Origin: a virus
Taxonomy: Duplodnaviria; Caudoviricetes
Virus record (IMG/VR): IMGVR_UViG_3300026274_000001
Length of the DNA stretch: 64,000 nucleotides
Direction: 5' to 3' (one strand)
Part shown: one piece after another, positions 1 through 64,000 of the stretch
How positions within the stretch are numbered: position 1 is the first letter of the stretch
How the letters are laid out: every line of letters starts with the position of its first letter
Translations under genes and position numbers: made by a program
Notes under the pieces: model-generated
The model's input: the letters and a program-made list of their open reading frames with translations, nothing else
The model's database searches: none
What the model was told of the DNA's origin: nothing

Positions 1-16
1 AAAAGCTAAGTCATAG

Positions 17-45
17 AAAGAGCGAGACCATGGTCTCGCTCTTTT
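17..45. terminator. Palindromic intrinsic terminator
   Basis: GAGCGAGACCATGGTCTCGCTC perfect palindrome flanked by A/T runs at the end of minus-strand ORF 47-514. Confidence 0.75.
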
Positions 46-46
46 C

Positions 47-514
47 TTATTCAGCGTCGTCTATGTCATCCCCACAACACAGCCGCTCGATCAGAAGATA
101 ATTCTCATATGCTTCCTTGAGTGCCGGATAGTGTTCATGTTTGTCTAGTGCTGGTTCCAATATACACATACGGCGTTTCATGATCTTCATGAATTCAACC
201 GCATCCACGACTTCATCTACCGAAACCTTTTTCGTCCCAGCAGCATTATTGAATGTAATTTGGCCACTCATGGCATTATTGACATATTGAGTAGTAGCAA
301 TTTGCGTACCAGTAAAAACAGGATTTGCGAGATATGAGCCACTCGATGCCAGTGGTACCCATCTGGTTCCATCCCATACTTCTTGATTGCCATTATTGTA
401 ATAGATGTCACCCGCTCGTGGATTAGATGATCGAGCACTTGTTGATGCTCCTGATCCAGCCATTCCTGAGAAACCACCTTGAGTCATTGGATTAATATTA
501 TAGTTTGTCGACAT
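47..514 (-). CDS. Phage hypothetical protein with tail-fibre-like motifs
   Basis: GDIYYN..EVWDGTRW and NPVFTG..QIATTQYV resemble fibre repeat motifs; C-terminal YPALKEAYENY helix. Confidence 0.7.
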   Translation of the reverse strand: MSTNYNINPMTQGGFSGMAGSGASTSARSSNPRAGDIYYNNGNQEVWDGTRWVPLASSGSYLANPVFTGTQIATTQYVNNAMSGQITFNNAAGTKKVSVDEVVDAVEFMKIMKRRMCILEPALDKHEHYPALKEAYENYLLIERLCCGDDIDDAE

Positions 515-627
515 ATTTTGCCTTCCTTGTTGATAATGTTATTGTACACATCATAAGCAGAAAGCAGTAATTGTGGCGCCGTATAAATCAGGTGACTAAC
601 AATAAGAATAAAAACAAAGATAGCTCA

Positions 628-1140
628 ATGAATACAACAATCATTTCCAGTAGCCTGAGAAAGACATCAAGCTCGAACAAACTGGCATTCTATATAAACT
701 TACGTGGTGAGCATATTGAAGCTCTAAATCTCAAAGAGAACAGAAACGTAGAAGTAACTAAAAATGGCGACCGATATAAGGTACGATTTCTAGCAAAGCC
801 AACAGCACGATCTAGGGCACTACAATTCAAGACCGACCAGGGTGCATCTGTATATTTTGCACCAGAACTGTTCAAACTTAATCACACTGAGCAAGTGGCT
901 GCCTTCCGTATGGAAGCAGAATATGTGGAGAACAGTATTGAATTTTTATTTGATCAAGAAGAATTCTTTAAACCACGAGCCACAGTTGCCGAGACTAAAA
1001 AGATTACTACTCCAGAAGAGAAAGCAGCCGCAACCTTTAAGGTGGATACAGCTTGGGCGGTAAAGGTGCAAGCTGAAATTGACGAGAAGATCGATGCATT
1101 AATTGCCAGTTCAATGAAGAAGAAATTTGAAGGTCGTTAA
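628..1140 (+). CDS. Hypothetical protein
   Basis: ORF track 571-1140 (TTG); ATG at 628 preferred; stop overlaps next start. Confidence 0.65.
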   Translation: MNTTIISSSLRKTSSSNKLAFYINLRGEHIEALNLKENRNVEVTKNGDRYKVRFLAKPTARSRALQFKTDQGASVYFAPELFKLNHTEQVAAFRMEAEYVENSIEFLFDQEEFFKPRATVAETKKITTPEEKAAATFKVDTAWAVKVQAEIDEKIDALIASSMKKKFEGR

Positions 1141-1856
1141 TGCCATCATCAGAACAACTTCAATCTATCGCTCAACAAGTAGCAGTACATGCCAAGTACA
1201 TCACCGACTTCCAACGCACGTTTGATTACGGTGAAGTTAAATTATATTCCGAGACTGCTGGTAAATTAGTAAGTCCTCCTGATAAGCTTCGAAGACTTAA
1301 CGATTTCCTTGCCGCCGCGTATGCCCACGCAATCGCCATATATGCAGATAGTGGTGACGATTGTATCGATCAATTTGGCAATGCAATCGAATTGAAACTC
1401 GCCTTTATCAAGGGTAAGGACATGCGAATGGGTAACAGTGGTAAAGCAATTGTTACCGGAGCGGGATCAGTCAGCTTCACTCATGCAGTCAATGCCAAAT
1501 TTCGAGTCTACAGTGGTACCGACAAGCAACATCATAACAAAGACACCGCACTGGTGTTGATGAGCTTAGACCATAATTGTTTCATCTCTGGGTTTATGCT
1601 TCCTGGTGAAGTCATTACTGACTTAGTTCATAGTGACACGAAAAATACGGTGCAACGTGATGTCTCTCTCAATTCTTTCATAAAATATGGTTATGAATTT
1701 GCCAGTAGTGTTCCCCATATTGGTTGGGGTGAATACTATGAAGCACTGCGCAACTTTATCAATGCGAAAGAAAAGAGATCACCAGAAGATGAGTGGGCCG
1801 CTGCCTATGCGAAATGGGTTAGTTTTGCGGACGAACGTAATTTGAAGCGTTTGTGA
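1140..1856 (+). CDS. Hypothetical protein
   Basis: 238 aa ORF, TAATG coupling to the upstream gene. Confidence 0.75.
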   Translation: MPSSEQLQSIAQQVAVHAKYITDFQRTFDYGEVKLYSETAGKLVSPPDKLRRLNDFLAAAYAHAIAIYADSGDDCIDQFGNAIELKLAFIKGKDMRMGNSGKAIVTGAGSVSFTHAVNAKFRVYSGTDKQHHNKDTALVLMSLDHNCFISGFMLPGEVITDLVHSDTKNTVQRDVSLNSFIKYGYEFASSVPHIGWGEYYEALRNFINAKEKRSPEDEWAAAYAKWVSFADERNLKRL

Positions 1857-1864
1857 CTCTGTGT

Positions 1865-1872
1865 TATAAATA
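1865..1872 (+). promoter_or_regulatory. T4-type late promoter TATAAATA
   Basis: Exact TATAAATA upstream of hsp20; related (C/T)ATAAATA or TAAATA at 3742, 28444, 29767, 30509, 32976, 37029 (+) and 11448, 32742, 35771 (-). Confidence 0.6.
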
Positions 1873-1877
1873 GATTT

Positions 1878-1964
1878 GTAGGCGCTCACGATGAGTCCTA
1901 CAACTGGCAGCCCAATGTGGTGCCAAATTTAACATAATAAAACTCGCTTAATTAAGGAGCATAT
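1878..1964 (+). promoter_or_regulatory. ROSE-like RNA thermometer 5' UTR
   Basis: Three hairpins; the last, CTCGCT-TAATTA-AGGAG, pairs the SD with a bulged G (UCGCU motif) directly before an sHsp gene. Confidence 0.55.
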
Positions 1965-2372
1965 ATGCCTTCAGATCTATTCGATCGTCTTTTCCGTTCA
2001 ACTATTGGTTTTGATTCATTAACCAACTTCGTCTCAACTCTCGACGTCTCCAACTATCCTCCGTACAACATTGAAAAGGTTGATGACCAACCGTTGTATG
2101 TAGTCACTATGGCAGTAGCAGGCTTTAGTAAGACTGAACTAGAGGTATCACTAGTTGATAATTTGCTAGTGATCAAGGGTGAAAAGAAAGCAACGCCGGA
2201 AGTAAAAAAAGAAATGCTACATCACGGATTGGCTTTCCGTAATTTCAAACGTGAATGGCAACTTGGTAAGAACGTCGAAGTAGAAAACGTATCACTTGTT
2301 GATGGCTTACTGGTAGTCGTCATCAAAGAGAACGAACCTGAGTACAAAACGAAGAAATTCGATATCAATTAA
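1965..2372 (+). CDS. Small heat-shock protein (Hsp20/IbpA-like)
   Basis: TIGFD..NYPPYNIEK..MAVAGF..LHHGLAFRNFKREWQL..LVDGLL alpha-crystallin motifs. Confidence 0.95.
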   Translation: MPSDLFDRLFRSTIGFDSLTNFVSTLDVSNYPPYNIEKVDDQPLYVVTMAVAGFSKTELEVSLVDNLLVIKGEKKATPEVKKEMLHHGLAFRNFKREWQLGKNVEVENVSLVDGLLVVVIKENEPEYKTKKFDIN

Positions 2373-2391
2373 TTGATAGTTTGACTCAAAA

Positions 2392-2417
2392 GAAACCCCG
2401 GTCTTTACTGGGGTTTC
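2392..2417 (+). terminator. Intrinsic terminator
   Basis: GAAACCCCG..CTGGGGTTTC hairpin after hsp20. Confidence 0.7.
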
Positions 2418-2485
2418 GTTATTTCTACGATACTTATTGCGATATGGCAATGCCATAGTTAGACTTGGCATAGGAGATTTTAACT

Positions 2486-3058
2486 ATGCATCGCATCTGT
2501 TTTATTGGCAACGCGGGTTCTGGCAAGACTACCCTAACTGCTGATGTATTCGTAGCACTGAAAAAGCAACATAAGAACGCTGAACAAGTTCCTGAATTCA
2601 TTCGATCAGACATTCAAAAGAATGGTCCTATGCGTAGCATTTGGGAACAGTATCGAACACGTAGCAAGCAAAAAGAGCTTGAGGACAACACGCCAGAAGT
2701 TGACTTCATGGTTACTGATAGTGGCATTCTGACGCCATACTTCTACGCTTGTCTGTATTCAGATAAGGCTGATCCACGTTCACGTCTTGTATTGTGCGAC
2801 ATGCACAATTATCTGCTGGAAGATTTGTACAACCGCAGATATTCCCATATCTTCTATTTGCCAATGGCAGAAACCTATGCCAAGAATCCAAAGATTCTGC
2901 AGGATGGTACTCGCTATCAAACAGTAGAAGAAATTCAAGCACTTGAGGCACACTTCAGCCTTGTATTCACTCAACACCACAACCTTGACAACATCTATGT
3001 TCTTGACTGTCCCTTGGAAGACAGACTGAACACAGTACTGGAAATAATCACAAAATGA
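2486..3058 (+). CDS. NadR-type P-loop kinase/ATPase (AAA_28-like)
   Basis: GNAGSGKTT Walker A, VPEFIR, VTDSG, DGTRYQ. Confidence 0.8.
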   Translation: MHRICFIGNAGSGKTTLTADVFVALKKQHKNAEQVPEFIRSDIQKNGPMRSIWEQYRTRSKQKELEDNTPEVDFMVTDSGILTPYFYACLYSDKADPRSRLVLCDMHNYLLEDLYNRRYSHIFYLPMAETYAKNPKILQDGTRYQTVEEIQALEAHFSLVFTQHHNLDNIYVLDCPLEDRLNTVLEIITK

Positions 3059-3384
3059 GTTACAACCTTTTCATCGACCCAACCAAAGAACCACAACGCG
3101 ACGGCAAAAAGTGGCAAACGGCTCGAAGCACAATTGCTGCTGAAAATATTATGAAGCAACTGGGTGCCCCACTGGCAATCTCAGTCAACTACGATCTTGG
3201 TAAGAACGAACCATATGGTGCTGAAATTGCTCGTTGGTTGGTACAACTGGATCTAAATTACAGCATTCTTAGCCATGATCTTGATATTGAAATTCATGGT
3301 GGTAGCGTAGTTGACGCAACGAATATGAAGACCATTCTGCGCAACTACTTGAAGTTTAAGTTCAAGGAAAAAGTAACTGCTTGA
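3055..3384 (+). CDS. Hypothetical protein
   Basis: 109 aa, ATGA overlap with the upstream gene. Confidence 0.75.
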   Translation: MSYNLFIDPTKEPQRDGKKWQTARSTIAAENIMKQLGAPLAISVNYDLGKNEPYGAEIARWLVQLDLNYSILSHDLDIEIHGGSVVDATNMKTILRNYLKFKFKEKVTA

Positions 3385-3435
3385 CAGGTTGCCATATAGG
3401 CAATAAACTGGCGACTTTAGTACACCAAATTCAAT

Positions 3436-3729
3436 ATGACTACAGCAACGAAAACCACAACCAAGACTCGTTTCAAAGAGATTTCAATGTTCCAAGTGCT
3501 ATTGCACAATGATGACTATACTCCTATGGAGTTCGTGTCTGAGGTGCTGATGCAATTCTTTGGCAAGAACAAAGATGATGCTGATGCGATCATGCTTACG
3601 ATCCATGAAAAAGGTATGGGTGTTGCTGGTGTGTACACGAAGGAGATTGCAATGCAGAAAGCAACCGAGACAATGAAGACTGCAAAAATGTATGGCCACC
3701 CGTTGAAGGCTTCCGTTAAAGAAGCTTAA
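3436..3729 (+). CDS. clpS: ATP-dependent Clp protease adaptor ClpS
   Basis: VLLHNDDYTPMEFV..IMLTIHEKGMGVAGVY..HPLKA. Confidence 0.95.
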   Translation: MTTATKTTTKTRFKEISMFQVLLHNDDYTPMEFVSEVLMQFFGKNKDDADAIMLTIHEKGMGVAGVYTKEIAMQKATETMKTAKMYGHPLKASVKEA

Positions 3730-3843
3730 ACAAATCGAGCCTAAATAAAAGAGCTGAATATTTAGTTATTCAGCTCTTTTACATTTTGCGTATTAAACGG
3801 GATACGACTATAATAAAGAAATTACCGTTGGATAATAAAAATA

Positions 3844-5352
3844 ATGATAAAACACCCGAAAGGATATGCCGCGTTTACTCCGAGCATATCCCAGATGTAT
3901 GTATTGGCGCATGCTAAAGAATGGCCCCGTCAACCCCTACCTTTTGGTCCCTTGGATTTCCTAGATCCGAAAAATGCCGATCTCTTTCACCATCAGTTTG
4001 CTCTTTATTCTGCTGGCCACGCTTATTTGGATCCAGCAAAAAGCGATGAGAAAGAACCTATGGTGCAATTGCGCGACCGTTCAAAGACCGTAATGGTCGG
4101 TGATTCGGGTGGGTTCCAGGCAGCAACTGGCGTTCTAGACTTTGATTGGAAAAATCCACTCGGTGAGAAAGCAAATGAGCAGCGTCTCGCATTGATGAAT
4201 TGGCTTGAGCATACAGCTGATTACAGTATGATTCTAGACTGGCCAGCATGGGCGATTACTGCTGGTAAGGCACTATTGCCTGAACAATTATTCCACTTTG
4301 ACCCCTCGACTGGTGAACCAAGTCAAGACGTGTTCAGGAACTGTCTGAATGGTACAGTATGGAATAATGAATTCTTCATGAAGCATAGAACACCAGGTAA
4401 GACAAAGTTCCTGAATGTTTTGCAAGGTCGCAGCATTGAGGAAACTAATATTTGGTTTGATGCTGTTACACCATTCAGTGACACCAAGAAGTACGGCGAT
4501 CGCGCATTCGAGGGCTGGGCACTTGGAGGTTCAACGGGAGGCGATCCAGCGGTCACCATGCGTCTGCTGATTAAGTTGCGGGATAAGGGACTACTTGACG
4601 GTGACGATCGCTGGATTCACGTCCTAGGGCGTTCACGTCTTACAACTGCTGCTTACTTGACTTCAGTCAATCGCGCACTGACGGAATTTGTCAATCCAAA
4701 TATTCAAGTAAGTTATGATGCAGCCAGTGCATTTTTGTATGCAGTGAATGGCAATTATGTTGTAGATTGGCAAGTCAATGATAAGAGCTTGAATCTTATC
4801 AGTACTGAATTCCCAATGCATGAGAAATATATTGGTAGCGATACTCCATTCATCTATAACGGCGTGAAGTCAGATCGATTGCATTCAGCAGAACACTATA
4901 AGAGTCCAATCAGCAAGCAATTGAAGATGGGTGATTTTATTCTTCAAGCAGAACCTGATGCAAAGAAGAAATATCGTATGGATACTGCCAGCTATTTTTA
5001 CATCATGGCGCACAATGTTCAAATGCAAATTGCCGCTATCAATGATGTATCGGAAAAGATGGCTAGTCCTGATGCAGCAAATCACGTACCGACAATCTTT
5101 ATTGAATTTGATGAATTTGTACGTGAGTTGTTTGTGACCGAAAAGCCATTCGAATTAATTGATAAGCATGCAAATAAATTCAGTAACTTGATTTCTGGTG
5201 AGCGTCCTGGCGTTAGCGCAATGGAAGACCCTATTTTGTTCCCTAAAGAACTAAAGACCATGGAAGAGATTGAAGATCGAGTTCGACGCAAGAAACCAGT
5301 TAAGGTAGTTCCAAAGAAGATGGAAAGTTTGTTGAGTAACATTCTCAAGTAA
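3844..5352 (+). CDS. tRNA-guanine transglycosylase-fold protein (TGT/DpdA-like)
   Basis: DSGGFQ, ILD, VLQG, GWALGG, HVLG, SYDAAS TIM-barrel motifs of the TGT family. Confidence 0.75.
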   Translation: MIKHPKGYAAFTPSISQMYVLAHAKEWPRQPLPFGPLDFLDPKNADLFHHQFALYSAGHAYLDPAKSDEKEPMVQLRDRSKTVMVGDSGGFQAATGVLDFDWKNPLGEKANEQRLALMNWLEHTADYSMILDWPAWAITAGKALLPEQLFHFDPSTGEPSQDVFRNCLNGTVWNNEFFMKHRTPGKTKFLNVLQGRSIEETNIWFDAVTPFSDTKKYGDRAFEGWALGGSTGGDPAVTMRLLIKLRDKGLLDGDDRWIHVLGRSRLTTAAYLTSVNRALTEFVNPNIQVSYDAASAFLYAVNGNYVVDWQVNDKSLNLISTEFPMHEKYIGSDTPFIYNGVKSDRLHSAEHYKSPISKQLKMGDFILQAEPDAKKKYRMDTASYFYIMAHNVQMQIAAINDVSEKMASPDAANHVPTIFIEFDEFVRELFVTEKPFELIDKHANKFSNLISGERPGVSAMEDPILFPKELKTMEEIEDRVRRKKPVKVVPKKMESLLSNILK

Positions 5353-5684
5353 TGTTCAAATTCAACATTACGAGCAAGGAGACAAACTACGGTGAATTAT
5401 CGTCGTGGTTTGCCGCCAGAGACGCCAAATATGAATTTGCTTTTATTGATGTCAATGATTGGATGCATCATAAAAGCTATCAGCTTTATGATATTGCCAT
5501 TTATGATGAGCATGTGGCAGTTGAATTTAGGCTCACGTTTGGTGCTAATGTGGGCGAATCTCACAGACATCGAGCACTTGATTTGGAAGCCGAAATGACT
5601 GCTGCACTTTCAGTTGACCTTGCTAACGCAATTGATGAAGAAATTTATCAAGAATTACTGGCTGCTTGTGCAAAGAAACAGTAA
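5352..5684 (+). CDS. Small paralogue family A (A-x-x-FKL-x-F/W), copy 1
   Basis: IYDEHVAVEFRLTF motif; extra C-terminal helix. Confidence 0.75.
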   Translation: MFKFNITSKETNYGELSSWFAARDAKYEFAFIDVNDWMHHKSYQLYDIAIYDEHVAVEFRLTFGANVGESHRHRALDLEAEMTAALSVDLANAIDEEIYQELLAACAKKQ

Positions 5685-5929
5685 TGGCTGAATTTTTTAT
5701 TGCCAAAGCCAATTACGACAATACCGCCATTGTTACTTGGTTGGAAGAGCAAGGATGTTCCCACTATGCTCTATTGTTGGAAGCGACCTGGGCAACGGAG
5801 AGTACAGTTTACGGCTTTAATTCATACAGCTTGAGATCGGGGGTGGTGGTCGGTATTTACGACCCCACGATAGCGATGATGTTCAAGCTGAGATTTGATG
5901 CCAAAGAAAGAGCATCATTAAACAATTAA
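5684..5929 (+). CDS. Family A copy 2
   Basis: IYDPTIAMMFKLRF; ATG at 5684 overlaps the upstream stop. Confidence 0.75.
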   Translation: MAEFFIAKANYDNTAIVTWLEEQGCSHYALLLEATWATESTVYGFNSYSLRSGVVVGIYDPTIAMMFKLRFDAKERASLNN

Positions 5930-6207
5930 TGTGGCCAACACATATGATTTCTTTCTACTCCATCCCAGGTAGTAGATATGACGAATTTGGTATGTTTGCT
6001 TGGTTAAATGCAAACTGCGATAAGAAAGATTGGCAATGTTATGGCATGCAATTGCTTGGCATCTATCCGCAAGCTAGTGTGAACATACCCATTCATGCTT
6101 GGACTTTACACGATGACGATGTGGCATTGATGTTCAAGATCGTATTCAGTGCACTTCTGCATACCACACCTGAATCCATTCACGATGCATATGTGAATCA
6201 TTACTGA
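5929..6207 (+). CDS. Family A copy 3
   Basis: LHDDDVALMFKIVF. Confidence 0.75.
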   Translation: MWPTHMISFYSIPGSRYDEFGMFAWLNANCDKKDWQCYGMQLLGIYPQASVNIPIHAWTLHDDDVALMFKIVFSALLHTTPESIHDAYVNHY

Positions 6208-6208
6208 T

Positions 6209-6487
6209 ATGAATAAATTTTACTGTATGGCGCGTGGCCAATCTCAAGTACTTGAGGACTGGTTGATTGACAATGGCACTGGTTATGATTGGAGTATTCA
6301 TCAAACTATGATATCGAATATTGTTGATGATTCTGACATTCCAAACAACTTTGCGAATGTGTATATGATAGCCGACGATCAATTTGCTATGATGTTCAAG
6401 ATCATGTTTGCTGATGTAGTGTATGACACTCCTAAAGCATTTGGTGACTTCATTGTGCAAAAACGGCTATTAATGAATATTGTATGA
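6209..6487 (+). CDS. Family A copy 4
   Basis: IADDQFAMMFKIMF. Confidence 0.75.
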   Translation: MNKFYCMARGQSQVLEDWLIDNGTGYDWSIHQTMISNIVDDSDIPNNFANVYMIADDQFAMMFKIMFADVVYDTPKAFGDFIVQKRLLMNIV

Positions 6488-6729
6488 ACCGCGTAAACGT
6501 TTATACCCCTTTGACTGATGGTAAAGAACTTGCGATTGATCAATGGATGGCTGAGCGTCAATGTGTCAATTATATAATCACGTCCAAATTCGCTGGGTGG
6601 CATGGCTCGCGTACTGGAGTAATACTTGAATTATGGGTAGTAATGCCACCAGAACATGTGTTGGATTTCCTACTGACATTTGAATCTAGGTTGGCAACAC
6701 CAAAACGTCGTGATTTAGAAATTCTTTGA
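6484..6729 (+). CDS. Family A copy 5
   Basis: PPEHVLDFLLTF. Confidence 0.7.
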   Translation: MNRVNVYTPLTDGKELAIDQWMAERQCVNYIITSKFAGWHGSRTGVILELWVVMPPEHVLDFLLTFESRLATPKRRDLEIL

Positions 6730-6793
6730 CTATCAGTTAACAAATAGATTTTTGACCAATATCACTTATAATACGAACAACTAAGGAAAAGAA

Positions 6794-7057
6794 ATGGCAT
6801 TTATGTACAAAGGTGCACCAGGACAACAACAACATGTCAAACCTGGTGTTGAAATTCAAGCATTCGAATTGCACAAGCGCTACACTGAACTAGGGTGGCA
6901 AATCTTGGACAGTTCGTATTCAGCTGCTCGTCGAATCATGACTTTCTCGTTTGAAGGGAAAGAATTGGTACACATCACTGATGAAGACCAGAACAGTTTT
7001 ACCATGTTTACCTGGCCGGGTTGGTATCTCGTCGGCGCACCACACGCAACCAAGTAA
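6794..7057 (+). CDS. Hypothetical protein (possibly divergent family A)
   Basis: AAGGA SD; ITDEDQNSFTMFTW. Confidence 0.7.
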   Translation: MAFMYKGAPGQQQHVKPGVEIQAFELHKRYTELGWQILDSSYSAARRIMTFSFEGKELVHITDEDQNSFTMFTWPGWYLVGAPHATK

Positions 7058-7061
7058 AGCT

Positions 7062-7328
7062 ATGGCTCCTTGGGAAGAAGGGCTGTATGTCATGCGACTG
7101 GATGCTGGTGAGACTCGCAACAGTAGGGCTCTGCATGCCTCTGTGGATCGGTGGTTTACTGATAATGAGGTGAATCAATGGTTTTTAACGGTAGTATCAA
7201 AACCCACTGATGCACCAAACTATTCACGCCATCGAGCATACGAATTGGAAGTATCAGTTTATTATGAAGAAGAAGCACTGAAATTTATGTTAGCCTTTGG
7301 TGCCAAATTACATAGGACGCCCCTGTGA
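7062..7328 (+). CDS. Family A copy 6
   Basis: YYEEEALKFMLAF; ATG 7062 preferred over track start 6951. Confidence 0.7.
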   Translation: MAPWEEGLYVMRLDAGETRNSRALHASVDRWFTDNEVNQWFLTVVSKPTDAPNYSRHRAYELEVSVYYEEEALKFMLAFGAKLHRTPL

Positions 7329-7585
7329 CCTCGTTCTTCACTCTCGATTTCAAGTTTGGTAAATTTGATAATGAATTTCAAGATAAGCTAACTGAGATTC
7401 GTGAATGGTTTGTAACCAGTAATATGCCCGAAACCATTTGGGGATATTCCACAGTACAGCATCCGGGTACTTTTTATATTCACTTACAAATTATAGTTGA
7501 TGCCGAACTTGCTGCTTTGCAGTTCAAGCTTGCTTGGGCTGATTATATATTACCAGATTTCATGAGAACTTCCAGTGATGCATAA
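7325..7585 (+). CDS. Family A copy 7
   Basis: VDAELAALQFKLAW; GTG start. Confidence 0.75.
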   Translation: MTSFFTLDFKFGKFDNEFQDKLTEIREWFVTSNMPETIWGYSTVQHPGTFYIHLQIIVDAELAALQFKLAWADYILPDFMRTSSDA

Positions 7586-7808
7586 ATTCAGAATGCGACT
7601 TGATCCGGTCTATGATCAAGACTATGTTACTCGTAACGATCAAATCACCACTTGGTTTCGAGAGCGGAATGTGACTATTGATCAATGGCGTGGTGGAATG
7701 ATCGTTGATCCCAAGACATTCGCAGTAGTAATGACGGTCTTTATCAACGATGACTTACTGGCAATGCAATTCAAGCTTACTTGGTCTGAAGACCTAATTA
7801 CTGATTGA
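7575..7808 (+). CDS. Family A copy 8
   Basis: INDDLLAMQFKLTW. Confidence 0.75.
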   Translation: MMHKFRMRLDPVYDQDYVTRNDQITTWFRERNVTIDQWRGGMIVDPKTFAVVMTVFINDDLLAMQFKLTWSEDLITD

Positions 7809-8104
7809 TGCTACCTGCTGATATGACCGTGCTGTATTCACATAGGTTAATACGTCGACTTATGATAGTTGATTGGCTACTTGAACATGCTGATACAAAA
7901 TCGTGGGATTGGAACTCGGTCGCACTTATTGATGTCTATCCAGACAGTGTGCTCGAATCACGGATGATTTACGTTTGGTGTATTGACGACAATAATATTG
8001 CTATGCAAGTGAAACTTATCTTCAGCGACGAATTGTTCTCCCAACCAAAAAGTGTTCATGATCAACTAGTCAGTATCCGCAGAGCCGCTGGATTCCCTTG
8101 GTAA
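7805..8104 (+). CDS. Family A copy 9
   Basis: IDDNNIAMQVKLIF. Confidence 0.75.
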   Translation: MMLPADMTVLYSHRLIRRLMIVDWLLEHADTKSWDWNSVALIDVYPDSVLESRMIYVWCIDDNNIAMQVKLIFSDELFSQPKSVHDQLVSIRRAAGFPW

Positions 8105-8108
8105 CATA

Positions 8109-8348
8109 ATGTCAAGTAAGTTCTATTTTGAACTAGAACACCAAGATTCTGGTTACCACGTAGTTACCGAAGTAAAAGATTGGATACTCGAACAGGTATG
8201 GGCTAAGTGGTATAGATGCGAACATCAATACAAATGCTATGATGGTTATTTGAGTTATTGGCAAAGCGTCGTATTATACGATGTAACACTGGCCGTACAT
8301 TTCAAATTGCGGTGGTCTGATAGCATAATTAAAGAATTTCATTCTTGA
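8109..8348 (+). CDS. Family A copy 10
   Basis: LYDVTLAVHFKLRW. Confidence 0.75.
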   Translation: MSSKFYFELEHQDSGYHVVTEVKDWILEQVWAKWYRCEHQYKCYDGYLSYWQSVVLYDVTLAVHFKLRWSDSIIKEFHS

Positions 8349-8449
8349 GTAGCATTGATTCAAGAAATATCGAACATACGAGTCAACACATAGATTTTTG
8401 GTTGACATCGTTTACAATACAAAATCACTAACACATAGGAATACACAAA

Positions 8450-8968
8450 ATGGATCGCACACAACCAGTTCGTTTCTTCAAGGGTCTCGAAATTGAAGCA
8501 ACGAATCATTTTTTACAACCAACAATGATTGCACCTGGTCAATACGACTATGATGAATGCAAGCAAATGACACTTGATCATAAGTGTACCCACATCCTCA
8601 TCGGTTTTATGTACGACCCTGCTGGCAATCCACTCGATATGGATATTCCACGCGCATTCGAAACTGCAAACAAGCTTATGGCTGACGGTATCCGCGTTAC
8701 ACTGGAAATCCGCCCAGACCAACTGACTGACGAATTTGTGGCTGCTTGCCCAGATCCAGAAGGTGCATTTGGTAAGCTGTTCGTTATCCTTATTGGTACG
8801 CGCTTTCCAAACATGCCAAAGATTGGACCATACACAACACTGAAGCTCCACAGCGATTTCGACAACACAGAAAACGGTGGCGTTTGGTGTGTTAAGGCTG
8901 AAGAATTCAAGAAGGCTGGAATTTTTACTCCCTGGATTGCCTATCAAGAAGATATTCACCTAAAGTGA
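8450..8968 (+). CDS. Conserved phage protein (FFxGxEIE family)
   Basis: RFFKGLEIEAT, CTHILIG, TLKL..DF..TENGGVWC, FTPW..Y..D; resembles proteins I recall near TGT-like genes (unverified). Confidence 0.7.
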   Translation: MDRTQPVRFFKGLEIEATNHFLQPTMIAPGQYDYDECKQMTLDHKCTHILIGFMYDPAGNPLDMDIPRAFETANKLMADGIRVTLEIRPDQLTDEFVAACPDPEGAFGKLFVILIGTRFPNMPKIGPYTTLKLHSDFDNTENGGVWCVKAEEFKKAGIFTPWIAYQEDIHLK

Positions 8969-8986
8969 AATTGACGATATAATAAA

Positions 8987-9004
8987 GGGGAGCAATTGCT
9001 CCCC
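8987..9004. terminator. Bidirectional terminator GGGGAGCAATTGCTCCCC
   Basis: Perfect palindrome between convergent genes; near-identical copies at 10738, 32388 and 54051. Confidence 0.85.
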
Positions 9005-9008
9005 TTTT

Positions 9009-9293
9009 TCATTTAAAAACAAACTTGATCATGCTGCACGATCCATCTTCATTGTTCAATTCATACTGATCAACAAAGCCCATAGCCTTCCAGAACAAAG
9101 TTGATTCTTGGCTCTTAGACCACAGCTCAACTCTTGTCACTGTATCAGGAAGCGATCCTTCCCATTCACGGTATTTTGCACTTCCGCGTCCTTTACGACG
9201 TTCTCCATGCACAACCAAGCGCAGTACTTTTGCGACATTGCCTTCGATTACAAAGGAGAACTCAATGCCGTCATCAGGAATAGGGGGAGTAAT
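9009..9293 (-). CDS. GNAT-family acetyltransferase-like protein (probable ATT start)
   Basis: RRKGRGS acetyl-CoA loop and FWKAMGF; the frame stays open to ATT at 9293, 8 nt after an AAGGAGA SD. Confidence 0.55.
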   Translation of the reverse strand: MTPPIPDDGIEFSFVIEGNVAKVLRLVVHGERRKGRGSAKYREWEGSLPDTVTRVELWSKSQESTLFWKAMGFVDQYELNNEDGSCSMIKFVFK

Positions 9294-9322
9294 GAAGTCG
9301 TTCTCCTTGAATCAGTGATGCG

Positions 9323-9589
9323 TTAAGATTGATATTCTTTCGCTTTGCGACGAACAATTCCAGCCACCAGGTAATCGTCATCTTTCATATCATCAGGAAT
9401 ATCGATTACCAAATCGTACTCTTCGGTGTCATGGGGAATGCTCGTCCAGAATCCTAGCCAATCTTCAATTTCTCCGTCTTCTTCCTTTGTTAGTGACCCG
9501 GCACCATATCCGTCAGAGATTGATCGTGCACAGTCAATGATAGCATCATGCATCGATGCACCTTCACTCAACGTAATTGCAATTTTCAT
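9323..9589 (-). CDS. Hypothetical acidic protein
   Basis: ATG 9589 (MKIAITL) follows the stop of 9591-9845. Confidence 0.65.
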   Translation of the reverse strand: MKIAITLSEGASMHDAIIDCARSISDGYGAGSLTKEEDGEIEDWLGFWTSIPHDTEEYDLVIDIPDDMKDDDYLVAGIVRRKAKEYQS

Positions 9590-9590
9590 T

Positions 9591-9845
9591 TTATTGATTG
9601 TGGGTGAGAACGATGAAGTCCGTGTAATCACCTGCATCGTACAGATCGTAATAGATGCAATGCGTGTGAATCTTTTCGGAAGTGATTTCGATGTTTTCCA
9701 GTGTAGCATCGGGCCACTTAATCTTTGCTAGAATCAACAACTCAGCAAGTGAATGACCATTACTTGAGTGAAGGTACATGACTGTTTCGGTATCATCAGG
9801 TGAGAAGTCGGTGATCTCAGTACCGGGTCGTTTCTTGTAGCCCAT
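9591..9845 (-). CDS. Hypothetical protein
   Basis: AGGAG SD and a CAAATGAA-type promoter upstream. Confidence 0.8.
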   Translation of the reverse strand: MGYKKRPGTEITDFSPDDTETVMYLHSSNGHSLAELLILAKIKWPDATLENIEITSEKIHTHCIYYDLYDAGDYTDFIVLTHNQ

Positions 9846-9964
9846 GATGTTCTCCTGTTATTTGATGTATGTAGTATGTGTTCATTTGACTGTGAGGTCA
9901 AGTGTTGATGAATATATCAAACAAGTATATCATATGGCTACTGGTAAATTCAAACGGGGAAATA

Positions 9965-10717
9965 ATGGAAGACTTTGTTTCGATGCACAAGGATAATAAG
10001 ACCTATGGTCTTGACGGTATGGCATTCCAGGCGATGGATAGATTGCTTGATGAAGCGGTAAAAGCCCCTACCCCTCAGGAAGGTCGAGATGTTCTTAAGT
10101 ATATAGAAGACTGGAAAGTCCTAGATGCATTTACGGACAAGTATGGTACGCGAGAACGTATGCAAGCTGCCTTGGATGATTATCATATCTACTTGACCCC
10201 TGAAACGACCGATCAAATTGAGCGTTTGCAATTCCTCTGCGCGCACTATGGATTGACTGTTGAAGAAACGAAAGGCAACAGAAAAAAACGCGATCTGGTG
10301 ACTTGCGGTTACGACGATGTACCGTACAGCCTAGCTCTTTGGGATGGCCATGGTGGTATCAATCCTAGTAAGATTCGCCATAGCGTTCTACATTATCATC
10401 TCATGATCGAAAGACACCATACGCAAATCAAAGGCGTCTATGAGCACCTTGTGAAGAACCACGGCGACACCGTGGGTGATGTTTGGGTGATGTGCGGGGG
10501 TGGTGGTCAAATGCAAGCATTCTTTGGTAACCATACGGGGTACTTGGGTATCTTGTACTTGACCTTGGAAAATATGAAAGATCAAAAACGACTAACCGAA
10601 AACGGTTACTTGGCCGCTTGTGGCAACAAGCGCTTTACTCTGGTGGCAAATTGGGAAAAGAACAACCCGCTATTTGCTAACATGAAAGTAAAAGGTGTTA
10701 AGTTTCAAAAGAGCTGA
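9965..10717 (+). CDS. Hypothetical protein
   Basis: Track ORF 9902-10717; ATG 9965 has a GGGGA SD. Confidence 0.75.
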   Translation: MEDFVSMHKDNKTYGLDGMAFQAMDRLLDEAVKAPTPQEGRDVLKYIEDWKVLDAFTDKYGTRERMQAALDDYHIYLTPETTDQIERLQFLCAHYGLTVEETKGNRKKRDLVTCGYDDVPYSLALWDGHGGINPSKIRHSVLHYHLMIERHHTQIKGVYEHLVKNHGDTVGDVWVMCGGGGQMQAFFGNHTGYLGILYLTLENMKDQKRLTENGYLAACGNKRFTLVANWEKNNPLFANMKVKGVKFQKS

Positions 10718-10737
10718 TACCTTATATTGAATAAAAA

Positions 10738-10755
10738 GGGGAGCAGTTGCTCCCC
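10738..10755. terminator. Bidirectional terminator
   Basis: GGGGAGCAGTTGCTCCCC between convergent genes. Confidence 0.8.
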
Positions 10756-10759
10756 TTTT

Positions 10760-11422
10760 TCATTTTGCTTTGGCTTGGAAGTAGATCCAATTCTTTTCAC
10801 CAGTAGACCATTCAAACTTTACACCAGGATATTGCTTGGAATAGTCATTAACTATACTCTGCAATTTGGCGCCGGACTCATCCGACAGTTCTTCCCAGTC
10901 ATAGTCCTCATAAGCTTCATCTGAAGGATCAGCATCGGCTGGAAGTTGCCATTTACCCCAGTTACGAATTTCAGCAGTCCATTCATTATTGCCTTGTTCT
11001 GGTCCACGGGCATCGTAACTTCCCCACATGTCCCGTGGTTTGATTGATGCCACATATCTAAGCAAATCACGCAATGCTTCTTGAACGTCAACTGCTCGAG
11101 GTGCTGGCTTAGGTGCGGCCTTTGGCAACACTACCGTTTTAGTGGACTTTTTCTTGAGACTCTTGATCATTTGATCATTTGTCATGACTCTAGAAAGCAG
11201 GAAGCTAGTCACATAATTGGAAGCAGTGTTCACTTCAGCATTGAGATCAAAACCAGGTTTGGTCGCTAGAAATGCCTTGATTGCCTGGTAATTGGCAACT
11301 CCACCCAATAGTGCAAGGGGTACTTCAAGTACCCCTGTGTAGCCCTGACCACGAAGGCGATCATTCAACCCGTTCTGGTAACTAGAATCACTTGCTTCGG
11401 TGACAAGTTCGTTGTATCTCAT
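10760..11422 (-). CDS. Hypothetical, probably late protein
   Basis: MRYNELVTEA N-terminus, TAAATA upstream, GAGG SD. Confidence 0.75.
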   Translation of the reverse strand: MRYNELVTEASDSSYQNGLNDRLRGQGYTGVLEVPLALLGGVANYQAIKAFLATKPGFDLNAEVNTASNYVTSFLLSRVMTNDQMIKSLKKKSTKTVVLPKAAPKPAPRAVDVQEALRDLLRYVASIKPRDMWGSYDARGPEQGNNEWTAEIRNWGKWQLPADADPSDEAYEDYDWEELSDESGAKLQSIVNDYSKQYPGVKFEWSTGEKNWIYFQAKAK

Positions 11423-11531
11423 TTGGAAACCTCAAATAGTATATGTTTATTTAACAAATAAGAAGTGGCTTTTTATTTGGCTATAAGATTGCCAGTTGTG
11501 TTAGACTTAGTTTTTAATTGGAAACATTGGC

Positions 11532-11759
11532 ATGATTCATATCCGTTTTAATCAGATCAATTCACTTAGCAACAAAGATGAGGATACATTCATTATGCGT
11601 GGCAAGTGTGAATATGTACCTTCTATTGGTGAAGTTGTTAGTTTGAAAGGTGAGCCATATATCGTTCATGAGCGTTCATGGGCATTTGGTGATGAAGCAG
11701 AAGTTTTGAACCAGCACTGTTACATCAGAGTGCTACCGCGCCCCAGTACCCAACGATAG
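11532..11759 (+). CDS. Hypothetical protein
   Basis: 75 aa; VPSIGEVV..YIVHERSW; related to 16651-16875. Confidence 0.7.
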   Translation: MIHIRFNQINSLSNKDEDTFIMRGKCEYVPSIGEVVSLKGEPYIVHERSWAFGDEAEVLNQHCYIRVLPRPSTQR

Positions 11760-11777
11760 TATAACCAGAGCATAATA

Positions 11778-12083
11778 ATGGCACGAGTAAAAGCAGGTGA
11801 CTTGGCATATTTGGTCCGAGCAACCAACCCAGCAAATATCGGTAGAGTAGTTGAAGTACTATATCAAATTGATTTCATCTTGAGTGATGTGCCCGGTACT
11901 CATTGGAAAATTCGTTCAGCAGCACCAATGATGGGAACCCGTTCCTTTACTGGTTCTACAGTATATGCAATGGAATTTGATTGTCCTGAAAGCTGGTTAG
12001 TTCCAATCGCTGGTCCATCAATTGCTGAAATGATTGATGACGAAATTGATATCACGGATGTTCTACCCGCCGAAGTAGAGTAA
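11778..12083 (+). CDS. Hypothetical protein (SH3/KOW-like)
   Basis: VKAGDLAYLV..NIGRVVEV..WLVPI. Confidence 0.7.
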   Translation: MARVKAGDLAYLVRATNPANIGRVVEVLYQIDFILSDVPGTHWKIRSAAPMMGTRSFTGSTVYAMEFDCPESWLVPIAGPSIAEMIDDEIDITDVLPAEVE

Positions 12084-12150
12084 GCCATTTGTTGATTGTG
12101 TTCATTATGAAAGCTATACTGAGTACCTCAATTATCAACAAGGATTAATT

Positions 12151-12543
12151 ATGATGAATATTCGTCAACGTTCAGTTAACGTAAAGCGTAGTGAATTGCT
12201 TACCGCATTGCGAGCAAATCTGGAGACACACAAGGAAGAATATAAGCAAGCGCTGATTGACTTCAAGCTGCGTCTGTTGGAAGACCTTCAAGCTGGTGTT
12301 GAAAAGGTGAATGCTTCTGAACCCAAGGATCTTGCAAAGTTCAATGTGCAAGTCATGTTCCCGCAGAACCATGAAAAGGACTTCATGGAAGTTATCGAGA
12401 TGCTTGATATGTCCGTTGATGACAACATCAATCTTGATGCGGAATCGTTCCGTGCGTACTTCAAGAATGAATGGTCATGGACCGTTGGCTTCCGGTCACT
12501 CACTGAAAGCTACAAGGCAGCTGGTTCATTCCTAAGTAACTAA
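12151..12543 (+). CDS. Conserved phage hypothetical protein
   Basis: AGGA SD; VKRSELL..N..H..EY. Confidence 0.8.
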   Translation: MMNIRQRSVNVKRSELLTALRANLETHKEEYKQALIDFKLRLLEDLQAGVEKVNASEPKDLAKFNVQVMFPQNHEKDFMEVIEMLDMSVDDNINLDAESFRAYFKNEWSWTVGFRSLTESYKAAGSFLSN

Positions 12544-12548
12544 CCAAT

Positions 12549-12704
12549 ATGGCTACATTTTTAAATTGGTGGTTGGTTCCTTTCCACTGTGCATGTGTAG
12601 CCTTTGGCTTGATGATAGTATGTGGAATTGGTGCTATTATTCAAATGAATAAGATGGAAAAGAACTCCAAAGTGTTGCATAAGCTGCTCACTGAATCTAA
12701 GTAA
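12549..12704 (+). CDS. Small membrane protein (not in track)
   Basis: Manual translation MATFLNWWLVPFHCACVAFGLMIVCGIGAII.., 51 aa. Confidence 0.5.
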   Translation: MATFLNWWLVPFHCACVAFGLMIVCGIGAIIQMNKMEKNSKVLHKLLTESK

Positions 12705-12707
12705 TTG

Positions 12708-12730
12708 AAAAAGCCACTTAGTGGCTTTTT
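12708..12730 (+). terminator. Intrinsic terminator
   Basis: AAAAAGCCACTTAGTGGCTTTTT. Confidence 0.8.
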
Positions 12731-12803
12731 CTACGTGTCACACAAACTGGCAATCTTCTGTTATACTGTGGATAGTAGCTAACTACCATAAAAAACTAAC
12801 CAC

Positions 12804-13046
12804 ATGTCAGACGACTATCTAAAAGCCCAACGCGAAAAGAGTCTTGCCGATTCTTCCAAAATTTCCGAAGCAGAACTGCATACCGATAATGATGGCATCA
12901 AGGATGGCTGGCAAGCTATTCAAGATATCCGTCGCAAGATTGCAACCGCAAAACAAGAAGCGATCAAGAAGGTCGATGCTGAATTCAAGGATGAATTGAA
13001 AGATGCTGAAGACAATTATGCTCTTCTTATAACGCTCACGAGATAA
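12804..13046 (+). CDS. Coiled-coil protein, module I gene a
   Basis: 80 aa paralogue of 25236-25478 (YLKA..EAEL..NDG.K..NYALLI.L.R). Confidence 0.8.
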   Translation: MSDDYLKAQREKSLADSSKISEAELHTDNDGIKDGWQAIQDIRRKIATAKQEAIKKVDAEFKDELKDAEDNYALLITLTR

Positions 13047-13048
13047 TT

Positions 13049-14290
13049 ATGCTTTCAACAATTAAAATTCCAGAGAAGGTTTACGTTGGCTTCCAAGGTC
13101 GTCGTAGTGAAGATGAAGTACCGCTTGGCTTTATGACGCCATACACAACGGATCAGGCCGGAATCAAACGCCGGGCATCTGTTGATAAGTGGGCTAAGGG
13201 TTATTACAGTAACACTGAGAAGACGTTTAACAGCGTCATACTTGATAACAAGCCCATGATTGGCTTCAAGATTGGTCGTGACATCCGTCGCAGTGGTGGT
13301 TGGAATGGTAGCGGCGCCAGTTATGTTCGAGTAGCGGATCCGCGTGGATTTGAACTTGAGATCACGATCGAAAACCTAGTGATGTGTATGAGTGCGAATC
13401 TAGTCGATAATGGTGAAATCATTCAAGAATGTGTATGGGGTCGTGATGGCAATCGTAATATCCTGTTGCCAACCAATAGCGAACCATTCAAGGACTCTAT
13501 TCAGACTAAGGCCAAGCTTGATACCGTTATTTCATTGCGTCAAGTTAAGCCTGGTGATGAAATTGCATTGATTACTGGTGAGACTGGTATCTATTTTGGA
13601 TCGATGTTCTCGATCAACATTGATCGGTGGCGCCGTCCTAGAAAGTTTGCAGTTGGTGAAGACAAACGTTATGTGATCAAAATCACAGATCGAAATGGTA
13701 TCAGGTTTGAAGGCCTGCGAACCATGAAGGTCACCGAGATCATCAAGGCAGCAGAAAAGAAGATGACTCCCAATGAGATCGAACAAGAAATCATTGCTGG
13801 ACTTGCTATCAATCCAAATTGCTGTAACGATACCAAGGGTAGTTATTCGTTACGCACTTGCGCTTGGTTAACTGGTAATAGCTACACGGTCGTCAGCAAG
13901 GCTGAAAACAATCATACTGACTCGGAAATCAAGAGCAATCCTGATTACTTTGAGAACGTTGGTATATATGCAGAAGACGATAAGAACCAATTCTTGGAAT
14001 TGTCATATAACTTCCGTGAAAACTTTGTGTCTGATCGATATAGAACAGATCGGTATTATGATGATGGTTCGCAATCACGGTACCATTCAGGTTATAACTA
14101 CAATCAAAACTACAAGAACGCCTACGTGTATACGAGTGGTCTGATTGGTCAATCAGTAAGTATTGGTGATTATGTTACTAGCAATAGTGATAAAACCACG
14201 CACTTTGAAGAAGCCAATGTGAAGCGGTACTTCTCAATGGTGTTTGAATTGAAGACAAAGGCTGGTGAAATCATGAAGTGTGCTCTGTGA
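13049..14290 (+). CDS. Conserved large-phage protein, module I gene b
   Basis: 413 aa paralogue of 25480-26724 (YVGFQ, DPRGFEL.I, CVWGRDG..ILLP.NSEP). Confidence 0.85.
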   Translation: MLSTIKIPEKVYVGFQGRRSEDEVPLGFMTPYTTDQAGIKRRASVDKWAKGYYSNTEKTFNSVILDNKPMIGFKIGRDIRRSGGWNGSGASYVRVADPRGFELEITIENLVMCMSANLVDNGEIIQECVWGRDGNRNILLPTNSEPFKDSIQTKAKLDTVISLRQVKPGDEIALITGETGIYFGSMFSINIDRWRRPRKFAVGEDKRYVIKITDRNGIRFEGLRTMKVTEIIKAAEKKMTPNEIEQEIIAGLAINPNCCNDTKGSYSLRTCAWLTGNSYTVVSKAENNHTDSEIKSNPDYFENVGIYAEDDKNQFLELSYNFRENFVSDRYRTDRYYDDGSQSRYHSGYNYNQNYKNAYVYTSGLIGQSVSIGDYVTSNSDKTTHFEEANVKRYFSMVFELKTKAGEIMKCAL

Positions 14291-14310
14291 TCACAGAAGC
14301 ATCGTAATAA

Positions 14311-14334
14311 AAAAGCCATCGAAAGGTGGCTTTT
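14311..14334 (+). terminator. Intrinsic terminator
   Basis: AAAAGCCATCGAAAGGTGGCTTTT. Confidence 0.75.
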
Positions 14335-14413
14335 CGTTGACTAGCATATTGCCATATGTGTTAAACTGCGGTTCTGCAATATTCCTTCAACATTCATTCT
14401 AGTAGAGATCAAA

Positions 14414-14644
14414 ATGAGCAAGACACTTGTGTATTACTTCATTGAAGATGGTCAAGACGGTTCCGCCTCCCTCGAACTGTTTGCTTCCAAGGAAGCACGT
14501 GATATGGCAATGGAGCTGTCGATGGACAAGTATGGAATTAGCGAACTTGCTTCTGGTCTTATTGATCAAGATGACCTTGACAACGCCACAACACTTGACG
14601 AAGTTCAAGCTGAACGTACTGCTTATGATGAAGAAAACGCTTAG
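14414..14644 (+). CDS. Small acidic hypothetical protein
   Basis: 76 aa ORF in a co-directional run. Confidence 0.7.
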   Translation: MSKTLVYYFIEDGQDGSASLELFASKEARDMAMELSMDKYGISELASGLIDQDDLDNATTLDEVQAERTAYDEENA

Positions 14645-14652
14645 GACGAATA

Positions 14653-14907
14653 ATGAAAAGAACAACGGTTGTTTCTCCGCACGAGCTTTGTGAATTTGCT
14701 GAAGAACACTATGGTATCAGCAATATGAAAGCAGATCGTTTGGTTAGTTGGGTCCGCCCGGAATGCGAAGTCAAGACCTACGATTATGAATTGGTATATT
14801 TGGAAGATCCTGAGGACGATTCATACACCGATCACGTGGAAGCTCGGCAACTGCTTATCGACTTCATGAAGCATAACAAGTTGAAAAAATTTACGCTCAC
14901 ACAATGA
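14653..14907 (+). CDS. Hypothetical protein, paralogue of the next gene
   Basis: Shared EV.T..., L..FM...KLK.FTL. Confidence 0.75.
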   Translation: MKRTTVVSPHELCEFAEEHYGISNMKADRLVSWVRPECEVKTYDYELVYLEDPEDDSYTDHVEARQLLIDFMKHNKLKKFTLTQ

Positions 14908-14934
14908 CTGTGATAGCCTAACGGAGAAATAATT

Positions 14935-15210
14935 ATGAGACGTTCTGTAGTTTTGGTAGAATTTTCAGACCTTCTTGGTTATGCTCAGAAAATTGGAATT
15001 CCGTGGAATAAAGCTCATGATATTTTGGTGAAGGATGATGTTCCACCAATGTATGAAGTCAATACCCGAGAGTTTTACTTCAGTGAGTTAGTGTCAAACG
15101 ACGCAACGGATCGTGCCGATCCATACGGGTTCACGGATGATACTGTTCGTATTCTGGTGGGCTTTATGGTCAAAGAAAAGCTTAAAGAATTTACTTTGGT
15201 AAATGATTGA
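14935..15210 (+). CDS. Hypothetical protein, paralogue of the previous gene
   Basis: GGAG SD; ILVGFMVKEKLKEFTL. Confidence 0.75.
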   Translation: MRRSVVLVEFSDLLGYAQKIGIPWNKAHDILVKDDVPPMYEVNTREFYFSELVSNDATDRADPYGFTDDTVRILVGFMVKEKLKEFTLVND

Positions 15211-15347
15211 TGCCTTGGGAAATAAAAGTAATGCTTGGTCTAGTGATCTTGCAGTGGGGTGCATCAATTGGCTTTATTTGGTGTATACGGGGTGACTTGA
15301 AAGCGATTTGGAAGGCCCGCAAAGCTAGAAAACAAGCTAATTCATAG
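15210..15347 (+). CDS. Small membrane protein (not in track)
   Basis: Manual translation MPWEIKVMLGLVILQWGASIGFIW.., TGATG coupling. Confidence 0.5.
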   Translation: MPWEIKVMLGLVILQWGASIGFIWCIRGDLKAIWKARKARKQANS

Positions 15348-15400
15348 TTGGGATTGAATGACAAAAGGCTGCTTCGGTGGCCTTTGTTTTGAACCTAGAA

Positions 15401-15456
15401 TTCATTTGGTGCTTGACTTACTGGCTACCTGTTCGTATCATCTGAATATGGTGAAC
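15401..15456 (+). promoter_or_regulatory. sigma70-type promoter of the CAWRTGAA class
   Basis: TTCATTTG, TTGACT-17-TATCAT, ATGGTGAAC at about +1. Confidence 0.75.
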
Positions 15457-15472
15457 TAACAGGGAGAACAAA

Positions 15473-15748
15473 ATGCAAACAACAGCCGCGGTTCTGAAAA
15501 CGTTGCAAATCAAAGAAATCGCAGTATTGATCGAAACTGATTGGGTGAAGATGAGCCCCCACGCGTCTCCGTTTGTTGATGCAATGTTTTCCCTTGCAAC
15601 GATCAACGATAAGTTCTATGCGGATTCTGGTATGTATGTGGTGTCGTATTTCCTGTCCAATGCTGGAACGTGGAAAGGCGAAACTGCAAAGCTGGTGAAA
15701 GCAGAATTGAAAGCACGCTGCGTCGCATACGAAAAGGCACGCAAGTAA
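15473..15748 (+). CDS. Conserved phage hypothetical protein
   Basis: EIA..I..DW...PF.DAM..L..I.D....DSG..VV.YFLSNA..WKGE.AK..K.ELK. Confidence 0.8.
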   Translation: MQTTAAVLKTLQIKEIAVLIETDWVKMSPHASPFVDAMFSLATINDKFYADSGMYVVSYFLSNAGTWKGETAKLVKAELKARCVAYEKARK

Positions 15749-15758
15749 GGAGAATGGA

Positions 15759-15980
15759 ATGAAATTTAAAACAGTTACTCTTCTTATTGTGGGGATTTGC
15801 ACCCCGTTGTCATTGATCAGTATCTACCATGCGCAACATGCTGAAAATGTGTGTATGATGCATGGTTATCCTGAAGTCAGAATGAATGACAATTTCACCT
15901 TGAACCCACCCCGCTTTTGCTACAAACAAGTTTTGGGTAGTGATGTTCTTGTCCCACTAGCTCAAGTGGAAAAGGAGTAA
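15759..15980 (+). CDS. Small protein with N-terminal TM helix
   Basis: AAGGAG SD, hydrophobic N-terminus. Confidence 0.7.
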   Translation: MKFKTVTLLIVGICTPLSLISIYHAQHAENVCMMHGYPEVRMNDNFTLNPPRFCYKQVLGSDVLVPLAQVEKE

Positions 15981-15983
15981 AAA

Positions 15984-16289
15984 ATGGCACGCAAAAAAGT
16001 TTGGAAAGAAGTTTCGACTCGTTCGGTTGGGAACTATACGTACTCGCAGCTTGATGACATGATTGCTGACTTGCAAAAACTGTCGAAGCAATATCCTGGT
16101 GCTCGTGTAGTTGAACGCTGTGAAGACTACTCTGAATACAAGGTGATTTCGATCCAAGTCGAACGTGACGAAACGGATGCAGAGATGCAAACGCGTGAAG
16201 CGCAAGAAGCGGTGCAGGAAGAGCGTAACAAAGCTCACCGTCTTGCACAGTTTCAAGCACTGCAAAAGGAATTCGGTGATAAGTCATGA
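15984..16289 (+). CDS. Hypothetical protein
   Basis: AAGGAG SD, 101 aa. Confidence 0.8.
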   Translation: MARKKVWKEVSTRSVGNYTYSQLDDMIADLQKLSKQYPGARVVERCEDYSEYKVISIQVERDETDAEMQTREAQEAVQEERNKAHRLAQFQALQKEFGDKS

Positions 16290-16642
16290 TCACTGCAAAG
16301 GAAGCCCGAGAACGTGCTCAAAACTCTCAGGAAGCAGTCGTACAGTTTCTTGAGGTTTTGGGCAAGAAGATCGAAGAAGCTGTAGACAAGGGCTTGTTCT
16401 CGTATACTTACTCGGGTGGTTTGCCTGGTGATCCGGCCGATCATAACAAGCTTTCAGTTGAAGCATATATGCGTTTCGAAGTCCCGCAGTTTTGGGGGCT
16501 GGTTATGGCTGCTCTTAGCGCCTACCCGAACAACTTCCATGTGGCGATCGAAAAATCCGCACCCTACATACCACGTGGCTTGATGGATGATCATGATCAA
16601 GGCCCCGAGTATGTCAGCTACTCGATGAAAATTACCTGGTAG
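16286..16642 (+). CDS. Hypothetical protein
   Basis: ATGA overlap; MITAKEAR N-terminus. Confidence 0.8.
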   Translation: MITAKEARERAQNSQEAVVQFLEVLGKKIEEAVDKGLFSYTYSGGLPGDPADHNKLSVEAYMRFEVPQFWGLVMAALSAYPNNFHVAIEKSAPYIPRGLMDDHDQGPEYVSYSMKITW

Positions 16643-16650
16643 GAGAAATT

Positions 16651-16875
16651 ATGATCCAAGTAACGTTTGTGACAAAAGATCGAAAGACCTATGAGCCAGT
16701 CGTGCTTGGTACTGCATCGATGCCAGAGCTACCAAGTAAAAATGAGTACGTAGTGCTTGATGGGTTGCGTTACGTGGTGTCACACCGAGAATGGAAGATT
16801 AATACCGTGGAACGACGTGGTGAACGAGCCGAAAACATTGCGGCCACTGTTCACTTGATGCAAGCAACTGAATAA
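16651..16875 (+). CDS. Hypothetical protein
   Basis: AGGAG SD; LPSKNEYVVLDG..YVVSHREW. Confidence 0.75.
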   Translation: MIQVTFVTKDRKTYEPVVLGTASMPELPSKNEYVVLDGLRYVVSHREWKINTVERRGERAENIAATVHLMQATE

Positions 16876-16937
16876 CGCTTGATTGACTCACCATGTGAAT
16901 GTATCATTTGGTTATGGTGAACAACAAGGAGAATCAA

Positions 16938-17279
16938 ATGAACGTTGAACGCAAAGAACATTTCAATATTGTATGTGTATGGCCGGGCACCGTAGTTGAC
17001 GGTAGGGCCGATGACTTTACCAAGTTTATGATGGATGAACTTGGCGTCCGCGTACAATATCTCGAAGAGATCAAAACCAACCCAGACAAGAAAAACGGTG
17101 TGATCGTTCCCGGTACTGGTGATCGCAACGACATATTCTTTGCGATTCACTCTGAAGATGTGGCCAAGTTTGCACTGCCCCGTTTCCAGTACGGTATCCG
17201 CTGGCTTGAAGACGTGATTGCTCCGTATAATCATGGTGCACACTTGTACCCCAAGCGGGTAAAAGAATACCTGAAGTAA
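16938..17279 (+). CDS. Conserved phage hypothetical protein
   Basis: AAGGAG SD; own promoter TTGATT 16879 / TATCAT 16902. Confidence 0.8.
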   Translation: MNVERKEHFNIVCVWPGTVVDGRADDFTKFMMDELGVRVQYLEEIKTNPDKKNGVIVPGTGDRNDIFFAIHSEDVAKFALPRFQYGIRWLEDVIAPYNHGAHLYPKRVKEYLK

Positions 17280-17281
17280 TA

Positions 17282-17337
17282 TTCATATGATGCTTGATTG
17301 TTCATTCAAATGAACGCATCATAGGAACATGGCAAAC
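17282..17337 (+). promoter_or_regulatory. Promoter with inverted CAWRTGAA boxes
   Basis: TTCATATG-17-CAAATGAA around TTGATT; CATCAT -10. Confidence 0.8.
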
Positions 17338-17355
17338 AAAACAGGAGAGCAAATT

Positions 17356-17859
17356 ATGTCGCAACTGCAACAGATCCTCGAAAACGTGAACGGTGCTTCG
17401 TTTATCTCGATCGACACGCTCACGTCAGTAACACTTCTGGGCGGTAAAGCAAATCCGTTCCAAGGTCGTGTTACCAAGCGTATGACCAAGGCCAGTGTTA
17501 TGGTGTTCCAGAACAAGAAGTCGAACGCTTACGAAAACATGGTCGAGCGGCGCTTGGCTGCTGAAGGCAAGGATCCGAAAGCATTCGTTCTCGGTGAACG
17601 TCGGTGGGGAACGCGTATTCCGGAAACCCCGTTCATCACGCACAAGGGTTTGCTGTACTTGGAAGTGATCTTCCTGAAGCCTGGTGAAACGGAAATCCTG
17701 GTTGACGGTAAACCGTACAACGGTGAAATCCCCGGTCTCGAGAAAGAAGAAAAGGAACCGACGGGCCAGGGTGGACTTGAAAATCAAGTGATCATCCGCA
17801 CGTTCAAGGCTGACAGCATTGTTCGTATTCGCGTTGATAAGCAAGAATACGTGCTGTAA
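17356..17859 (+). CDS. Conserved phage hypothetical protein
   Basis: AGGAG SD, strongly host-adapted codons. Confidence 0.85.
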   Translation: MSQLQQILENVNGASFISIDTLTSVTLLGGKANPFQGRVTKRMTKASVMVFQNKKSNAYENMVERRLAAEGKDPKAFVLGERRWGTRIPETPFITHKGLLYLEVIFLKPGETEILVDGKPYNGEIPGLEKEEKEPTGQGGLENQVIIRTFKADSIVRIRVDKQEYVL

Positions 17860-17904
17860 TGTTCAACGGGGGTGTTGGTAGCCCCCACTTACTTGGAGAA
17901 CATT

Positions 17905-18105
17905 ATGAACGCATTTGATGATAAGTGGAGCCCGTTATTCCAGGGAGCAATTTCAAACAATGGAGCTTGCTGGGCACGCAAAGCAGACAATTACTCCTTC
18001 AGTGTGCGGGAATACGAGGACGGGATTTACACGTTGGTCGGTGGCAAAGATTCGGTAGTCACGGTCACACAAGAGCAGCTTGGAGCGGATTTTCGTCCCA
18101 CGTAA
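17905..18105 (+). CDS. Hypothetical protein
   Basis: GGAG SD before ATG 17905. Confidence 0.6.
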   Translation: MNAFDDKWSPLFQGAISNNGACWARKADNYSFSVREYEDGIYTLVGGKDSVVTVTQEQLGADFRPT

Positions 18106-18120
18106 TACAACTGATCAGTT

Positions 18121-18146
18121 AAAAGGAGCCCCACTGGGGCTCTTTT
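18121..18146 (+). terminator. Intrinsic terminator
   Basis: AAAAGGAGCCCCACTGGGGCTCTTTT. Confidence 0.8.
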
Positions 18147-18214
18147 GCGTTCTATGCTTTACAGTTCATATGAATTACTTTATCATATGAATATGGTGAA
18201 CACAGGAGAACAAA

Positions 18215-18454
18215 ATGAGCTATGAAGTACCCCGCAAGTCGAAATTGAAGATCGACGTACAAAGCAAAGTGATCGGCGACCCATCAGGCGGGAAGCTGTA
18301 TAAGGCTGGCAAAAGCTGCACGACCCAACGCAGTCCGGCAAACCCTGGTGAATTCATTATCTGGTTTGGTAAGAAGGAATTTGCCAAGGTGCAAGCCCTC
18401 GATCTACGCAATACTATCGAATACATGGACGGTCGCCCTGAGGGCCACCAATGA
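18215..18454 (+). CDS. Hypothetical protein
   Basis: AGGAG SD; promoter TTTACA 18158 / TATCAT 18181. Confidence 0.75.
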   Translation: MSYEVPRKSKLKIDVQSKVIGDPSGGKLYKAGKSCTTQRSPANPGEFIIWFGKKEFAKVQALDLRNTIEYMDGRPEGHQ

Positions 18455-19050
18455 TCATCTATGTAGACGGTGGGGCTAAGGAAGTCCCAGGTACGCGATC
18501 GTTCAATATCTCGTGGGGCTTAGTGGTTCACCACAACGATCAAACTGAAGAACGATACGGTGGCTATAAGCAAGTTGATCGGTATTTTTGTGCTCATCAT
18601 GAGCTAGTGGCATTTGCTTCGGCGGTGTTGCATGCTAAAAAAACTGGTGTTGCTTACGAGGATATTTCCTTTTACTGTGACGACTTCCACGTCTGTAATG
18701 CCGGCTCATGGTTTCACAAAGACAACTGGGTTGCGACTAGCGATGTTGACACGCTAAAGAAGCGGCTGCTTGAAACCTGCGTGCAATTCTTTACACCAGA
18801 ACTGTACGATGACTTGCTTGACTGCTTGATCAAAGCACGCTTCACAAAGGTAAAGGGGCACAGCGACGTGATCTATAACCTGCGTGTGGATTACTTGTCC
18901 GACTATGCCCGAGGGCTACTCAGCGGTGCTCCAATACAGTGGATTAATTTTGAAGCTTGGTTAGCTAAGGGCTTTTTAGTGTATAGGTCCCCAAGGGAAG
19001 CCTATACTTGGTACGCCCCATTTAGTGAACTGTCGCTAAATCAAACTTAA
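18451..19050 (+). CDS. Ribonuclease HI-like protein
   Basis: IYVDGG, ELVA, CDD, KVKGHS..YN.RVD.L: RNase H acidic catalytic set. Confidence 0.8.
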   Translation: MIIYVDGGAKEVPGTRSFNISWGLVVHHNDQTEERYGGYKQVDRYFCAHHELVAFASAVLHAKKTGVAYEDISFYCDDFHVCNAGSWFHKDNWVATSDVDTLKKRLLETCVQFFTPELYDDLLDCLIKARFTKVKGHSDVIYNLRVDYLSDYARGLLSGAPIQWINFEAWLAKGFLVYRSPREAYTWYAPFSELSLNQT

Positions 19051-19387
19051 TCGAAAGCTGACGCATGTACAGATGGCGAGTATCATAGCTATCTGTCATC
19101 AAACGTAGAGCAATCAAATGCTGTGGATGATCAGTCCACCGCAAAAAGCCGTGATCTCGTTCTAAACACCCGATTTTGAGTGCAATGTTGATTGCATAAT
19201 GAGCATAGCATTCATCAACATCCAGCAAGTGTAAAAATAGTCGAACATGCCCCAACAGTACATTTTTAGGAATACCTGTTGGGTGATTGCCATCTTGACA
19301 AAGGTCCTTCGCTTTGTCAACCACCAATTTGAAAACCTGAATTCTAGTCAAGTATTCACTTTCATCAGCTTGGCGTGATGCATTCAT
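19022..19387 (-). CDS. Hypothetical protein
   Basis: 121 aa, follows 19389-19874. Confidence 0.6.
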   Translation of the reverse strand: MNASRQADESEYLTRIQVFKLVVDKAKDLCQDGNHPTGIPKNVLLGHVRLFLHLLDVDECYAHYAINIALKIGCLERDHGFLRWTDHPQHLIALRLMTDSYDTRHLYMRQLSIKFDLATVH

Positions 19388-19388
19388 G

Positions 19389-19874
19389 TTAAGCCTTTAT
19401 ATTGATTTCAATCGACTCAGTTGTGACTTTATATTTCTTGGCGATAACTTTCTTGATATCGGCAATTGAAAGCTGCTCAAGCTTTTCAAATAACGCAATC
19501 AATGTTCCGTTTTCATCCCGTAATGGAATTGAGCCGACTTTCTGCCAAACAAGTGCTTCAAAGTCAATACCCATATCGTCTGAATTGACATAAGTGAATG
19601 GCTTGCGATTGCCAGGCCAAGCATTCGGAACATCAATTTCAGCATATTCCTCAAATGTGAACATCACGCGATTCTCATTTGGGTGACGATTCACACCCTT
19701 CACTTTGATGACAAACTTAGCAGCTCCATTATCGATGCCGCCTCGATGAGCAACCACGACATACATTACTTTCTGTGCTTGTTTGAAACTCGCGGCCATC
19801 CAACCAACCCCTGCACGTTCAATACAGTCAAGCAGCGTGTTTTCAGTAATAGTAAGAATCGTATCGTATTGCAT
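19389..19874 (-). CDS. Hypothetical protein
   Basis: AGGTG SD; C-terminal LSIADIK..IA..Y.V...I.I.I motif. Confidence 0.75.
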   Translation of the reverse strand: MQYDTILTITENTLLDCIERAGVGWMAASFKQAQKVMYVVVAHRGGIDNGAAKFVIKVKGVNRHPNENRVMFTFEEYAEIDVPNAWPGNRKPFTYVNSDDMGIDFEALVWQKVGSIPLRDENGTLIALFEKLEQLSIADIKKVIAKKYKVTTESIEINIKA

Positions 19875-19944
19875 AAGTCACCTATGTGTTTGAAGTTATT
19901 TGCTACAGTCATAAGGTTATAGTGTGTTTATAGTTAACGCAAGC

Positions 19945-19975
19945 ATAACCTTGATATAACCTTGATATAACCTTG
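19945..19975. repeat. 11-bp tandem repeat ATAACCTTGAT x about 2.8
   Basis: Read directly in the intergenic region. Confidence 0.85.
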
Positions 19976-20001
19976 CATTGCAATGAAGTCTTAGAATGAA
20001 T

Positions 20002-20027
20002 GAAAGCCCCTCATTTGAGGGGCTTTC
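20002..20027. terminator. Intrinsic terminator
   Basis: GAAAGCCCCTCATTTGAGGGGCTTTC downstream of cca. Confidence 0.8.
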
Positions 20028-20037
20028 ACCTTACTGC

Positions 20038-21258
20038 TTACTGCTTTTGATCCAATATCATCTTGCAAGCATCAAGCATGAATGCGTGATCACTAAAATG
20101 ACCGTCATACATACCGCTGTTGAACCAAGCGTACTTCATAGACAACAGCATGGTGCCCATTTCCTTGCCAGGCTGCATACCAAGCTCCTTCAAGTCATCA
20201 CCAGTAATAGGAAACACTGGGACGTCCCATTGCTTGATTTGATCTGCAACTGCAACTCGGCCAAGCATCAATGCTGCTTCCACTGCATAGTCAACTGAAG
20301 CACCTTGCATAACGATGCTTTCTTTGAGACGTTGAACAAGAACAGCATCATCCTTAGACTTGTAGTCCCTGAACTTCACCAAGTATTGCATCAAACGCGT
20401 GTCCTTGGTGCTGATCTTCAACCGCTTACCAAAGTCTGCGACTTGTTCCGTAGTTTTGAACAACGTGGTAAACACCGTTGCTGCATTCTTCGTATGTGCA
20501 ACAGCAACCTTCATTGCTGCCAAACGTGTATCAGTGGGTTGTGGCAAGTCGCTGGGCATCAATACATTGCACTGTGACATTACTTCATAAACGGCAGGGG
20601 CGGACGGGTGCGTCATCATCTTACTGACTTCCTGCCACACACGCTCACTAGATACTTGCCTCAAGCCTTCAGCATATTTTGTGATAGCTGCAATCTGCGT
20701 GACATCGTATGCACCTTTGCTGAAACGACCTGAAAATCTAAAGAACCGCAAAATGCGCAAGTAGTCTTCTTGAATGCGCAAAGCAGGGTCACCAACAAAG
20801 CGCACAACTCCAGCCACCAAATCCTTCTGGCCTTCGTACGGATCGTCCAACACGCCGTCAAATGTCATCGACATCGCATTGATAGTCAAGTCACGCCGAG
20901 CCAAATCCTCGTACCACAAACGCGTGAATGTGACCTTTGCATGACGACCATCCGTCTCCGTATCGTAGCGCAAGCTGGTGATTTCGTATGTTTCACCATT
21001 GATGATTACCGAAATAGTACCGTGATCAATTCCGGTTGGCTCGAACCGAATGCCAGCCTTAGTATAGATACGAATAGCTTCATCAGGAAATGCGTCAGTG
21101 CAGAGGTCGATATCCTTGGGTGTTTGATCGCAGAGAATATCACGAACAGCACCACCTACGATTCGAATATCGAATCCGTCGGCCTGAAACAAGGCGCGTA
21201 ATGCGAGCAAATCAGCATTAACTACTTGATCAAGTATTTTGGTATGCATTGTGTTCAT
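20038..21258 (-). CDS. cca: CCA-adding tRNA nucleotidyltransferase
   Basis: VGGAVRD, DIDLCT, EITSLR, EDLARRDLTINAM, RIQEDYLRILRFFRF. Confidence 0.93.
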   Translation of the reverse strand: MNTMHTKILDQVVNADLLALRALFQADGFDIRIVGGAVRDILCDQTPKDIDLCTDAFPDEAIRIYTKAGIRFEPTGIDHGTISVIINGETYEITSLRYDTETDGRHAKVTFTRLWYEDLARRDLTINAMSMTFDGVLDDPYEGQKDLVAGVVRFVGDPALRIQEDYLRILRFFRFSGRFSKGAYDVTQIAAITKYAEGLRQVSSERVWQEVSKMMTHPSAPAVYEVMSQCNVLMPSDLPQPTDTRLAAMKVAVAHTKNAATVFTTLFKTTEQVADFGKRLKISTKDTRLMQYLVKFRDYKSKDDAVLVQRLKESIVMQGASVDYAVEAALMLGRVAVADQIKQWDVPVFPITGDDLKELGMQPGKEMGTMLLSMKYAWFNSGMYDGHFSDHAFMLDACKMILDQKQ

Positions 21259-21334
21259 TAATTCTCCTTGGAATATTGACGTGTTTATCAGTTACTGCCA
21301 ATATACACTATAATAACAGGATTAGTCAAGCCAT

Positions 21335-22120
21335 ATGAATACACCAAATACAATAAACTCTGTGGCTGGACCTGCTCCCGCGACTACGCCTTGGTCTGGT
21401 GTTACACAGCAACATCAAGGACAGTTACCGCTAGGTAGTCCACAATATGGGGCTAACTATCAGCAGCCCTCGGTGGGTGGGGTATTGATTGGTAATGCAA
21501 TACAGCTCTCGGCGAACGGGAACGTATCAATAAATACTAACGTATCAATAAATCAATCAGCATACATGTTCTATAAATGGAACCTGGGGTATGATTTTCC
21601 CAAAGAATTATTAATATCTGGCGTTCCATTAGTTCCAGCACTTTATATAGATAATGCTTGCACTATGATGTTTCATATTAGCGTATGGATAGAAGTATGC
21701 AAACCCAATACTGCTGATTTTGGTGTGATGTGGGATGGCAAGGCAACCAAGTATTCGTCGTTGAGTGGGGCATTAAATACTACTGAAGAATTTGAAGGTG
21801 TACTTATGATCAAGCAAGGTGTCACGTTCGATACCTTTAATGTTTGGTGGGATGAGTACACATCACGATTTGATGGTGATAGCTGGAAGTTTGAGCAGTT
21901 ACCATTGGTCAAAGAAGGTAAGGAAATTTCTGGCTGTCCCATTGCGCATGGTGAGAAAGTAAGCTATACTGGCAAACAAATTATGGCAACCGATAAGCTA
22001 TTTGATCGTTGGTGCTGGATTGTTGAACGGACTAGTCAGCCAGTATGGTTTAGTAATGACTTTTGGTTTTTCAACAACACATCAGAAATGCTGATGTACA
22101 AATTGATCGATGAAAAATAA
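21335..22120 (+). CDS. Paralogue family B copy 1 (C-terminal family A-like domain)
   Basis: WWDEYTSRF..LF.RWCWIVE..MLMYKL. Confidence 0.8.
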   Translation: MNTPNTINSVAGPAPATTPWSGVTQQHQGQLPLGSPQYGANYQQPSVGGVLIGNAIQLSANGNVSINTNVSINQSAYMFYKWNLGYDFPKELLISGVPLVPALYIDNACTMMFHISVWIEVCKPNTADFGVMWDGKATKYSSLSGALNTTEEFEGVLMIKQGVTFDTFNVWWDEYTSRFDGDSWKFEQLPLVKEGKEISGCPIAHGEKVSYTGKQIMATDKLFDRWCWIVERTSQPVWFSNDFWFFNNTSEMLMYKLIDEK

Positions 22121-22895
22121 AAAAAATATATTTGTCCGTATTTGGCGTGCAATCGTATGTGCTGATTTCGTAGAAGAACGACTCGTTGCAATGAAAGCGC
22201 AAGAACTGGATGCACAAGCTAGTCTTGCTGCCGGTTATGACGATCCTATGGAAGATTCAAGGCAAGTGCTAAGTCCTTCTGATGACGATACGGCTAGGGT
22301 ACTGGGTGGTAGTGGTCATTTTATTTGGCGATTATATGATGAATGGCCCTTAGAAGTAATTGACGGCGAAAATAAACCCAAGATAGCATTGAAAATGGAT
22401 GCAAGGGCTTTTATGTTTCATGTGAGTACTTGGGCACTAGTAACTGGGCGTAAACAACGTAATTTGTGTGTGTCAATTAGAAATATGCGCGATGAAAATT
22501 TCCAATCACATCACACTGGTATTTTGCTTCTACCAGAAGGTGAAGAATATGATTCTTTCCAAATTTGGTGGAAAGCATATGTGGAACGATTTAGCTTACG
22601 ATATTTAAATGGCGCCAAAACGATTGACAAATATGGCAACTCTGAAGTTCATATATTCCCAGAGATACCTGATAGTTATTCTATAGAAGGCACTACCTTC
22701 ATCCATGAAGGTATGGAATACATGTCTAAATCGGATTTTTGGAATCCCAGTAATGACTTATTTAAGCAGTGGTGCTGGATTGTTGAAAATTGTACAGGTA
22801 ATGTTTGGGTCACTCATAAGCATTTCATATTCGAAGAATCATCAGACGCAGTATTATTCAAATTAGTAAATCCAGAAGACAAATTAGAAGAATAA
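22110..22895 (+). CDS. Family B copy 2
   Basis: WWKAYVERF..LFKQWCWIVENC..DAVLFKL. Confidence 0.8.
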   Translation: MKNKKNIFVRIWRAIVCADFVEERLVAMKAQELDAQASLAAGYDDPMEDSRQVLSPSDDDTARVLGGSGHFIWRLYDEWPLEVIDGENKPKIALKMDARAFMFHVSTWALVTGRKQRNLCVSIRNMRDENFQSHHTGILLLPEGEEYDSFQIWWKAYVERFSLRYLNGAKTIDKYGNSEVHIFPEIPDSYSIEGTTFIHEGMEYMSKSDFWNPSNDLFKQWCWIVENCTGNVWVTHKHFIFEESSDAVLFKLVNPEDKLEE

Positions 22896-22898
22896 AAA

Positions 22899-23561
22899 AT
22901 GAGACAAAACGTATTTCAAAGAACTAAGCGACGTATTTCCGATTGGTACTTCGGTATTGACTACGAAGATGGACGAATTACAGCAAACAGTCATGATGAT
23001 GATGATGACTGTTGCGCGGTGGGTGGTAATTCATTCTCACTATATGCAATGTTAGGTACTGAGCCTGATTGGGCCGAAACCGTTCTTACTGGCACTAATA
23101 AATTTAAGGTTGGTGATAAGATAACTGCGGTACTTAAAACTGACGAAGCTCTTGGTTCATTTTTCCATATGGCTGCATTTATCCAGATGACTGGCGTCAA
23201 TCATGGTTATCATATTTCAGTCAATAAGTATGAAGACAAGCAGAATGATGATCATTTTCCATCAGTGGTATTGATTAGTGATGAAATCAAACCACAATAT
23301 GACGAATGGATGGAAACTTATAGCAAGCGTGTTTGTGATTTCGAACGAGCACTACCAGTTATTCAAGAAGGCGACGAAGTAACCGGTACTGCAATCTCGT
23401 TCAAGGGTAGAATACGTCGTGAAAGCTGCCCTGATGACACCCTATTCAACGAATGGATATGGATCATGGAAAACTGCGATGGTCGCGTGGTTGCATCCAA
23501 TAAGTGTTGGATATTTGAAGATACTACCGACGCAGTAAAGTACAAATTGGCTAGATTCTAA
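22899..23561 (+). CDS. Family B copy 3
   Basis: WMETYSKR..LFNEWIWIMENC..DAVKYKL. Confidence 0.8.
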   Translation: MRQNVFQRTKRRISDWYFGIDYEDGRITANSHDDDDDCCAVGGNSFSLYAMLGTEPDWAETVLTGTNKFKVGDKITAVLKTDEALGSFFHMAAFIQMTGVNHGYHISVNKYEDKQNDDHFPSVVLISDEIKPQYDEWMETYSKRVCDFERALPVIQEGDEVTGTAISFKGRIRRESCPDDTLFNEWIWIMENCDGRVVASNKCWIFEDTTDAVKYKLARF

Positions 23562-23575
23562 GTTAGTCAGTCAAG

Positions 23576-23602
23576 AAAAAGCCCAGCAATGCTGGGCTTT
23601 TT
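23576..23602. terminator. Bidirectional terminator
   Basis: AAAAAGCCCAGCAATGCTGGGCTTTTT between convergent genes. Confidence 0.85.
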
Positions 23603-23603
23603 C

Positions 23604-24896
23604 TTATTTCGTGTTATTCAATCTGCGCAACTTGCGTACCGCATCGACAACTCCCGTTGTCGTTTGTTCCTTCACCCCTCGATGACGAATCGTTGCTTCA
23701 AAGTTCGCCATTTCCTTGTCACCAATAATGACAACGGCTGGAACACTTTTACCCAAGAAACCTTTCATTCGTTTGTTGAAGTGCGACGGATCTGAGTTGA
23801 TCTCAACTCGTATGCCTTCACCTTCCAATTGCTCAAGTACATTCTTGGCAAAGCGTAAATGATCCGCACCAACAGGAACAATACCCACTTGCAAGGGGCA
23901 CAACCAGAATGGTAGTTTCCCTTCATGATGTTCTAATAGAATGCCCATAAAGCGTTCCACAGAGCCTAGGATCGCCCGGTGCAGCATAACTGGATGCGCG
24001 CTTGTACCTTCCGTCGTGATGTATTGGGCCCCCAACCGTTCAGGTAGAACTAGATCGAGTTGCAGCGTTCCACATTGCCATTGACGCCCACGTTTATCCG
24101 TTAGGGTGAATTCAAGCTTGGGACCATAGAATGCACCTTCGCCTGGTTGCAGTTCAACTACCAAGCCGGCGGCGATCGCAGCATCAGCTAACCCCTTTTC
24201 AGCTAGATCCCAAGTTGCATCGGTGCCTGCTCGCTTTTCTGGTCGTGTTGACAGCTTAACTGATACGTCATGGAAGCCGAAGTCTCGGTAAACATCCAAC
24301 AGCAGCTTGCAGAACTTCACACTTTCTTCATTGATTTGTTCTTCAGTACAGAAAATATGAGCGTCGTCTTGTGTGAAGGCACGCACCCGCATTAAGCCTA
24401 GAAGGGAACCTGATGGTTCATTACGGTGACACGCACCGAATTCAGCTAAGCGCATGGGAAGCTGCTTATATGATACTAAGCCATGATTGAAAATCTGCAC
24501 ATGGCCGGGGCAATTCATTGGCTTGAGCGCTAGGTACTTTACATCTGATGCGCCACAGTTGCAATCAAGGCTGCTTTGCGATTCCCAGGAAAAACAATTT
24601 TCCTTATGATTGTGATCTGCATCTTGTTCAGTGACAAACATGTTTTCACGATACTTGTCCCAATGGCCAGACTTTTCCCACAATGAACGATCCATCAGCT
24701 GGGGAGTTTTTACTTCCTGGTAGCCATCTTTACGAACTTTGTCTCGAATATATTCTTCAATAGTACGGAACAACGTGTAGCCGTTTGGATGCCAAAATAC
24801 GCTCCCAATTGCTTCTTCCTGTATATGAAAGAGATCCAAGTCTTTGCCAATCTGGCGGTGATCTCCCGCTTCTAAATCATTCACATTAGTCTCCAT
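23604..24896 (-). CDS. thrS: Threonyl-tRNA synthetase, catalytic + anticodon domains only
   Basis: DHRQIGKDLDLF, KPMNCPGH, CHRNEPSG, RVRAFTQDDAH, GAFYGPK, MLHRAILGSVERF. Confidence 0.95.
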   Translation of the reverse strand: METNVNDLEAGDHRQIGKDLDLFHIQEEAIGSVFWHPNGYTLFRTIEEYIRDKVRKDGYQEVKTPQLMDRSLWEKSGHWDKYRENMFVTEQDADHNHKENCFSWESQSSLDCNCGASDVKYLALKPMNCPGHVQIFNHGLVSYKQLPMRLAEFGACHRNEPSGSLLGLMRVRAFTQDDAHIFCTEEQINEESVKFCKLLLDVYRDFGFHDVSVKLSTRPEKRAGTDATWDLAEKGLADAAIAAGLVVELQPGEGAFYGPKLEFTLTDKRGRQWQCGTLQLDLVLPERLGAQYITTEGTSAHPVMLHRAILGSVERFMGILLEHHEGKLPFWLCPLQVGIVPVGADHLRFAKNVLEQLEGEGIRVEINSDPSHFNKRMKGFLGKSVPAVVIIGDKEMANFEATIRHRGVKEQTTTGVVDAVRKLRRLNNTK

Positions 24897-25235
24897 GAAA
24901 TTAATTGTATGATTTTATAGGAAAATAATGTTTGGTGCTATATAAGCCCACGAATGAATGAAAATAGTAAGACCCTTTGTTTAACCAGGCGGTCCATGAT
25001 TACGGAAATCCTTACGGGCCGTACATCAATTACTTTCCTGTCGCGTGTGGTCGGATCACTTGCTCATAGCTTTGGTCCGGGGTTTCCAAAGCCGTTTTTA
25101 CTGCACCTACCGATCGTGCCTATAGTATATCAGAGTGTCGGGTGACATACGTCATTATATAAATTGGCTATTATATATCAAAATAATTATTTCTATTTTG
25201 CATCCTATGTGAAATGGCACCACAATGCATTCACT

Positions 25236-25478
25236 ATGACAGCAGAATATCTTAAAGCTGCCCGGCTTAATGGGCAACGTATTGACACTACAGTTACTGA
25301 GGCAGAACTGTTGATCGCTAATGATGGAGTGAAGAGCGCTTGGGAGGATATCCAACGCATTCGTGCAGTAATAGCAGAAGAACAGGTAGCCGCCGTAAAT
25401 GCAATCAAGGACAAGTATGAACACGAACTACAAGATGCGTACACCAACTACGCATTATTAATATCGCTGAGTCGGTAA
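25236..25478 (+). CDS. Coiled-coil protein, module II gene a
   Basis: ATG 25236 gives 80 aa, paralogue of 12804-13046. Confidence 0.8.
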   Translation: MTAEYLKAARLNGQRIDTTVTEAELLIANDGVKSAWEDIQRIRAVIAEEQVAAVNAIKDKYEHELQDAYTNYALLISLSR

Positions 25479-25479
25479 T

Positions 25480-26724
25480 ATGGCAAATTTAGTTATAAAG
25501 TTGTTTGACAAGATGTATGTGGGTTTCCAAAAACGTAATACCGAAAGTGGTTCACCGTTGGGATCATTGACCCCTTGGGGCGAAGATGCGGTATCTAGAA
25601 AAAAGATGACGCAAGTTGATAATTGGTGTAAAGACAAACTAAAAGCCGTTATATTGGACAACGTACCAGTATCTGGTTTCCGTGTTAGTGACAGCGCTCG
25701 TCAAAGCAGTTGGAGTGGAGAGAATACTTTTATTCAAATTGAAGATCCTCGAGGTTTTGAATTGTTTATCTCTGTTGACAACATGGTTCAAATCATGAAC
25801 GGCAATACTATTGTTGATGGTGAAATCAAGATTCCATGTGTATGGGGACGTGACGGTAGTATTAATATATTGTTACCAATCAATAGCGAACCATACAAAA
25901 ATGCAATTGAAAATACTGAACGTGTAAAACAAACGTTCAATATGCGTGGTGTAAAACACGGCAACAAAATCGAATTAAAAGATGGGCGCATCGGTATCTA
26001 CTACGGGGCGTATTATCAAGTTATACGTGAACAGCATAATGAAGATATTAAATCTCCATGTGGTACTATGACTTTAGACCGTCAATTTGAAAAGGTTGCC
26101 ATTAATCAGCAAAAATTACATATCACTCATATTGTTGAAAACAAAGCACAGCCAGATTTTAAGCCTCACTTTGATATCACAAAGACTATACGGGTGTCTA
26201 GGCAAATTAACCCAGACTCGATTACAGCAGCTGAAGCTGAACAGTATGTAAATGATCACTTGAAGGATCGTAATACTTACCGTGCTTGTATTGGATATAC
26301 CGCATCACTTGATCTGGATTTTAAGTTCGAGATCACTACTGAGGTCACCACTTCTGACGCTTTGCGACAGCAGCAAGGGGCCAAGAACAGTTGGTCAACT
26401 GGAAAGACTATATTTATTGCTAAACACGAAGCTGATGATGTTTATCTATTGTGTGACGGAAGTATTCTTATTGATATGACACGGCCGAATAGATATGTTT
26501 ACGGTATGGGTCATGTGACCAACGATGCCCGTGTTTATGGCAGACAAATTGACATGGAACAATTTTTAACTGGTGAGTTTGATATTCTCCAGCGATTCAA
26601 AACTGGTGATTTGAAAACAGACAATAAAATCAAAGCATATGATGAAGCTGATTTGGTATATCTGCAACCATATGTGATTTACACTAGTTCCAAGACTGGT
26701 GTTGAATATAAGATGCCCTACTAA
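25480..26724 (+). CDS. Conserved large-phage protein, module II gene b
   Basis: 414 aa paralogue of 13049-14290. Confidence 0.85.
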   Translation: MANLVIKLFDKMYVGFQKRNTESGSPLGSLTPWGEDAVSRKKMTQVDNWCKDKLKAVILDNVPVSGFRVSDSARQSSWSGENTFIQIEDPRGFELFISVDNMVQIMNGNTIVDGEIKIPCVWGRDGSINILLPINSEPYKNAIENTERVKQTFNMRGVKHGNKIELKDGRIGIYYGAYYQVIREQHNEDIKSPCGTMTLDRQFEKVAINQQKLHITHIVENKAQPDFKPHFDITKTIRVSRQINPDSITAAEAEQYVNDHLKDRNTYRACIGYTASLDLDFKFEITTEVTTSDALRQQQGAKNSWSTGKTIFIAKHEADDVYLLCDGSILIDMTRPNRYVYGMGHVTNDARVYGRQIDMEQFLTGEFDILQRFKTGDLKTDNKIKAYDEADLVYLQPYVIYTSSKTGVEYKMPY

Positions 26725-26766
26725 CGGACACGACGTTTCACGTAAATAGTGGAACGGAGTTCAATA

Positions 26767-27378
26767 ATGACAACCATTCTGTACATTCACGGTGCGTTCG
26801 CGACACCAAGTAGCTTTAATCGTATTAAAGAAAACCTTCCAAATCACGAAGCCATTATGCTAGAATATAATGTTGGTGATAATATCAACAATGTTATATC
26901 CGATTGCACAAAAAAATTAAAAGAAAATGGCAATCGAGTGTCCATTGTGGCACATAGTTTGGGTGGCGTATTAGCCGCCATCATTGCACAAAAATGTCCC
27001 CTTGTGGACAAGACTGTAACAATGAGCACACCCTTTGGTGGCAGCAAAGCAGCAGATATGATGAAGTGGTTTAATCCACATCCTATGTTTGAAACTATTA
27101 GTTCACAAAGTTCATTACTTCGGAATTTGTATCAATCCAAAGCTGGCTGTCCAACACTAAGTCTCGTTACCACTAAGGGTCAAAACCCTATGATTAGCGA
27201 AGATAATGACGGAGTGGTCTCGGTTAAAAGCCAGACTGCTTGGCTTTCGCCAGAATACATCAGCGTGCCGTACAATCACTTTGAAGTGTTGTTGGCTGAT
27301 GAAACAATAATAAAAATAAAAGAGTTTCTGTTTGATGAAAGATTTGATAATGATGATCGGAGCAGCGGGCTCCGGTAA
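26767..27378 (+). CDS. Alpha/beta hydrolase
   Basis: LYIHGAF, VAHSLGG nucleophile elbow, STPFGGS, NDGVV, NHFEVL. Confidence 0.88.
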   Translation: MTTILYIHGAFATPSSFNRIKENLPNHEAIMLEYNVGDNINNVISDCTKKLKENGNRVSIVAHSLGGVLAAIIAQKCPLVDKTVTMSTPFGGSKAADMMKWFNPHPMFETISSQSSLLRNLYQSKAGCPTLSLVTTKGQNPMISEDNDGVVSVKSQTAWLSPEYISVPYNHFEVLLADETIIKIKEFLFDERFDNDDRSSGLR

Positions 27379-27823
27379 GAGCACTTGGACCAAAAAGTTT
27401 CTTGCCACCACGGATAAACAATATGTAGTTCTGGGTACTGACGCCATCTTCGTAGAATGGGGCAATGCGATTGGAAAGAATTATTCTGAAGCATTTGCGC
27501 ATTTTAAATACAAGGATGTAGAAAATGAATTCAATCTACGTTTGGGCTCGGCAATTGCGGCAGGTAAGAACATAATTTGGGATCAAACCAATTTGACATT
27601 GAAGTCCCGTTCTGCAAAATTGGCACAAGTACCAAAAGCATATAAGAAACGAGCAGTCGTTTTCAACTTGCCAAAGTCAGTTGTTATGGAACGTGCTCGC
27701 AATGAAGATCGCATCGCTGAGGGTAAGAAGATCCCAACGATGGTTATTCATAGTATGTTTAAACAATTTGAAATGCCGGATCAGTTTGAATTTGATGAAA
27801 TCATCGAAGTGATTACGGCATAA
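27335..27823 (+). CDS. P-loop kinase (AAA_33 / polynucleotide-kinase-like)
   Basis: IGAAGSGKSTW, IIWDQTNL..R, K.IP..VI..M. Confidence 0.85.
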   Translation: MKDLIMMIGAAGSGKSTWTKKFLATTDKQYVVLGTDAIFVEWGNAIGKNYSEAFAHFKYKDVENEFNLRLGSAIAAGKNIIWDQTNLTLKSRSAKLAQVPKAYKKRAVVFNLPKSVVMERARNEDRIAEGKKIPTMVIHSMFKQFEMPDQFEFDEIIEVITA

Positions 27824-27894
27824 AGTTGTTGCAATCAACAAGCCAGTTGTGCATATAATTGGCACATTAGCTTTCAACCTCAACAAGAAATATT

Positions 27895-28215
27895 ATGGCA
27901 GACGATAAGAAAGATATCTTTGAAACCGCAGAAGATGAACTTGAAGCACTTGGGTTTTCAGCTGATGAAATTGAATCTATAAAGCAGAAAGTGATTGCGG
28001 TACTCCAAGATCCAGATCTGGCTGATGCATTGGAAAAGGGTGAAATCAATATTGCCCTTACTTTCGAGGATTTTGCAGATAATTTGGTATCAGATCGAAA
28101 TGACGGTGTTTGGTACGATGAAGACGAAGAATTCAATTGGGAAGCAATGACGCCAGAAATTCGTGCGGCAATGGAAGAATTGTACTATAGTGATGAACCG
28201 CCCACTCTTCATTGA
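27895..28215 (+). CDS. Highly acidic hypothetical protein
   Basis: 106 aa, D/E-rich. Confidence 0.75.
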   Translation: MADDKKDIFETAEDELEALGFSADEIESIKQKVIAVLQDPDLADALEKGEINIALTFEDFADNLVSDRNDGVWYDEDEEFNWEAMTPEIRAAMEELYYSDEPPTLH

Positions 28216-28218
28216 ATA

Positions 28219-28392
28219 ATGACATATACGATTCCAAAAGATGTTGAGATCAATACTGAGGTTATTCGTCAGTTGGAATTGATATGTGCCACTTCACAGC
28301 AAGTGCAGGACCAGATCGATAATATCGTTGAATGGGCTTACGATATGGCTTATGGCGGTTACGGTAGAGATACCAGCACGCCTAACAGCTAA
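28219..28392 (+). CDS. Small hypothetical protein (not in track)
   Basis: Manual translation MTYTIPKDVEINTEVIRQ.., 57 aa. Confidence 0.5.
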   Translation: MTYTIPKDVEINTEVIRQLELICATSQQVQDQIDNIVEWAYDMAYGGYGRDTSTPNS

Positions 28393-28456
28393 CGTTCATA
28401 ACTTCCCCTAGGAAGACCGTACATCAGTTGATGTTCATAAAGCTAAATATAATATC

Positions 28457-28684
28457 ATGAACATCAACGACTTTACTCCCTTCAAATCCCGTTTGGACGA
28501 ACTTGGTACAATCGTACCAGGAGTCAACACGACTTGTGATGTCGGTGTTGATGAAACTCCCCAACAAGCCAAGAAATTTGGCAATAAAGTATCCCAAGGT
28601 GGCATCCCACCAACTCTCAGAACTGACGGTAAGTTGTCAGAAACTCGCAGATCAATCTCCTCCCACATTGCAACTGGCAAATAA
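28457..28684 (+). CDS. Hypothetical late protein
   Basis: G.IV.GVNTT.DVG..E...QA.KFGNKV...G.PPTL; TAAATA 7 nt upstream. Confidence 0.7.
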   Translation: MNINDFTPFKSRLDELGTIVPGVNTTCDVGVDETPQQAKKFGNKVSQGGIPPTLRTDGKLSETRRSISSHIATGK

Positions 28685-28748
28685 TTGTTGCAATCAATTG
28701 CCATATTGTTAAAATAGCGTTTGTTGTGCAGCAATGCACGAAAACAAT

Positions 28749-28825
28749 GCGGCGTTAGCTCAGACGGATAGAGCACGAGCCTTCTAAGCTCGGGGTCACT
28801 GGTTCGAATCCAGTACGCCGTACCA
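28749..28825 (+). tRNA. tRNA-Arg (anticodon TCT), CCA encoded
   Basis: Cloverleaf: GCGGCGT/ACGCCGT acceptor, GCTC/GAGC D stem, CGAGC-CTTCTAA-GCTCG, ACTGG-TTCGAAT-CCAGT, ACCA. Confidence 0.97.
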
Positions 28826-28881
28826 AAACTGACAATTGTGGCAATCGTAAATAGACGAACGTTTATGATGTCGGAGAAACA

Positions 28882-29301
28882 ATGAAGTATCTTTCAAAAC
28901 AAGATTTGTTTGACCATGCGGTCAAGCACCTTTTCACACAAACGAAAGCAGGTTTGTTGAAGGGTGGTGGTGGTGCATATCGTGGCCAGGGTGGCGGACG
29001 CTGCCCAATTGGTAGCCTTATCGCATCAGTTGATCATTGTACGGCAATGGAAGGTGTTCCCATCCGTTACATTTGTCGAACCAATAAGATTGGTATCCCA
29101 CATTCTATGGATGTTGGTATTGCTGCACTCGAACGAGCTTTGCGTAATGCAAGGGTCGATATTGACGAGCCTGGAATGCCAGACTTTCTCAGTAAGTTAC
29201 AAAATGTTCATGACATTTTTGGTACTTGGGAATGGAAAGATCGATTTGGTTCAATCGCCCGTGAGTACAGTCTCAATATAGATGCAATCAATCTATACTG
29301 A
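28882..29301 (+). CDS. Conserved phage protein, paralogue pair copy 1
   Basis: QDLFD..V.HL.TQ..AYRG..G.RCPIGSLI..LQ.VHD. Confidence 0.8.
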   Translation: MKYLSKQDLFDHAVKHLFTQTKAGLLKGGGGAYRGQGGGRCPIGSLIASVDHCTAMEGVPIRYICRTNKIGIPHSMDVGIAALERALRNARVDIDEPGMPDFLSKLQNVHDIFGTWEWKDRFGSIAREYSLNIDAINLY

Positions 29302-29309
29302 GGTGTCAA

Positions 29310-29690
29310 GTGTTTGTGGCACAAGAAATATTCAATATAGTCAGTCATCATTTACTGACACAGAATGACAAGTCATTTGATGAAAATGATAGCCCAAGAT
29401 ACTTTGGGCCTTGGGGTAAAAAATGCGCAATAGGTTGTTTAATCCCACCTGAGCATTATGACCCGAAAATAGAAAGTTATGGTGTAAGTCTCATAAGGTT
29501 TCACCGCCCTGGGACAGTTGAGCGTATTTTAGCAACAGCACTATTCAAATCTGGCGTGGATGTTGATAATGATTACATACTTGAAATCTTAATTGATTTA
29601 CAAGAGTGTCATGACATTATACCCACTGACCGATGGTATTGTGAATTGGACGCCATTGCCCGCAAGCATGGCTTAGCATTTCTGCTCTAA
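29310..29690 (+). CDS. Conserved phage protein, paralogue pair copy 2
   Basis: QEIFN.V..HLLTQ..RY.G..G.KCAIGCLI..LQ.CHD; GTG start. Confidence 0.8.
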   Translation: MFVAQEIFNIVSHHLLTQNDKSFDENDSPRYFGPWGKKCAIGCLIPPEHYDPKIESYGVSLIRFHRPGTVERILATALFKSGVDVDNDYILEILIDLQECHDIIPTDRWYCELDAIARKHGLAFLL

Positions 29691-29839
29691 GTCCAGTTTC
29701 GCCGACAATATGGTACCGCATCGAGTAATAACGCTTAAAGGGCGGTTTTACTCATCGCAAGAGTACCATAAATAATTATATCGGGTCTGCCATCTCACGG
29801 TGTCAGGCCCTTTATTTTTTCGGAAGGAAGGAGAGAGCA

Positions 29840-30484
29840 TTGAGAATAAGACATTTCTTATCAATGTTATCATTCTTCGCTGTTGCCCTTGTTTGCATAC
29901 CTAGTTTTGCAGATCGAGGAGCATCGATAGTACCACCCGTGGCACCGTTACCTATGGAAGTAGTGACGATGCCAAAGATGGTATTAACGCCGCAACAGCA
30001 AGTTGATAACGCAAGGAATATTGTAAAATTAGACCAAAGCTATGTTTTAAATTTGAAGCAAAGTGATCCAACGATGTACTGTCTAGCACAGAACGCATTC
30101 TTTGAAGCACGCGCCGAAAGTTTAGAAAACAAAGTTGCGGTCACCGAGGTAGTTAAAAACCGCTTAGACAGCGGTAAATATGCTGGCACTCTGTGTGCCG
30201 TTGTTCGTCAACGGAATTCAGGTATATGTCAGTTTAGTTGGGTGTGTCAGCGTTTGGGGAACGTTCCACTTCGTAATGGTGATGGTACTTTACGTCCTGA
30301 AATTTACCAGCAATGGTATGACAGCGTTCTCGCTGCTTATATCGTTACTAACAAAATAGTCGACCCTGTAGTACCGGGTGCTTTGAACTTTTATGCACAA
30401 CATACAGTTCATCCAGCTTGGGCCTACAAATTTAAACGAATAGCTATCATAGGTGGCCATACGTTTATGAAACCTCGGGACTAA
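29840..30484 (+). CDS. Cell wall hydrolase (SleB/Hydrolase_2)
   Basis: CLAQNAFFEARAE, AV..VV.NR, CQFSWVC, GALNFYA, P.WA, IGGHTF; N-terminal signal. Confidence 0.92.
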   Translation: MRIRHFLSMLSFFAVALVCIPSFADRGASIVPPVAPLPMEVVTMPKMVLTPQQQVDNARNIVKLDQSYVLNLKQSDPTMYCLAQNAFFEARAESLENKVAVTEVVKNRLDSGKYAGTLCAVVRQRNSGICQFSWVCQRLGNVPLRNGDGTLRPEIYQQWYDSVLAAYIVTNKIVDPVVPGALNFYAQHTVHPAWAYKFKRIAIIGGHTFMKPRD

Positions 30485-30499
30485 AAATCCTTGGATGTG

Positions 30500-30525
30500 A
30501 AAGCCCGCTAAATATAGCGGGCTTT
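30500..30525 (+). terminator. Terminator with TAAATA in the loop region
   Basis: AAAGCCCGCTAAATATAGCGGGCTTT. Confidence 0.75.
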
Positions 30526-30543
30526 CCTTTTAACCAACATACA

Positions 30544-31026
30544 ATGTCAAACTGCCATCCACCAAAACCACCACTGCTACCCATCCCACCTGCTCCTCCA
30601 TTACCAAGTTGGTTCCATGGGATTCAAAAAATATGGGATGACCTCTCCTGCGAAGAAGATGGATATTTTTGCATTGAAGCTCAGCGAGTTGGTTGCTTCC
30701 AAATCGATATAGCTGCTGATAGCTATGTTATGGTGGGTATAGTTCAAACTATGCCTACACAAGACTGGTCCATGCGATGCTGGTTTAGCACCGTGCAATA
30801 TGGATCTAGTATCACATTTCAAAATGATGCCGTTTCAGGTTGGAATCCAAACAGAACAAAGCTTTCTGTAATTTGCCTGTATACTGGCGATAAAATTGGC
30901 CTCGACCCCGATGGTGCTAGAGTCTACCCATTCAAAGTAACACCAGGTACGTACTTTCTTAACGTTCAAAATCTGTTCAATGGACGAAATGGCGGCTATC
31001 TTCTGTTGACTAATTGCACCGTTTAG
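30544..31026 (+). CDS. Hypothetical protein, Pro-rich N-terminus
   Basis: 160 aa, beta-rich. Confidence 0.7.
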   Translation: MSNCHPPKPPLLPIPPAPPLPSWFHGIQKIWDDLSCEEDGYFCIEAQRVGCFQIDIAADSYVMVGIVQTMPTQDWSMRCWFSTVQYGSSITFQNDAVSGWNPNRTKLSVICLYTGDKIGLDPDGARVYPFKVTPGTYFLNVQNLFNGRNGGYLLLTNCTV

Positions 31027-31062
31027 CTAGAATGTTAGCACTAGTCAACAGAGGAGTGCTCT

Positions 31063-31719
31063 ATGCTTTACGGATACCGCAAGGACAAAACCACGCTAGT
31101 GGTTACTGCCATTGCTAACAACAATGTCGCAACGTATGAAGAATGGTTTACTACCGTGGAAGGCGATGAATTGGTAGCTGATGTACGTCAAACATCATTC
31201 ATGGATCACTTCAGTGATGAGTTTGCACGTTGTCAAACTGGCGTCTATATCTTCGAATTCGCAAACGAAGAAAATCTCGATGCATTCGCTGCAAAACACG
31301 AAATTACAATTCTTAAGAAAGAAATGTCCCTCGATCGCCATGCTGATATGGTGAATTACGATGCTCCTGATTTTTACGATGTGAGCGAAACCCGCACAAT
31401 CGAAGAAATCGAAGGCCTCGATCAACACGATCCATATGATCGTCGTACTGATGATGAAAAGGCTGAAGACTCAGCATACCGAGCTAAGGTTGAAGAGTTG
31501 AAGAAGTCCGGTCAACTGAGTGGCGACGGTAGCTTCTCACCACGTAAGCCCAAGGACGGTGATTCAGCTGCACACGTAACTGACATTCGCACTACGCGTA
31601 ATGCAGACGGTACTGTGTCTATTGACAATGTGCTGGCAGTAAAAGACTACAGCAATCTCAAGAAGACGCTTGCTGATTCAGACAAGACGGATGATGGGAA
31701 AAGTACCCCTAATACCTGA
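31063..31719 (+). CDS. Acidic hypothetical protein
   Basis: GAGGAG SD, 218 aa. Confidence 0.8.
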   Translation: MLYGYRKDKTTLVVTAIANNNVATYEEWFTTVEGDELVADVRQTSFMDHFSDEFARCQTGVYIFEFANEENLDAFAAKHEITILKKEMSLDRHADMVNYDAPDFYDVSETRTIEEIEGLDQHDPYDRRTDDEKAEDSAYRAKVEELKKSGQLSGDGSFSPRKPKDGDSAAHVTDIRTTRNADGTVSIDNVLAVKDYSNLKKTLADSDKTDDGKSTPNT

Positions 31720-32056
31720 TAACGCACTGTTCCGCACATTCATTAAGTCAATTGAAGAGCCTGGTAACACAAGCCCTACTATTTCCTTTGTGAGTTTGCG
31801 GTTCATGCGACCTGAATTCCAAATTTGGGTCGACAGTTCTATGTTACGCGATGCGGCAAAGTCAGCACTTAATGCTGACTTGCAATATCTTAGATACAGT
31901 ATTGATAACATGGGATGGCGAAGTTTACTACCCAGGGTCAGAAAGCAACTAAAGAATCTAGCAAGTATTCGTGATCAACTCTTTGCTGATTACGAATTCC
32001 TGCGCAAACTGGTGGCCGGTGATAATATCGCTATCATTCTAAGAAAAACAAAATGA
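31670..32056 (+). CDS. Hypothetical protein
   Basis: 128 aa; true start uncertain. Confidence 0.65.
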   Translation: MLIQTRRMMGKVPLIPDNALFRTFIKSIEEPGNTSPTISFVSLRFMRPEFQIWVDSSMLRDAAKSALNADLQYLRYSIDNMGWRSLLPRVRKQLKNLASIRDQLFADYEFLRKLVAGDNIAIILRKTK

Positions 32057-32382
32057 AAGTTCCAAAAGAATTAGCACCAACAGATATCCTATGGAAGGAA
32101 ATTGCTTCGCTTGAATTGTTTCCATATCACTCTGATCGTATTCGAGTAGCAGTTGATAAAGGTTATTGCCCCATGGATCAATACGTGGACAGTATTTCGG
32201 TTTGCGAAGAGTTGATGGCTGCTGGTCGAGATGTTGACGTGGAGATAGCTGATGCAGTGGCTGATCTGTTTGCCACCAGACTATCAACTTACGGGTTGGA
32301 GTGCTTTGCTAATGCGTTTAAGAGGGTATATGACGCTGATGAAGCAGAACGACAGAAACGAATACTAGCAATGCAGAAATGA
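32053..32382 (+). CDS. Hypothetical protein
   Basis: ATGA overlap. Confidence 0.7.
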   Translation: MKVPKELAPTDILWKEIASLELFPYHSDRIRVAVDKGYCPMDQYVDSISVCEELMAAGRDVDVEIADAVADLFATRLSTYGLECFANAFKRVYDADEAERQKRILAMQK

Positions 32383-32387
32383 AAAAA

Positions 32388-32405
32388 GGGGAGCAATTGC
32401 TCCCC
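32388..32405. terminator. Bidirectional terminator
   Basis: GGGGAGCAATTGCTCCCC. Confidence 0.85.
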
Positions 32406-32441
32406 TTTCCCTCATTCGGGTCAGAATGATGCGGCAGTGAT

Positions 32442-32696
32442 TTACTTGAGAATCTTGAAGATTGACAAGAATTTAGCAATCATCTTGCTGAAAAAACCTG
32501 ATGCCTTAACTTCAGCAACAACTGGTGCAACTTCAGCTTGAACTTCAGCAACAACTGGCTGCACTTCAGCAGTAACTTGAGCAACTACTGGCTGTACTTC
32601 AGCAGTAACTTGCGCAACCACTGGCTGTACATCAGCCTTGATTTGTTCAATTGTAGGTGTAACAGTTTCAGCAACTTGCTTGACGATATCGTCCAT
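32442..32696 (-). CDS. 11-residue repeat amphipathic protein
   Basis: (V)QPVVAQVTAE repeats x about 4; AGGAG SD; TAAATA upstream. Confidence 0.8.
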   Translation of the reverse strand: MDDIVKQVAETVTPTIEQIKADVQPVVAQVTAEVQPVVAQVTAEVQPVVAEVQAEVAPVVAEVKASGFFSKMIAKFLSIFKILK

Positions 32697-32988
32697 ATTA
32701 TTCTCCTAGGGATAACAAGAGAGCGGCCTAGCTCCCCAAGATATTTAGTCATGAATGTCGCACATTTATACCATCCTTTTAATTTGTAAGTATTTGTTAC
32801 TCTTGGCGAACGTGCGTAAATACGCATTGACTGTGCAACCAAACTTGTGTCAACTGTGCAAACAGTCCAATAATTACCAAGTTACAAACGGTGCGTATAT
32901 TTGAATAAGTTTAACAATAGCTTTTTCTAATTACGAAGACGCAAGTAGAACCGGTTAAGTTCGCAATCATGTGAATATAAATATTCAC

Positions 32989-33540
32989 ATGAAAGCAAAT
33001 GAATTCGACCAACTTAGTATCAAGCAAACTATCATGGATCTCAAAGGCAACGGCTATGAAATCCTTGGACGTGGGGCAAGCGCAATTGTCCTCGGAAAGG
33101 ACAACAGTGATGTCGTGAAGATCGGTAGCCTGCGTGATGGATGGCTAACGTATGCTCGGGCTTGTGAAGGCCAGACAAATCCATACTTACCAAAGATTCA
33201 CAATCTTGAAATGATGGATGGCTATTATATGGCGGATATCGAGAGATTGCATCCGGTATCCGAATCATTCTTCAAGACCAAACTGTTCAAACAATTAGCG
33301 GCATACATGGTCGTATGTGGGGGATGGTCCAATGCTCGTTATGTTTATTTCAGTAAACTAACACCCATACAGATAAAGAGTTTGGCCAAAAGTTTGGTAG
33401 CAGAAAATACTGAACTGGTCGATGCATTGAAACTCATTATCAAACACAAAGGCGATCACGTCTACGACATTCATCCTGAAAACCTTATGAAGCGATCAGA
33501 TGGATCCTTGGTTATTAGCGATCCCCTAGCTTCACTCTAA
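32989..33540 (+). CDS. Protein-kinase-like enzyme
   Basis: LGRGASAIV, VVKIG, DIHPENLM, VISDP. Confidence 0.8.
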   Translation: MKANEFDQLSIKQTIMDLKGNGYEILGRGASAIVLGKDNSDVVKIGSLRDGWLTYARACEGQTNPYLPKIHNLEMMDGYYMADIERLHPVSESFFKTKLFKQLAAYMVVCGGWSNARYVYFSKLTPIQIKSLAKSLVAENTELVDALKLIIKHKGDHVYDIHPENLMKRSDGSLVISDPLASL

Positions 33541-33578
33541 CATTTTGACGCGATTGCCATACGAGCATATCGTACGGC

Positions 33579-34649
33579 ATGCGTAAACCCATCAATGTTC
33601 TAATCACCGGTGCTGCTGGCTTTATTGGTTCAGCACTTACTCACTACCTGGCGTATTTGGGCGGTTGTTATAAAATAACAGCCGTTGACAACGTTAGCTT
33701 TTCTGACCCTAGTTCAACTGCTCAGCTAGCCAAATTACGAGCCAAAACATATCTTGCTCCTGCAAGTGGTAACGTGACATATGACACTTGCGACATCACT
33801 ATACCTGAAGACGTTGAGCGAGTATTTTCATATGCTAACTTTGATGTCGTAGTTCATCTAGCCGCTAAAGCTGGTATCCGAGAATCACTCACTGATCCTT
33901 ATGCCTATGCCACCACGAACCTTGTGGGGTTCACCAATGTGATCGAAGCTGCCCGTAAAGCTAAAGTTAGACAGTTTATCTACGCATCATCCAGCAGTGT
34001 CTATGGTGCTGACAGCACATTACCGTTCTCTGAATCTGAACCAGCAAATAGCCCAATGAGTTTCTATGCCGCAACCAAACGGGCAAATGAAATGATGGCG
34101 TATAGCTATTCATCAGCACACAATCTGCATACAATCGGATTACGATTTTTTACAGTCTATGGTATGTTCAGTCGTTTAGACATGGCTCCATTTAAGTTTG
34201 CAGATGCTATTATCAATGAACGACCTATTGATGTTTACAATTACGGTAAGAATACTCGAGACTTCACTCATATATCGGAAGTGATACGATATATTGAATC
34301 TTCGTTTTATGAAATTCCTGATGACGATACTATTCCGGCAATCATCAAGAACGTTGGTAATGGTCAGCCGTATTCAGTATTAGAATTTATAGGTGATATT
34401 GAGCAGGCAGTGGGAAAGAAAGCGATTACAACCTTGATGCCACCACAAGTCGGTGATATGGAACATACCGCAGCATGCCAGAATGGCTTGAATGATCGAC
34501 AACGACATGTATTCGCTAGTAATGGGCTGTCACCTGAAGCCTATGTAAGTTGGAGAAGAGTGCAAATTCAACAGATGGTGAACTGGGTGAAATTATACCA
34601 ATCGTATAATAAGCCGCTCACACCAGCTGTCAATCTTCTGTTACAATAA
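33579..34649 (+). CDS. NAD-dependent epimerase (UDP-glucuronate 4-epimerase-like)
   Basis: TGAAGFIGS, HLAAKAGIRES, YASSSSVYG, YAATK, LRFFTVYG, RDFTHI. Confidence 0.92.
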   Translation: MRKPINVLITGAAGFIGSALTHYLAYLGGCYKITAVDNVSFSDPSSTAQLAKLRAKTYLAPASGNVTYDTCDITIPEDVERVFSYANFDVVVHLAAKAGIRESLTDPYAYATTNLVGFTNVIEAARKAKVRQFIYASSSSVYGADSTLPFSESEPANSPMSFYAATKRANEMMAYSYSSAHNLHTIGLRFFTVYGMFSRLDMAPFKFADAIINERPIDVYNYGKNTRDFTHISEVIRYIESSFYEIPDDDTIPAIIKNVGNGQPYSVLEFIGDIEQAVGKKAITTLMPPQVGDMEHTAACQNGLNDRQRHVFASNGLSPEAYVSWRRVQIQQMVNWVKLYQSYNKPLTPAVNLLLQ

Positions 34650-34677
34650 TGGCAAGTAAATTACGGATCACCCACTA

Positions 34678-35067
34678 ATGTTTTTAATCCCACCAGACGC
34701 ATTGAAAGGCAACATCAACGAATATTACACCACTTATGGTGGTGATCGCGGTGAGCTATTGGGATACTTTCCATGTTCAAACACTGAAGACATTTGGTGT
34801 TCGTATTATACCGTGTTGTCTAATGACAAACTGCAACGATTCGCCCCGGTATTCTATATTGACGATATGCTATTTGATGGCGAACCACGGGATGCAGCGC
34901 CAGGTCCTGCTTTGTTTTTTATGGGATGTGACGACGGACACATGGGGATGAAATTCGTCAGTAAAGAAGAAGCAATTGACTGGATTAGATGGTGTCCATA
35001 TGTTGACTTCAATGCACTATATCAAGCGTACAGCGAACACAAAATAGATCTTTATTTCCATAATTGA
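34678..35067 (+). CDS. Hypothetical protein
   Basis: 129 aa; LFFMGCDDG. Confidence 0.75.
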   Translation: MFLIPPDALKGNINEYYTTYGGDRGELLGYFPCSNTEDIWCSYYTVLSNDKLQRFAPVFYIDDMLFDGEPRDAAPGPALFFMGCDDGHMGMKFVSKEEAIDWIRWCPYVDFNALYQAYSEHKIDLYFHN

Positions 35068-35068
35068 T

Positions 35069-35269
35069 ATGAATTTCCCAGCTCCAAATCCCAACCCTGA
35101 TATGACCGAAGTAATCGTCAGGGCTGAAGAATGGTTAAAGCATCGAATCGTAGGTGAAATGGATTCGAGTGCTGAAGTAATGATATTTGGGCCATTGATA
35201 CAAGCCATTTATGGGAAAGATATCTTTGATAGACTTAATGCAATCGAGATCAAGAGTAAGGCTAAGTGA
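35069..35269 (+). CDS. Hypothetical protein
   Basis: 66 aa. Confidence 0.6.
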   Translation: MNFPAPNPNPDMTEVIVRAEEWLKHRIVGEMDSSAEVMIFGPLIQAIYGKDIFDRLNAIEIKSKAK

Positions 35270-35750
35270 TCTGTATGTATTTCTTAATCTTAGCCATGCT
35301 TGCTGAATCGTTCAATACACCCTGAAGGCCAAAGTGTAAGGGTGATGGTAGCTGGTCAAGCTTGAACCAATCTGCTCGTTCTGTTTCCCAATCCAAACGC
35401 GGTGTAAACTCATTATCAACTATAGCCAAATAGTTGAAATATCGAAATGTGCCTGACTTGAATATGAATAACGGTTCAAGCTCAAAGTGTCCATGATACC
35501 CCGCCTCTTCGCTTACTTCCCTGCGTACTGCAACGGTAGGTGTCTCGTTTTCATCAATAGCCCCTCCCCAAGTACCCCACGTATGCGGTTGTTCAACCTG
35601 TACCGAACGTAGGGGAAGTAAGATTCGCCCCGTATCTCTAGCTAGTATGATACAACCAGCACCAGCACGACCCCAGAAGCCTGTGTCATCGAGAGCTTTT
35701 GCATGTTCTTCGTCGTTCTCGTACAAATTTACAATTTGATGATATCGCAT
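35262..35750 (-). CDS. Nudix hydrolase
   Basis: GTWGGAIDENETPTVAVRREVSEEAG Nudix box. Confidence 0.92.
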   Translation of the reverse strand: MRYHQIVNLYENDEEHAKALDDTGFWGRAGAGCIILARDTGRILLPLRSVQVEQPHTWGTWGGAIDENETPTVAVRREVSEEAGYHGHFELEPLFIFKSGTFRYFNYLAIVDNEFTPRLDWETERADWFKLDQLPSPLHFGLQGVLNDSASMAKIKKYIQIT

Positions 35751-35837
35751 AATATTCCTAATTTACGCAATATTTATGTAATATTTGACCGTGGTATATT
35801 CATGCAAATACAGCCAGTTTGAGTGTAGAATATTAGC

Positions 35838-36077
35838 ATGTTCAAAAAGCTTCTTAAACATTTTTCCGATAACTCATTCCTAGAAAAAGATCTGATCGTC
35901 AATCAGCATCGTTATGCATTCAATGAATGGAGCGAATGGTTTGCCTGGTACCCGGTAATTCACAATGACGAACTATATTGGTTTCGACGAATTTATCGTC
36001 GATCGGTGTTCATCAAAGTTATCGACATAACTACACATCAATATACTACTCTTATGGAATTCTTGGCACAATCATGA
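35838..36077 (+). CDS. Trp-rich family C copy 1
   Basis: EWSEWFAWYPVIHNDELYWFRRIYRR. Confidence 0.75.
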   Translation: MFKKLLKHFSDNSFLEKDLIVNQHRYAFNEWSEWFAWYPVIHNDELYWFRRIYRRSVFIKVIDITTHQYTTLMEFLAQS

Positions 36078-36274
36078 CTAAACCCCAACCCATACAAGCT
36101 TTTCCATTTACTCATTATGGTGAATGGAAAGAAGTACGTGCGTGGAAGTCAATTATGATTAATGATGAGAAATATTGGCTAAAGAAAGTGTGGAGACGCT
36201 TTGTTTACAACTCAGATGTTGGATCATATTGGGAATATGTTACAGAGGCGGAGTACCTGGCAATTAAATCGTAG
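36074..36274 (+). CDS. Family C copy 2
   Basis: GEWKEVRAWKSIMINDEKYWLKKVWRR; ATG 36074. Confidence 0.7.
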   Translation: MTKPQPIQAFPFTHYGEWKEVRAWKSIMINDEKYWLKKVWRRFVYNSDVGSYWEYVTEAEYLAIKS

Positions 36275-36368
36275 CCAGTTAATATTAAGCTTGACAGCAT
36301 TATCAGTAGGTAGTTCAATGCGAACTACACAACTGACCTTTCACCATTAGGGTGACAAATCGAATTCT

Positions 36369-36551
36369 ATGCCAAAAAATACTGAATGGACAACATGGCG
36401 AGAATGGTTTGCCTGGTACCCCGTACGATATAACGGTAAGCATATTTGGATGTCTACCATATATCGTCGTACCCGTAAGGTGCATGGTCGTGAAGGTATT
36501 TGGACCCAAAAAGAATATATCACTCTCCATGACTACCTCAAAAACAAATAA
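36369..36551 (+). CDS. Family C copy 3
   Basis: TWREWFAWYPVRYNGKHIWMSTIYRR. Confidence 0.75.
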   Translation: MPKNTEWTTWREWFAWYPVRYNGKHIWMSTIYRRTRKVHGREGIWTQKEYITLHDYLKNK

Positions 36552-36573
36552 GCCCCGTTGTAAGTTTTCAACA

Positions 36574-36756
36574 ATGACCGATTTCCATTCGGGTAATTGG
36601 GAACCCTTTTTCCCTAAATGGTTCCCAAGGCAATCAGAAGACGGTACGTGGTTTTGGCGTATTCATATTTTTCGTAGACCCTGGTGGGACGACTACCTGG
36701 AAGAAGGTCCGATATATGAATATGCAGAAGAACCGTACGGCACTCAAACTCAGTAA
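36574..36756 (+). CDS. Family C copy 4
   Basis: NWEPFFPKWFPRQSEDGTWFWRIHIFRR; ATG 36574. Confidence 0.65.
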   Translation: MTDFHSGNWEPFFPKWFPRQSEDGTWFWRIHIFRRPWWDDYLEEGPIYEYAEEPYGTQTQ

Positions 36757-36783
36757 CGACTTGTAATATTAATTTAGGAGAAT

Positions 36784-37020
36784 ATCTTCAAAGACATCCT
36801 TCCAGGCAGAATTAGACACTCCTATACGGAGTGGAAAGAGGTTTACCTTGAGAAACCGATTCAATATCGTGGTGAAACTTTGTGTCATGAAATGATATGG
36901 CACAGAGAGCATCGAATGATTGATAATTGCACAGTTACGATAGATGAATATTGGAATGTAGCCGATAAGTTGGCAGAACTTGAACCAGTATGTATTATGA
37001 GAAATTTGCAATTCATCTAA
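36784..37020 (+). pseudogene. Family C copy 5, no canonical start (pseudogene or non-AUG start)
   Basis: Open frame YTEWKEVYLEKPIQYRGETLCHEMIWHR after TAG 36775; AGGAG at 36776. Confidence 0.45.
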
Positions 37021-37042
37021 AACGAGTGTATAAATAAGATTA

Positions 37043-37065
37043 CAGTAAGCGATAGACGCGAACTG
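37043..37065 (+). promoter_or_regulatory. ATAGA-loop hairpin 1
   Basis: CAGT-AA-GCG-ATAGA-CGC-GA-ACTG, 25 nt before ATG. Confidence 0.65.
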
Positions 37066-37084
37066 ACAAATTAACATAGGAACT

Positions 37085-37492
37085 ATGTTAGCCATGACAA
37101 ACCTCTCCCGCTGGAACGCAGACTACGATCGATTCATCAATTCTTACAACGGCAAATCGCTGTTGAAAAGCCACGACTTGGCCGAAGTTGGTATTTGGTT
37201 GGTTCGCCCTGAAGAATGTGATCAAGGTGACGGTCGTCGCATCTACGGCCAACCTGATGTTGGCACTTTCGAAGGTGTACTTGAAGACATCATCCGTTAC
37301 GTCGTTCGCAAATCTGAATTCATCAACAATGCCGGCTGCGGTACCATCAGTAAAGTAAAAGAAAAAACTCAACACGATTTGGCATTGCCAGTCTATAATG
37401 CGCAAATAGCAGATAAGAAACGTCTGCTCCGTATTAGAGACGAGCTTAGCCAAATGCTAGTTGATTTGGATGAGCGTATATCAAAACTGTAG
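37085..37492 (+). CDS. Conserved phage protein, pair copy 1
   Basis: DYDRFIN.Y.G..LL..H.L.E.GIW.V..E..QPD.G.FEG.L.D.I. Confidence 0.8.
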   Translation: MLAMTNLSRWNADYDRFINSYNGKSLLKSHDLAEVGIWLVRPEECDQGDGRRIYGQPDVGTFEGVLEDIIRYVVRKSEFINNAGCGTISKVKEKTQHDLALPVYNAQIADKKRLLRIRDELSQMLVDLDERISKL

Positions 37493-37501
37493 TAACCGAT
37501 T

Positions 37502-37514
37502 GCGGATAGACCGC
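37502..37514 (+). promoter_or_regulatory. ATAGA-loop hairpin 2
   Basis: GCGG-ATAGA-CCGC. Confidence 0.65.
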
Positions 37515-37543
37515 TTTTGTGGTAAGCATAGGAATTATGTGTA

Positions 37544-37942
37544 ATGAGTAAGTCACTAAAAGATAGTCAAAAAGACTACGAACGTTTCATTAACTGTTAT
37601 TCAGGCCGAGAATTATTGGCGACTCATTCCTTGAGTGAAACTGGTATTTGGCAAGTATTTGGTGAAGATCCAAATTGCGATATGCAAGGGTCACACGTAC
37701 AGCCAGACTTGGGATTGTTTGAGGGTAAGCTGGATGACGTTATCCGTGAAGCAGTCAGTCTTAGTAATTTTTGGCAATGGGGTAGCGGCGGTCGTATTGT
37801 GAAAAAGACTACCCCAGTAGTAAAGAAAGTAAAGACTCAAACTGAACGTATGTCAGCTGAGTATGAAGAGCTTGTAGCAATGAAGGCCGAATTAAAAGCA
37901 GCACTGGCAAAAGTTGATGCAAAAATGAATCAAATCAAATAA
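37544..37942 (+). CDS. Conserved phage protein, pair copy 2
   Basis: GIWQVFGEDPNCD..QPDLGLFEGKLDDVI..FWQWGSGG. Confidence 0.8.
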   Translation: MSKSLKDSQKDYERFINCYSGRELLATHSLSETGIWQVFGEDPNCDMQGSHVQPDLGLFEGKLDDVIREAVSLSNFWQWGSGGRIVKKTTPVVKKVKTQTERMSAEYEELVAMKAELKAALAKVDAKMNQIK

Positions 37943-37945
37943 CAA

Positions 37946-37968
37946 CGAACGCCGATAGACGGCATTCG
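37946..37968 (+). promoter_or_regulatory. ATAGA-loop hairpin 3
   Basis: CGAA-C-GCCG-ATAGA-CGGC-A-TTCG. Confidence 0.7.
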
Positions 37969-37987
37969 ATTTAACTTCATAGGAACT

Positions 37988-39100
37988 ATGATGACAAACA
38001 TTATTACCCCAGCATCGCAACGAACCGACACAATCAACTTCATCCTGCGTGGGCAACCACAGCACATCGCGCATGAAAAGACCTTTCACGAAGCTGCTAA
38101 GCAATGCGGCACGCTGAACCTCATTTACGGTTGCGCAAACCAACCGCGCGATGATGCAGATCCCTTTTACCAAGAAGAACGTATTGAAGTCGGTAAGCGT
38201 ATTACTGCCAACTTCAAGCAAAAATACAACTGCGACGTGAATTTCCTGTCGGTCGAGAACAGCATCTACAACAATACCCAATGGGGTAACTGGGTTGCAG
38301 AAGCTGTTGCACCGTATGCACACGGTAAGGTAAAGCTGATCGGCCACAACAAGGACGATACTAGCTTCTATCTCAACATGTTCCCGCAATGGGGCGAACC
38401 TATCCTGCTGCCGCAATTCGACGTTCTGGATGCGAGCACAATTCGCAACCTGTACTTCAGCAAGAAAAACAACCTCGACTTCTTCCGTCATGTTTGCCCT
38501 GATGCGACTATCAGCTTCTTGGAAGAGTTCATGCACACTGAGGCTTACGACTACATTGTCGAAGAAGCCAACTACATCAAGAAGTACCGAGAACAAACCC
38601 GTGCTGGTCAAAAGTATGCACCTACGTTCCAAACGGGCGACGCAATTGTTATCAAGTCTAATCACGTTCTGATGATTCAACGCCGTTCCCAACCAGGCAA
38701 GGATCTGTGGGCATTCCCTGGTGGCTTCCTGCGTTCAGAAGATGAAATGGTCAATGGTGAATTGAAGAAGGCTGATCTTGACGTTGTCGATACTGCTCTT
38801 CGTGAACTTACGGAAGAAACTCGTATCAAGCTTCCGCCAGCACTGTTGCGTGGTAGCATTCGTGCTGAAAAGCGCTTTATGCACCCGAAGCGTTCCCGTC
38901 GTGGTCGCGTGACTACCACTGCGCAATTGATCGTTTTAGATGATTCGGAATATAAGGGTTTCCCGAAGGTCAAGGCGCGCGATGATGCAAAGCAAGCTGA
39001 ATGGGTTCACATGAACGACGTAAAGCGTCGTGAGTCCTTCGAGGACCACTTCGATATGCTGCTCTGGGCAAGGGCAATGACTTCTGACGTTCGACTTTAA
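37988..39100 (+). CDS. Bifunctional NMN adenylyltransferase / Nudix (NadM-Nudix, NatV-like)
   Basis: QP.HIAH, DPF...ER, LIGHNKD.TSFYL.MFPQW, ASTIR; Nudix AFPGGF..ALRELTEET. Confidence 0.93.
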   Translation: MMTNIITPASQRTDTINFILRGQPQHIAHEKTFHEAAKQCGTLNLIYGCANQPRDDADPFYQEERIEVGKRITANFKQKYNCDVNFLSVENSIYNNTQWGNWVAEAVAPYAHGKVKLIGHNKDDTSFYLNMFPQWGEPILLPQFDVLDASTIRNLYFSKKNNLDFFRHVCPDATISFLEEFMHTEAYDYIVEEANYIKKYREQTRAGQKYAPTFQTGDAIVIKSNHVLMIQRRSQPGKDLWAFPGGFLRSEDEMVNGELKKADLDVVDTALRELTEETRIKLPPALLRGSIRAEKRFMHPKRSRRGRVTTTAQLIVLDDSEYKGFPKVKARDDAKQAEWVHMNDVKRRESFEDHFDMLLWARAMTSDVRL

Positions 39101-39170
39101 AGCTTGCGAATGATCCCACACCCTGATAGATGGATCAACTGTGGATCGGGGATCGCAAAGAGGAGACAAA

Positions 39171-39350
39171 ATGGATGATTTACAATACATGACACGTCGC
39201 AACAATCTGCTGAGTGAGCGAGAACGTGCGCAACATGATCTTGATCGTATTAATCGCCGTATCGAAGAATTGGATACCGAAAAACGCGTTCAAGATAGGC
39301 AAGAAATGGTTATTTTGATGAAGAACACAAACCTCGCTCAAATTAAGTAA
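39171..39350 (+). CDS. Small coiled-coil protein
   Basis: GAGGAG SD before ATG 39171. Confidence 0.65.
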   Translation: MDDLQYMTRRNNLLSERERAQHDLDRINRRIEELDTEKRVQDRQEMVILMKNTNLAQIK

Positions 39351-39400
39351 ATTTTGCGAACTGGCACAGAAATGTTATAACCATATCTACTGTAATTACT

Positions 39401-39808
39401 ATGGTAGATATGGATGCAATGAAGAATAACAAACTCGTATTGGATGAAGACCTGAAGGAAGTGTTGCAGTATCCGCAAGTTCGTAAAGTAACTGAGCGCT
39501 TGCAACAACGGTTAGAAGCCAAAGCAGAACGTAAAGGAAAAACCATGAAGGGCACAGTTGCAGAACTTAAAAAGATGCTCAACAACATGAATGACCAAGA
39601 TCTAGTTGTTACGCCTTTTGGGCGAGAGCGAGATCAAGTCACTCAAGCTGTACCAACAATTATTGAAGTGCTTGCTTTTGGTAAGAAGCGTGTCTTTAAT
39701 GAAGAACTGTTGGAATGGAATGGCGATCCGCGTGAATATGGATATCCTGACATGAAAGCCCTACAGGCTGACGGTGGTAAAATTGTAAAGGCAATTGTAT
39801 TACGATGA
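39401..39808 (+). CDS. Hypothetical protein
   Basis: 135 aa. Confidence 0.7.
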   Translation: MVDMDAMKNNKLVLDEDLKEVLQYPQVRKVTERLQQRLEAKAERKGKTMKGTVAELKKMLNNMNDQDLVVTPFGRERDQVTQAVPTIIEVLAFGKKRVFNEELLEWNGDPREYGYPDMKALQADGGKIVKAIVLR

Positions 39809-40230
39809 AAGTAAAAACATTAGAACAGCATCGCCAAGCACTTGAAGATCTCAGTAACGGGCGAGACACTGGTCATCGATTGTTTGCAGTCTTTGATGCA
39901 AGAATTAAGAATATATCACTTGAAGAAGCACTTGAACGAACGGCAGTCGCGGTTAAGAATTCAGTAGACCTTTTGGTGCGTGATATTAAAGATGGTGTTG
40001 ATACCGCACTAATGATGGACATACTTGACGATGCTCGCAATTTATTGGTTGACTTAGCAAAAGAATATAATAAGCCACCCGTCGAATTTAAATTAGCACC
40101 TTGTAAAAATATTCCGCTTTCAGAAGAAGCAAAAAGATTGCAACACAACTATGTGGCCCAGAAAACGCAACGGGCTGATCGATTGAAAGACCTAGTTGCA
40201 AAGAATAGAGTTGGTTTTACTATGCTTTAA
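39805..40230 (+). CDS. Hypothetical protein
   Basis: ATGA overlap. Confidence 0.7.
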   Translation: MKVKTLEQHRQALEDLSNGRDTGHRLFAVFDARIKNISLEEALERTAVAVKNSVDLLVRDIKDGVDTALMMDILDDARNLLVDLAKEYNKPPVEFKLAPCKNIPLSEEAKRLQHNYVAQKTQRADRLKDLVAKNRVGFTML

Positions 40231-40295
40231 CCATATTTGGTGCTTGCACCAAATACTGGCAATGTTATAATTTGCCAGTGTAGTATTAAACCCAA

Positions 40296-40319
40296 GTCCT
40301 CGAGATAGACTTGAGGCAC
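40296..40319 (+). promoter_or_regulatory. ATAGA-loop hairpin 4
   Basis: CCTCGAG-ATAGA-CTTGAGG with a G-U pair. Confidence 0.7.
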
Positions 40320-40342
40320 ATTAACTTGATAAGGAATTTATC

Positions 40343-41857
40343 ATGATCACAACAAAACTTCTCAACGACAACTTCTGCTTGGCTGCAGATGCCTATAAGT
40401 TCATGCACTATGCTCAGCTCCCTAAGGGTCTGAAGTTTGTGCAGAGCAGCGTGGTTCCACGCAAACCCAACGCGCATACTGATATGCTGGTAACTGCCGG
40501 TATTCAATACCTTGCAAAGTACCTTGCAAGCGTGCGTATCGACGAACATGATGTCGATGAATTGGTGTTAGAAGCAGGACAACAAGGCTACGAAGTTAAC
40601 GAAGCTAGCTGGCGTGATATGATTGCTCGTTTCGGTGGTCGTTTGCCCCTTCGTATTGAAGCATTGCCTGACGGTACGGTCGTTCGCCCGAACACCGCGG
40701 TCCTGACTATTGTCAATACCGACCCAGCATTTTACTGGTTGCCCTCGTATGTTGAAACAGTCGTCCAACGTATTATCTGGAAGTTTATGACTGTTGCTTC
40801 GATCAGCCGCTCGCTTTACAGCTTGCTGATGCAATATGCAATCAAGACTGGTGCAAATGTGGATATGGTTGTATATCAACTCCACAACTTTGGCGATCGC
40901 GGTGCTGACGCCGACGAAGCTGCACAATGGGCGGGAATCGCCCACGCAATGGTGTTTTCTGGCTCAGACAATTCCCGCGCCAATCCAAATATCAAGCGTC
41001 TTTACAACACTAAGAAGGCCTACACCTCATCTGTCGATGCAACTGAACATAGCACGATGTGCGCTAATTCTGATGCCAAGACGAAGAATGACTACGGCGC
41101 TGCTGTAATGCTTGTTGAGCGTCTGGAAGAAGCGGTTCGTCGTGCAGGTCGTGGTATTGGTGTTCCCGTGGTTAGCGGCGTAGTTGATACCTACAACCCA
41201 TATCGTTTTATCCGTGACTACTTGGGTTCTCCCGAACTGAAGGCGCGTATCGAAGCGTGTGGTCGTGCAGGCGGTAAGCTTGTTCTGCGTCCTGACAGCG
41301 GTGTTCCAGAAATCGAAGTGCCTAAGATCCTCGAGATTGCAGGTGAAGTATTTGGTTTCTCGGTCAACTCGCTGGGTTACAAGGAACTGGTTCCATATAT
41401 CGGCGTGCTGCAAGGCGACGGTATTAATCAAGAATCAGTACCACGTATTTTGGTAGCAACTTGCGATGTAGCTCGCTGGTCGTTTGGTAGCTTCCTGTTT
41501 GGTATGGGTGGTGGTTTGGTGCACGAAGCTGGACGTGATGAATTCTCATTCTCACAAAAGGCAACGGCTATGACGTTCAATTCGGACCCAAGCGTTAATG
41601 GTGACTGGATTGATCTGTTGAAGGAACCTATTACCGACACCAAGAAGAAGTCACTCACTGGATACATTATCAATGTGAAGGACGCTGATGGCACTATTCG
41701 CAGTATCAATCGCAAGAACTGGTACGGTGAAGCTATCGTGTACAACACTGTTGTTTTTGAAAACGGTGAAGCATTTGTTGATGACGTCAACTTTGACGAT
41801 GTTAAGGCTCGTGCTGTTGAAGGCATTAGCAAGACGGAACTGAAGCTGGCTGCATAA
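40343..41857 (+). CDS. nadV: Nicotinamide phosphoribosyltransferase (NAMPT/NadV)
   Basis: ADAYKFMH, LHNFGDRG, ATEHSTM, VVDTYN, LRPDSG, LQGDGI, FGMGGGL. Confidence 0.93.
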   Translation: MITTKLLNDNFCLAADAYKFMHYAQLPKGLKFVQSSVVPRKPNAHTDMLVTAGIQYLAKYLASVRIDEHDVDELVLEAGQQGYEVNEASWRDMIARFGGRLPLRIEALPDGTVVRPNTAVLTIVNTDPAFYWLPSYVETVVQRIIWKFMTVASISRSLYSLLMQYAIKTGANVDMVVYQLHNFGDRGADADEAAQWAGIAHAMVFSGSDNSRANPNIKRLYNTKKAYTSSVDATEHSTMCANSDAKTKNDYGAAVMLVERLEEAVRRAGRGIGVPVVSGVVDTYNPYRFIRDYLGSPELKARIEACGRAGGKLVLRPDSGVPEIEVPKILEIAGEVFGFSVNSLGYKELVPYIGVLQGDGINQESVPRILVATCDVARWSFGSFLFGMGGGLVHEAGRDEFSFSQKATAMTFNSDPSVNGDWIDLLKEPITDTKKKSLTGYIINVKDADGTIRSINRKNWYGEAIVYNTVVFENGEAFVDDVNFDDVKARAVEGISKTELKLAA

Positions 41858-41882
41858 GCAGCAATGCGGGATGTAAAACGAT

Positions 41883-41900
41883 GAGCCCCAATTGGGGCTC
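41883..41900 (+). terminator. Palindromic terminator-like hairpin
   Basis: GAGCCCCAATTGGGGCTC, weak U-tract. Confidence 0.55.
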
Positions 41901-41978
41901 ATCGACCATTTGAGATTTCTACCACGCAAGCACAATAATTGCTGCTCTGTTGTTCCTTAATTTAACAACGAGAATGAC

Positions 41979-42239
41979 ATGAAAATTTTGATGATAGGCC
42001 TAATTGCAGCAGCAGCGTTTGCTACCCCCTTAGCACAAGCCAAAGGCTGTCTGGTGGGAGCGGCAGCTGGTGGAGTAGCGGGGCATGTCGCTGGTCACCA
42101 TGCGATTCTAGGTGCTGCTGGAGGGTGTGTGGCGGGTCACGAAATTGCAAAGCACAACGACCGCAAGCGTGCTGAGGAACACAACCAACAATATAGTAAC
42201 TCACAACACAACGACCACCGCACTGAACAACAGAATTAA
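41979..42239 (+). CDS. Secreted glycine-zipper protein
   Basis: Signal peptide then KGCLVGAAAGGVAGH..GAAGGCVAGH. Confidence 0.8.
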   Translation: MKILMIGLIAAAAFATPLAQAKGCLVGAAAGGVAGHVAGHHAILGAAGGCVAGHEIAKHNDRKRAEEHNQQYSNSQHNDHRTEQQN

Positions 42240-42343
42240 TTTTTAGGTGAAAGAGCACCATGTTTGGTGCTCTTTTGCCGTGTGGCTCTTGCATTTGCAT
42301 TCATATGAAATTACACTAAAGAAAATAACTGAAAGGAAGTCAC

Positions 42344-42646
42344 ATGAGCATCTCGGTCGAAGAAATCGCAATTGATGTTAAACAACTGGTTGACAGCTTA
42401 ATCACCCAACACGATACCAAATACGATCGGTTGTTACTTGAAGTAAAAGAAATGAAAAGGGAATTCATACACGCAATTGACGAAGCTCGTGTGATTCTGC
42501 TTGAACACAAGGACAATGCCCTGACCGCCAATGCGATCGAATGTGAAGGTTACCTGCGTGCATTGCTTTCGATGCAAGTGGGCTTCAATAGGACTTTTGA
42601 TTCTTTCATAAAAGAAGATGAGACTCCACATGATGATTCGAACTGA
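42344..42646 (+). CDS. Hypothetical protein
   Basis: CATATGAA-class promoter at 42289-42317. Confidence 0.75.
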   Translation: MSISVEEIAIDVKQLVDSLITQHDTKYDRLLLEVKEMKREFIHAIDEARVILLEHKDNALTANAIECEGYLRALLSMQVGFNRTFDSFIKEDETPHDDSN

Positions 42647-43118
42647 AGAAGACGTCATCCGTGCTTACGGTTATGCGACTGATCTGTCCAAGTTGCTTCG
42701 AAACTATTTCGAATTGTGGCGTAAGCATTGCAACGGAATCAACAACATCACAATTCCCAAAGGCAAGTTCTGGGTCCAAGTACTCAGGCCGGTAAGTGAA
42801 ACGATCTTGTTGGTTCGTATTGTCAATATTGATAAAACGGAGCATTCACTAGAATACCGTACGCCAATATATGATCTTGGTGCTAGTGAAAACGATGGGG
42901 CAGATGGCGTATTGTATTACGATACTGGTACTAATACCTGGTTCGAAGACCTTCTGGATGGCTTTCGCGTCAATGTTTCAGTACCAGGATTATTGTGTGA
43001 AGACGTCGAGGCACATTTGATTGAACTTCGCAGAGATCACGACGAACGTGAACGTGAAAAAGCACGAGTGCAAGAAATTCAGGAACTTGAAAATAGACTT
43101 ACTCAGCTCAAGAAGTAG
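42618..43118 (+). CDS. Hypothetical protein
   Basis: 166 aa. Confidence 0.7.
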   Translation: MRLHMMIRTEEDVIRAYGYATDLSKLLRNYFELWRKHCNGINNITIPKGKFWVQVLRPVSETILLVRIVNIDKTEHSLEYRTPIYDLGASENDGADGVLYYDTGTNTWFEDLLDGFRVNVSVPGLLCEDVEAHLIELRRDHDEREREKARVQEIQELENRLTQLKK

Positions 43119-43218
43119 GCTGGACGATGTAGTTGCATAGCAACAATTCCATGACAGTGTTGCTCCTTACTACGGTTAGCTATAGATTAAATGCGGTGGC
43201 TAATTAAGGGGAACGATC

Positions 43219-43563
43219 ATGTTTACCGTATTACGCTTGCGTTTACGACGCAGGGCGAACACTAGCAAATTCACGAAACGAGTAGCTTGGCAGGAACCGT
43301 GGACTGATGTTATAACTGACTTCTGTTCACATTTAACGTCAGAGTCGGATTTCAAACCAGAAGAGTTAAAGGACAAGTTGGTATCGCTAGTTCAAATGGA
43401 ACTGTTTTTCCGAACTACGTCCTGGGTGGATTCCAGTGACTTGGCTAAAATTGAATCATATACCACGTCTCTGATTCAGTTTGCTGAAGAAATTGAGCAG
43501 ATAGAACAAGACTTGCTGGCTGGAGGTTCGCCATTCGCCAATAATTATAGCTGCATGGTGTAG
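43219..43563 (+). CDS. Hypothetical protein
   Basis: GGGGA SD. Confidence 0.65.
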   Translation: MFTVLRLRLRRRANTSKFTKRVAWQEPWTDVITDFCSHLTSESDFKPEELKDKLVSLVQMELFFRTTSWVDSSDLAKIESYTTSLIQFAEEIEQIEQDLLAGGSPFANNYSCMV

Positions 43564-43698
43564 ACATTCACATGTGACTATGGTTGTTTTGTACAATAAG
43601 AGCGCTAGAGAAGGCGCTCTTTTGCCATGTGGCTTTTATTCGCTTGACTTACATTGGTAATCATTTAAAATGAATGCGTAACCACTGAAGGAGTAATC

Positions 43699-44133
43699 AT
43701 GCTGCCTATGTTCCAAAAGATCTTCGGCTCGAAGACCTCAGAACCAATGAATTCGCAACTGTCAAAAATCCTGCTCGATATCGGCCCTGCAAAGACAGAC
43801 GAAAAGTTTGACGGCTGGTATCATTTCATAAAAGATGTGGTCTCATCATCCAAACAACAAAATGACGCCTTAGAATGGGTGAAAGATTCCGGTGCCTGCA
43901 AGTACGAACACGTCTTGTGGAAGTCAATCGCCAGTAACATCTACTTCCGCACTAAACGGCATCCAGATATCGAAGCAATCAAACAACTGGATCGAGCCGC
44001 AGTCAATAACTGGGATTACATCAATCAACTCGCATACAACTGCATGCGATACGAAGCCGAACTACTGGCGGCTCCCGACCAAGAAGCACTGACAACCCTG
44101 CGCGAAATTACCGCATCACTGGCATCGGAGTGA
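43699..44133 (+). CDS. Hypothetical protein
   Basis: AAGGAG SD. Confidence 0.75.
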   Translation: MLPMFQKIFGSKTSEPMNSQLSKILLDIGPAKTDEKFDGWYHFIKDVVSSSKQQNDALEWVKDSGACKYEHVLWKSIASNIYFRTKRHPDIEAIKQLDRAAVNNWDYINQLAYNCMRYEAELLAAPDQEALTTLREITASLASE

Positions 44134-44420
44134 ACGTGGCCAAAGTCAAAGTCACCATAGAAATGGATATCGATCCCCGCTTCCTAGAACAAGACGGTAA
44201 GGGAAAACCAGCCCCCGGCTTCGCGGAACAATACGTATTCGATCACTTGATCAAAGCAGCAGAACTGCATCATCGCGTAAACAGTCTACGTATCATCACT
44301 AGTAAAACAGTGGACCCCGAAACCATCCAGGCAATGATCAGACTCAATGAAATACACCTGGATACCCTCAGTAAAGCTGAACAACGTATGGTAATAGAAT
44401 ACCTACCAGACACTCTATAA
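44130..44420 (+). CDS. Hypothetical protein
   Basis: GTGA overlap. Confidence 0.7.
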   Translation: MNVAKVKVTIEMDIDPRFLEQDGKGKPAPGFAEQYVFDHLIKAAELHHRVNSLRIITSKTVDPETIQAMIRLNEIHLDTLSKAEQRMVIEYLPDTL

Positions 44421-44448
44421 CCCTCACCACTGCTCCAGTAATGAGCGA

Positions 44449-44646
44449 ATGAGACCTAGTAACTACATAATAACCAAGACCATACCAATGATTACACGAC
44501 TTATGAATAAGAAAATGATTTCAATAATCATACTTGCTCTTTTGATTATGGTCGGTCTTGCAATGTACTGCCCCGATATACCCATCATTATCGCTTTTCT
44601 GATACTGCTCATAACCCTACCAACAGCGTTTATATTCATCTCATAA
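44449..44646 (+). CDS. Small two-TM membrane protein
   Basis: Hydrophobic stretches; start uncertain. Confidence 0.55.
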   Translation: MRPSNYIITKTIPMITRLMNKKMISIIILALLIMVGLAMYCPDIPIIIAFLILLITLPTAFIFIS

Positions 44647-44664
44647 CAACCGAGGAGACCAACA

Positions 44665-45042
44665 ATGAAATTCTTCCATAAAGATCGCCTAGTACGATTG
44701 GCAATCGCCCCAGTAATCGCATTCGCAATCACGTGGTTCTGGCCACGAGAAATTCATAGCCTACCACTGATACTCACCTTGACTGCAATAGCTACTGTGG
44801 CATCATGGCTATTACAACTCTGTATCACTGAACCGAAACTAAAAGTTAACTGGCCGCTAGTCCATTACTGTACCATATTACCAGCAATAGTCCTGACAGT
44901 AATGACACTGCTAACGCACCCAACTACACACCAACAAGTAATCTCTACAGTGATGATATCACTAGCGATTACTATCTTGGTATCAGCGGCAGAATTCTTC
45001 CTAGTTGGTATACCTGGTAAGAAGAAGAGATCAGAACAGTAA
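44665..45042 (+). CDS. Multi-TM membrane protein
   Basis: GAGGAG SD, four hydrophobic segments. Confidence 0.75.
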   Translation: MKFFHKDRLVRLAIAPVIAFAITWFWPREIHSLPLILTLTAIATVASWLLQLCITEPKLKVNWPLVHYCTILPAIVLTVMTLLTHPTTHQQVISTVMISLAITILVSAAEFFLVGIPGKKKRSEQ

Positions 45043-45073
45043 CTCCCCCTTCCTGTACAATGGCTATCAAAGG

Positions 45074-45260
45074 ATTCATGGAGGTTATTAACTTTGCCTA
45101 ATGACTACTTGAGATCAATTACAGAAAGCTACGGAACCCAGATAGAACTTGTGATTGTGGCTCCTTCACGATTCTTCTTCTAGAGGAATTCATGGAGGTT
45201 TCTATCATAAAAAGGGACATCTGGGACCCTTCACGGATGACATCAAACCCAGATAGAACT
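45074..45260. repeat. Paired direct repeats in a non-coding gap
   Basis: ATTCATGGAGGTT at 45074 and 45188; AACCCAGATAGAACT at 45135 and 45246. Confidence 0.8.
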
Positions 45261-45273
45261 CTCGATACTCAAC

Positions 45274-45573
45274 ATGGACTTTTACTGTAAGCTAAACGTA
45301 GTCGCATTCAGTGATGGACTGCATTATTACTTTGTTCGAGTATTTGGTGATGGCGCATTGGTAGAAGACATGCCACATGATGGTATGTGCAGCGATTCAA
45401 AGCAAGCAGATGAACAGCTAGTTGCCTTTTTGGAAAAAGCGAATATCGAACGAGAAATCACGATAGTTGATCCATCTGGGGTTAGTAGAACCGTAACATT
45501 GGACGATAATCCTGATTACTTCAAACGCAGATACTACCGAATAGGCACTGCTGAACTATATGTTAATTTGTAA
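45274..45573 (+). CDS. Hypothetical protein
   Basis: 99 aa. Confidence 0.65.
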   Translation: MDFYCKLNVVAFSDGLHYYFVRVFGDGALVEDMPHDGMCSDSKQADEQLVAFLEKANIEREITIVDPSGVSRTVTLDDNPDYFKRRYYRIGTAELYVNL

Positions 45574-45909
45574 ATGAATTGTACCCAATACGTGGTCGTA
45601 TATGAAGAGCTTGGTGACTTTTACTTCCTGGAAGATTCGAGTTCTGCCAGGTTCGTTACTTGGTTGCCCGTGAGTAATTTGTATGCCACAATTGAACTTG
45701 CTTGGTGGGGTTTATATGAAGCGATTGATTATGGTTTAAAAAATGGCATACAAATCGTAGGGGTGCGAGCCAAAGACATAGATGTGATTACCGATCATTC
45801 GCATCCACTTTTTTATATTGGCTATCACAATATCGTTCCAGTTAAGTTGGAACTTCAGGTTGATGGCAAAGTAAATGCCAGCCGTCATTTGAAGGGAATG
45901 TATGATTGA
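45574..45909 (+). CDS. Hypothetical protein
   Basis: YVVVYEE..FYFL; resembles the N-terminus of the next gene. Confidence 0.65.
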   Translation: MNCTQYVVVYEELGDFYFLEDSSSARFVTWLPVSNLYATIELAWWGLYEAIDYGLKNGIQIVGVRAKDIDVITDHSHPLFYIGYHNIVPVKLELQVDGKVNASRHLKGMYD

Positions 45910-46213
45910 TTTGCCCACCAAAGCTCAATTGTACGTGGTCGTTTATGATGACGGCAACGAACGATTGTATTTGGACAAAAAGAAGGGATTGCTTACGAGC
46001 AAAGTGCCACTACGTTCGTTGACACCAGACCCCGCGGTTGCAACCCGATGGATTACTAGTCATTTACAATGGGCAGATCGTTTCAATATGATGTATCATA
46101 TTGTTTCTGATCGTATACATTGTATGAGTACCGTATGGCGAGAAAAATATCCGCAGTATTTCAAGCGCGAAAATTATAAAATTGCCGTGGTGAAAATAGA
46201 AGTGATTTTGTAA
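45902..46213 (+). CDS. Hypothetical protein
   Basis: LYVVVYDD..RLYL. Confidence 0.65.
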   Translation: MIDLPTKAQLYVVVYDDGNERLYLDKKKGLLTSKVPLRSLTPDPAVATRWITSHLQWADRFNMMYHIVSDRIHCMSTVWREKYPQYFKRENYKIAVVKIEVIL

Positions 46214-46530
46214 GAGTGATACTGTAACACTGTTACAGAAATATTGATGTGTAGGCATGGTCTATAACTGCTACAGTGTTACTGTAACAGTGATTCGACG
46301 GACGGCATATAGCCAGATTGACTTTATATTCTACTTGAACAACACCGAGAGATCAAGTGAAATTTCATTTGGTTGCAGGAAACTTTTGGAAGTCCTGGTG
46401 CCTTTTCCGTTCTTATAGTAGGCGCTCGTTCGCATTATCAATCAAGCATTAAGTGAAAATAATCATTTGGCGCTTGCATCTGTGCCACACGAGCGTATCA
46501 TGTGAATAAGATAACAGACCGGAGAATGCA

Positions 46531-46905
46531 ATGAGCTACAGCGATTTCACTACTGCGTCCTTGGACGAGATTTATGCGGAGGGCAAGCGTCGTGGACTTT
46601 CGTTCGGTGGCGGTGCTGATATGCCCCAAGCAGGGGATCGGTGCTATGTAGACGACGGTAGCCTTGTTGAAGTCTCTGACACTGCAACATTGGAAGAAGC
46701 GATGTTGTATCAAGCATACAATGCAGAAAACCATGGTCGTGACTACTCTCCGTTCGAGTTTATCGCTGACGCGATCAATCAACGCGGCGACAGTGAACAA
46801 GCCTGGGAGAAGTACAGCGCAGGTATTGACGCGGGCATAAAGGAAAACATCGAAGCCAGGATTGCTGCTGTTGCAAGCTACTGGTTTAACGGGGAGGAAG
46901 CATAA
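46531..46905 (+). CDS. Hypothetical protein
   Basis: GGAG SD; promoter 46462-46501. Confidence 0.75.
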   Translation: MSYSDFTTASLDEIYAEGKRRGLSFGGGADMPQAGDRCYVDDGSLVEVSDTATLEEAMLYQAYNAENHGRDYSPFEFIADAINQRGDSEQAWEKYSAGIDAGIKENIEARIAAVASYWFNGEEA

Positions 46906-47324
46906 TGAAAATCGATACGCGGGTCCAATACGTTGCTAACGACGGTACTGCATTCAACAGAGAAGACGATTGCTTGGCCTACGAAGAAGAAGTTGCCGAA
47001 CAAGCCAAGAACACTACGTACTGGTATGTTGTGTTCAATCCCGACCTTACAGAAGGGCGTGGATATTACGGCTATGCGGCGTTTAAGCTGATGACCGCGT
47101 ATATGGCCAAGGAATTCATGGAAGACTTCTGCTTTGATAATTATGGCCGGAAGGTAGCGTTTGTGCAGGGAGCTTCAGCGATGACAAGCTGGCATCTCTC
47201 CAAGATCGAAAAAGAAGTATTCGATCGTCCAGTTGATGGACAGTGCGGCGACTCGAAGATTAGGGGTAAGAAATATACCCTGAAGTTTGTCGATCACAAG
47301 TTGGTTATCGACAAGGAAATTTAA
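46905..47324 (+). CDS. Conserved phage hypothetical protein
   Basis: YVANDGT.F..EDDCL.YE; PDLTEGRGYYG. Confidence 0.8.
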   Translation: MKIDTRVQYVANDGTAFNREDDCLAYEEEVAEQAKNTTYWYVVFNPDLTEGRGYYGYAAFKLMTAYMAKEFMEDFCFDNYGRKVAFVQGASAMTSWHLSKIEKEVFDRPVDGQCGDSKIRGKKYTLKFVDHKLVIDKEI

Positions 47325-47399
47325 GCGAATGATTAAAATGGCTACTCAGGTAGCCATTTGTGTATAATGCGATATCGCATTTAAATGATAAGGAACAAA

Positions 47400-47720
47400 A
47401 TGACTGAACGAATTCACCCTCCTGGCTGGGATCCAATTGCATACCTGAAGGGTCGTCATACGAAGCAATTGCTTGGACTGAAGGACGAACTGTACCGCAT
47501 GAACGGCGGCGGTCGCGATATTCAACGAACGCTTGGTACTGAACAACAAGCGTCGGTACACGATGATGTCTACTTGGATGTTATCGGTGAAGGCAACAGT
47601 GGTTGCATTGTGACTCTTTCTGAGATCAAAGCAGAACTAGCCACGCGTCCCCATGTACCGAACAAGCAAGAGGCTAAAGCTATTCGTCAAGGACTGGCGA
47701 AAGCGCAGCAAAACAGATGA
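47400..47720 (+). CDS. Hypothetical protein
   Basis: AAGGA SD; ELATRPHVPNK.EAK..R. Confidence 0.75.
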   Translation: MTERIHPPGWDPIAYLKGRHTKQLLGLKDELYRMNGGGRDIQRTLGTEQQASVHDDVYLDVIGEGNSGCIVTLSEIKAELATRPHVPNKQEAKAIRQGLAKAQQNR

Positions 47721-48016
47721 GTGACGACCTGGAGCGGTTCAACGTTGAACGTGCTTCTCATGTAACTATCGGGGATCAGCATTTTGTGATCCTTGATGGA
47801 TACTTGGGGCAATATCCAGTTGGGCCCCGCCCAGAAGGAGTGACCCCAGTAGTGATGCAGTATGAGCTACAGCACTTGACGGTTCCGCTGGATCGCACTC
47901 AGTATCGCATGATGCAATTACGTGATAGTGATATGGTGTGGATCAAGTACAAGGTGGAATCTGGCAAGACTGGTAATGAAGATTACAAGATCCATATTAT
48001 TACAGAAGCACGGTAA
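47717..48016 (+). CDS. Hypothetical protein
   Basis: ATGA overlap. Confidence 0.7.
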   Translation: MSDDLERFNVERASHVTIGDQHFVILDGYLGQYPVGPRPEGVTPVVMQYELQHLTVPLDRTQYRMMQLRDSDMVWIKYKVESGKTGNEDYKIHIITEAR

Positions 48017-48078
48017 TCGCTTGTGTTCCTAGCCATATGAACTTAGAATGGTTTATGTGAATATCAGCAGGAGCGAGT

Positions 48079-48633
48079 ATGACTAGGACTGCTACTCAAA
48101 AGGCAAAACGAAAGGCAAAGCGCACGGTAACTTTCGCCCAAACAGGCCCTAAACCGCAGTCTGAATTAAAGACACCCTGGAACCCTAGCAAAACAGCGAT
48201 AGCTAGGGTGAAGGATGTATTACCGATCCCCACCAGATGTCATCTGTGCCAATGTGAAAACATTGAGATCGTAGATCATATCACGATTTACGGACGGCTG
48301 TTTGATAGTGACTGGCCTTGGTGCTATCGTTGTACTGGCTGTAAGGCATATGTGGGGATGCATCCATTCACCAATTTGCCAGTCGGCACCCTTGCTGATG
48401 AACCTCTACGCTATGCTAGAAAGCATGGTAAGGAACCGTTTGAGAAGCTGTGGAAATCTGGTAAGATGACTCGTGATCAAGCATACGAAGAGCTTGCTGC
48501 ACATTTGGATATTGAAAAAAACGAATGTCACTTCGGATGGTTTGACGAGGAACTCTGTTGGGAAGCAATGGAGTGGGCAATTGAAAAACAAAAAGAACTA
48601 GGTCTTTACGTAAGGCCAATAACCGAAGAATAA
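48079..48633 (+). CDS. Zinc-finger protein (DUF3268-like)
   Basis: CHLC, IYG, CTGCKAYVGMHP.T..P.GTLA, CH.GWFD.E.C. Confidence 0.8.
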   Translation: MTRTATQKAKRKAKRTVTFAQTGPKPQSELKTPWNPSKTAIARVKDVLPIPTRCHLCQCENIEIVDHITIYGRLFDSDWPWCYRCTGCKAYVGMHPFTNLPVGTLADEPLRYARKHGKEPFEKLWKSGKMTRDQAYEELAAHLDIEKNECHFGWFDEELCWEAMEWAIEKQKELGLYVRPITEE

Positions 48634-48634
48634 C

Positions 48635-48796
48635 ATGCAGAATGAAGTAGTTACATTGAAAGACGATGAACATCGAGTTAAGTTTCAAGGCAAACTAACC
48701 ACTCGTCAATTTACAACTAAGGGTGCCGCGCTTTCATATCTTATAGCCCTTGCCGCAGGTAAACAGCAGCCAGAATTCATTATTGGATACAAATGA
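48635..48796 (+). CDS. Small hypothetical protein (not in track)
   Basis: Manual translation MQNEVVTLKDD.., 53 aa, coupled at both ends. Confidence 0.5.
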   Translation: MQNEVVTLKDDEHRVKFQGKLTTRQFTTKGAALSYLIALAAGKQQPEFIIGYK

Positions 48797-49038
48797 CTGG
48801 AATCGCACACATAGTTTATTTGGTTAAATTCGATCTCGGATACTACGCCGATACTCAGTTTGATTACGATTGGAGTTACACTACTGACGTGTATGCTGCG
48901 AAGCGTTATAACTTAGAAGATTTGGCACACGAACGAGGCGAATGGGGAATTGGTTTGATACAAAATGATCTACAACCAATTCCAACCTCCTATGTGGTTG
49001 AGCAGTTCAAAATTACAACTATTATGGAACCTGTTTGA
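48793..49038 (+). CDS. Hypothetical protein
   Basis: 81 aa. Confidence 0.65.
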   Translation: MTGIAHIVYLVKFDLGYYADTQFDYDWSYTTDVYAAKRYNLEDLAHERGEWGIGLIQNDLQPIPTSYVVEQFKITTIMEPV

Positions 49039-49811
49039 TGACGCTTGCGGAAGCACACGCTTATGGTATTGATGTAACGGAAATTGGTGATAAGCTTTAT
49101 TTTGTAAAAGGCGGTCAACTGGTAGAACGATCGTGGATGAAACCAGAATATGATGGTGATAATTTCATCCCTCGTTCAGGTACAAACGCATACTGCTATC
49201 ATCTGATTTCACCAGAAGAATCAGCCAAATATGCGTTCGATGCCGTCTATTTTACCGATGACGTAATCTTGAAGGACGTAATGACTTTTATGCTGGCCAA
49301 TCCAGCATATCAAGCCATAATTGGCTGTCATTGCGTTGAAGTGAGTGAGCGTGGATTACAGCGCTTTATTCCCGTTGACAAACTTGACGGTGACATAGAA
49401 TACCTGGAAGTATACAGTTTGGAAACAATTGACAGCCATTCGGTTTACTATTGTGATGACTCTGAAGTTCAACAAGAATTACCAGCAATTCAAGGCTCTA
49501 GGTTCCCAAGCTTTCATGGTATCGGTCGTGTTCTTGAGAAAGATCAAGAACCTTATAAAAAGGGTGATCGTATTCAATGGGGGATATCAGCAAGCAATGC
49601 GGAAACTTTAGCTGCATTACCATTGCGTTTGAATCATACACATAACATTTATGATGAACGTATACCATTCAGCAGTTCTACAGAATATAAACCGTTGTTG
49701 ACTTACACCAGACTGTATTCAATGTTGGATGTATTAAAGGCAATCTTTTGGGAAATGACCTGGTATGGTCCACCAAAAGATCTTGATGATCTGGATGAAA
49801 TTGACATTTAA
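49035..49811 (+). CDS. Hypothetical protein
   Basis: 258 aa; FWEMTWYG.P C-terminus. Confidence 0.8.
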   Translation: MMTLAEAHAYGIDVTEIGDKLYFVKGGQLVERSWMKPEYDGDNFIPRSGTNAYCYHLISPEESAKYAFDAVYFTDDVILKDVMTFMLANPAYQAIIGCHCVEVSERGLQRFIPVDKLDGDIEYLEVYSLETIDSHSVYYCDDSEVQQELPAIQGSRFPSFHGIGRVLEKDQEPYKKGDRIQWGISASNAETLAALPLRLNHTHNIYDERIPFSSSTEYKPLLTYTRLYSMLDVLKAIFWEMTWYGPPKDLDDLDEIDI

Positions 49812-49812
49812 C

Positions 49813-49836
49813 AAAAAGGCCTCCGTGGAGGCCTTT
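49813..49836. terminator. Bidirectional terminator
   Basis: AAAAAGGCCTCCGTGGAGGCCTTT. Confidence 0.8.
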
Positions 49837-49839
49837 CTT

Positions 49840-50067
49840 TTACTTACCTGAAATAAACGCGTTCAACTGCGTTGCTTTTGCTATAACATTGGCTTCTGAC
49901 GGATATTCAGGCAGTACCGGTTTGGTCGGACTATTACCACGGTCCAGGTTATGATCGTATTCGCGCATTATCAATTCGCGTTCGCCATAGTATGCCTCGC
50001 ATAGCATCTCTTTAGCCATTTTCAGAAGTTCGAGTCTGATCTCGTATGGATTCTTGTTATTGTCCAT
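49840..50067 (-). CDS. Conserved T4-like phage hypothetical protein
   Basis: NPYEIRLELLKMAK.ML..YP....VI.KA..L..F; ATG 50067. Confidence 0.75.
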   Translation of the reverse strand: MDNNKNPYEIRLELLKMAKEMLCEAYYGERELIMREYDHNLDRGNSPTKPVLPEYPSEANVIAKATQLNAFISGK

Positions 50068-50215
50068 TTTGTGTGTCTCTGTGTGTATTGATGAAACTAT
50101 TTCATCAACCATGTTTATACAATTGGCAACCAGGTTAGTCAATATTGCACTTGATAGTGCATCAATTATCTAATATATTGGTAGTCAATTGAAATGAACT
50201 TTGAGGACTCGGCAC

Positions 50216-50863
50216 ATGAGCTATATTGATACCGTGGATCATTCATACGTAGGGCGCCTATTTGGCTGGCCAGTATATCATCCTCTGGGTGTTTACACTG
50301 ACGATGAGTTTGATGCTGATCCGTCCAATCTGGTTATTGGTGGTGGTAGCGGTGAACATCCGGGTATGGTGATCAAATCGCTTGACGCTTGTGTCTTACA
50401 GTATATTGAATTTTGCTATGAATATGCCAAGCTAGAAGAGCCTGACTGGCTCGGGAACCTGTACAATGAAGTGGCCGATTCCTATTTTAATCTGTTTGAT
50501 CATAAGTGGCCAATGCAATCAGTGTCAACTTTAGCTATCAAGGTAAAAGCCGCATTTGAAGAAGCGGTGGCCGACAAGATTAAGAATCCACCTCATATTG
50601 AAAATATGCTTGCGATCATGATTGGTGAATTTCTGTATTATTCTGCCCGTCGCTTGCTATCTGAAAAAGTGAATATAGCATTGATCGAACAGTTCAATGA
50701 CGTTTGGGCATTTTCGTTTTTTGAGGTTATCACTGTACCTGCAAAGGGTTATCCATCAAGTGGTCGTCGTCTAGGTATGGAGAATGGTGAGAGTAAGGTT
50801 ATTTGGGGATTGCGCTTCGAAGACGAGCAAAAATATCTTGATGAACATTCATCGAACTGCTAG
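50216..50863 (+). CDS. Hypothetical protein
   Basis: GAGGA SD before ATG 50216. Confidence 0.75.
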   Translation: MSYIDTVDHSYVGRLFGWPVYHPLGVYTDDEFDADPSNLVIGGGSGEHPGMVIKSLDACVLQYIEFCYEYAKLEEPDWLGNLYNEVADSYFNLFDHKWPMQSVSTLAIKVKAAFEEAVADKIKNPPHIENMLAIMIGEFLYYSARRLLSEKVNIALIEQFNDVWAFSFFEVITVPAKGYPSSGRRLGMENGESKVIWGLRFEDEQKYLDEHSSNC

Positions 50864-50893
50864 AGTGGTGGTATTAAATACAGGATGAACACT

Positions 50894-50965
50894 ATGTTTC
50901 TTTTGAACGACGATAATCGCGATAATATGTTGCCTTTGGGTGACAGGCGATTGCTCGTGCGTTAA
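50894..50965 (+). CDS. Asn/Asp-rich attenuator leader peptide (MFLLNDDNRDNMLPLGDRRLLVR)
   Basis: AGGA SD 8 nt upstream; 6 of 7 consecutive codons are Asn/Asp; directly upstream of aspS. Confidence 0.75.
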   Translation: MFLLNDDNRDNMLPLGDRRLLVR

Positions 50966-51014
50966 AACGACAACACTGACATCCAAAGGCGCTCCGTAAA
51001 ACGAGCGCTTTTTT
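50931..51014 (+). promoter_or_regulatory. Attenuator: antiterminator and mutually exclusive terminator
   Basis: GCCTTTGGGTG (50932-50942) pairs CATCCAAAGGC (50980-50990); terminator GCGCTC-CGTAAAAC-GAGCGC-TTTTTT (50989-51014) shares that arm. Confidence 0.8.
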
Positions 51015-51048
51015 GTTGACTATCTGAATCACACTTGAGGAAAATAAA

Positions 51049-52329
51049 ATGAGAGAACTACCAACAACCGTACACGAAGCCCCACACTATATTGGGCAAA
51101 CGGTAACCATGTATATGATTCTGGAAACCCTACGCGATCAGAAACACATGCAATTCATCATTGGACGGGAACGCACTGGCACTTTGCAGCTTGTGATTCA
51201 AAAGTCCAAAGTCGCAAACCATGCCGATATCTCGGAACTCCAACCCGGCTCTACATTTGCTGTGACTGGTACACTAGTCGAAGCTACCCAAAGCAAGACT
51301 CAGGGTATCGAGATGCAGGTTGATAGTGTTGAGATTTTCTCCAAAGCATGGCCGCGCCCTATCACGGAGGAGTCAGGTATTGAAGCACGCTTTGCTCATC
51401 GAGTCGTTGACTTGAAACTTCCAAAGTGGCAGCTGATGATGAAAATCAGAAGTGCCTTTGAAATGGGATGTCGCGAGTACGCACTGGAAAACGGCTGTAC
51501 GGAGTTGCATACTCCGAAGCTGATGGCCAGTGCCAGCGAAAGCGGTTCACAAGTATTCAAAGTTCAGTACTTCGACAAGTTTGCTTATTTGGCCCAGTCA
51601 CCACAGTTTTATAAGCAGATGGGCGTAGCATCAGGCCTTGATGGCGTGTTTGAAATTGGTCCAGTGTTCCGTGCTGAAGAAAGCCATAGCTCCCGCCACA
51701 TGACTGAATTTACTGGCCTGGACGTTGAATTTGCTTGGGCATTTACCACTCAGGATGTGATGACCTTTGAACTTCAAATGCTGCGTCGTGCATTTGAAAA
51801 GTTGCGTCCATTTGCTGCGCAAGCCAAAGAACTGTTTGGCGTTGAACTGCCTGAACACCCAGAATGTCGATTCATGACGCTTGCTGAAGCAAAGGAAATT
51901 GTCAAAGAACGTGGTATTATTCTTCCTGCCTCTGTGGACTTGTCTGACGAAGCAGAACGGGTGCTATATGAAATTACCGGCATTGACTTGATCTTTGTTA
52001 CCGACTATCCAATAGGTAAGCGTCCGTTCTATCATATGTGGGACAAAGAAAAGGGTATCACCCATAGCTTTGACTTGATCTTCAAGGGTATTGAAATCAC
52101 CACTGGTGCGTTGCGGGAACATCGACTCGATATCTTAACTGCGCAAGCAATTGAAAAGGGTGTTGACCCCAAGTCGATCGACCATTACCTTGACAACTTC
52201 CGCTATGGCTGTGCTCCTCATGGTGGGTTCGGTCTGGGTGTTGAACGTGTGATTGCAAAGCTCCTAGGGCTCTCTAGTGTGAAGGAAGCTGCATTTGTTC
52301 CTCGTGACCCAGATCGCCTCGTTCCATAA
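51049..52329 (+). CDS. aspS: Aspartyl-tRNA synthetase, archaeal/eukaryote-like short type
   Basis: OB domain, YLAQSPQFYKQM, GPVFRAEES..RHMTEF..LDVE, PHGGFGLGVER; no bacterial GAD insert. Confidence 0.93.
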   Translation: MRELPTTVHEAPHYIGQTVTMYMILETLRDQKHMQFIIGRERTGTLQLVIQKSKVANHADISELQPGSTFAVTGTLVEATQSKTQGIEMQVDSVEIFSKAWPRPITEESGIEARFAHRVVDLKLPKWQLMMKIRSAFEMGCREYALENGCTELHTPKLMASASESGSQVFKVQYFDKFAYLAQSPQFYKQMGVASGLDGVFEIGPVFRAEESHSSRHMTEFTGLDVEFAWAFTTQDVMTFELQMLRRAFEKLRPFAAQAKELFGVELPEHPECRFMTLAEAKEIVKERGIILPASVDLSDEAERVLYEITGIDLIFVTDYPIGKRPFYHMWDKEKGITHSFDLIFKGIEITTGALREHRLDILTAQAIEKGVDPKSIDHYLDNFRYGCAPHGGFGLGVERVIAKLLGLSSVKEAAFVPRDPDRLVP

Positions 52330-52389
52330 ACTGCTTGATACGATGCTCATATGAACTTATCATGTGAGCATCATTTTCATGGAGGTATT

Positions 52390-52773
52390 ATGGTTACCAC
52401 AGAGAGTCTGTTTCAAAATATCAACGATTTCCTTGCTGAGCGTAAGGAAAGCAGCCCGGGTGGTGGTTGGGCACCAGTCACCCAAAAAGAAATGGAGGCC
52501 ATGTACGATATTATCAACGGCTTGATTGAACTCAAATATGAGTACGACGCGGACCATGACCTCCCGATGACCGTACGGCTGCTTGATCGCACCATGTTCA
52601 AGTCGAGCTTCTATGACCCCATGTTTCAAGACCATGCGTTTGACGGATACACGGAAGCTGACATCGCGAAGCTCAATCTTAGCCGAGCAGTCATGAATGT
52701 TGGCATAGCGGCCGACGAAGTGAAGTTAGCGACGCGTGTGCTTGATATGCACATTACTGGAAATAAAAAATGA
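52390..52773 (+). CDS. Hypothetical protein
   Basis: GGAGG SD; promoter TTGATA 52335 / TATCAT 52358. Confidence 0.75.
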   Translation: MVTTESLFQNINDFLAERKESSPGGGWAPVTQKEMEAMYDIINGLIELKYEYDADHDLPMTVRLLDRTMFKSSFYDPMFQDHAFDGYTEADIAKLNLSRAVMNVGIAADEVKLATRVLDMHITGNKK

Positions 52774-53042
52774 CACTGCGATGTACGCATTGTGGTTCCC
52801 TCGGTGTCATTCAAACCCAGGTAACTGTCCAAGCACCTGGTGATCTTTATTTCCAGTTTACAAAAAGAATGTTTAAGCGAAGTGATGTTCAGATCATTAG
52901 TGCACAATGGGAGACTACTGATTTTATCTGTGGTAACCCTGCTTGTGGTCGGGTCCGAGATAGCTTGGGAAACTATGTGACTAAGCTAGAACGTAGAGTA
53001 CAAGAACTTGAAGATCAAGTTGCTCAACTGGAGAAGAAATGA
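52770..53042 (+). CDS. Zn-ribbon + coiled-coil protein
   Basis: CTHC ... CGNPAC. Confidence 0.7.
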   Translation: MTLRCTHCGSLGVIQTQVTVQAPGDLYFQFTKRMFKRSDVQIISAQWETTDFICGNPACGRVRDSLGNYVTKLERRVQELEDQVAQLEKK

Positions 53043-53668
53043 TTTCAAAGCCACAACTAAAGACTGATACTGTTGATCAGTCAAGCTATTACATTCAACT
53101 TTTTGATCTTTCTGGACCAGACCTGGACGTTGACACTGGTCTATTTTTGACGAAACCATTTCAAGTTATTGCTGTGGTGGATGTGGAAGGGGAAGATGAG
53201 CTTGACACCCATGACATGTCAACAGTCGAGCGGTTCTTGACACTGTACTTGGGTAGCGGTAATGACGGTGGGTTGCTGTGGATTCCGTCAAAAGCAGCAG
53301 ACGCATTCCCGGAGTTTGCAGCAACGTTCCTGAAGACTGCATACCGTGCCGACGAACTGAATCTTACAAATGGTCCAGTATCTGAAGCGTTTGCTTTGTT
53401 CAAAGCAGAAGACGGGTTGGTTGTTGCTGTGCTTGACCCAGAATGCTTCACCGAAGTATTTGACAACGCATTCAATCAGTTTGTATCTGAACAAAAACTT
53501 GAAGTATGGGATGATGTGACTCAGTTTGACCCAGAAAAGGCATTCTCATTTAGTGATTGCCATCTTGACTGCAATCTCAAACTTGGACGCAGTAGTATAA
53601 CTGTCGATGTATTCTTGCAAGCATTGCAAACACGTGGTCTTCTGGGTGATTTGGAATCTGATGTCTAA
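53039..53668 (+). CDS. Acidic hypothetical protein
   Basis: 209 aa. Confidence 0.75.
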   Translation: MISKPQLKTDTVDQSSYYIQLFDLSGPDLDVDTGLFLTKPFQVIAVVDVEGEDELDTHDMSTVERFLTLYLGSGNDGGLLWIPSKAADAFPEFAATFLKTAYRADELNLTNGPVSEAFALFKAEDGLVVAVLDPECFTEVFDNAFNQFVSEQKLEVWDDVTQFDPEKAFSFSDCHLDCNLKLGRSSITVDVFLQALQTRGLLGDLESDV

Positions 53669-53755
53669 TATCAAGTAGACTGCTATTCATTTAATGCTTG
53701 AATAAACAACCAAATGAATATATCATGAACGTATGACTATTGACCTGGAGCGTTC

Positions 53756-54037
53756 ATGAAAAGCACTATGGATTCATTGAAGTTGCTGTACGATCAGCAA
53801 GCTGATGAAATTTACAGTCTACTGCTGTGCGGTGCTTGGTCTGAAGAGCGAGTAGCTAACTACATGGCAGGTATGAACGCTATGTTGGAACTGACCTTGA
53901 AACATACCCGTTGTTTTCAAGGTTACGTGCACATTGGTTCCACTAAACAGCAAACAAACAATGTTTGGCGTTACATTGTAGTCACCCCCGATCATCCTGA
54001 ATTTAAGGAATGGCGCCGGCGTTATTTGTGGGACTAA
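53756..54037 (+). CDS. Hypothetical protein, paralogue of 56588-56926
   Basis: GMNAML..L....C.QG...PDHPEFKEWR..Y. Confidence 0.75.
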   Translation: MKSTMDSLKLLYDQQADEIYSLLLCGAWSEERVANYMAGMNAMLELTLKHTRCFQGYVHIGSTKQQTNNVWRYIVVTPDHPEFKEWRRRYLWD

Positions 54038-54050
54038 TGGCAAGCAGACC

Positions 54051-54068
54051 GGGGAGCAATTGCTCCCC
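54051..54068 (+). terminator. Terminator palindrome
   Basis: GGGGAGCAATTGCTCCCC. Confidence 0.75.
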
Positions 54069-54151
54069 TGTTTATATGACTATCAAGATGGCGAAAAGTC
54101 GGCTACTTTCAGTTTAGCATACCAAATGAATATCAATCAAGCGAAATAATA

Positions 54152-54207
54152 TTCATTTGGTGCTTGCAACCAAGTTCAAATGAACACATAATAGGAACAT
54201 GGTAAAC
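54152..54207 (+). promoter_or_regulatory. Promoter with inverted CAWRTGAA boxes
   Basis: TTCATTTG-17-CAAATGAA; TTGCAA-17-CATAAT; ATGGTAAAC. Confidence 0.85.
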
Positions 54208-54225
54208 AACAAAGAGGAAGCAAAA

Positions 54226-54573
54226 ATGTCCAAGTTTTACTTTAAGCGGGTAGTTGGTGCTTACAGCATGTCCCGCGACAACACGCCTGACTTCCTCGAA
54301 ACCAAGGTTCTCCAACAAGTGTCGTATGCGACGATTCCGGGATTTGGTCCCGGTTATGTGAATACGTCGGCTGAGATTGTGCGCCACTACTCTGCAAAGA
54401 TCACCCGCAAGCTTACCGACGAGGAAGAAAAGCAACTTGGTTACTTCCTGATCGGCAACACTAAGTTCGATGACCGTGCAGCTATGGCACTGGATGCAAA
54501 GCTGGCGAAAGCAACCGCAAAGGAATTCATCCGCCGCGAAGAAGCCGCTTGGAAACGCCAAGGACGTGCGTAA
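54226..54573 (+). CDS. Hypothetical early protein
   Basis: GAGGA SD. Confidence 0.8.
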   Translation: MSKFYFKRVVGAYSMSRDNTPDFLETKVLQQVSYATIPGFGPGYVNTSAEIVRHYSAKITRKLTDEEEKQLGYFLIGNTKFDDRAAMALDAKLAKATAKEFIRREEAAWKRQGRA

Positions 54574-54827
54574 TGCAGTTGACAACTCAACAACTTTCGG
54601 ATTTGTGGGCGAAGTATTACCATTCCCGTTCGTCGTATTACTGGCTTGACTTTGCCGAAGCATTGCTTGGTCTCATCGGTGAAACACTTACCGAAAAACA
54701 ACTGGTTGATTTGTGGGAACATCACTGCTTGACTCGCCTTCCGCAACCCGGATATCTACATTTTGCCGGCGAGGACAAGAACAAAGGTGTCGAATTTGGC
54801 CAAGACATTCTCAACCTGTTCAAATAA
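54573..54827 (+). CDS. Hypothetical protein with internal repeat
   Basis: LTTQQLSDLW / LTEKQLVDLW; TAATG coupling. Confidence 0.7.
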   Translation: MQLTTQQLSDLWAKYYHSRSSYYWLDFAEALLGLIGETLTEKQLVDLWEHHCLTRLPQPGYLHFAGEDKNKGVEFGQDILNLFK

Positions 54828-54883
54828 TTCATTTAACACTTGCTACCATGTTCAAATGAACTTACCATAGGAACATGGTAAAC
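54828..54883 (+). promoter_or_regulatory. Promoter with inverted CAWRTGAA boxes
   Basis: TTCATTTA-17-CAAATGAA; TTGCTA-17-TACCAT. Confidence 0.8.
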
Positions 54884-54900
54884 AAACAAGGAGAAGGTAA

Positions 54901-55122
54901 ATGAACGTAGATCAAGTTAAAACCGCCCTGTTGAATAACGTTGAAAACGAACAAACGCAGGACGACGGTGTTTGGGGTAGTGTGTATCTCGACAACGCTC
55001 GGTTTGATCTGAAGATCAGTAAGCACAGCTTCGCTGGTTATCTGTCCGCACTTGAAGGCCGTGGCGAATATCGCCAGTCGCCCGACGACGATGGTTATTT
55101 TGGTCGTGTGAAAGTCAGCTAA
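54901..55122 (+). CDS. Hypothetical early protein
   Basis: AAGGAG SD. Confidence 0.75.
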   Translation: MNVDQVKTALLNNVENEQTQDDGVWGSVYLDNARFDLKISKHSFAGYLSALEGRGEYRQSPDDDGYFGRVKVS

Positions 55123-55151
55123 CGTTCAAGGAGTATTATATGGCCGGTCTA

Positions 55152-55319
55152 ATGTATGAGTGGACTGTGAAATTCAAAGAAGGCTTCGAAATGAAGATAC
55201 CGGCCGACAGTGAATTTATGGTTCGTCAAGAAGTGAAAGAGCACTTGGATGCTCTTGGGTTTGGTGATTGCCCAATTGCGAGCATAAAGGTTGGGCGTCG
55301 ATTGTTTCCTGAAAAATAG
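55152..55319 (+). CDS. Small hypothetical protein (not in track)
   Basis: Manual translation MYEWTVKFKEGFEMKI.., 55 aa. Confidence 0.5.
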   Translation: MYEWTVKFKEGFEMKIPADSEFMVRQEVKEHLDALGFGDCPIASIKVGRRLFPEK

Positions 55320-55375
55320 TTCATTTAACGCTTGCAACCAAGTTTAAATGAACGCATCATAGATACATGGTAAAC
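55320..55375 (+). promoter_or_regulatory. Promoter with inverted boxes
   Basis: TTCATTTA-17-TAAATGAA (perfect inverted repeat); TTGCAA-17-CATCAT. Confidence 0.85.
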
Positions 55376-55393
55376 AACTTAGGAGAAAACAAG

Positions 55394-55789
55394 ATGAGCT
55401 ACGCACAACAAACTGGCAGCTTGGTCAATCATCTGTTTGCACGTGGTGTTAAGGGTCAGCCGACTCCGGAAGTTGGAATGGGTGCAACGCTGTTGAGCTA
55501 CACTGATCGTCATGCAGCAACGATCTGCAAGGTCGAAACGATCCGCGGTGTTCTGTATATCGGCGTGCAAGCAGATAACGCAGTGCGTATCGACAAAAAT
55601 GGCATGAGCGAAAGCCAAGAATATTCCTACTTGCCTGACCCGAACGGTTACGTGCAGATGTTCCGCTTGGGTAAGAGCGGAATGTGGGAAGCGATCGTGA
55701 AGAACACGGAAACGGGTCGCTGGAAAAAGACTAATAATGGTGGTCTGCGGATCGGTCACCGCGAAACGTATCACGACTTCAGCTTCTAA
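55394..55789 (+). CDS. Conserved phage hypothetical protein
   Basis: PEVGMGAT....TDRHA.TI...G.R..Y.D.SF. Confidence 0.8.
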   Translation: MSYAQQTGSLVNHLFARGVKGQPTPEVGMGATLLSYTDRHAATICKVETIRGVLYIGVQADNAVRIDKNGMSESQEYSYLPDPNGYVQMFRLGKSGMWEAIVKNTETGRWKKTNNGGLRIGHRETYHDFSF

Positions 55790-55807
55790 GCTTAGAAGCT
55801 GCTACGC

Positions 55808-55833
55808 AAAAAGCGGAACTAAGTTCCGCTTTT
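55808..55833 (+). terminator. Intrinsic terminator
   Basis: AAAAAGCGGAACTAAGTTCCGCTTTT. Confidence 0.8.
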
Positions 55834-55902
55834 GTTCATTTGACGCTTGTGTTTTAATCATATGAACGTATAATGTAGTATGGTTAAAAACGGGAGAGAT
55901 AC

Positions 55903-56340
55903 ATGAAGGTACCGCCAGTTGGCTCAAAGGTCACTGTTATCGTTAGCAACGATACTAGCTGGATGCTCATCGATGCTCCACAGGAACGTATCATTTCCGG
56001 GACAGTTGTAAGAAGTGCAGATTGGGATGCTGAAAATACATTTCGGTTATTCACTGGCGACCCCAACAACCCCACCTCAGTCATTCCCGTCTCCCACGTA
56101 AAGAGCGTAACTGACGGAGCTGGCAAGACCGTTAAAATGAATGCGGTGCGTATGATTGATCGTGGTGAACCCAAGATCGATGCATGGCAGGTAACTGGTA
56201 GCAAGGGTGACATCTACACTGTTACTCGAACGGATGACTTCTGGACTTGCTCTTGCGTTGGCTTTCAATTCAAGCGTAATTGTGGCCATATCAAGAAGAA
56301 ACAAGAAGAACTGGCAAGCAAGAAAGCTGTTGCCAGTTGA
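55903..56340 (+). CDS. SWIM zinc-finger protein
   Basis: V.GSKG..YTV....WTCSCVGF....NCGHI. Confidence 0.85.
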   Translation: MKVPPVGSKVTVIVSNDTSWMLIDAPQERIISGTVVRSADWDAENTFRLFTGDPNNPTSVIPVSHVKSVTDGAGKTVKMNAVRMIDRGEPKIDAWQVTGSKGDIYTVTRTDDFWTCSCVGFQFKRNCGHIKKKQEELASKKAVAS

Positions 56341-56364
56341 ATTCTTACATATGGGAGTGGCGTT

Positions 56365-56523
56365 ATGACTGATATGTTTGACTTTCTGCAAGAAGCATAC
56401 GACCAAGGCTCAGACGCTTACTACGCAGGGCTCCCACGCGCCAGTAACCCGCGGATATCAGACGAAATGCGTGAATCGTGGTTTGCTGGCTATGATAGGG
56501 CCAAAGAACTTGATGATGAATAA
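56365..56523 (+). CDS. Rmf/CrpP-like small protein (not in track)
   Basis: EAYDQGSDAYYAG....NP.....R.SWFAGYDRA; GGAG SD. Confidence 0.55.
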   Translation: MTDMFDFLQEAYDQGSDAYYAGLPRASNPRISDEMRESWFAGYDRAKELDDE

Positions 56524-56587
56524 TGCTTGATTGATTCACCATATGAATACATAATTCAAATATGGTGATAACTGAAAAGGGGAACAT

Positions 56588-56926
56588 ATGTCGCAGAATA
56601 AGAAGACGCCCAAGCATCTGATCGATTTGATTCAACGGCATCTCAACCAGTCGTCCTTCACCGACGAAGTGCTTCGTGCAAAGAAGCTGCCGCTTGAAAA
56701 TCAAGCGGACATGGTCAAGATGAACAGCGAGGATTGGTGGATTGGTCGGCAAGTAGGATTGAATCAGATGCTGGACGATGCCCTTTGTGCGTATGGCTGC
56801 TACAACGGCTTCCGCTACATTGCAGAGACTGTCACTACGATCGAAAGCAAGCGTATGCGTTTGCCTATCGGTCCGGATCATCCGGAATACAAGGAATGGC
56901 GCGTCGAATACTATGTGAAAGCATAA
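56588..56926 (+). CDS. Hypothetical protein, paralogue of 53756-54037
   Basis: GLNQML..L....CYNG...PDHPEYKEWR..Y. Confidence 0.8.
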   Translation: MSQNKKTPKHLIDLIQRHLNQSSFTDEVLRAKKLPLENQADMVKMNSEDWWIGRQVGLNQMLDDALCAYGCYNGFRYIAETVTTIESKRMRLPIGPDHPEYKEWRVEYYVKA

Positions 56927-56942
56927 GCGACACTGCATCAAC

Positions 56943-56970
56943 AAAAAGACCAGCAAATGCTGGTCTTTTT
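56943..56970 (+). terminator. Intrinsic terminator
   Basis: AAAAAGACCAGCAAATGCTGGTCTTTTT. Confidence 0.8.
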
Positions 56971-57047
56971 CATTTGATTCAAATAATGCTTGATTGGTTG
57001 CCATATGAACGTATCATAAGAACATGGTAAACAGGCAAGGAGATAAA

Positions 57048-57419
57048 ATGAGCATTCGGAAAAACATCGGTTACCACACCCGCTCACGCGTTGACAACAG
57101 TATCAAATTTACTGGCGGTAGTTTCGGTGGTACATTTGACCAAGAAACTATTGAGCGCCTGGTCAATGCTCACTTCACAGTGAAAGTGAAAAGTAACGGC
57201 CACGCTGTATTCATTGATCGTGAGGGGCGCGAATGCTGGCTCTACGTAACGGTTGATCCTGACTCCACCGCAAAGGGCAAAGCTGCATTGGCTGAATACC
57301 GCAAAACGGTAGAACAGCAACAACGCATCGAACGTGAAAAGGAAGATCGTTTAGAGATATTGATGCAAAGCATGACCACCGACGAACTGCTGAAGCTCTT
57401 AGAAAATAAAGGCGACTGA
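57048..57419 (+). CDS. Hypothetical early protein
   Basis: AAGGAG SD; promoter 56990-57017. Confidence 0.8.
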   Translation: MSIRKNIGYHTRSRVDNSIKFTGGSFGGTFDQETIERLVNAHFTVKVKSNGHAVFIDREGRECWLYVTVDPDSTAKGKAALAEYRKTVEQQQRIEREKEDRLEILMQSMTTDELLKLLENKGD

Positions 57420-57501
57420 AGCGATTATCAATGGTAATGCTTGATTCTATTGCCATATGAACATAGAATTGATACATGGTAAACAAACAAGGAGAAACAA
57501 A

Positions 57502-57879
57502 ATGTCGAACAAGCATGCACTGCAAACGTATCTGGAACAAGTTCGTGATGATGGTTATGAATTCGAAATCCGTAGCTACAGTGGTCGTGGTATGTTCGGT
57601 GCTTCCTGTGTTGCCGTTACGTTGGACCGAGACAGCATTTCGCAGTGCGAACTGATTGCTCGTGTCGTTGCTGCCGCTGCTTACGAAGGTGCCGAAAAGG
57701 CAGAAGAAGAAGGCGATTTTGCTGCTGAAGGCGTGTCGTCCAACACGATGGACATTGTTGACGCAATGCGCAATACGAGCACTGATAGCATGGGCCTTGG
57801 TACTGTGATCTACTGGCCGAACGTGCCCTATGTTGCTGGTGAAGAAGCCAACGAGGAGACGGAAGAAGATGATTCTTAA
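57502..57879 (+). CDS. Conserved phage hypothetical protein
   Basis: RSYSGRGMFG..CVAV..DSMGLG.VIYWP. Confidence 0.8.
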   Translation: MSNKHALQTYLEQVRDDGYEFEIRSYSGRGMFGASCVAVTLDRDSISQCELIARVVAAAAYEGAEKAEEEGDFAAEGVSSNTMDIVDAMRNTSTDSMGLGTVIYWPNVPYVAGEEANEETEEDDS

Positions 57880-58090
57880 TCGTTACCGCATACGTTACTG
57901 GTCTAATGTAGATTGGTGTTGGATTAGCGAAACGTTGATCGCTCAAACGGAAGCACAAGTGATTGAATACGCGGATAAACAATGTGCTCCGCAGTACCGT
58001 ATGCGGCTTGATCTCTCAACGAATACTAAACGTCAAACGCTTGAGATTGAACACGAGGGGCCCATAACATTGCCCTATGTGATCGACTAA
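57869..58090 (+). CDS. Hypothetical protein
   Basis: GAGGAG SD before ATG 57869. Confidence 0.6.
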   Translation: MILNRYRIRYWSNVDWCWISETLIAQTEAQVIEYADKQCAPQYRMRLDLSTNTKRQTLEIEHEGPITLPYVID

Positions 58091-58122
58091 CACTTGCAAG
58101 GATAGTCATATGAACATAATAT

Positions 58123-58467
58123 ATGGCTATCTTTTACTTTGGGAGAATCACAGTGGAACAGTATAGTGAAGGTTGGTATAAGCACTTTACGGCAGTTCAA
58201 ATAGAAGCCTTACTTACTGCTGGCTTCGTTCGTGTCTCTCACAGTGGTGAGCATGGTTTCAACAAACGGGTGGCGTACAACCAACTGCCCCAAGATGACA
58301 TTGAGGATGTCATGAGTCCCGATGATATCATCCTGGGTAAGGAAGAAGTCATCGTACGAATTTATGCGGACGACGGCAGCGTTTCAATTGAAACCGCAGA
58401 GGCATACGTTGGCCCGATCCCAGCAGACAGCAAACTTGCGGAAAAGATCCTGACTAGCTGCTTTTAA
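58123..58467 (+). CDS. Hypothetical protein
   Basis: Promoter 58094-58122; ATG near +1. Confidence 0.6.
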   Translation: MAIFYFGRITVEQYSEGWYKHFTAVQIEALLTAGFVRVSHSGEHGFNKRVAYNQLPQDDIEDVMSPDDIILGKEEVIVRIYADDGSVSIETAEAYVGPIPADSKLAEKILTSCF

Positions 58468-58546
58468 CACTGTATTTAAAGCGATGGCTTTACTACAATA
58501 GATTAAAACTAATAGTGGTTCTGGCTCATAAAAACAGGAGAGTAAA

Positions 58547-58744
58547 ATGGTTCATGTGATTGTAGACAAGTCCCAACTCAAAGTGGATGAATGGCTGTTG
58601 CACCAACATTTGGGCATGGTGCGTTATACGCAAGATTGCCAGCGTTTGGAAGCTATGCATGGTATGCCCGGCACCCTGTACATCAGCGACAGTGGTGAAA
58701 TCAAAGAAGTCACGTTGGCTCTGCTGGAACAGTCAAGTCAATAA
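58547..58744 (+). CDS. Hypothetical protein
   Basis: AGGAG SD. Confidence 0.7.
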   Translation: MVHVIVDKSQLKVDEWLLHQHLGMVRYTQDCQRLEAMHGMPGTLYISDSGEIKEVTLALLEQSSQ

Positions 58745-58745
58745 C

Positions 58746-58802
58746 TTCATTTAACTGTTGATCTCCGCCTCAAGTGAACATATCATTTGATACATGGTAA
58801 AA
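58746..58802 (+). promoter_or_regulatory. Promoter with inverted boxes
   Basis: TTCATTTA-17-CAAGTGAA; TTGATC-17-TATCAT. Confidence 0.8.
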
Positions 58803-58820
58803 CACTTTACGGAGAAACAA

Positions 58821-59120
58821 ATGAAGAAGATCGCTGCTCTCGTGCTTGCATTGGTTGCAACTGTTGCCCACGCTGATGAAGTACGTCCCATCGCCACTTG
58901 TGGTGAAGCGGCCCAATTGATCTCCGGTATTAACGAAGGACGAATCAACGGTCAAAGCGAAGCGGACGTCATTGCACATATTCGTGCGGAAGACGACATT
59001 TCACTCAACGAAGAGTCGGCAGCACTGCACATGGTAAAGTTCGTGTACCACAACGATGTGAAGGAACTGCGCGCTGGTAAGGCTCTTCTGAGCGCTTGCG
59101 TAGTTGCTGTGGTCCGATAA
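58821..59120 (+). CDS. Secreted/periplasmic small protein
   Basis: MKKIAALVLALVATVAHA signal peptide. Confidence 0.8.
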   Translation: MKKIAALVLALVATVAHADEVRPIATCGEAAQLISGINEGRINGQSEADVIAHIRAEDDISLNEESAALHMVKFVYHNDVKELRAGKALLSACVVAVVR

Positions 59121-59143
59121 GCATACAATAAGGAAAATTCAAT

Positions 59144-59659
59144 ATGCAGTTCTCAACTACCCCCAACGATTTTTACGAAGTAAACTATGGCTCAGCTGAT
59201 TCGGTATTGGCTAAACTTACTGATAGCGTCAGAGACTTTGTAGACGAACGGATGCAAACGGCATTAACTACCGCCGCTACAAATTTTACACCTGTGACGA
59301 CGATTACAGCCAATACAAATCAAATGGTTTGTAGGACACGCCCCAACGAAGCTATGCTGGCTCGAGCAATTACCAATGTTGTGAATGGATTAGTTGCTGC
59401 TGGGTTTACGGCCCACACCTCTAGCTTTGATCGAGATTCTGATCAGGATATGATTGTTATCACATTACCGGCCATTGATCCTAATGAGTTACCGCCGGTA
59501 TTCACCGATCGTGAAAAAGAATTGTTGAACAAGCTGGAAGAACTGGTGTGTAATGCCCCGAAGAACATACCTCGCATGGCGTCGACTAAGGTCTTCGAGT
59601 CAGCAAACGAATTGCTTCTTAAATACCGTCCCGATTTTAAGGTACCATGGGAGAAGTAA
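59144..59659 (+). CDS. Hypothetical protein
   Basis: AAGGA SD. Confidence 0.7.
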   Translation: MQFSTTPNDFYEVNYGSADSVLAKLTDSVRDFVDERMQTALTTAATNFTPVTTITANTNQMVCRTRPNEAMLARAITNVVNGLVAAGFTAHTSSFDRDSDQDMIVITLPAIDPNELPPVFTDREKELLNKLEELVCNAPKNIPRMASTKVFESANELLLKYRPDFKVPWEK

Positions 59660-59887
59660 ATGAGTAATGAAAAGTTGATTCAACAGATTCAAGAATCGCT
59701 GCTGTTACACCTTAATGCAACAGTAGGCACTGATACTGATCGAATCGATGCCGCATTTCATATGGCAAACAATCTTATGGCAGCCGCCGATGCACTGCGT
59801 CATGATCAATCAGAAATCGACCGCCTGCTTAGATGCATCGATAGCCTCAATACGCAACTAGCACTGACACGTTCAGGTATTACGTAA
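59660..59887 (+). CDS. Hypothetical protein
   Basis: 75 aa. Confidence 0.65.
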   Translation: MSNEKLIQQIQESLLLHLNATVGTDTDRIDAAFHMANNLMAAADALRHDQSEIDRLLRCIDSLNTQLALTRSGIT

Positions 59888-59949
59888 AACTGTTGACGCC
59901 ATGTTCAGGTGAACGTATCATTTGAACATGGTAAACAACAGGAGCTGAT

Positions 59950-60219
59950 ATGCAATACGTGATTATGCGTGGTGTCAAAAACACTAGCTTCCAGTATCAT
60001 CCCCTCCCCCAAGAAATTCACGGCAAGACCATCAAGCGTGTTTGGCTCCTGATCGACGAAGCGAAATTCCTGGCCAACAATGGCGTGCCCGTTCATTGGG
60101 AAAACGCTTTTCTGGAAGACTCAAACCACGACTGGGAACAAAAGGGCGACTCCCTGCGTTACTACGCCCACAGCAGCGCACCTGACGACGTGGTTGACCT
60201 CATCGTGTACTTCGAATAA
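59950..60219 (+). CDS. Hypothetical early protein
   Basis: AGGAG SD; promoter TTGACG 59893 / TATCAT 59916. Confidence 0.75.
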   Translation: MQYVIMRGVKNTSFQYHPLPQEIHGKTIKRVWLLIDEAKFLANNGVPVHWENAFLEDSNHDWEQKGDSLRYYAHSSAPDDVVDLIVYFE

Positions 60220-60224
60220 GGAGA

Positions 60225-60815
60225 ATGAAAATGGAAGATCAACGCAAAATCGTAATCGTCGGTGCAGGTTATCACAGCCCTGAAATTACCAAGCAATTGA
60301 TGGAATGGGCCAAAGACAACAGCGTTGAAATCATTAGGCACGAGGAGCCTCTTTCTCCTAGCGATGAATTGCAAGCACTGTTCGGTGAAGTTGCTCTGCG
60401 TTTGGATCATAGCGTCTACGTACTTGCCACGCTTCAGGAAGAAGCAGAACTTGAATTCCTCGAAAGCATCATCTACAAGTACGATGTTCGGGTCATTGCT
60501 ACGCCCCATAGCGATGGTGTCACTTGGTTTAAAACCAAGTTCCCTAAGGCGCTTGTGTATAGCTGGCAGCAAGCTCAAGAACTTGGGTTGCATAAACACC
60601 GGCCACTGTCTCAGCAAGAAATTGCACAATTGAAAGATCTCAATCGTGCTACCAACAACGGTCGCGGTTCAAGCGTGCTTGATAGTGTCATCTGTAGCTT
60701 GGAGCAGGGTGACATTGAGGGTGCGTACCAGATAGCGTATATCGATTCCGACAAGCTGCGTCAGTATCGAAACGTATTCAATCGTTTGCTTGCATTGGGC
60801 TTCGATGTGAATTAA
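60225..60815 (+). CDS. Hypothetical protein
   Basis: 196 aa. Confidence 0.75.
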   Translation: MKMEDQRKIVIVGAGYHSPEITKQLMEWAKDNSVEIIRHEEPLSPSDELQALFGEVALRLDHSVYVLATLQEEAELEFLESIIYKYDVRVIATPHSDGVTWFKTKFPKALVYSWQQAQELGLHKHRPLSQQEIAQLKDLNRATNNGRGSSVLDSVICSLEQGDIEGAYQIAYIDSDKLRQYRNVFNRLLALGFDVN

Positions 60816-60870
60816 TCATTTGGCGCTTGACGTCGTGTTCATATGAAAGCACAATAGGAACATGGTGAAA
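60815..60870 (+). promoter_or_regulatory. Promoter with inverted boxes
   Basis: ATCATTTG-17-CATATGAA; TTGACG-17-CACAAT. Confidence 0.8.
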
Positions 60871-60885
60871 AACAAGGAGCGCTAA

Positions 60886-61242
60886 ATGCCCAAGCTTAAT
60901 GTGTTCAAACGTGGTGACAAAGTCCGTATCAAGAAGGGAACGATCGTTTACGAACGGGGCGGCAAACAGCGCGTAGCTGGTCGTGACTATATCGTAACGG
61001 TATATCGTGACTCGGCGGGTTGGTCTGTTAGTGCTCATGTTGCGCTGAATGATCGTGATTATTACGGCCGTTTAGTGCAGCAAGGTTATGACATGGATGC
61101 ACTGCGCAAACTCGAAGTCGACAATCCCCTGGAGTTTGAAAACTTCCGTGTTGAGCTTGAAGCACCGCGTGTTATCTGGAGCGGAAAGGGCGGCTGGTGC
61201 GAAGCCAATATCTCCGACGTTGTGTGGGTGCGAGAGGACTAA
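60886..61242 (+). CDS. Hypothetical protein (SH3-like)
   Basis: FKRGDKVRIKKGT..V.W.G.GGW. Confidence 0.75.
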   Translation: MPKLNVFKRGDKVRIKKGTIVYERGGKQRVAGRDYIVTVYRDSAGWSVSAHVALNDRDYYGRLVQQGYDMDALRKLEVDNPLEFENFRVELEAPRVIWSGKGGWCEANISDVVWVRED

Positions 61243-61308
61243 TTGCTTGCTTGGTACGTCATATGAACATAATATGACGTACGGTAACTCACAGGGAGAA
61301 TAATCGAT

Positions 61309-61821
61309 ATGGCGTCAGATCTCGACTTGTATATTTGTGACACCAGGGCACGTCGTGCATTTGCTCGACAAGAAGCTCGTACCCGGTTCAACGAAAGCGG
61401 TGGTGACGAACCTTCACAGTATGGCTGGATGGAAATGAAGGTCCATGGAATCTGGCTACATGAAGATGTTGTATTTGGTCAGGATCTAGAATACACCGAC
61501 GTTCGTCGTAAAACCTATCGACAACGTTATAGTGTTGATGTGTTGCGAAACGCCGACTATGTATGGTTGGGGCGTATGTCTTGGGGCAAAGCATCAATAG
61601 ACGGTGATGTCGATCGTTACGTGCCTGAGCTTGTGCAAAAGGTCAGTGACCTTTTCCAAGGCCGAAAGCTTGTGATGATTAACGATAAGTTGATTGCACT
61701 TATCGAGCAAGCATTCAAGGACTCTGCACCAAACGAGCATTACAAAACCGCCGAACGGGAAGAAGTGATCAGTTTTCTCAAACAGCACAAAGGCAAACGA
61801 GCATTTGCCCTGAATTCATAG
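61309..61821 (+). CDS. Hypothetical protein
   Basis: GGGAG SD. Confidence 0.75.
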   Translation: MASDLDLYICDTRARRAFARQEARTRFNESGGDEPSQYGWMEMKVHGIWLHEDVVFGQDLEYTDVRRKTYRQRYSVDVLRNADYVWLGRMSWGKASIDGDVDRYVPELVQKVSDLFQGRKLVMINDKLIALIEQAFKDSAPNEHYKTAEREEVISFLKQHKGKRAFALNS

Positions 61822-61830
61822 GAGAACACA

Positions 61831-62136
61831 ATGGTTGCACCGATTAGTCCAAACGAAGTAGAACAGATGCCAGAGAAGGCATTTCCAGATTTTGTCCTGG
61901 AAGCCTTCAATGAAGTGATTCAGCGGAACTATCGCAATGGTCGAGCACGTTTTGCATTCGACGAAGTCGTGAAAGAGATGGTAAGGCGTTCGCCGAAAAG
62001 GCTGACTAGAGAGCAAGTGTATACAAACGGCTACCTGGATGTTGAGCAAGTGTACCGTAAGCAGGGCTGGCGGGTAGAGTCGGATTCTCCAGGCTTTAAC
62101 GAAAGCGGCACGTCTACTTTCACTTTCTCGAAATAA
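61831..62136 (+). CDS. Conserved phage hypothetical protein
   Basis: PDFV.EAFN..I..LDVE..YR..GW.V.SD.PG.NE. Confidence 0.8.
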   Translation: MVAPISPNEVEQMPEKAFPDFVLEAFNEVIQRNYRNGRARFAFDEVVKEMVRRSPKRLTREQVYTNGYLDVEQVYRKQGWRVESDSPGFNESGTSTFTFSK

Positions 62137-62183
62137 TACTTGCAGGTATAGCCATATGAATTTACTATAGCTACACACCAATC

Positions 62184-62753
62184 ATGGAGAGCATAATGGA
62201 TAACAAATACGGTAGCATGTTGATAAACGGGAAACGAGTTGATGAGCTGACTTTGGAAATTCCGTTTATGAATGTAGCCCAATGTTATTCATTCTCCAAT
62301 GCCATACTCGATATGAGTGCTGCTGCTGAGGACGTACAAGAAGGTGGATACAACGAAACTATCGAAGGGTTGTCTGAGCCTTTCGAGGCGGTGATTGCTC
62401 GTCAGGAAGTATTGGCGGTTGCTACTGCTGCCGAAGTAGAACGTGGTATCGACTCTGGACGCCTTATTAAGGTTGATCATACCGTTTATGAACGTAGCGT
62501 TCACGCGTTGCTGGCTATGCGTTCTATGTTCGGAGACTTGGTTACTGACGTGTTTGTCGATCAACAGTATTTGGAGCACCAGGCTCTCGAGAGCCGTGCA
62601 TTTGGTGAAGAACGAATTATTAAAGCAGAAATCAACAACGACGAGCAACTTGAAATGGATATCAGCGGTCTTAATATGATCGTGCAATTCGCCGATGGCC
62701 GTCGTATCGAAATGACCAATTCTGAATGGGGTCACTTCAAGCGTATCGAATAA
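62184..62753 (+). CDS. Hypothetical protein
   Basis: NSEWG C-terminus. Confidence 0.7.
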   Translation: MESIMDNKYGSMLINGKRVDELTLEIPFMNVAQCYSFSNAILDMSAAAEDVQEGGYNETIEGLSEPFEAVIARQEVLAVATAAEVERGIDSGRLIKVDHTVYERSVHALLAMRSMFGDLVTDVFVDQQYLEHQALESRAFGEERIIKAEINNDEQLEMDISGLNMIVQFADGRRIEMTNSEWGHFKRIE

Positions 62754-62761
62754 GGAAAAAT

Positions 62762-63559
62762 ATGTTTTGGGTCTTACAGAAAAACCTCTTTAACGAGCAA
62801 GCCTTTATGAGCTTGCTCGAGCAGCTTGAACGGCAGGATGTGCCACATGAGATTGTGAGCCTAGTGCCGTTTATCCAACAAATGACGCCTGACATCAATC
62901 CTGAAGGACTGGTGTATGTATGCGGTTCTACGGGTATTGGTAAGGTTGCCCGTAAGAAGGGCTGGACCCCTGGCTACTTTGATGACAACTTGGATTACGA
63001 GTTGGTCATGAAAAATTACGGTGAAGACTGCTTGAACTGGCGTGGTCACGTCACGACAATGCGCGATGCCAGCAAGGAGTTACTGGTAAACCCAGAAGTA
63101 AAGTTCTTTACGCGCCCTTGCTCTGATACGAAATCGTATTCCGGCCAAGTAATGGAATGGAAAGAATTCGACGAATGGCGAAACAAAGTAGTCGCACTGT
63201 CGGAAGATGGCGAAGATAACTCGCTCACCACCTTGCAGCCTGAAGATAAAATCGTTATCGCCCCGTTGACTACCATTTATTCCGAGACTCGTTTCTATGT
63301 TGTTGATGGCGAAGTGGTTACTGGCTCCCTGTATAAATTTGGTAATCAAGTACAGTACAGCGATGATGTGATGCCTTTCATTAAGGACTTTGCCCAGGAA
63401 AAGGTAAATCAGTGGCAGCCAAATCGAGCATTTGTGCTTGACATTGCAGACACTGATGAAGGTCCAAAAGTGATCGAAATCAACGCCATCAATTCGTCAG
63501 GCTTTTATGCTTGTGATATGGGCAAGTACATCGACGCTATTAATTCAATGGAATTTTGA
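62762..63559 (+). CDS. ATP-grasp domain protein (R2K/DUF4343-like)
   Basis: FTRP..DTK.YSG, E.RFYVVDGEVVT.S.Y, FVLDIA.....KVIEIN.INSSGFY. Confidence 0.85.
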   Translation: MFWVLQKNLFNEQAFMSLLEQLERQDVPHEIVSLVPFIQQMTPDINPEGLVYVCGSTGIGKVARKKGWTPGYFDDNLDYELVMKNYGEDCLNWRGHVTTMRDASKELLVNPEVKFFTRPCSDTKSYSGQVMEWKEFDEWRNKVVALSEDGEDNSLTTLQPEDKIVIAPLTTIYSETRFYVVDGEVVTGSLYKFGNQVQYSDDVMPFIKDFAQEKVNQWQPNRAFVLDIADTDEGPKVIEINAINSSGFYACDMGKYIDAINSMEF

Positions 63560-63560
63560 T

Positions 63561-63731
63561 ATGTTAGTTAAATCAAACCAAGATGCTTTTGGATGTTGGC
63601 TAGTTGATTTGTTGAATGGTGAGCAAGCCAGAGAACAAGCATGGATTGAACACTGTAAGAAAGAAAGGCAATTCCGTGACCGTAAAAGACGTGCCAAGGC
63701 GATAAAAGCGCGTTTGGGTAAAGGTAGATAA
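63561..63731 (+). CDS. Small basic protein
   Basis: ATG 63561; RKRRAKAIKAR. Confidence 0.55.
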   Translation: MLVKSNQDAFGCWLVDLLNGEQAREQAWIEHCKKERQFRDRKRRAKAIKARLGKGR

Positions 63732-63733
63732 AT

Positions 63734-63774
63734 TTCATTTGGTTCTTGCAACAATGTTCAAGTGAACATATCAT
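63734..63774 (+). promoter_or_regulatory. Promoter with inverted boxes
   Basis: TTCATTTG-17-CAAGTGAA; TTGCAA-17-TATCAT. Confidence 0.8.
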
Positions 63775-63800
63775 TGAGTATGATTAATCAAGGGGGAAAT

Positions 63801-64000
63801 ATGAAGAAACTGATGATGTTGATGCTGCTGTCTGTGGCTACGGTTGCCCATGCGTCAAGCAAGCAAGAATGGGCTGATGCAGTTTGTCGCATCAATGCTA
63901 GTGAAGCTTCGGAAATTGCACAGTACCGAGATGCTGGCTTTCCAATCACAGAAGCTTCCAACCGTGCGATCAAGTTCATGGCAAGCACTGGCCTCTTCAA
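63801..64000 (+). CDS. Secreted protein, runs off the window
   Basis: MKKLMMLMLLSVATVAHA signal peptide; GGGGGA SD; resembles 58821-59120. Confidence 0.7.
   Translation, partial: MKKLMMLMLLSVATVAHASSKQEWADAVCRINASEASEIAQYRDAGFPITEASNRAIKFMASTGLF

Follow-up and report, generated by a model that had tools for sequence, protein, structure and literature searches.

An uncultured soil jumbo phage carries four NAD-recycling genes, each preceded by a small two-hairpin leader RNA of identical type, and this raises the question of what such a leader does and by what it might be read. In the window, i.e. the whole 64-kb stretch of DNA that was analysed, the genes are as follows.

37085..37492, + strand: phrog_33851-family gene, paralogue A (135 aa; PHROG match E = 8e-13)
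37544..37942, + strand: phrog_33851-family gene, paralogue B (132 aa; PHROG E = 8.5e-23)
37988..39100, + strand: NadM-Nudix, of the bifunctional NMN adenylyltransferase/ADP-ribose pyrophosphatase type (Pfam NUDIX; PHROG 395, E = 2e-59)
40343..41857, + strand: NAMPT, a NadV-type nicotinamide phosphoribosyltransferase (Pfam NAPRTase and NAMPT_N; PHROG 448, E = 6e-116)

These matches bear out the original prediction of NadM-Nudix at 37988, NAMPT at 40343 and two paralogues at 37085 and 37544, the latter now placed in phrog_33851. GEDPNCD and FWQWGGGG motifs and a C-terminal coiled coil are common to 91 homologues of paralogue B, for which the AF2 model has a pLDDT of 88 and a search for structural analogues of that model found none. 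The proposal that both paralogues belong to an NAD regulon is upheld by their common leader and by their kept position beside nadM/NAMPT in distant contigs, homologues of paralogue A adjoining these genes in L007, L009, L019, L020 and L023. The phrog_33851 gene is the third member of the phage NAD module.

Two covarying hairpins in each leader

The four stem-closed G-ATAGA-C hairpins predicted earlier lie on the + strand at the positions given for them, with loops starting at 37052, 37506, 37955 and 40305, and the spacing (24–29 nt to the start codon) and the TAAC..ATA(A)GGAA box had also been quoted correctly. Their stems (P1) are longer than first noted, each copy being extended by an outer helix across an internal loop or mismatch.

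37043..37065, + strand: P1 of leader 1 (gene 37085); outer helix CAGU/ACUG, inner helix GCG/CGC, loop AUAGA
37497..37519, + strand: P1 of leader 2 (gene 37544); outer helix CGA/UUG, inner helix GCGG/CCGC, loop AUAGA
37946..37968, + strand: P1 of leader 3 (NadM-Nudix); outer helix CGAA/UUCG, inner helix GCCG/CGGC, loop AUAGA
40296..40319, + strand: P1 of leader 4 (NAMPT); CCUCGAG/CUUGAGG with one G·U pair, loop AUAGA

The string GATAGAC alone is not enriched in the 64-kb window (6 copies, with approx. 5.3 expected). A covariance model (R2), run over the window with filters off, gave the four copies 35.6–48.2 bits and no other site more than 11.6 bits, and the window holds no other ATAGA with a G-C-closed stem of at least 3 bp followed by the downstream box, as had been claimed. 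The degenerate fifth copy suspected at 39122–39132 is not real: it was recovered by neither model, its loop is closed by a G·U pair and it is without the second hairpin described below.

This second covarying hairpin (P2), which was missed earlier, encloses the Shine–Dalgarno (SD) sequence and reaches or almost reaches the start codon. The ATA(A)GGAA box is its 5′ half, as in CAUAG-GAA-CUAUG, where AUG is the start codon.

37071..37091, + strand: P2 of leader 1; core CAUAG-GAA-CUAUG (fold; covariation, 34 copies)
37527..37539, + strand: P2 of leader 2; CAUAG-GAA-UUAUG (sequence reading; aligned with the other copies in alignments A5 and A8)
37977..37991, + strand: P2 of leader 3; UCAUAG-GAA-CUAUGA, with start codon 37988–37990 in the 3′ arm (fold; covariation)
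40327..40343, + strand: P2 of leader 4; UGAUAA-GGAAU-UUAUCA, the A of the start codon at 40343 closing the stem (fold)

In leader 1 the SD AGGAA occupies the 5′ arm and loop of P2 and the start codon (37085–37087) lies in the 3′ arm; in leader 2 the real start codon, 37544, sits 4 nt downstream of the hairpin. P2 of the NAMPT leaders in relatives has the same form as in leader 4, with covarying arms, and the nadM copy of L009 is without P2. P1 plus P2 is the MFE structure in three of the four window leaders, namely leader 1 (z = −5.3; P1 also in the centroid fold; 40.3–43 bits with the covariance model), leader 3 (z = −4.2; the top score among the copies, 48.2–48.6 bits) and leader 4 (z = −2.8; 35.7–39.1 bits). 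For leader 2 (35.6 bits) the inner hairpin is kept in the centroid fold and the MFE is ambiguous (z = −1.55). A natural variant in leader 3, 37953 C>T from RNA run X7, keeps the P1 pair as U·G.

Aligned over 34 copies, the leader is approx. 48 nt long and comprises two independently covarying hairpins, with 81.6% of paired cells (55% in shuffles), double changes in 14 of 15 pairs and a covariation score of 0.655, compared with 0.208 in shuffles (0 of 500 reach 0.655) and 0.09–0.18 in slid controls; the P2 covariation is unbiased because P2 was absent from the model that built this alignment, and P1 counts are inflated in alignments A5 and A8, which were fitted to models containing P1. The P1 loop, which sits on a short apical helix, is almost invariant: 51 of 53 aligned rows have A-(U/C)-A-G-A with a closing G-C pair, the other two being low-scoring matches. 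The P2 loop, of 3–5 nt, holds the GGA of the SD (50 of 53 rows; AGGA is kept in at least 90%), and the start codon lies in or beside the 3′ arm. The only conserved unpaired nucleotides are those of the 5-nt terminal P1 loop and the SD; the P1–P2 linker shows no conservation, and by inspection no conserved complementarity of the P1 loop to P2 or the linker, of pseudoknot or kissing type, was seen. G·U pairs occur in both helices, where the opposite strand would have C-A mismatches, and the leaders always lie on the sense strand. Recognition at the RNA level, as first proposed, agrees with the covarying stems, with G·U pairs that fit RNA only and with an orientation that is always that of the gene.

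Three further features flank the leaders and genes.

37029..37036, + strand: TATAAATA, T4-late-type promoter box before leader 1, 12–14 nt upstream of P1
40263..40271, + strand: TGTTATAAT, extended −10 promoter box within the inverted repeat TGGCAA..TTGCCA, approx. 25 nt upstream of leader 4
41879..41904, unstranded: GC-rich hairpin 3′ of NAMPT, terminator-like on the − strand

The T4-late-type box stands at an equal distance before leaders in L007, L009, L021, L006 and L019 and is not frequent background, because only three copies occur in the window. At the position matching the 40263 box, relatives have TGCCA-N17-TTACAAT-TGGCA. We infer promoter function for the first box and likewise the function of the second. 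RNA-library contigs of three runs all end at 41868 and the DNA contig continues, a weak hint that the hairpin at 41879..41904 is the likely end of the transcription unit.

Distribution in phages and bacteria

Scanning five phage genomes (290–524 kb) with the covariance model gave two to three matches each, always at the NAD locus, in keeping with the predicted association. All of these lay directly before NadM, NAMPT, a phrog_33851 gene or, in one genome, a short remnant ORF that replaces the phrog_33851 gene, and 33 of the 34 copies directly precede a member of the NadM-Nudix, NAMPT or phrog_33851 family. These target genes support a regulon limited to NAD recycling. That this regulon is specific to phages was not borne out, as bacterial nadM–nadV operons carry the leader before both genes. 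The same R2 model found such operons in Alpha-, Gamma- and Epsilonproteobacteria; Betaproteobacterial operons have a two-hairpin layout that is alike by eye, with weak scores (E 0.9–7.5). In bacterial genomes of 4–6 Mb the nadM/nadV leaders were the only matches at E ≤ 1. The leader travels with its genes between bacteria and jumbo phages.

A sister leader occurs in Rak2-like phages (GAP32, the RaK2 group, XaC1 and Vibrio phage 2.275.O), with exactly two copies per approx. 350-kb genome. It resembles the window leader in its targets and its layout, i.e. hairpin, A/U-rich linker, hairpin with the SD in its loop, and AUG. However, its P1 loop is GWUGUA-like rather than AUAGA, its P2 is an invariant CUAAG-GGAGU-CUUAG, and it is not detected by R2.

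Comparison with known regulatory elements

Comparison with Rfam, which had been named as a check on novelty, gave no matching family at the gathering score, at E ≤ 10 on 36950–40400 or at E ≤ 1 for eight related loci. The NAD+-I (nadA motif) and NAD+-II (pnuC motif) riboswitches, which, like the leader, are RNA elements that act in cis from the 5′ UTR of NAD-related genes, were rejected in these same searches. They also differ from it in taxa and in target genes, which are nadA and pnuC rather than nadM and nadV. NAD+-II acts on the ribosome-binding site, with which it forms a pseudoknot, and has a P1–P1a stem whose internal region is conserved (PMC7749635). The leader has two separate hairpins with no P1/P1a internal loop and no pseudoknot, and no conserved complement to the SD or P1 loop that would allow a pseudoknot of the NAD+-II type was seen.

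Guanidine-II (mini-ykkC) is a small tandem-hairpin riboswitch with a variable linker, in which the closing G-C pairs and terminal loops are conserved and the 3′ hairpin overlaps the SD. The leader shares the two small hairpins and the variable linker; however, both guanidine-II loops are ACGR and dimerize, whereas those of the leader differ (AYAGA and GGAR) and no loop–loop complementarity was seen, and this type was rejected as the loops are not the same ACGR. CsrA/RsmA targets were considered on account of the GGA in the loop of a short SD-overlapping hairpin (50 of 53 rows); the second GGA is missing (the P1 loop is AYAGA), and the restriction to NAD genes would be left unexplained. In the boxB of lambdoid phages a 5-bp stem carries a GNRA-like pentaloop of the GAAAA/GACAA type. 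A boxB/nut site was rejected, as P1 has A-(U/C)-A-G-A for its loop, every cistron rather than every operon has a copy, next to its SD, and no + strand terminator-like site was flagged at a leader or between it and the start codon.

NrtR, which responds to NAD turnover in the form of ADP-ribose, controls the same genes, nadM-Nudix and nadV, from a palindromic DNA site of 21 bp whose core is GT-N7-AC (Rodionov et al. 2008, PMC2330246). An NrtR box was rejected: that site is a DNA palindrome, whereas the leader is an RNA structure with covarying arms, which all differ among the four window copies (GCG, GCGG, GCCG and CCUCGAG), with G·T pairs and no GT-N7-AC core.

A candidate translational operator and its rivals

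The reading that we favour, to which we give an even chance, is that the cis-acting mRNA leader is a translational operator for each cistron, with P1 read in trans, most likely by a protein. P2 would limit 30S binding, and P1, bordering the ribosome footprint on its 5′ side, would be the recognition site of a reader that stabilizes or relieves the P2 block according to the NAD state of the cell. This reader would most likely be a protein moving with the module, NadM-Nudix or NAMPT, acting autogenously, and a nucleotide bound to it would serve as co-effector. The salvage enzymes, which are costly and consume PRPP, would then be made at low NAD, e.g. after NAD-depleting defence, and would otherwise be held back.

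Translational rather than transcriptional control fits, because a leader copy abuts the SD of every cistron, including each one of the three-gene operon. The original alternative of a post-transcriptional or an antitermination signal is thereby narrowed: its first half stands, with control of translation favoured by P2 enclosing the SD and start codon, and its second half is unlikely. The hairpin has a conserved loop on a covarying stem and stands beside the SD of the putatively regulated cistron. It thus resembles known protein operators (E. coli thrS/ThrRS, T4 gene 43/gp43, the MS2 coat-protein hairpin and PyrR) in its sequence-specific loop and freely varying stem, in its place at the 5′ edge of the ribosome-binding site and in its repetition before each regulated cistron; an unconserved linker, with the only conserved unpaired bases in a terminal loop, is also typical of that class. 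However, the G-A(U/C)AGA-C loop matches none of these four, and, unlike them, the leader has a second covarying hairpin that holds the SD, occurs in bacteria as well as phages and is tied to NAD salvage. PyrR of Bacillus subtilis is a phosphoribosyltransferase-fold protein able to read RNA; to our knowledge, neither NadM-Nudix nor NAMPT is known as an RNA binder. The phrog_33851 protein cannot be the general reader, because bacterial nadM–nadV operons are without its gene. A host-specific reader is argued against because Xanthomonas phage XaC1 has the sister type, whereas the AUAGA/ACAGA type is found in the chromosomes of Lysobacter and Stenotrophomonas.

Some observations run against the operator. 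P2 in AT-rich phages is a weak A-U hairpin of 5–6 bp and, with GGA in its loop, could serve to display the SD instead of masking it. In addition, the leader of gene 37544 folds non-robustly and one nadM copy, as noted above, is without P2. The invariance of the P1 loop across hosts and across proteins that are 30–45% identical would suit a small-molecule ligand too.

That last point bears on the second reading, which we consider unlikely, namely a new riboswitch class in which the bare leader binds an NAD-related metabolite (possibly NAD+, NMN, ADP-ribose, nicotinamide or PRPP), whereupon P2 shifts so as to expose or mask the ribosome-binding site, without the help of any protein. Besides its nearly invariant loop in the face of such protein divergence, the leader is associated solely with NAD-salvage genes in phages and bacteria alike, moves with them between unrelated hosts, has a P2 resembling a classic expression platform and matches no Rfam family, and small tandem-hairpin riboswitches with variable linkers have precedents such as guanidine-II. 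However, conservation of unpaired bases is confined to the 5-nt loop and the SD, with no junction, bulge or linker conserved, no conserved P1-loop complement was seen by inspection, L009 has AUCGA loops without compensating change, and the Rak2-like sister replaces the loop wholesale, which co-evolution with a protein explains more easily. The narrower claim that this RNA supplies both aptamer and expression platform for a third class of NAD-related riboswitch, minimal in structure, which senses NAD+ or a breakdown product such as ADP-ribose or nicotinamide, is if anything less likely. Were it true, nicotinamide salvage in bacteria, and in jumbo phages the NARP2-type counter-defence and the third protein, would be switched on through the leader exactly while NAD is being destroyed.

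It is more doubtful that the leader is a constitutive structural element with no specific effector, P1 being a 5′ or intercistronic stabilizer and P2 tuning or coupling translation at fixed low ratios. The first copy does begin a few nt past the predicted transcription start, like known 5′ stabilizer hairpins, the P2 hairpins are weak and a GGA in the loop could merely tune initiation, but this leaves unexplained both a near-invariant P1 loop across bacteria and phages and the confinement of the leader to NAD genes in genomes of 0.3–5.8 Mb.

It is very improbable that the leader acts on transcription, as a signal for attenuation or for processive antitermination of the nut/boxB kind: P1 is a short, boxB-sized hairpin with a pentaloop and a U run follows some NAMPT copies in relatives, but this run occurs in only one of the window copies and is missing from the GC-rich bacterial ones, each cistron has a copy of its own that leads into the SD hairpin at a fixed 24–29 nt from the start codon, and a consensus terminator scan flagged no + strand terminator at the leaders or between leader and start codon. 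Least probable of all is a DNA-level site, either a promoter element or the operator of an NAD regulator such as NrtR, for although P1 and P2 are inverted repeats in DNA, nadM–nadV operons are known NrtR targets (PMC2330246) and L124 has a divergent Nudix gene upstream, the arms vary freely among copies of one genome around a conserved asymmetric centre, both helices contain G·T pairs, no 21-bp palindrome or GT-N7-AC core is present and the orientation is always that of the gene.

The leader is an uncatalogued family and a riboswitch or operator candidate. Our literature search found no paper describing it, and post-transcriptional dosing of NAMPT/NadM by phages or bacteria is seemingly undescribed in the searchable literature. 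NAD depletion is a major antiphage strategy, against which NAMPT and NadM (NARP2) are a phage counter-measure that consumes PRPP and is reported to be costly, and toxic when expressed freely (bioRxiv 10.1101/2024.02.11.579819). The leader probably sets how much of these costly NAD-recycling enzymes is made. It also assigns phrog_33851, a widespread phage-only orphan family, to the NAD-reconstitution module. At 48 nt it offers a compact, portable and easily testable handle, for which the loop and stem mutants to make are clear and carriers are in culture among Stenotrophomonas, Lysobacter, Marinobacter and the Rak2-like phages.

A two-hairpin leader in front of four genes

The original prediction placed four ATAGA-loop hairpins in the window, and all four were found to be present, each directly before a gene, as follows.

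37043-40345, + strand: motif block with four copies of the leader, each directly before a gene
37085-37492, + strand: gene 37085, PHROG 33851 paralogue of unknown function, with its own leader copy
37544-37942, + strand: gene 37544, PHROG 33851 paralogue of unknown function, with its own leader copy
37988, + strand: start of the NadM-Nudix gene, with its own leader copy
40343, + strand: start of the NAMPT gene, with its own leader copy

The GATAGAC heptamer is not enriched by itself in the window (6 copies vs 5.3 expected), and the combination of a G-C-closed stem with the downstream box occurs only at the four copies, where the start codon lies 24-29 nt away in every case, as had been claimed. 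A covariance model of both hairpins (R2), run on the window with filters off, likewise returned only these four copies, at 35.6-48.2 bits, with the next best site at 11.6 bits, in agreement with the statement that no other stem-closed copy was seen.

The inner stems of the 5′ hairpin (P1) were correctly described, but its outer helices and the whole of a second hairpin (P2) had been overlooked. Each P1 stem is interrupted by an internal loop or mismatch and then resumes as an outer helix, giving a total span of approximately 23 nt. P2, whose 5′ half is formed by the ATA(A)GGAA box, takes the forms CAUAG-GAA-CUAUG, CAUAG-GAA-UUAUG and UGAUAA-GGAAU-UUAUCA and holds the GGA of the Shine-Dalgarno sequence (SD) in a loop of 3-5 nt. 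The start codon is contained in the 3′ arm of P2 at 37085 and 37988, overlaps this arm in part at 40343 and follows it after 4 nt at 37544. P1 plus P2 was both the minimum free energy and the centroid structure in three of the four leaders (z = -5.3, -4.2 and -2.8); the leader of 37544 folds ambiguously (z = -1.55). In addition, a natural variant found in one metatranscriptome run, 37953 C>T, converts a C-G pair of P1 in the nadM leader into U.G and so preserves the structure.

Covariation and distribution of the leader

Neither a megablast search of the region against cultured phages nor single-protein scans of IMG/VR gave a match or a close relative respectively, a first NAMPT-profile search of genome contigs gave no match, and the NAMPT of the window shares no more than 46% identity with its counterparts in Rak2-like jumbo phages. 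Metagenomic relatives with NAMPTs 57-76% identical to that of the window, including contigs of 290 and 524 kb, all carry the leader in front of their nadM-Nudix and NAMPT orthologues. The stems differ, e.g. AGCGG/CUGCU, GAAAUCUGG/CUGGAUUUC and CCCCGAAG/CUUGGGG, with G.U pairs among them. Where a phrog_33851 homologue is present (relatives L007, L009 and L023), it has its own leader copy, and in L002/L021, where this gene is lost, the leader is kept before a 33-codon remnant ORF (L002:8227-8282 = L021:1234-1280).

Among 19 copies, P1 was 78% paired with double changes at six of seven pairs and an invariant closing G-C pair. We then aligned 34 copies with a model containing only P1 (R1) and counted the P1 plus P2 structure on that alignment, which was 81.6% paired (55.4% in shuffles) with 150 doubly changed cells (62 in shuffles) and a covariation score of 0.655 vs 0.208, a value reached by none of 500 shuffles; slid registers scored 0.09-0.18. 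As P2 is absent from R1, its covariation signal was not built in; pair 38-50, for example, is CG in 14 copies, UA in nine and GC in five, and pair 37-51 is UA in 16 and AU in 11. Variation of the arms and wobble pairs speak against a DNA-level reading and, together with the covariation of P1 and P2, uphold the proposal of recognition at the RNA level. These data show that the leader is a structured RNA with two helices, in which one loop is sequence-specific and the ribosome-binding site is enclosed.

As anticipated for other phages, the leader is associated with NAD genes: R2 found two or three clustered copies in each of five IMG/VR genomes, which measure 290-524 kb and of which four are rated complete, every copy directly before NadM, NAMPT, a phrog_33851 gene or, in one genome, the remnant short ORF. 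The genes behind the 34 copies were NadM-Nudix (12), NAMPT (15), the phrog_33851 family (six) and the remnant ORF (one). Of the 79 of 80 IMG/VR NAMPT loci with an assignable start codon, 17 had the window type of leader before NAMPT (11 distinct sequences), 11 had a sister type (ten distinct) and 51 had neither. R1 and R2 gave no match in GAP32, XaC1, Vibrio phage 2.275.O, KVP40 or RSL1, and only chance-level matches in Atu_ph07 and XacN1 (22 and 20 bits, one inside a gene).

The sister leader stands before both NAD genes of Vibrio phage 2.275.O, Xanthomonas phage XaC1 and Cronobacter phage GAP32. It begins with a hairpin of variable sequence, whose loop is mostly GWUGUA, and continues with a linker rich in A/U and an invariant CUAAG-GGAGU-CUUAG. 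With one mismatch allowed, each of these three cultured-phage genomes of approximately 350 kb has exactly two copies of this 15-mer, before nadM-Nudix and NAMPT, and none of its reversed control. Since intermediates exist in which a P2 with a GGAKU loop follows a P1 of the AUAGA or ACAGA kind (L026, L030 and L120), we regard the window and sister types as one family in the wide sense.

Further carriers of the leader
L010-L018, L041-L055 and L070: sister leader, Rak2-like jumbo phages
L113-L135: bacterial contigs of several Proteobacteria with chromosomal nadM-nadV operons, leader before one or both genes

Many of the bacterial NadM-Nudix loci are nadM-nadV operons, and with R2 the leader was detected in front of one or both of nadM and nadV, with E values no higher than 0.1, in Aestuariispira, Sulfurovaceae, Neptuniibacter, Marinobacter, Lysobacter and Stenotrophomonas, with weak matches in Aquimonas (E = 0.22) and in Xenophilus, Methyloversatilis and Caulobacter (E 0.9-2.9). 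The bacterial P1 loops are GGAUAGACC, GGACAGACC or GGAAAGACC and P2 is G/C-rich. At E <= 1, the NAD leaders were the sole matches in three of five bacterial genomes of 3.6-5.8 Mb, the other two having no match. The proposed phage regulon for NAD recycling thus stands as regards its restriction to NAD genes, but not as a phage-only system. When 53 phage and bacterial copies were aligned, the conserved letters were only G-A-y-A-G-A-C, AGGA and one U, and the P1-P2 linker was free in sequence and length.

The two paralogues 37085 and 37544 had been implicated in NAD metabolism, and membership of the phrog_33851 protein in the NAD module is supported, as the family (91 homologues) adjoins nadM/NAMPT even in distant contigs; it was absent from the 23 bacterial nadM loci examined. 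In the protein, a conserved domain of approximately 85 residues, whose motifs GEDPNCD and FWQWGGGG hardly vary, precedes a C-terminal coiled coil, and the structure models are confident (pLDDT 88 and 84). Searches of the PDB (best Foldseek E = 0.38) and the AFDB clusters (best E = 0.14) revealed no structural analogue, and the ESM Atlas gave nothing usable; with VIA-align the whole model matched through the C-terminal helix alone, and the N-terminal domain alone reached a best Z of 3.9 (PaaB, 59 residues).

Promoters, transcription and neighbourhood

The motif TATAAATA lies 12-14 nt upstream of the first leader in six lineages, which suggests a T4-late-type promoter that would place P1 near the mRNA 5′ end. 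The NAMPT leader is preceded by an extended -10 box, TGTTATAAT, inside the inverted repeat TGGCAA..TTGCCA (window 40258-40277), and relatives (L021, L022, L004 and L006) have TGCCA-N17-TTACAAT-TGGCA about 30-60 nt upstream of theirs, making the repeat at the -10 box a candidate operator or middle-promoter element. TGGCAA beside a -10 box is also seen upstream of genes 3436, 12804, 21335 and 34678.

In three soil metatranscriptome runs, the region from approximately 36.3-36.8 kb to 41868 forms one contig at 4-5x the depth of flanking contigs. All three RNA contigs end at 41868, before a hairpin at 41879-41904, whereas the DNA contig runs through at flat depth, a weak hint of joint expression of the NAD block up to this hairpin. 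The transcription starts are predicted ones, since contigs of RNA libraries cannot show 5′ ends.

Elsewhere, very similar sigma-70-like promoters occur at 54.7-62.2 kb of the window (roughly cATTTaacgCTTGa..cATATGAAcgtATCAT-AGGAAC-ATGGTAAAC, often with a strong AAGGAG SD behind) and upstream of genes 17329, 18215, 42344, 43699, 46531, 48079 and 53756; these are probably the early promoter class of the phage. A tRNA gene (28749-28822, 68 bits) is the sole Rfam match in the window, and the NAD block is preceded at a distance of a few kb by a nucleotide-sugar epimerase/dehydratase gene (33579-34649), which keeps this position in L002, L004, L006 and L008.

Relation to known elements and proposed mechanism

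Rfam 15 gave no relevant match to the leader at any threshold tried. We found no described nadM/nadV leader in the open-access literature, and a preprint on NARP2, the NAMPT plus NadM phage counter-measure against NAD depletion, reports that the pathway is costly and toxic when unregulated and mentions no RNA element (bioRxiv 10.1101/2024.02.11.579819). The leader seems to represent a cis-regulatory RNA family not yet described.

We propose that the leader would control translation initiation and that P1 may be read by a factor travelling with the NAD module. The favoured reader is a protein, possibly NadM-Nudix or NAMPT regulating its own synthesis with a nucleotide as co-effector, because conservation is confined to the bases of a terminal loop, the linker varies freely, and in the sister type the entire loop is replaced. 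The main rival is a minimal riboswitch that would sense a ligand directly. The NAD+-II riboswitch needs a P1-P1a stem and a pseudoknot with the ribosome-binding site (PMC7749635), an architecture not present in the leader. In the window clade, the letters AUAG of the P1 loop recur in the 5′ arm of P2, and the loop could compete with that arm for CUAU. A pseudoknot or switch of this kind was nevertheless rejected as not general, since the P2 arms of other clades are unrelated and the AUCGA loops of L009 are uncompensated.

A constitutive stabiliser is less likely, as are antitermination, which the original prediction had offered, and a DNA operator. The leader is unlike boxB both in the sequence of its loop and in its placement. 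An NrtR box is a 21-bp palindrome with GT-N7-AC at its core (PMC2330246), whereas the leader has neither. A reading of P1 and ATAGGAA as -35/-10-like promoter hexamers was dismissed because A at -11 and T at -7 are inconsistent. In the bacterial locus L124, the nadM-nadV operon has a divergent Nudix gene upstream that may encode NrtR, so that RNA- and DNA-level control may coexist there.

The finding is thus real and more general than was proposed. The cultured Rak2-like phages with the sister leader can be used as test systems, and the distribution of the leader shows that each cistron has a single copy, that NAD-salvage genes alone carry it and that it travels with these genes between bacteria and phages.

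Follow-up and report, generated by a model that had tools for sequence, protein, structure and literature searches.

Leader-peptide attenuation itself is a textbook mechanism, and in Escherichia coli the pheM-pheST system is a leader-peptide attenuator of an aminoacyl-tRNA synthetase operon. The locus described here precedes aspS in a 64,000-nt stretch of phage DNA, the whole of which is called the window below. It resembles pheM-pheST in its short ORF rich in the synthetase's own codons, in its exclusive antiterminator and terminator directly before the synthetase gene, and in the use of the ribosome as the proposed sensor of charging. It differs in having Asn/Asp instead of Phe codons, an archaeal-type aspartyl-tRNA synthetase (AspRS), a phage carrier, and an antiterminator 5' arm that sits in the apex of the 1:2 hairpin, not in its 3' strand; the two share no sequence or Rfam relationship. 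The trpL, hisL, thrL and leuL leaders have the same four-segment logic (1:2, 2:3 and 3:4), with regulatory codons in segment 1 and the stop codon about 50 nt from the end of the U-tract. However, they belong to biosynthetic operons, whereas the phage leader would control a synthetase and read two amino acids. T-box riboswitches upstream of aspS and asnS in Firmicutes serve the same purpose, as the synthetase is raised by antitermination when the cognate tRNA is uncharged. The T-box senses uncharged tRNA by direct binding, independently of translation, whereas the sensor of the phage leader would be a translated ORF.

The Rfam leader families (Trp, His, Thr, Leu and Phe) and the T-box gave no match in 50838-51048 at E values up to 1; weak Phe_leader matches (E of 0.47 and 1) fell at 49709-49873, on a different hairpin. 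A literature search, with subscription journals mostly outside its coverage, returned no Asn/Asp leader and no phage leader-peptide attenuator. No earlier description appears to exist of a leader specific for Asn/Asp, of its association with a second AspRS, of archaeal type, in bacteria with indirect Asn-tRNA synthesis, or of its location in a phage. We regard the locus, with good confidence, as a ribosome-mediated (leader-peptide) transcription attenuator before a phage-borne gene for an archaeal-type, probably non-discriminating AspRS.

Leader ORF and codon run

An earlier note on this DNA had reported a Shine-Dalgarno (SD) sequence, a leader ORF and a run of Asn/Asp codons ahead of aspS, and all of them were recovered at the same positions (Table 1). 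The run reads AAC GAC GAT AAT CGC GAT AAT. In all six frames of the window, it is the single 7-codon stretch with at least six Asn/Asp codons (0.13 expected). ORFs homologous to the leader ORF were found in every leader-bearing relative, and the leader-start SD (AGGA or GAGGA, spaced 6-8 nt) and the start codon are kept in the phage-like contigs L001, L005 and L106. Additionally, PLGDR(R) in the leader peptide is common to phages, Pandoraea and Burkholderia.

Table 1. Features of the aspS leader region, in coordinates of the window
Feature	Coordinates	Strand	Details
Upstream sigma-70-like promoter TTGATA-17-TATATT	50151-50179	+	10/12; promoter scan
Upstream gene/ORF	50201-50863		Precedes the leader
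Promoter-like site TTGATG-17-TAGAGT (candidate)	50838-50866	+	TTGATG 50838-43, TAGAGT 50861-66; weak, 8/12 consensus
Shine-Dalgarno AGGA of leader ORF	50882-50885	+	8 nt 5' of ATG
Leader ORF	50894-50965	+	ATG at 50894, 23 codons, stop TAA 50963-65; peptide MFLLNDDNRDNMLPLGDRRLLVR
Regulatory codon run N D D N R D N	50906-50926	+	3 Asn, 3 Asp
1:2 hairpin (anti-antiterminator or pause hairpin)	50906-50963	+	50906-20 pairs 50947-63; MFE fold
Apical hairpin inside 1:2	50928-34/50939-45	+	MFE fold
Antiterminator 2:3	50932-50990	+	50932-42 pairs 50980-90
Intrinsic terminator 3:4	50985-51014	+	10-bp stem 50985-94/51003-12, 8-nt loop, T6 at 51009-14
Shine-Dalgarno GAGGA of aspS	51037-51041	+	7 nt 5' of ATG
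aspS, archaeal-type AspRS	51049-52329	+	426 aa; Pfam tRNA-synt_2 + OB domain

Alternative RNA structures

The leader RNA is predicted to form three mutually exclusive helices: the 1:2 hairpin (-24.2 kcal/mol when extended, -20.8 kcal/mol for the core), the antiterminator 2:3 (-26.1 kcal/mol, inner hairpin included) and the terminator 3:4 (-13.4 kcal/mol by RNAfold). The MFE of the whole leader was -48.5 kcal/mol, with z = -2.84 against shuffles. The pairings put forward in the earlier note were all present. Its segment 1/2 pairing of AATCGC (50915-20) with GCGATT (50947-52) is part of a longer helix, and its antiterminator has 11 bp, including one G.U, followed by 3 bp beyond one mismatch. Its terminator, measured here with a 10-bp stem, overlaps the antiterminator, as the 3' arm of the latter reaches over the terminator 5' arm, and T6 ends 34 nt before the aspS ATG. 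This terminator was absent from the output of a simple terminator scan of the window. A pseudoknot of segment 3 with the 1:2 apical loop is an alternative that would blur the switch logic.

The earlier note had also proposed folding the alternative states, with stalling expected to release the antiterminator, and folding under a ribosome constraint gave this switch with the ribosome parked on the N/D codons. In the window, the terminator probability, 1.00 without a ribosome, fell to 0.13-0.18 when the A site was placed at codons 6-9, where the antiterminator dominated, and was again 1.00 once 50932-42 lay under the ribosome. A terminator probability taken from inner stem pairs was uninformative, and another measure was used instead. 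In the Legionella-like locus L089, segment 3 was paired at 0.04 without a ribosome, 0.97 in stalls and 0.02 afterwards; the Latescibacterota locus L017 switched in the same way, and both were very clean.

The outcome of the equilibrium folds varied with the ribosome footprint and the transcript length. Full-length RNA preferred the terminator in most homologues even with a stalled ribosome, and RNA cut before the terminator 3' arm often preferred the antiterminator even without one; therefore, the decision would have to be kinetic. GCC (50932-34) was hidden and the terminator base left free when the ribosome occupied the final two N/D codons. The trp/his/pheST-type geometry suggested for the locus is real and conserved with compensatory changes, but one part of it failed: a ribosome at the stop codon covers about 50948-77 and not the antiterminator 5' arm (50932-42), so the block at that stage would be steric or topological. 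Direct covering of this arm occurs while the ribosome crosses codons 12-17.

Conservation and covariation among homologues

The leader, the codon run and the terminator were found together in 11 of 13 homologue loci with at least 55% identity. The 11 comprise phage-like L001/L003, L005 and L106, Pandoraea L086, Burkholderia L087/88 and L107, Legionella-like L089/L108, and the AT-rich L120; the related loci L119 and L121 had no leader. Besides the window, four phage-like contigs carried it. N/D leaders before aspS homologues of phages and bacteria, which the earlier note had suggested looking for, were found. On their upstream side, the leader-bearing aspS homologues have unrelated neighbours: Pandoraea has ureG, Burkholderia a LacI-type gene region and L089 an Icm-region gene, and phage genes occur elsewhere. 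Additionally, a metagenome scan using a pattern without Asn codons resulted in 10 true leaders; all 10 preceded an aspS homologue and contained NNN or an N/D run in frame.

Each of the six N/D positions is N or D throughout the five phage-type leaders. The swaps among them run from DN to ND (L106) and from D to N (L001 and L005), never to another residue. The Burkholderiaceae runs are NNN without Asp, and three bacterial lineages, independent of one another, have Asp within the run (NNVDNNND, NDNNNND and NNNDDNN). As far as these runs tell, Asn is the universal signal, to which Asp is added in phages, Legionella-like lineages and Latescibacterota.

All three helices stay paired across the homologues, with compensatory changes. 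For the terminator, 99.3% of the cells were paired, and one position showed three pair types (AU8, GC5, UA1). For the antiterminator, compared in 14 sequences, 92.9% of the cells were paired, and one double change replaced G-C by A-U; its core is nearly invariant and consequently gives little covariation support. The helix adjoining the codon run was recovered by RNAalifold, with compensatory pairs (AU9/GC3/GU2 and UA8/CG4/UG2) between the phage and bacterial versions, and the apical hairpin was 100% paired, with CG9/UG4/UA1 at one pair.

The aspS product and the Asn-tRNA pathway

The window AspRS passed the NCBIfam model NF003483 (aspartate--tRNA(Asn) ligase) with 415.3 bits against a cut-off of 353, though it stayed below the cut-off of TIGR00458 (aspS_nondisc; 344 against 368.4). 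Its closest solved relative is T. thermophilus AspRS2 (1n9w), and the comparison of solved structures gave no residue-level answer on discriminating versus non-discriminating activity. The phage enzyme is probably non-discriminating, as the earlier note had proposed, and by family assignment it would act on tRNA-Asn.

The Pandoraea carrier genome has a bacterial aspS and gatB, and no AsnRS was found there above the cut-off; therefore, the switch fits the indirect Asn-tRNA pathway. The window also carries a phage ThrRS gene, and no Thr-codon leader was found upstream of it.

Transcription into the leader

The candidate promoter at 50838-50866 was only partly borne out. The letters are there, and the hexamers at this place are better in relatives (TTGACA-17-TAGAGT in L005, TTGACG-17-TAGAGT in L106 and TTGACG-17-TAGATT in L001), but the match in the window is weak, and a simple promoter scan of the window did not list it. 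The upstream sigma-70-like promoter probably also feeds transcripts into the leader. Contigs from three RNA libraries begin at 50202-50212, with a hole at about 49894-50175; contigs from DNA runs are continuous across this hole. These starts suggest an additional transcription entry from about 50205. The RNA-library contigs, which do not show RNA 3' ends, extend from about 50212 across both leader and terminator and continue into aspS.

Origin and distribution

A covariance model of the leader (R1) found leaders unused in its training at E values of about 1e-8 to 1e-9, and the window and the Pandoraea genome each gave a single match to it. A model built without the Legionella-like leaders detected them at about 1e-9, and the phage and bacterial leaders are hence homologous. 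Judged by this match, the attenuator is not a phage invention and shares common ancestry with the leader of a bacterial gene family; gene and leader alike go back to the same ancestor as a bacterial aspS2-type locus, and both presumably reached the phage together from bacteria.

The Latescibacterota loci (L017 and L019) have NNNDDNN and a terminator before aspS in a separate lineage. As R1 does not detect them, these leaders may be separate inventions. A scan of genome_contigs with protein alignment was swamped by AspRS of 42-48% identity, and those loci were taken as an outgroup only; among these roughly 77-79 distant archaeal-type AspRS loci, a clear N/D leader occurred in two, both from Latescibacterota, and one actinomycete was doubtful.

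In the protein search of 301 Burkholderiales genomes, the gene was present only in the Pandoraea genome, which makes it a rare accessory gene. In the protein tree, a polytomy joins the clades of phages, Burkholderiaceae and Legionella-like bacteria, and the tree thus resolves neither the transfer direction nor the donor. A near-identity search of the phage collection returned no match, and neither did DNA-pattern and protein scans of viral_contigs; the relatives were drawn from the protein index and the metagenomes only.

Proposed mechanism and alternative explanations

From elements that are present, thermodynamically exclusive, conserved and covarying, we infer that the leader controls read-through into aspS. 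Transcripts would enter from the 50838-66 site, from upstream, or from both, and the leader ORF would be translated as RNA polymerase proceeds. With ample charged tRNA-Asn and tRNA-Asp, the ribosome would pass codons 5-11 and then 50932-42 to reach the stop codon; while it lies over 50932-42, no antiterminator would form, the terminator would fold, and transcription would stop 34 nt before aspS. An untranslated leader would fold into the 1:2 hairpin first, with the same result, termination. A ribosome stalled on the Asn/Asp codons, especially codons 5-9, would hold segment 1, and the 1:2 hairpin would be lost. The antiterminator arms could then pair, the terminator base would be sequestered, and the polymerase would read into aspS. 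The additional AspRS would yield more Asp-tRNA(Asp) and, in hosts with the indirect Asn-tRNA route, also Asp-tRNA(Asn) for GatCAB. Most likely, the phage synthetase is switched on only if charged tRNA-Asn/Asp is short.

The leader might instead sense Asn-tRNA(Asn) only, with the Asp codons as tolerated passengers kept mainly for 1:2 base pairing. Such a sensor agrees with the pure NNN leaders of Burkholderiaceae, with Asn codons as the sole feature common to every lineage, and with a carrier genome that has no AsnRS above the cut-off and would use GatCAB, which makes Asn-tRNA the logical limiting species. We consider it unlikely, however, because the six positions of the phage-type leaders toggle between N and D and never take another residue, and because Asp recurs inside the run in the three independent bacterial lineages. 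The hairpin and T-run could also be the terminator of the upstream gene (50201-50863), with the short ORF and the alternative pairing fortuitous and no regulation at all. The terminator does come after an upstream ORF, and the leader promoter in the window is weak, but the recurrence of leader, N/D run and terminator before aspS homologues with unrelated neighbours, the uniqueness of the N/D run in 64 kb and the compensatory changes in the codon-containing helix make this very improbable.

Other readings concern what the ribosome would respond to. A stall could be due to the modification status of queuosine-modified tRNAs, or to defective wobble decoding by them, instead of their charging. The regulatory codons are all NAY, read by Q34 tRNAs (Asn and Asp, with His in one Burkholderia leader); those of the run are all AAY or GAY and mostly U-ending, GC-rich Burkholderiaceae included. 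According to a preprint (10.64898/2026.05.06.723185), the his attenuator of other bacteria is induced when Q is lost. Nevertheless, charging directly accounts for the choice of regulated gene, a synthetase that serves precisely this pair of tRNAs. The U-ending codons are required for pairing with AUUAUU in the 1:2 helix as well, and Tyr and His codons are not generally enriched; hence we give queuosine sensing hardly any weight. The broader idea that the leader reads the performance of the queuosine-dependent NAY-decoding host tRNAs (Asn, Asp) and not the amino-acid supply itself, and serves the phage as an early-warning sensor of host tRNA damage, hypomodification or defence-induced translation stress, with its own synthetase as the answer, is highly speculative. 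Finally, the PLGDRR segment, kept from phages to Pandoraea and Burkholderia, could act as a nascent arrest peptide or free micropeptide, to which the RNA pairings would be secondary. Yet the conservation is at the nucleotide level and includes synonymous sites, and such changes as are seen preserve the RNA pairs: U.G becomes U-A through GAC to AAC in L005, and G.U becomes G-C through GGT to GGC in L106. A change from D to N, in contrast, is tolerated in the peptide. The motif is absent from the Legionella-like and Latescibacterota leaders, which keep the N/D run and terminator, and we find a peptide function scarcely credible. Sensing of charged tRNA-Asn and tRNA-Asp remains our preferred reading.

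Biological meaning

The proposed attenuator offers the tRNA-dependent asparagine pathway a regulator that can be put to the test. The five phage variants, with N/D toggles at fixed positions, are a natural mutant series for dual amino-acid sensing. A phage could acquire a host cis-regulatory sensor along with the gene it controls and would then have an auxiliary translation gene on only when the host's charged tRNA pool fails, and this bears on the reason why large phages carry synthetases.

Leader and alternative RNA structures

The sequence features described upstream of aspS in the earlier note agreed with the region at every coordinate (table). Codons 5-11 of the leader (50906-26) read N D D N R D N, the sole seven-codon stretch with at least six Asn/Asp codons in the six frames of the 64-kb window, where composition predicts 0.13. 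The promoter candidate proposed before the leader, TTGATG (50838-43)-17 nt-TAGAGT (50861-66), is present, although it is a weak sigma-70-like site (8/12); it was not among the sites listed by a simple promoter scan, and the stop TAG of the upstream ORF 50201-50863 lies within its -10 hexamer.

Features of the aspS leader region and of other genes in the window
Feature	Coordinates	Description
CCA-adding enzyme	20038-21258 (-)	
ThrRS	23604-24896 (-)	430 aa, N-terminal editing part absent
tRNA-Arg(TCT)	28749-28825	
NAD-salvage pair	37988-41857	NAMPT + NMNAT/Nudix
Promoter-like TTGATA-17-TATATT	50151-79	10/12, scan
Shine-Dalgarno AGGA	50882-85	8 nt before ATG 50894
Leader ORF	ATG 50894 to TAA 50963-65	Product MFLLNDDNRDNMLPLGDRRLLVR
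1:2 hairpin	50906-20 with 50947-63	Cap is the apical hairpin 50928-34/50939-45; -24.2 kcal/mol
2:3 antiterminator	50932-42 with 50980-90	11 bp, one G.U, +3 bp past a mismatch; -26.1 kcal/mol
3:4 terminator	50985-94 with 51003-12	Followed by T6; -13.4 kcal/mol
aspS	51049-52329	426 aa; class II D/K/N core and OB anticodon domain

With no ribosome present, the leader has a minimum free energy of -48.5 kcal/mol (z = -2.84) and forms the 1:2 hairpin, then the terminator. Helices 2:3 and 3:4 are mutually exclusive because the antiterminator uses six bases of the terminator 5' arm. For the window leader, we blocked a 28-nt ribosome footprint and moved it codon by codon. In this equilibrium folding, the outcome of which varies with transcript length and footprint, as expected of a kinetic switch, the terminator probability was 1.00 in free RNA, 0.13-0.18 with the A site at codons 6-9 (D, D, N, R), and again 1.00 when the ribosome covered 50932-42. 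When the ribosome sits on the final pair of N/D codons, it hides GCC 50932-34, and the terminator stays. Folding of the alternative states, as the earlier note had advised, gave two exclusive structures, with a predicted switch between them when a ribosome is on codons 6-9. The further claim that a ribosome at the stop codon covers segment 2 did not hold as worded, as such a ribosome covers about 50948-77 and leaves the antiterminator arm uncovered; in the model, the antiterminator would instead be blocked sterically. Segment 3 may also form a pseudoknot with the 1:2 apex. In the full-length MFE fold, GGAUG of the Shine-Dalgarno region (50883-50887) pairs with CAUCC of segment 3 (50980-50984), a pairing also present in the phage-like loci L001 and L106; it might hold back a new round of initiation on RNA that has been terminated or read through.

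Homologous loci

The homologue search returned phage-like proteins with 77-87% identity, followed by bacterial proteins with 55-69% (Pandoraea, Burkholderia, and others), and upstream DNA was inspected at 13 loci. Conserved N/D leaders before aspS homologues, the search for which had been proposed, were found in both groups. The phage-like leaders MMFLFNNDNRDNMLPLGDRRLLIR (L001/L003), VFKFNNDNRDNMLPLGNRRLFV (L005), and MFLIVNDDNRNDMLPLGDRRLLVR (L106) each have a terminator and a well-placed promoter, and the leaders of Pandoraea communis (...SLNNNLSPLGDRRLFVC), two Burkholderia loci (...SLNQHNNPMSPLGDRSVFDC), and B. alba (...DLNNNVSPLGDRRLFAG) have 7-U terminators. Leader and terminator are also present in two Legionella-like loci with Icm and ankyrin neighbours (...FNNVDNNND...) and on a 26%-GC contig (...LNDNNNND...). 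The leader is absent upstream of aspS at L119 and L121. At L119 (1-2763), aspS is 61% identical and abuts an RtcB RNA ligase gene (rtcB) on a 207-kb, 45%-GC contig, probably another large phage whose synthetase has no attenuator.

A metagenome scan with the conserved antiterminator block plus AAAGGC only, a pattern that excludes the Asn codons, gave 14 matches. Ten were true leaders upstream of aspS homologues, all bearing NNN or, in one relative nearly identical to the window, NDDNRDN; the remaining four were chance matches. A near-identical relative from another metagenome (L104, 629-714) has a T-to-C change in the terminator 5' arm that gives a C.A mismatch, either a natural weaker-terminator variant or a sequencing error. 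Among about 77 outgroup loci (42-48% identity), only two, both Latescibacterota, have such a leader (...GNNNDDNNPIRRRAGPA); the GC-rich terminator after it has a 9-bp stem and 7 U.

Covariation and origin

In the alignment of 14 sequences, the terminator was paired in 99.3% of cells (one position AU8/GC5/UA1), the apical hairpin in 100% (CG9/UG4/UA1), and the antiterminator in 92.9%; the antiterminator core is nearly invariant, L001 has two wobble changes, and L005 has a G-C to A-U double change. RNAalifold, run without a supplied structure, recovered the terminator, the apical hairpin, and the helix adjacent to the codon run, which alternates between phage GCGAU/AUUGC and bacterial AAUAA/UUAUU (AU9/GC3/GU2 and UA8/CG4/UG2). 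The PLGDR codons are strongly conserved at the nucleotide level, and their rare changes keep the pairs, not the peptide.

A covariance model, R1, trained on phage and Burkholderiaceae leaders, detected the Legionella-like and AT-rich leaders at full length (45-48 bits, E about 1e-8 to 1e-9), with one copy in the window and one in the Pandoraea genome. Therefore, the leaders form one RNA family across phages, Burkholderiaceae, and Legionella-like bacteria. The R1 search did not detect the Latescibacterota leaders, which may be a separate invention. In the protein tree, one strongly supported clade (SH-aLRT 100) holds the 30 close homologues; within it, the five phage-type proteins group together (99), and the subclades branch as a polytomy. 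As the leader occurs in three subclades, the simplest reading is that the ancestor of the clade had it and that L119 and L121 lost it. The phage leader shares this ancestry, and transfer would have been from bacteria to phage, judging by how widely the device occurs among bacteria.

The carrier and its transcripts

The window has densely packed small ORFs, one tRNA-Arg, and PHROG matches to tRNA nucleotidyltransferase, NAMPT, a cytidyltransferase/Nudix protein, RNase H, an endolysin-like protein, and several phage-only families with unknown function. Contigs of about 224 kb carry the same AspRS, and no structural hallmark genes lie within the 64-kb window. The carrier is very probably a jumbo phage. 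The CCA-adding enzyme, the tRNA-Arg(TCT), the NAD-salvage pair, and two synthetases suggest a phage richly equipped for translation and metabolism. The 270-nt region upstream of ThrRS (24897-25163) contains a hairpin (GGCTTTGG...CCAAAGC) and no Thr-codon leader ORF, so the second synthetase is not under the same leader type.

The stretch was present in four metatranscriptome libraries. In three, contigs begin at 50202-50212, leaving a hole at about 49894-50175 that a single contig spans in each of the DNA runs X1 and X4 and within which the low-depth run X6 breaks. The interval 50151-50212 is likely the transcription start for ORF 50201-50863, also feeding the aspS leader. The RNA contigs extend through leader and terminator into aspS, which suggests real transcripts, partly entering from upstream, with some read-through; contigs show neither ends nor levels. 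A perfect 9-bp hairpin (AAAGGCCTCC/GGAGGCCTTT, 49815-49836) with T-runs on both strands follows ORF 49035-49811; it is a bidirectional terminator and accounts for weak Rfam matches to ctRNA_p42d and Phe_leader. Just 3' of the aspS stop (52335-52372), a 13-bp hairpin (52342-72) overlaps a promoter-like TTGATA-17-TATCAT immediately upstream of ORF 52351-52773.

Class of the device and the amino acid sensed

The device would operate in the same way as pheM-pheST attenuation and the trp/his/thr/leu leaders, and the proposed attenuator geometry was borne out for every structural feature of this class that can be tested in sequence. We consider it quite likely a working attenuator. It matched no family in the Rfam search, and no description of it was found in the literature searched; new here are the phage carrier and the RNA family of Burkholderiaceae and Legionella-like bacteria that accompanies an accessory AspRS of archaeal type.

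The suggestion of a non-discriminating AspRS fared well in part: the protein scores 415 bits against NF003483, the NCBIfam equivalog for aspartate--tRNA(Asn) ligase (cut-off 353), and its closest solved structure is 1n9w, the non-discriminating Thermus thermophilus AspRS2, although it falls narrowly below the TIGR00458 (aspS_nondisc) cut-off (344 vs 368). On these grounds, the phage enzyme is likely non-discriminating. Asn codons occur in every leader lineage; the Burkholderiaceae run has no Asp codons, which do occur in all five phage-type leaders, both AT-rich lineages, and Latescibacterota. At the six N/D positions of the phage clade, all 30 cells are N or D, with exchanges of one for the other, which argues that both would be under selection there. 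In the Pandoraea genome, AsnRS was not found above the cut-off, and a bacterial-type aspS (815 bits) and gatB (570 bits) were; judging from this gene content, its Asn-tRNA would derive from Asp-tRNA(Asn). Switching on a second AspRS when Asn codons are decoded slowly would be physiologically sensible in Pandoraea.
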